DNA from: Elusimicrobiota bacterium
GTDB lineage: Bacteria > Elusimicrobiota > Elusimicrobia > Elusimicrobiales > UBA9959
Direction: 5' to 3'
NCBI GenBank assembly: GCA_027340875.1
Contig: DAIENX010000064.1
Coordinates: 1-11,666 of the forward strand
Length of the DNA: 11,666 nucleotides
In this document: positions 1-11,666 of the stretch, piece after piece
How positions within the stretch are numbered: position 1 is the first letter of the stretch
How the letters are laid out: each line of letters begins with the position of its first letter
Program-made: the position numbers and the translations under genes
The notes under the pieces: generated by a model
What the model saw: only the letters and a program-made list of their open reading frames with translations
What the model was told of the DNA's origin: nothing
The model's database searches: none

Positions 1-1
1 G

Positions 2-562
2 GGGAACAGGACTTTCATGGGCTGCCATGACAAGAGCGGGAAGACGTATTACGTCACCGGCAACGTCATCTTCAAGGCCGGCGGCGGCGGCAACCATATA
101 ACCGGCACCGTGATGACGCTCGGCAACGTGGAATTTTCCGGTAACGGAGGCTCCTCCAACGGGGCGGACGGCAGCTACAGCGCGAATATTCCTCCTTATG
201 CCTGGAGGGAGTACGGGGCCAACTGGGCGCACTATAAAACGTTCGACCCGGCCGCGCCGGCCACCTGGGCCGACGCGGTCAGCTCCAACTACGTCGCGAC
301 TGGCAAGACCTATCCCCTGAGCGGCGTTCTGGTGCACGGCTTCCTCTACGCCAGGGGTGAGATGTCGCTGCAAGGAGGCGGTAACGGCGTCTTTCACGGG
401 TTGGTGATGACCGCCGGCGAATTCGAGACGGAAACTTCCAACTATACCGTTTACTACGACTCCCTGGTCGCCGAAGCGGTTAAGTTGTCGGCGGGACATC
501 TGACGATCTCCAAGAAGAACTGGTACGAGATCAAGGCCGAATGGCCGGCGGGGCTGCCTTGA
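2..562 (+). CDS. 5'-truncated paralog of the downstream PilX-like protein (C-terminal Gly/Asn/Tyr-rich domain)
   Basis: The frame is open from nt 2 (GNRTFMGCHDKSGKTYY...). It aligns without indels to the C-terminal part of 636..1901 (GDRTFTGCHDKSGKTYY...WYEVKGEWPPGL). The ATG at 17 is therefore an internal Met and the true start lies upstream of the window. Confidence 0.85.
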   Translation, partial: GNRTFMGCHDKSGKTYYVTGNVIFKAGGGGNHITGTVMTLGNVEFSGNGGSSNGADGSYSANIPPYAWREYGANWAHYKTFDPAAPATWADAVSSNYVATGKTYPLSGVLVHGFLYARGEMSLQGGGNGVFHGLVMTAGEFETETSNYTVYYDSLVAEAVKLSAGHLTISKKNWYEIKAEWPAGLP

Positions 563-635
563 CCATCCGGAGCATGACGACCGGCACGGGAATATTCGGA
601 AAGATCCGCCGGACAGGCGGGCCTTTGGGCATGGT

Positions 636-1901
636 ATGAAGAACCGCAGACCCGGCCAGATGGCCATAACAATTGTCATCAGCATCCTGCTGTTCCTGAT
701 GCTGATGTTCCCGGTCATGAACCTGTTCACGCGGAACGAGGGGAAATGGTCGGTCAAGGAGAAACAATCCACCGTGGCCTTCCACCTGGCCGAGGCGGGT
801 GTGGACCGGGCGTATTGGAAGATACTGGAGAGCGTTGACATGTGGAACGTCACCTCCACCGGCACGATCGCGGGCTATGATTTCGACCAGGTCTACGACG
901 ACATAGGCGGTGGTTACTACGCGATAAAGATAAGCTCCGACCCCACCAACCCGGACTCCAGGATAGTCGAGGCCGCGGGGAAGGACCTCGGCAGCAACCA
1001 GGTGCGCCGCATCCGCATGTACCTGGTTAACACCAACACCGGGGTGAAATTCGCCATAAGGTCGGAGAAGGTCCTGACCAATGGCGGAGGCAATCCGCAC
1101 GTGGAATGGGGGCCGGTGATCTCCAACGGCAGCATCATCGCCACCGGGCGCACCTTCCCGAGGTTCTATAGCGCCGGCCACGTCACCACGCAGGACGGCG
1201 GCTCGTCCACCGCCTCCACCGACGGCGTCTACTGGTGGTCGTACTACCCGGTCCCCTCCGCGCCGACCATCAACTTCGGGTTCTATCTTAGCTCGGCCAC
1301 GGGCGGCGGCGCCTCGCCCTGCGGCGGGAACTATTACACCATAGGCGACAGGACCTTCACGGGCTGCCATGACAAGAGCGGGAAGACCTACTATATCACC
1401 GGCAACGCCGTTTTCAAGTCCGGCGGGGCCGGCAACCATATAACCGGCAACGTCATAGCTCTCGGCAACGTCACCTTCGCCGGCAACGGCGGCTCCGCCA
1501 ACGCCCCGGACGGCAGCTACAATGCCGCGCTTCCCCCTTACGCCTGGAAGGAGTACGGGGCCAACTGGGCGCATTACAAGATCTTCGACCCGACCGGACC
1601 CGCCACTTACGCGGACGCGGTCGGTTCTAGCTACGTCGCGACGGGCAAGACCTACCCTCTCGCCGGGGTCCTGACGCACGGCATGCTTTACGCCGGCGGC
1701 AACATGGAGCTGTCCGGCGGCGGCAATGGCATCTTCCATGGCGTGGTCGTGTCGGCCAACGACAGCACTACGGACACTTCCAATTTCCTTATTTACTACG
1801 ACCCTGACATCGCGTCCAACATAAGGCTGTATACCAGCCCGGTGACCATAGTGAAGGGGACCTGGTACGAGGTCAAGGGCGAATGGCCGCCGGGACTGTG
1901 A
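636..1901 (+). CDS. PilX N-terminal domain (minor pilin-like) exported protein, 421 aa
   Basis: A short basic leader ending in Gly is followed by a hydrophobic helix (MKNRRPG|QMAITIVISILLFLMLMFPVM), resembling a class III/prepilin signal. The later AFHLAEAGVDRA motif is typical of PilX-N proteins. The C-terminal domain is Gly/Ser/Thr/Asn-rich. Confidence 0.75.
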   Translation: MKNRRPGQMAITIVISILLFLMLMFPVMNLFTRNEGKWSVKEKQSTVAFHLAEAGVDRAYWKILESVDMWNVTSTGTIAGYDFDQVYDDIGGGYYAIKISSDPTNPDSRIVEAAGKDLGSNQVRRIRMYLVNTNTGVKFAIRSEKVLTNGGGNPHVEWGPVISNGSIIATGRTFPRFYSAGHVTTQDGGSSTASTDGVYWWSYYPVPSAPTINFGFYLSSATGGGASPCGGNYYTIGDRTFTGCHDKSGKTYYITGNAVFKSGGAGNHITGNVIALGNVTFAGNGGSANAPDGSYNAALPPYAWKEYGANWAHYKIFDPTGPATYADAVGSSYVATGKTYPLAGVLTHGMLYAGGNMELSGGGNGIFHGVVVSANDSTTDTSNFLIYYDPDIASNIRLYTSPVTIVKGTWYEVKGEWPPGL

Positions 1902-2686
1902 GATCCCGCCGGGGGCTGGAGATAGCCGGCTTGGAGTTTTTTTTTGTACCGGAGGAAGGGGGCATCGTTCCAGCGCTGAGGCGCCGCTACGGCGCCTTCT
2001 CCCGCCCCGTCGGGGCCTGCCGCGAGTTCGAAGTCTCGTCCATCCCGAGGCGGGACCTGCCGTTCAGGCCGGCGGTGGTCCGGACCGGGGACAGGCTGAC
2101 GCTGAGACGCGGGGATTTCGACGCCTCGCTGGAGCTGTCCTCCGGCAGGGGTACGCTTAGGGCGGCACCCAACGCCCAGTGCCTGGACGCTTTTTTGCGC
2201 TCTTTGCTTAGCTCGCTGCTACTCCGCTCCGGCGGCCTTATGCTGCACTCGGCCGGCCTGCTGAGGAACGGCCGGGCCTATGTCTTCCTCGGCAAGTCCG
2301 GGGCCGGCAAGTCAACGCTTTCCAGGCTGGCCGCGGCCTCGGGAGGGGCCGAGGTGATCAGCGACGAGATGAATATGCTCAGGCCGGGGAAAGGCGGGTG
2401 GCTTGTCCACGGCTCCCCGTTCTGGGGGGAGATGCGGGCGGCGGGCAGGCCGGGCGCGTGGCCGCTGGGCGGCCTGTACGCGCTGGGCAAGGCCAGGGAG
2501 CATGCGCTCCGTCCCTGCGGCGCCGGCGAGGCGCTGAAACTGCTGCTGCGCTGCCTGGTGAATTTCGAAAGGGGAGAGGAGGCCGCGGCCCTGGCGCTGA
2601 GCAACGCCTGCGGCCTGCTGGGGAGCGTAAAGCCGGAGCGGCTTGAATTCACTAGGCGGGATGCCGCGTTCCTGGAGCTGATATGA
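1898..2686 (+). CDS. HPr kinase-related P-loop protein (putative peptide Ser/Thr kinase)
   Basis: Contains LHSAG, Walker A GKSGAGKST, and the acidic ISDE motif followed by GSPFWG, as in HprK-related proteins of PqqD/radical SAM cassettes. The likely start is GTG at 1898, overlapping the upstream TGA (GTGA); the ORF track start at 1883 is an alternative. Confidence 0.8.
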   Translation: MRSRRGLEIAGLEFFFVPEEGGIVPALRRRYGAFSRPVGACREFEVSSIPRRDLPFRPAVVRTGDRLTLRRGDFDASLELSSGRGTLRAAPNAQCLDAFLRSLLSSLLLRSGGLMLHSAGLLRNGRAYVFLGKSGAGKSTLSRLAAASGGAEVISDEMNMLRPGKGGWLVHGSPFWGEMRAAGRPGAWPLGGLYALGKAREHALRPCGAGEALKLLLRCLVNFERGEEAAALALSNACGLLGSVKPERLEFTRRDAAFLELI

Positions 2687-2955
2687 AAGACACTGCTGTC
2701 AGAATTCGGAAGGACCTGGCCTTCAGGCGCGTAGGCGAGGAGCTGTTCGTGGTGGACGCCGCCTCCGCCAGGCTGCACGAATTGAACGGCACCGCGGCCG
2801 TCATCTGGGAATGCCTGGCGGCCGGCCAGGACGAGGACGGCATCGTGGCGGCCCTCGCCGGGAAGTTCGAAGTGGACCGGGACGCGGCCCGCGCCGACTG
2901 CCGGGCCTTTATAAAAGAATTGATAAGTTCCGGTCTCCTTAAGAAATCGGTGTAA
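2683..2955 (+). CDS. PqqD-family RiPP recognition element (stand-alone RRE), 90 aa
   Basis: FRRVGEELFVVD...LHELNGTAAVIWECL...IVAALAGKFEVDRDAARADCRAFIKELISSGLL matches the three-strand, three-helix PqqD pattern. Its start overlaps the kinase stop (ATGA). Confidence 0.92.
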   Translation: MKDTAVRIRKDLAFRRVGEELFVVDAASARLHELNGTAAVIWECLAAGQDEDGIVAALAGKFEVDRDAARADCRAFIKELISSGLLKKSV

Positions 2956-2982
2956 CCATTCTTTAATCCGCGTAATAACTAT

Positions 2983-3117
2983 ATGAAAAAGAAAAAATAT
3001 GAGAAGCCTTCCATCAAGACCGAGAAGGTCTTCGAGAAGGCCGCGCTGGCCTGCGGAAAGTGCACGAGCGGTCCCATAAGCCAGCTGGCCTGCAAGACCC
3101 TGAAGAAGTTCTCCTGA
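2983..3117 (+). CDS. Putative RiPP precursor peptide, 44 aa (not in ORF track)
   Basis: ATG 2983 to TGA 3115-3117 translates to MKKKKYEKPSIKTEKVFEKAALACGKCTSGPISQLACKTLKKFS. It has a YxxP-x-hydrophobic leader motif and three Cys in the C-terminal half. Codons are mostly G/C-ending after the first few. It fills the gap between the RRE and peptidase genes. Confidence 0.85.
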   Translation: MKKKKYEKPSIKTEKVFEKAALACGKCTSGPISQLACKTLKKFS

Positions 3118-3119
3118 AC

Positions 3120-3449
3120 ATGCCGGCCTGCTTCAGCCTGGAAGGCTCCAGCATGCTGCCGGTGTTCAGACCGGGCGAGCTGGTGCTGCTGAACGACGCA
3201 AAGCCTGGCCCAGGCGACTGCGCCGTATACCTGTTCAACGGGGCCAGGCTGCTGCACCGCGTGCTGGCCGTCACCGGAAAAGGGGCCTGGCTGGCCGACG
3301 ACGCCGGCCGGCTGGAGAGGCATTTCGTTCAGTTCGGCGACATCATCGGCACCGCGGTTTCCGGAGGCACGCTATCGCGGGGTAGGGTCGGGCTGGCCTA
3401 TTCCATCTCGAGGCGGATTTTTTCCCGCCTTTTCCTTTCCCATGGCTGA
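3120..3449 (+). CDS. S24/S26-family peptidase (signal peptidase-like), putative leader peptidase, 109 aa
   Basis: Catalytic-Ser box GSSMLPVFRPGELVL, then GDCAVY and LLHRV (His at the general-base position, as in Ser/His S26B-type enzymes). The start is most likely ATG 3120, 2 nt after the precursor stop, rather than the GTG at 3060 in the ORF track. Confidence 0.8.
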   Translation: MPACFSLEGSSMLPVFRPGELVLLNDAKPGPGDCAVYLFNGARLLHRVLAVTGKGAWLADDAGRLERHFVQFGDIIGTAVSGGTLSRGRVGLAYSISRRIFSRLFLSHG

Positions 3450-4476
3450 CCGCCTGCCCTCGGCCAGACTGAACCGCCTGACGCTGGAGCGCAATATCCC
3501 GGTCTCGGTCACCGCGGAGCTCACCCGCCGTTGCCCTCTCTCCTGCGGGCATTGCTACCTGCCGGAGACGCGCGGCCGGGCGGGGGTCCCTGGTGAGCTG
3601 TCGGCCGCCGCCTGGAAGCGCATCCTTTCCGACCTGGCCCGGTCCGGCGGCCTTTATCTGACCTTCACCGGCGGGGAGCCGCTGCTGCGCGAGGACCTGG
3701 CGGAGCTCTGCCGCCACGCGTCCTCCCTCAGGTTCGACGTAACCGTGTTCTCTACCGGCCTGGGCCTGACCCCGGCCCTGGCCAGTGAGCTTAAGGAAGC
3801 GGAGGTATCCTCTTTCGGGATAAGCTTCTATGGCCGCCCCGCCGTGCATGACCGGATCACCGGGTTCAAAGGCTCTTTCCGCCGCAGTCTGGCCGCGGCC
3901 AGGCTGCTGCGAAAAGCCGGGGTGCGGGTCAGGATGAAGTCGCCGTTGATGACCCTGAACGCGGGGCAGACCGGCTGGCTGACCCGCCTCTCCTCCGCGG
4001 AAGGCTTCGATGTCTCGTTCGACCCGGTTATAGCCCCGGCGAACGACGGCCATCCCGGCGTTTCCTCTTTACGGCTCTCCGGACCTGCCCTGGCGCGGGC
4101 GGTCAGAGAGGTGCCTCCTCCCCCATTCCCCGCGGATGCCGCGGCGGGGCCCGGAGCTGACGGATTTATCTGCGGCGCCGGCCGCAACGTCTGCTCCGTG
4201 GACCCTTCCGGAGATCTTTATCCCTGCCTGCAGCTTCCGGTCAGGCTGGGGAACCTCGCGCGAAACGGATTTTCCTCCATATGGCGGAATTCTCCCTGGC
4301 TGAAAAAGTGGCGCCGGCTTTCCCTGGCAGACCAGAAAGACTGCGTTCAATGCCGCGACAGGGAGTATTGCAGTTTTTGTCCCGGCATCAGCCTGCTGGA
4401 GGAAGGGAATGTGCTCGCGCCGAACCGGGCGGCCTGCGAAATGGCGGCTATTATGCGGCGCGCGGCCTGTGTATAA
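3442..4476 (+). CDS. Radical SAM/SPASM domain peptide maturase, 344 aa
   Basis: CxxxCxxC (CPLSCGHC) and FTGGEPLLR, plus a C-terminal SPASM pattern CGAG...VDPSGDLYPC...CVQC-x5-C-x2-C-x18-C. Overlaps the peptidase gene by 8 nt. Confidence 0.95.
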   Translation: MADRLPSARLNRLTLERNIPVSVTAELTRRCPLSCGHCYLPETRGRAGVPGELSAAAWKRILSDLARSGGLYLTFTGGEPLLREDLAELCRHASSLRFDVTVFSTGLGLTPALASELKEAEVSSFGISFYGRPAVHDRITGFKGSFRRSLAAARLLRKAGVRVRMKSPLMTLNAGQTGWLTRLSSAEGFDVSFDPVIAPANDGHPGVSSLRLSGPALARAVREVPPPPFPADAAAGPGADGFICGAGRNVCSVDPSGDLYPCLQLPVRLGNLARNGFSSIWRNSPWLKKWRRLSLADQKDCVQCRDREYCSFCPGISLLEEGNVLAPNRAACEMAAIMRRAACV

Positions 4477-4496
4477 TGTGTAACCTGTTCTGGGCC

Positions 4497-4524
4497 TTGA
4501 CATCGTCCCGGCCTCTGCTATACT
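4497..4524 (+). promoter_or_regulatory. Sigma70-type promoter
   Basis: TTGACA (4497-4502), a 16-bp spacer and TATACT (4519-4524), preceded by an extended -10 TGn (4516-4518). It lies in the intergenic region upstream of the Rrf2 gene. Confidence 0.75.
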
Positions 4525-4536
4525 ATTGATATCAAT
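4525..4536. promoter_or_regulatory. Perfect 12-bp palindrome over the predicted transcription start (candidate operator)
   Basis: ATTGATATCAAT lies immediately after the -10 box. Confidence 0.45.
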
Positions 4537-4570
4537 GGACAGCGTGTCGGTTGCGGCTGTCCTTTTTTTT
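4537..4570 (+). terminator. Intrinsic terminator-like hairpin
   Basis: GGACAGC (4537-4543) pairs with GCTGTCC (4556-4562) and is followed directly by T8 (4563-4570), about 60 nt after the radical SAM stop. Confidence 0.65.
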
Positions 4571-4607
4571 CGGTAGTCATCGGATAAAAAATATCCGATG
4601 ACTGTTG
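4571..4607. repeat. Inverted repeat / strong hairpin
   Basis: AGTCATCGGATA (4575-4586), an A5 loop and TATCCGATGACT (4592-4603) form a perfect 12-bp stem. On the + strand RNA it extends to 16 bp with three G-U pairs and one C-G pair. Confidence 0.85.
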
Positions 4608-4669
4608 GTCGCTGGAAAAAAACAGCCGCGTAGCGGCGATACGGCTTGTAAGGCACCGGAGCTTTCTTT

Positions 4670-5080
4670 ATGAGGATGAACCGCACTTTGGCTTATGGAT
4701 TGTCCTGCCTGCATTACCTGGGGCAGAACAACGGGGGCCAGTGGAACCAGGTGGCCGAGATCGCCCGCTTCCAGGGGCTGCCCGCGCCGTACTGCAACAA
4801 GGTGCTGCAGGCGCTGGTGCACGCGGGCTTCGTTGAGTCGCAGAAAGGCAAAGGCTACCGCCTGCGCAAGGACCTGGACGGCATCAGCGTCTGGCAGCTG
4901 ATGGAGGCGTTCACCTTCAACGGGGCGCCGAAAGCGGAGAAGGCACAGGTCTCCAACAAGCTCTACGAGACGCTGCGCGCTGAGGTCAACCACTGGCTGG
5001 TGGGCCTTACGGTGCAGGATATAGTGGAGATGATGAAGGAAGAGGAGCGGCGCGCGCGCGAAGTGACGGCGGAGGACTGA
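4670..5080 (+). CDS. Rrf2-family transcriptional regulator, 136 aa
   Basis: YGLSCLHYL...VAEIARFQGLPAPYCNKVLQALVHAGFVESQKGKGYRL...ISVWQLMEA...LTVQDIV fits the Rrf2 winged-helix pattern. A GGAG Shine-Dalgarno sequence is at 4658-4661. Confidence 0.88.
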   Translation: MRMNRTLAYGLSCLHYLGQNNGGQWNQVAEIARFQGLPAPYCNKVLQALVHAGFVESQKGKGYRLRKDLDGISVWQLMEAFTFNGAPKAEKAQVSNKLYETLRAEVNHWLVGLTVQDIVEMMKEEERRAREVTAED

Positions 5081-5091
5081 CTTTACAGGGT

Positions 5092-8000
5092 ATGTCTAAG
5101 GCTGCCGGATATTACGGAAGAGGGTGGCGGGCCGCTTTGCGGCCGCTGCTGCTGCTCTGCGCCGTGCTTTCGGCGTCGCCGGCCGCGGCCGATACCCGCA
5201 TCAAGACCGTGGAGTACAATTTCGGCGGCTACTATTCCAATACGGACAAGGCTTCGGGCTCGAAGACCACGTTCACCTCGCGCACCCTCAAGCTGCCGGA
5301 GAACGGGAAGGTCATACGCAGCGCCTGGCTGCATTACGAAGGCATAGCCGTCAGCGCCACCAACGTCAGCCCGCTGGTCATCTACTTCGACGCCGGCGCC
5401 GCCGCGAATACCGCCCGCTTTACCTCGGTCCAGTACACGGCCCAGTCCGGAGAGTCCATCCGGCTTTTCGCCAGGGCGGACGTCACGTCCGTCATTAACG
5501 CTCAGCTGGCCAACCTGGCCGCCGGGGCGCAGTTCACCGCCGGCGTGGCCATAACCGGCCCGGCCAGCAACATGCACAGCATGACGCTGTACGTCACCTA
5601 CGAGTACGACGACCAGTCCCCGCAGGAGGTTAAGACCGTCCGCTTCCCTGTTTATTCCGACTATGTCAACGGCATAGCGGCCTATACCGCCCAGCAGCCG
5701 GCCGGTACCAAAACAATGCAGTACCTGGCCGAGATAGCGGATTCCGGCTACAGCCTGCAGCAGCAGTGGGTGGAGTTGCGCGGCTTCAGGCAGTCCAACG
5801 GCGTCACCACCGACGGCACCATCTACGTCAATATAAACGGCGGCGCCAACGAGCCGACCATGAACATGGACGGCTCGCTTATCGATTCCTACGAATTCCG
5901 GTATCTCTCTAATTCCGACATCATGCCGGGCTTCTCTACAGGCACGGTGCAGAACCTGAACGTGGTCACCGTGCAGAGCCCCGTCAACACGCTTGGCGGC
6001 GAGGTGGTGCTGACCTATATAGCAAACTCCAACTCGGCCGTTAAGACCAAGACGGCCAAGACCTTCATAGGCCAGGGCCTGACCGCGGTCTCGAACGCGA
6101 TACTGGGCGCCCAGGTGTTCCTGCGCGAGGAGGGTATAACCATAAAGCGCGCCTACGCGCGCATAGTCGGGTCTTTCGATTCCACCACGAATACGGCGAT
6201 GCCGGTGGATTCCTCCATAGGCGGCGTCCTCATGCCGCAGCGCTCCTACGCGGTGCAGTCGCAGTTCGCGCAGATCTCCGGCTACCAGTTCTTCCACGAC
6301 ATGACCTCGGCGGCCCAGGCGGCCGGCTGGAGCAACGGCCTCCAGGTGGGAACTACCATTTACGCGGCCGGCAGCGCCACCGGCGCGCAGGGGATGGAAC
6401 TGATAATAACCTACGACTATACCAACGGCGCGGCGCACACGGACGACTACGAGGTGCTGGCCGGCAACGACACCAACGGCACCGTGCCCAGCGACACCTT
6501 CGCCTTCGGGGCCTGGTACCCTGAGACCGAGGGTTCTAAAACGCTGCGGGAGGCGTATACTTATACCGATTTCCTGAACAACCGCGGCACCACGCAGGAT
6601 TTCAACACCACGGTGGATTTCAACGGCAACGCCCCGGAGACGGTCTTTCACCGCACCACCACCGAGGACTGCACGGTAAACCAGTTCTACCAGAACCTGG
6701 TGCAGTTCAGCACCTTCCCCGCCGTGGTCACCGCCAACTACGCTCTCAGCTCCACGCGCGGCCTTATCGGCGGCCGCGCGGCCATAAACTACAGTTTCGT
6801 GCCCTTCCCCAAGCTGCCGGTGTCGCTCGTACAGAAGGCCAACGGCGCGGCCCTGGCGGCCGGAGCCTGGACCAACGCGCGGGAGCTGCGCTTCGAGGGC
6901 GTGCTGGCCAGCTCGATGAACGTGGACAATATCGCGCTGGTGGCGGAGGTGAAGCCGAACGCCTCTGTCTTCGACGAGAGCGCCCTTTCCACCGGCCCGG
7001 TCTTCAACTACAATACCGTGGCGGCCTCCAGTTACGCCGTGGTCTCGGGCCTGGTCTCCGGCACCGTCTATCATTGGCGGGCCGCCGGTTTCGGGGACGG
7101 CGGCCGCGGGCGCTGGGTGAACAGGGGCGGCAATCCGGACTTCGGCGTGGACTATTCCAGCCCGCCGGCGCCGGCCATGGCGGCCATAGTCCCGGCCGAC
7201 AGGGTGAACCTGAACGCCAGCCCTGCTCTGCTCGACTGGGAGGACGTGACGGACATTGACGGCTCGGGCCTGAAGAACTACGAGCTGCAGGTGGCCACTT
7301 CCTCGGACTTCACGACCGTCACCTACAGCTCGAGCCCCCTGGCCTCAATGGCGCAGCCCGCCGCTCTGGCCCAGAACTACTATTACTGGCGCGTGCGGGC
7401 GCTGGACAACGCGGGTAACACCGGTATATATTCCTCCACGCGCGCCTTCCGGGTGGACCTCTCGACGCCGGTCATAGCCTCCAACATGGGGACAGGCGAC
7501 CAGGTCTGGCGCAATACGAACAGCGGCCTCTACGACGTGGACTTCAACGACGACGGCGGCTCGCTGATCTCGAAGCTGCAGGTGCGCGCCACTTCGGGGC
7601 CAGCGCAGACCGGCACCGACTTTAGCGGCGGCTGGGTGGACCTGTCTCTGACGATAAATGCCACCTATTACGCCACCGACTGGGCCCTGCCCGCCGCCTT
7701 CTGGACCAGCCTGCAGAGCTGGACCACCAACTATATCTCGGTAAGGGCCATAGATTACTCCACCAACACGGCGACGCTGTCGGACGCTTTCAAGGTCTTC
7801 AAGGACACGGTACCTCCCGTGGTGACCAACGGCGAGGCCGGGGGGGACCTGACCTGGCGCAAGGCCGGCCGCAGCTACAACGTGGACTTCGCCGACCCTT
7901 ATTCTAAGCTGGCCGGGGCCGTCTACGCGGCCCGCGCGGCTGCCGGCGGCACTGGCGCGGTGCTCTTCTCCACCACGGCGCTGGCCGGCGTGGGCGGCGC

Positions 8001-11000
8001 TTCGTATACCGCGGACTGGTCGCTGAACTTTGCGGGACTGGGCGGTGACTCCACCAATTATATAACGGTGGAGGTCTACGACATAGCCGGCAACACCGCC
8101 ACGGTTACCGACGCCTTCAGGGTGCTCAAGGACACCACGCCGCCGTCCTATACCAACAACGTCGCCGGCGGGGACCTGACCTGGCGCAAGGCCGCCGGCA
8201 CCTCCTACGACTTCCGGTTCGCTGACTCCGCCGGCTCCTGGCTGAACGGCGCCGTCTACAGTGCCTGGACCGGGCCCGGCAACACCGGCGCGCTCAAAGT
8301 GTCCGCCGCTCCCGTTCCCGGCGTCTCCGGACCTTCTTACGTGACTCCCTGGCAGGTGGCTTTCGCCTCGCTGGCCGGAGACAGCACCAATTACATCACG
8401 GTGGAGTTCTATGACATGGCCGGGAACACCACCACCGTCACGGACGCTTTCAGGGTGCTCAAGGACACCACGGCGCCCTCGGTGCCTTCCCCGGTCTCTC
8501 CGGCGGACGGCTATAAGACCAACCTGGCGAACCTTTCATTCGACTGGGGCGATTCCTCCGACGGGGCGGGCTCGGGCGTCACTAACTACCTGCTGCAGCT
8601 GGCCACCGCCGCGGATTTCACCACTATCTCCTATGCCAGCCAGCCGGTCGTCTCGGAGGCCTTCGTTCCGCTGGCGGCGCAGAACACCTATTACTGGCGC
8701 GTGGCCTCCAGCGACACGGCCGGGAATTATTCCGGTTTCAGCGCTTACCGCTCGCTGCTGGTGGACCTGTCCACGCCCACGATAACGGATTCCCAGAGCG
8801 GAGACTCGAAGTGGCGCGATTCCAACAGCGGACTGTACAGCGTGTTCTTCGACGACGCCGGCGGTTCGCTGCTCTCGTACTTCCAGATAAAGGTCACCAG
8901 CGGGCCTTCCCAGACCGGCACCACGCTCTACGACTGGACCACCATCGCCTCCGGCATCAATTCCGCCTCTTATTCGTCGCAGTGGGCCCTGCCCGCGGCA
9001 GTATGGAACTCCATACCCAGCGGCACCACCGGCTACGTCAGCGCGCGCGCCTACGACAACGTGGGCAACTCCACCGCGTCCGCCAACGACCTGTTCTACG
9101 TGCTCAAGGACACGGTGCCGGCCACCATAACCGACTCGCAGGCCGGGGACGATACCTGGCGCAACTCCGGCCCGGGGGACATCTACAACGTCTCCTTCGC
9201 CGACACCGGCGGCTCGCTGCTTGACAGCATGCAGTACACGGCCTGGACCGGCCCCGGCCGCACCGGCACGAAGCGGCTGGACTGGACCTTCATCTCCTCC
9301 GGCCCCGCCGGCGTCCCGTCCTACGCCGCGCCGTGGGGCGTCTCCGTCTCCTCCTGGCCCGCCCTGGCCGAGGGCTATAACTACATCTCCGTGCGGGTCT
9401 GGGACGTGGCCGGCACCACCACCTCCCTCGACGACGTTTTCTACGTGCTGAAGGACACCACCGCGCCCTCCGCCCAGAACGGCATGGCCGGCGGGGACGC
9501 TCTGTGGCAGAAGGACCCCGGCAAGCTCTACAACGTGGACTTCTACGACACCGGCGGCTCGCTGCTGAACTCGATAGAATACTCGGTCTGGTCGGAGCCT
9601 GGGCAGAAGGGCACGCAGCGCAAGACCTGGAGCCCCATAGTCACCGCGCCGCTGGGCGCGGCCTCGTATGTTTCCGACTGGCCGGTGGACTTCACCTCCC
9701 TGGCCGAGGGCGCGGCCACCAACTATATCTCGCTGCGGTTCACGGACCTCGCCGGCAATTCCTCCACCTACGCCGACGCCTTCTATGTCAGCAAGGACAA
9801 GACGCTGCCGGTCATAGTGGACAACCAGTTCGGGGACGATTCCTGGCGCAGTTCCTCCGGCACGGCCTACGACGTGGGCTTCGCGGACGCCGGCGGCTCG
9901 CTGCTCTCGAGCTTCGAGCTGAAGATAACGACCGGCCCCGCCCTGACGGGAACGCTGGTGCAGGACTGGACCGCGCAGCAGTCCGCCATAAATTCGGCCT
10001 CCTACCCGGCGGGCTGGAAGCTCGCGCAGGCGCAGTGGGCCGCGCTGCCGGCCGGCATCTCCTACGTTTCGGCCCGCGTCACGGACAACGCAGGCAACCA
10101 GCAGGCGAACAACGACGTCTTCTACGTCCTGAAGGACACCTCGCCGCCGTCCATAGCGGACAACCAGCCCGGGGACTCCTCCTGGCGCGCCGTCTCCGGC
10201 CTCTATAACGTGGACTTCGCCGACGAGGGAGGCTCGCTGCTCTCCGGCTTCCAGGTGAAGGCGACTACCGGCCCGGGGCAGACCGGGACGCTGGCGGCCG
10301 ACTGGACCGACGCCGCGACCGGCATTAACGCGGCCTCCTATGCCGCCGACTGGCAGCTGCCCTCCGCCTTCTGGAACCTGCTGCCGTCCGGCACCAGCTA
10401 TATCTCGGTACGGGTGTTCGACCATGCAGGCTCCACTGTCTCGCTTACCGACGCCTTCTACGTGCTTAAGGACACTTCCGCCCCCGTTATAGCCAACGGC
10501 CAGGCCGGCGACGACGCCTGGCGCCGCTTCGGCGGCACCGCCTACAGCGTGGGCTTCGGCGACGCCGGCGCCGGCCTCGCTTCGGCGGCCTACGAAGCCT
10601 GGACCGGGCCCGGGCTCACCGGCGTCAACGCGGTCCCGCTGACGGCCATCCCCGGCGTTTCAGGAGCGGCCTACTCCACGCCCTGGAGCGTCGACTTCAG
10701 CCTGCTGGCGCAGGGCACCAACTACATCAGCGTCACGGTCACCGACCAGCTGGGCCATTCCGCCGCGCTGCAGGACGCCTTCCGCGTGCTGAAGGACAAC
10801 GGCTCGCCGGTCATCACCGACAACCAGGCCGGGGACGACGTCTGGCGCGGGACGGGCGGCACCCTGTACAACGTGGATTTCGGGGACCTCACCTCCGGCC
10901 TGACCACCGCGCAGTACCGCATGACATCCCTGCCGGCCCAGGGCGGCACGGTACTCAAGGACTGGACCGACATAGTCTCCTCCCCCGGAGGCCTTTCCTC

Positions 11001-11666
11001 CTACACTGCGGACTGGCCCGTAGATTTCGCGGCCATACCCAGCGGTACCACCGGTTACGTCAGCGTGCGCATCTATGACAATGCCGGCAATCCGGCGCAG
11101 GTGAACGACGCTTTCCACGTTCTCAAGGACACCGTCCCGCCTTACATGGTCATAGTCAGCACTCCGGCCGACGGCTACGGTCCCTACCTCGCCAACCCTG
11201 GCGCCGTCTTCGACGTGGACTTCTTCGACGCCGGCGGTTCCGGCATAGTCGCGCCGCAGTACCGCGTGACCGAAGGCCCCGGCGGTACCGGCGTTCTGGT
11301 CAAGGACTGGACCAATATCGCCACGCTCTCCGGAGCTACGTATTACACGCAGAACTGGGGGGCGGACTTCTATTCGCTCTCCCAGCTGCCGGCCACCAAC
11401 TACTTCTCGCTGCGCGTGACCGACCTGGCCGGCGGCACCTCGGACTACGCGGACGCCTTCAAGCTCTTCCGCTCCAGCTTCCCTATGGGACTCGCCATCA
11501 ACCAGGCCGGCGACGCCGTCTGGCGCACCGCCAATAACGGGACTTACAACGTGGACTTCTTCAGCAACAACGCCGCGCTGAACCTCAGCTCCTTCTCGGT
11601 GCAGGCCTGGACGCAGCCCGGCCGCACCGGCGAGCTCAGCGCGGACTGGGCCAAGGTGCTGGACAT
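5092..11666 (+). CDS. Giant secreted/surface protein with FnIII-like and tandem Ig-like repeats, >2190 aa, 3'-truncated (not in ORF track)
   Basis: Frame +1 reads open from ATG 5092 to the window end. It has a Sec signal peptide (MSKAAGYYGRGWRAALRPLLLLCAVLSASPAAA|DTRIK), a Thr/Ser/Gly/Ala/Asp/Trp-rich composition, YYWRV FnIII-like motifs and recurring DxAGN...DAFxVLKDTxxP units. Confidence 0.93.
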   Translation, partial: MSKAAGYYGRGWRAALRPLLLLCAVLSASPAAADTRIKTVEYNFGGYYSNTDKASGSKTTFTSRTLKLPENGKVIRSAWLHYEGIAVSATNVSPLVIYFDAGAAANTARFTSVQYTAQSGESIRLFARADVTSVINAQLANLAAGAQFTAGVAITGPASNMHSMTLYVTYEYDDQSPQEVKTVRFPVYSDYVNGIAAYTAQQPAGTKTMQYLAEIADSGYSLQQQWVELRGFRQSNGVTTDGTIYVNINGGANEPTMNMDGSLIDSYEFRYLSNSDIMPGFSTGTVQNLNVVTVQSPVNTLGGEVVLTYIANSNSAVKTKTAKTFIGQGLTAVSNAILGAQVFLREEGITIKRAYARIVGSFDSTTNTAMPVDSSIGGVLMPQRSYAVQSQFAQISGYQFFHDMTSAAQAAGWSNGLQVGTTIYAAGSATGAQGMELIITYDYTNGAAHTDDYEVLAGNDTNGTVPSDTFAFGAWYPETEGSKTLREAYTYTDFLNNRGTTQDFNTTVDFNGNAPETVFHRTTTEDCTVNQFYQNLVQFSTFPAVVTANYALSSTRGLIGGRAAINYSFVPFPKLPVSLVQKANGAALAAGAWTNARELRFEGVLASSMNVDNIALVAEVKPNASVFDESALSTGPVFNYNTVAASSYAVVSGLVSGTVYHWRAAGFGDGGRGRWVNRGGNPDFGVDYSSPPAPAMAAIVPADRVNLNASPALLDWEDVTDIDGSGLKNYELQVATSSDFTTVTYSSSPLASMAQPAALAQNYYYWRVRALDNAGNTGIYSSTRAFRVDLSTPVIASNMGTGDQVWRNTNSGLYDVDFNDDGGSLISKLQVRATSGPAQTGTDFSGGWVDLSLTINATYYATDWALPAAFWTSLQSWTTNYISVRAIDYSTNTATLSDAFKVFKDTVPPVVTNGEAGGDLTWRKAGRSYNVDFADPYSKLAGAVYAARAAAGGTGAVLFSTTALAGVGGASYTADWSLNFAGLGGDSTNYITVEVYDIAGNTATVTDAFRVLKDTTPPSYTNNVAGGDLTWRKAAGTSYDFRFADSAGSWLNGAVYSAWTGPGNTGALKVSAAPVPGVSGPSYVTPWQVAFASLAGDSTNYITVEFYDMAGNTTTVTDAFRVLKDTTAPSVPSPVSPADGYKTNLANLSFDWGDSSDGAGSGVTNYLLQLATAADFTTISYASQPVVSEAFVPLAAQNTYYWRVASSDTAGNYSGFSAYRSLLVDLSTPTITDSQSGDSKWRDSNSGLYSVFFDDAGGSLLSYFQIKVTSGPSQTGTTLYDWTTIASGINSASYSSQWALPAAVWNSIPSGTTGYVSARAYDNVGNSTASANDLFYVLKDTVPATITDSQAGDDTWRNSGPGDIYNVSFADTGGSLLDSMQYTAWTGPGRTGTKRLDWTFISSGPAGVPSYAAPWGVSVSSWPALAEGYNYISVRVWDVAGTTTSLDDVFYVLKDTTAPSAQNGMAGGDALWQKDPGKLYNVDFYDTGGSLLNSIEYSVWSEPGQKGTQRKTWSPIVTAPLGAASYVSDWPVDFTSLAEGAATNYISLRFTDLAGNSSTYADAFYVSKDKTLPVIVDNQFGDDSWRSSSGTAYDVGFADAGGSLLSSFELKITTGPALTGTLVQDWTAQQSAINSASYPAGWKLAQAQWAALPAGISYVSARVTDNAGNQQANNDVFYVLKDTSPPSIADNQPGDSSWRAVSGLYNVDFADEGGSLLSGFQVKATTGPGQTGTLAADWTDAATGINAASYAADWQLPSAFWNLLPSGTSYISVRVFDHAGSTVSLTDAFYVLKDTSAPVIANGQAGDDAWRRFGGTAYSVGFGDAGAGLASAAYEAWTGPGLTGVNAVPLTAIPGVSGAAYSTPWSVDFSLLAQGTNYISVTVTDQLGHSAALQDAFRVLKDNGSPVITDNQAGDDVWRGTGGTLYNVDFGDLTSGLTTAQYRMTSLPAQGGTVLKDWTDIVSSPGGLSSYTADWPVDFAAIPSGTTGYVSVRIYDNAGNPAQVNDAFHVLKDTVPPYMVIVSTPADGYGPYLANPGAVFDVDFFDAGGSGIVAPQYRVTEGPGGTGVLVKDWTNIATLSGATYYTQNWGADFYSLSQLPATNYFSLRVTDLAGGTSDYADAFKLFRSSFPMGLAINQAGDAVWRTANNGTYNVDFFSNNAALNLSSFSVQAWTQPGRTGELSADWAKVLD
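7453..11666 (+). repeat. Array of ~108-115 aa Ig-like coding repeats (11 complete plus 1 partial) interrupted by one FnIII-like domain
   Basis: KD(T/K/N) boundary motifs occur at 7801, 8128, 8461, 9106, 9451, 9793, 10132, 10468, 10792 and 11125. Spacing is 324-345 nt, except 645 nt across the FnIII-like insert at ~8461-8763. Confidence 0.88.

Follow-up and report, generated by a model that had tools for sequence, protein, structure and literature searches.

A conserved 44-residue peptide gene of Elusimicrobiota and its possible maturation by an LPP-like module with a sactisynthase-like radical SAM enzyme

An open reading frame of 44 codons in the window (the whole stretch of DNA analysed, 11,666 nucleotides of an Elusimicrobiota contig) is a real, conserved gene under purifying selection, and almost certainly encodes the raw precursor of a RiPP for the enzymes of the neighbouring genes. 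The selection on this gene, its linkage and co-occurrence with four enzymes and the intact catalytic motifs of those enzymes were all observed directly. We propose, at a probability of about 0.45, that the product is a RiPP uniting the leader, kinase and peptidase module of linear polyphosphorylated peptides (LPP) with a sactisynthase-like radical SAM enzyme. The cassette lies on the forward strand in the order kinase, PqqD/RRE, peptide, S26 peptidase and radical SAM/SPASM enzyme, with gene ends that overlap or nearly abut. The features of the window are as follows.

1883..2686, +: HprK/PEPCK-fold kinase with H122, Walker A GxSGxGK and D161-E162; start codon uncertain
2683..2955, +: stand-alone PqqD/RRE (PF05402, E=5e-16), overlapping the stop codon of the kinase gene
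2983..3117, +: gene of the 44-aa precursor peptide, with homologues and under purifying selection; outside the Pfam and NCBIfam families
2998..3015, +: YxxPxI motif, residues 6-11, with a predicted RRE-binding role taken from the LppA-LppB structure
3031..3039, +: F-E-(T/K), putative S26 cleavage motif by analogy to LPP, with the cut after residue 19
3040..3114, +: predicted 25-residue core with Cys24, Lys26, Cys27, Pro31, Gln34, Cys37 and Ser44, from conservation
3052-3054, 3061-3063, 3091-3093 and 3112-3114, +: core codons for Cys24, Cys27, Cys37 and Ser44
3120..3449, +: soluble S24/S26 (SipW/LppS-like) peptidase, S11-H46-D61, starting 2 nt past the peptide stop
3442..4476, +: radical SAM/SPASM maturase with C31/C35/C38 and C244, C262, C301, C304, C310, C313, C332
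4497-4524, +: near-consensus sigma-70-like promoter (11/12) before the Rrf2 gene
4670-5080, +: Rrf2 gene, in the family often found between the cassette and the giant gene
5092..11666, +: giant secreted Ig/Fn3-repeat protein of more than 2,191 codons, running off the contig

The precursor gene, its range and its neighbours

Translation of 2983-3117 (+) gives the 44 residues described in an earlier, sequence-only reading of this DNA, with YEKPSI and C-x2-C-x9-C. Such a combination is rare in the genome: among 8,623 ATG ORFs of 35-60 aa, YxxPx[ILV] occurs early in 16, and only 2 of these 16 have at least three Cys. The GC3 of the gene (0.82) is similar to that of neighbouring genes. Over 39 codons of 24 sequences (24 of 26 loci, two being unparsed by the peptide pattern), pN was 0.11, pS 0.61 and dN/dS 0.095, in pairs that are not independent; the third codon position varied in 37 of the 39 codons, and the first and the second in 14 each. 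A search for homologous small ORFs in syntenic clusters had been proposed as a check, and these were found in 25 of 60 relatives (E<=9.4e-16), beside the same enzymes. Within the 3-kb loci of these 25 relatives the S26 gene is adjacent in all 25, the kinase and PqqD genes are present in 23 and the radical SAM gene in 23. The peptide, kinase, RRE and S26 genes each occur in one copy in this genome. Three RNA runs from the same study gave no coverage of the cassette, a result that speaks neither for nor against its expression. The description of the gene as unannotated holds for Pfam and NCBIfam, but many homologues are called as hypothetical proteins and six stand in a published precursor table; the named homologues are from Elusimicrobiota. 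It is also correct that a Shine-Dalgarno sequence is absent, with zero SD-like 4-mers before the ORF; such a 4-mer lies upstream in 11 of the 23 close loci scored. The 10-nt repeat that accompanies the LAC motif does lie at 3045-3054 and 3084-3093, and the duplication of the motif proved incidental, the codon runs being identical in only 13 of 26 loci and the second LAC not being maintained across the phylum. As a functional or duplicated unit the repeat was rejected, since similar repeats occur in 5% of random 135-nt windows.

The family extends well beyond these relatives. A close profile matched 45 of 301 genomes of the phylum and gave 430 representatives at 50% identity, while a wider profile matched 1,363 of 5,275 candidate clusters at 90% identity. 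A radical SAM gene was in range in 19 of the 20 phylum loci fetched. An exact DNA pattern scan found at least 125 stretches, 80 of them with flanks, in what is a pattern-biased sample as regards taxon counts; the 80 matches listed are mostly from Acidobacteriota, with others from Elusimicrobiota, Armatimonadota, Methylomirabilota and a few more groups, and the same pattern had 0 matches in viral contigs. The peptide was parsed in 79 loci among the matches listed, which hold a radical SAM gene in 58 cases, a kinase in 58, PqqD in 55, S26 in 51, a PF14907 protein in 21 and an ABC transporter in about 11.

Among 80 genomes of the family, 53 have the peptide. A radical SAM match at E<=1e-60 was obtained in 48 genomes, every one of which also has the peptide; three further peptide genomes carry a divergent, adjacent radical SAM copy, for an orthologue total of 51 of 53. 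The kinase is found in all 53 peptide genomes (in three on another contig), and 22 of the 80 have neither, in genomes that as kin are not independent. No orthologous radical SAM gene was found in G009 (84% complete), which keeps a three-Cys peptide, kinase, RRE and S26, the last with no radical SAM gene after it (L177), or in G004 (90% complete), whose contig ends within the S26 gene. Five genomes have the kinase and lack the peptide; three of these are contig-end cases, and the others are G035, where a cassette remnant consists of only the kinase and the RRE (L197), and G343, where the order is RRE, kinase, radical SAM and nucleotidyltransferase and a search for the peptide detected none (L199). 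At L194, L195 and L196 a relocated kinase gene is preceded by genes for a metallophosphoesterase and for a WbqC or DegT-family protein.

A PF14907 nucleotidyltransferase was considered as a specific partner of the cassette and was rejected as a shown link, because it occurs in 67 of the 80 genomes, many of them without the peptide. The sole PF14907 gene of this genome lies on another contig (L176; C65, 112429-113280, -), two genes from an HD-domain gene that is similar, at its N-terminus, to the gene just upstream of the kinase elsewhere in Elusimicrobiota. In G342 and G212 a PF14907 gene stands directly upstream of the kinase.

In 14 of 20 phylum loci the cassette is followed, at a distance of a few kb at most, by a homologue of the giant secreted protein. 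In five of the 20 (L031, L032, L033, L041 and L042) the S26 protein is fused to the N-terminus of the giant protein through a signal-peptide-like stretch, and at L039 such a fusion is followed by a frameshift; the fusions all fall in one weakly supported clade and are probably one event. A different secreted family of 500-1,000 aa stands beside the cassette in 55 of the 79 mostly acidobacterial loci among the matches listed, without a Pfam match in the 4 of 4 members tested and with a conserved C-terminal motif like C-A-V-K-L-T-Q-x-x-L-Q. Additional copies of the peptide alternate with large genes for secreted proteins at L079 and L117/L118; one of these large genes encodes a pro-kumamolisin (S53-type) protease. 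Upstream of the cassette, positions 1-562 and 636-1901 (+) hold two paralogous ORFs in tandem, which closely resemble each other in their C-terminal parts, the complete one having no Pfam family; in relatives, ORFs of this kind come after genes with prepilin-like N-termini.

Enzymes, leader and core

The HMM matches of the kinase are to HprK_rel_A/B and ScmC, all below cutoff. Its catalytic motifs are kept in 71 homologues, and its structural model (pLDDT 92) matches PEPCK and HprK/P in a fold search, while a PDB sequence search with the kinase profile gave P-loop matches only. The model TIGR02228 (archaeal-type signal peptidase) is matched by all 16 aligned S26 proteins, this genome's copy being below the cutoff. 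His46 of the S26 triad is present in 65 of 65 sequences and Asp61 in 64 of 65, and the nucleophile is Ser in 58 and Cys in 6 (L034, L035, L038, L040, L044 and L049, all with His and Asp kept). A fold search with the S26 protein returned weak LexA and signal peptidase matches, the best at E=0.006 and none at E<=0.001.

The maturase is a radical SAM enzyme without a fused RRE. It has the CxxxCxxC motif and the SPASM/Twitch auxiliary-cluster Cys by which sactipeptide enzymes are recognized; its best PDB match is SkfB (E=4.5e-40), its top NCBIfam matches are NirJ, PqqE and AhbD, and the next-best radical SAM paralogue in the genome is 29% identical. Contig C65 also holds eight weak tandem tblastn matches to the maturase within 18 kb (20000-38100, -). 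Precord et al. defined six active-site positions for a sactisynthase proximity test (PMC10288494). At these positions the maturase reads Y-T-F-S-L-Q, SkfB Y-T-F-S-Q-L, CteB F-F-T-S-H-Q and PqqE S-S-I-S-H-A, and StsB is given as Y-T-I-S-K-L (PMC10288494), so that within a comparison of these four enzymes the maturase agrees with SkfB at 4/6, StsB at 3/6, CteB at 2/6 and PqqE at 1/6. The maturases of the clade whose peptides have two Cys show Y-S-K-S-V-Q in 44 of 45 cases, with Lys at position 3. The presence of Cys27 in the peptide covaries perfectly with the radical SAM site residues; since the change maps to a single split (support 99) of a quickly built tree, we count it as one event.

Tyr6 and Pro9 of the leader are invariant in 77 close and 25 phylum-wide sequences. 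In the LPP system, LppB residues L32-N33, D70 and F74 hold the leader Tyr and Pro, with Asp70 contacting the Tyr (PMC13381572), and the adjacent PqqD protein, whose best PDB matches are TbiB1 and LppB, aligns L34-N35, D72 and F76 with them. The conserved residues on both sides support the view that the peptide is a RiPP precursor with a YxxP leader predicted to bind the RRE. The leader had been called lasso-type, for which we found little reason: it has more in common with LPP leaders, and Asp and Glu are missing from the core. A search of the ESM Atlas gave unnamed clusters only, the nearest named one being a lasso-leader family at 0.77, which is a lead only.

The boundary between leader and core had been drawn after residue 23, and is probably to be moved to residue 19. 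As described in the available text of PMC13381572, LPP leaders carry YxxP...FET, the SpI-like Ser-His-Asp enzyme LppS cuts after the Thr, and cleavage dropped upon change of this T-1. The motif FET (here FEK) falls at residues 17-19 of our family; the LPP-like leader and the matching RRE residues place the predicted cut after residue 19, leaving residues 20-44 as the core. From the best 150 distant representatives we took 139 peptides (11 were unparsed and two mis-registered), and Phe is at -3 in 131 and Thr at -1 in 112 of these 139. Thr is at -1 in 248 of 285 fetched peptides and Lys in 4 of 285; the rare Lys at 3037-3039 of the window is common to the nearest relative G023 and L048. LppS has been modelled as using an N-terminal helix on LppB (PMC13381572), and the S26 proteins of Elusimicrobiota are without a helix of this type. 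A complex prediction for S26, RRE and precursor scored 0.02 and gave no usable answer.

The most constant parts of the core are its first and distal Cys, a Lys and the terminal Ser. In the same 139 of the best 150 distant representatives, the terminal residue is Ser in 137 (366 of 369 among distinct cores), the first Cys is kept in 137, Lys26 in 136 and Leu at core position 3 in 134, while a Cys seven residues before the end is found in 123; in another count, 132 of 146 peptides have the distal Cys at precisely this distance from the terminus. Only 41 of the 139 keep the middle Cys, and 94 are two-Cys members without Cys27. The three-Cys core is therefore right for this peptide and its subfamily (each of the 20 phylum loci fetched encodes it, together with the terminal Ser), but it does not describe the whole family. 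The proposal that the Cys are thioether donors fares similarly: a thioether would be the likeliest product of the radical SAM reaction as judged from sequence, but only the first and distal Cys are family-wide. It was correctly observed that the core lacks Trp, Tyr and His for aromatic cross-links. Neither the near-invariant terminal Ser accompanied by a kinase nor the invariant Lys26 had been remarked upon earlier; this Ser is likely the target of the kinase.

The modal loop between the Cys is equally long in the two- and three-Cys subfamilies. In loops that are longer by one residue, Gln is at distal Cys-3 in 43 of 70 and at proximal Cys+7 in 3 of 70, and Pro is at distal Cys-6 in 69 of 70. 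Gln and Pro thus track the distal Cys, which indicates that length varies within the turn, and a rigid rule by which each Cys links to i+7 was rejected for the same reason. The core appears from its sequences to consist of a first block x-A-L-x-C-G-K-(C), a connecting turn and a second block (P)-x2-Q-x2-C-x6-S.

Possible maturation and function

The chemistry of all the steps that follow is one that we infer. The stand-alone RRE would very probably bind YxxPxI and present the peptide, by analogy to LppB. The radical SAM/SPASM enzyme would then, with fair probability, make at least one thioether from a Cys to a carbon. The wiring that we favour, though only as a guess, would join the sulphur of Cys27 to the C-alpha of Gln34 across the Gly-Pro turn and close a Cys24-Cys37 disulfide, by analogy to sporulation killing factor (SKF), which has a Cys4-Met12 thioether and a Cys1-Cys16 disulfide (PMC8172795). 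SKF thus combines a single sactionine with a single disulfide, on a core of the C-x2-C...C pattern (PMC8172795, PMC6231123). Where a member has only two Cys, this Gln might be within reach of the first one; as most members are without Cys27 and their clade has a different active-site profile, a single wiring may misfit the whole family. The HprK-like kinase would be expected, on balance, to add one or more phosphates to Ser44. LppK phosphorylates Ser3 of the core (PMC13381572), whereas PsmK and PadeK act on a C-terminal Ser (PMC6993621); position 3 is Leu here and the only invariant Ser is terminal, which favours a site of the PsmK/PadeK type. The unlinked PF14907 nucleotidyltransferase may add a sugar, though we hold this to be somewhat unlikely. 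Finally, it is likely that the S26 peptidase would cut after residue 19 and release a 25-mer, the unmodified core of which has a calculated monoisotopic mass of 2525.3 Da. The invariance of Lys26 (136 of 139 of the best 150) lies outside the proposed scheme.

Two other accounts of the radical SAM step have to be weighed. All three Cys might be thioether donors, giving -6 Da and no free Cys, through unnested rings, a bond of Cys37 to the C-alpha of Ser44, or four-residue X-x-x-C rings. StsB does make three sactionines from three Cys, and our family lies within the curated putative sacti-/ranthipeptide set of Precord et al. (PMC10288494); the spacing of Cys37 and Ser44 is fixed at 7 (132/146), and the A-x-x-C and Q-x-x-C patterns are conserved. 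Cys27 is, however, missing from most distant members, and donors at 24, 27 and 37 would misfit one nested hairpin in a 25-mer. Because sactionine acceptor residues usually vary, the near-absolute terminal Ser is better explained by the kinase, and we consider a three-donor core rather improbable. The enzyme could also make no thioether, but act on Lys26 or Gly25 of the CGK motif, epimerise a residue, or oxidatively decarboxylate the (phospho)Ser terminus in the manner of MftC on its C-terminal residue, the two family-wide Cys then forming a disulfide or binding a metal. The invariance of Lys26, which in the distant set equals that of the Cys, the equal modal loop in both subfamilies, which resembles that of a disulfide, the decarboxylases and PqqE among the top HMM matches, the Lys at active-site position 3 of the two-Cys clade, and G009, which keeps all its Cys where an orthologous enzyme went undetected, are consistent with this. 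The best structural relative by sequence is nevertheless the sactisynthase SkfB, with 4/6 site residues against 1/6 for PqqE, and aromatic cross-links would find no Trp, Tyr or His in the core; a reaction without a thioether seems unlikely on these grounds.

The role of the peptidase and the nature of the ORF itself could also be read differently. SipW processes the products of its neighbours, and the S26 peptidase may process the giant secreted protein instead of the leader, with the peptide released by another protease or left uncut. The fusions to the giant protein (5/20 phylum loci and the frameshifted case), the Lys at -1 here and the missing LppS-type helix point in this direction. However, in the fusions S26 precedes the signal-peptide-like stretch, away from the export cleavage site, and should for that reason remain cytoplasmic; in Acidobacteriota, too, S26 comes after the peptide, with secreted proteins of a different family nearby, and FE(T) is conserved as in LPP. 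We therefore regard such a role as improbable, and leader cleavage by S26 is retained in the proposed scheme. It is very improbable indeed that the ORF arose by chance, or that it encodes a small protein which stays unmodified and serves in regulation or metal binding. The ORF has no Shine-Dalgarno motif and does contain CxxC, which can bind metal, but a dN/dS of about 0.1, tight co-occurrence with four maturation genes across phyla and the leader-type motif pair all argue for a precursor.

The single copy, the strongly conserved core and the stable place by secreted-protein genes would fit an envelope or signalling role better than a diversifying antibiotic. A more speculative idea, which we think has only a small chance of being correct, is that the mature peptide is a thioether-stapled envelope part whose terminal Ser carries a (pyro)phosphate-linked sugar, serving as a glycan primer, tag or tether. 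It is similarly doubtful that the peptide is made at the membrane together with the giant secreted proteins. The hints are the synteny with the giant protein, the S26 fusion, the second secreted family with extra peptide copies between its genes, the relocated kinase near WbqC or DegT genes in three genomes and the location of LPP clusters in capsule loci (PMC13381572). Shared regulation or inherited gene order explains the proximity of the secreted-protein genes equally well.

Relation to known systems

The precursor family is already in print. Rows 2896-2901 of the supplementary xlsx of Precord 2023 (PMC10288494) list six precursors as "Other Uncharacterized", SSN group 16, and 5 of these 6 match, over the listed length, peptides at L186, L018, L021, L009 and L033; the identity of our close set (A1) to the query peptide is 68-93%. 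That study predicted six uncharacterised groups of more than five sequences to be sactisynthase substrates, and group 16 is probably one of the six. The kinase, S26 peptidase, terminal Ser and cleavage site are not mentioned for group 16 in the available text of PMC10288494, and the two-Cys Acidobacteriota arm is not in its table, with zero ALSCGK or ALTCGK rows. A literature search, in which few subscription journals were covered, found no paper describing the cassette or the finished molecule. While every enzyme type here has precedent and the precursors were already tabulated, this is a large RiPP family, with at least 1,363 clusters at 90% identity, mostly from uncultured Elusimicrobiota and soil Acidobacteriota, and it brings together modules that have until now been described separately, the LPP RRE/S26/HprK set and a sactisynthase-like radical SAM enzyme. 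The parts of the cassette are small, soluble and single-copy here and so are directly testable. The two- and three-Cys subfamilies, with Lys and Phe respectively at the active site, provide a natural pair for testing active-site prediction, and their association with giant secreted proteins offers a lead on the role of phosphorylated RiPPs.

The LPP system (LppA/B/K/S/N/D, Bacillota) described by Popov et al. 2026 (PMC13381572) shares with our family the YxxP...FET leader (FEK here, with a spacing from Tyr to FET two residues shorter than in LppA), a discrete Tyr-reading RRE, an SpI-like Ser-His-Asp peptidase and an HprK-like kinase. The nucleotidyltransferase (PF14907) and ABC transporter of LPP are found in only part of the family loci, and both PF14907 and an exporter are absent from this cassette; PF14907 is on C65 here, and is adjacent in 21 of 79 loci among the matches listed. 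Radical SAM enzymes have 0 mentions in the LPP main text (PMC13381572), whereas here the radical SAM gene overlaps the S26 gene and, unlike in LPP, one lies within the fetched flanks of 58 of the 79 loci among the matches listed. LPP cores are variable, mostly Cys-free and phosphorylated on Ser3 (PMC13381572), in contrast to the conserved, Cys-bearing core with Leu3 and terminal Ser seen here.

Paeninodin (PadeK) and pseudomycoidin (PsmK/PsmN) share an HprK-like kinase acting on a C-terminal Ser and a YxxP-type leader, and phosphorylated lasso peptides also have an uncharacterised nucleotidyltransferase (PMC6993621). Neither a lasso cyclase nor a B2 cysteine protease is among the cassette genes, which have the radical SAM enzyme and S26 instead, and the core has no Asp or Glu, hence none at position 7-9. 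SKF (SkfA/SkfB) and StsA/StsB have a similar C-x2-C...C core pattern; however, in SkfB the RRE is part of the enzyme, which also carries a Twitch domain (PMC6231123), where the RRE here is stand-alone, SKF is head-to-tail cyclised and without a kinase, and the leaders are unrelated to this family. SCIFF and PapA ranthipeptides have a six-Cys core or Cys-x3-Asp, whereas there are three Cys and no core Asp here, and the SCIFF model gave weak matches to only 2 of 25 members.

SynChlorMet (ScmC/D/E/F; TIGR04248-04251) shares a kinase-like gene, PqqD and a radical SAM/SPASM enzyme, but scores against the Scm models are far below cutoff (28/125, 18/100, 96/400 and 57/400), no Scm precursor model was matched, and SynChlorMet has two or more radical SAM genes where this cassette has one, plus S26. 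The uncharacterised group 6 precursors of the Precord table, which we take to be ScmA-like, combine a WxxP leader with, in many cases, L-x-x-C-K, and most of them end in Ser or Thr (PMC10288494). They hint that radical SAM peptides linked to kinases may form a wider superfamily. The family described here is a member of none of the LPP, lasso, SCIFF/PapA ranthipeptide or SynChlorMet groups, and by analogy it may work like LPP, but with a cross-link in addition and with phosphorylation at a site of the paeninodin type.
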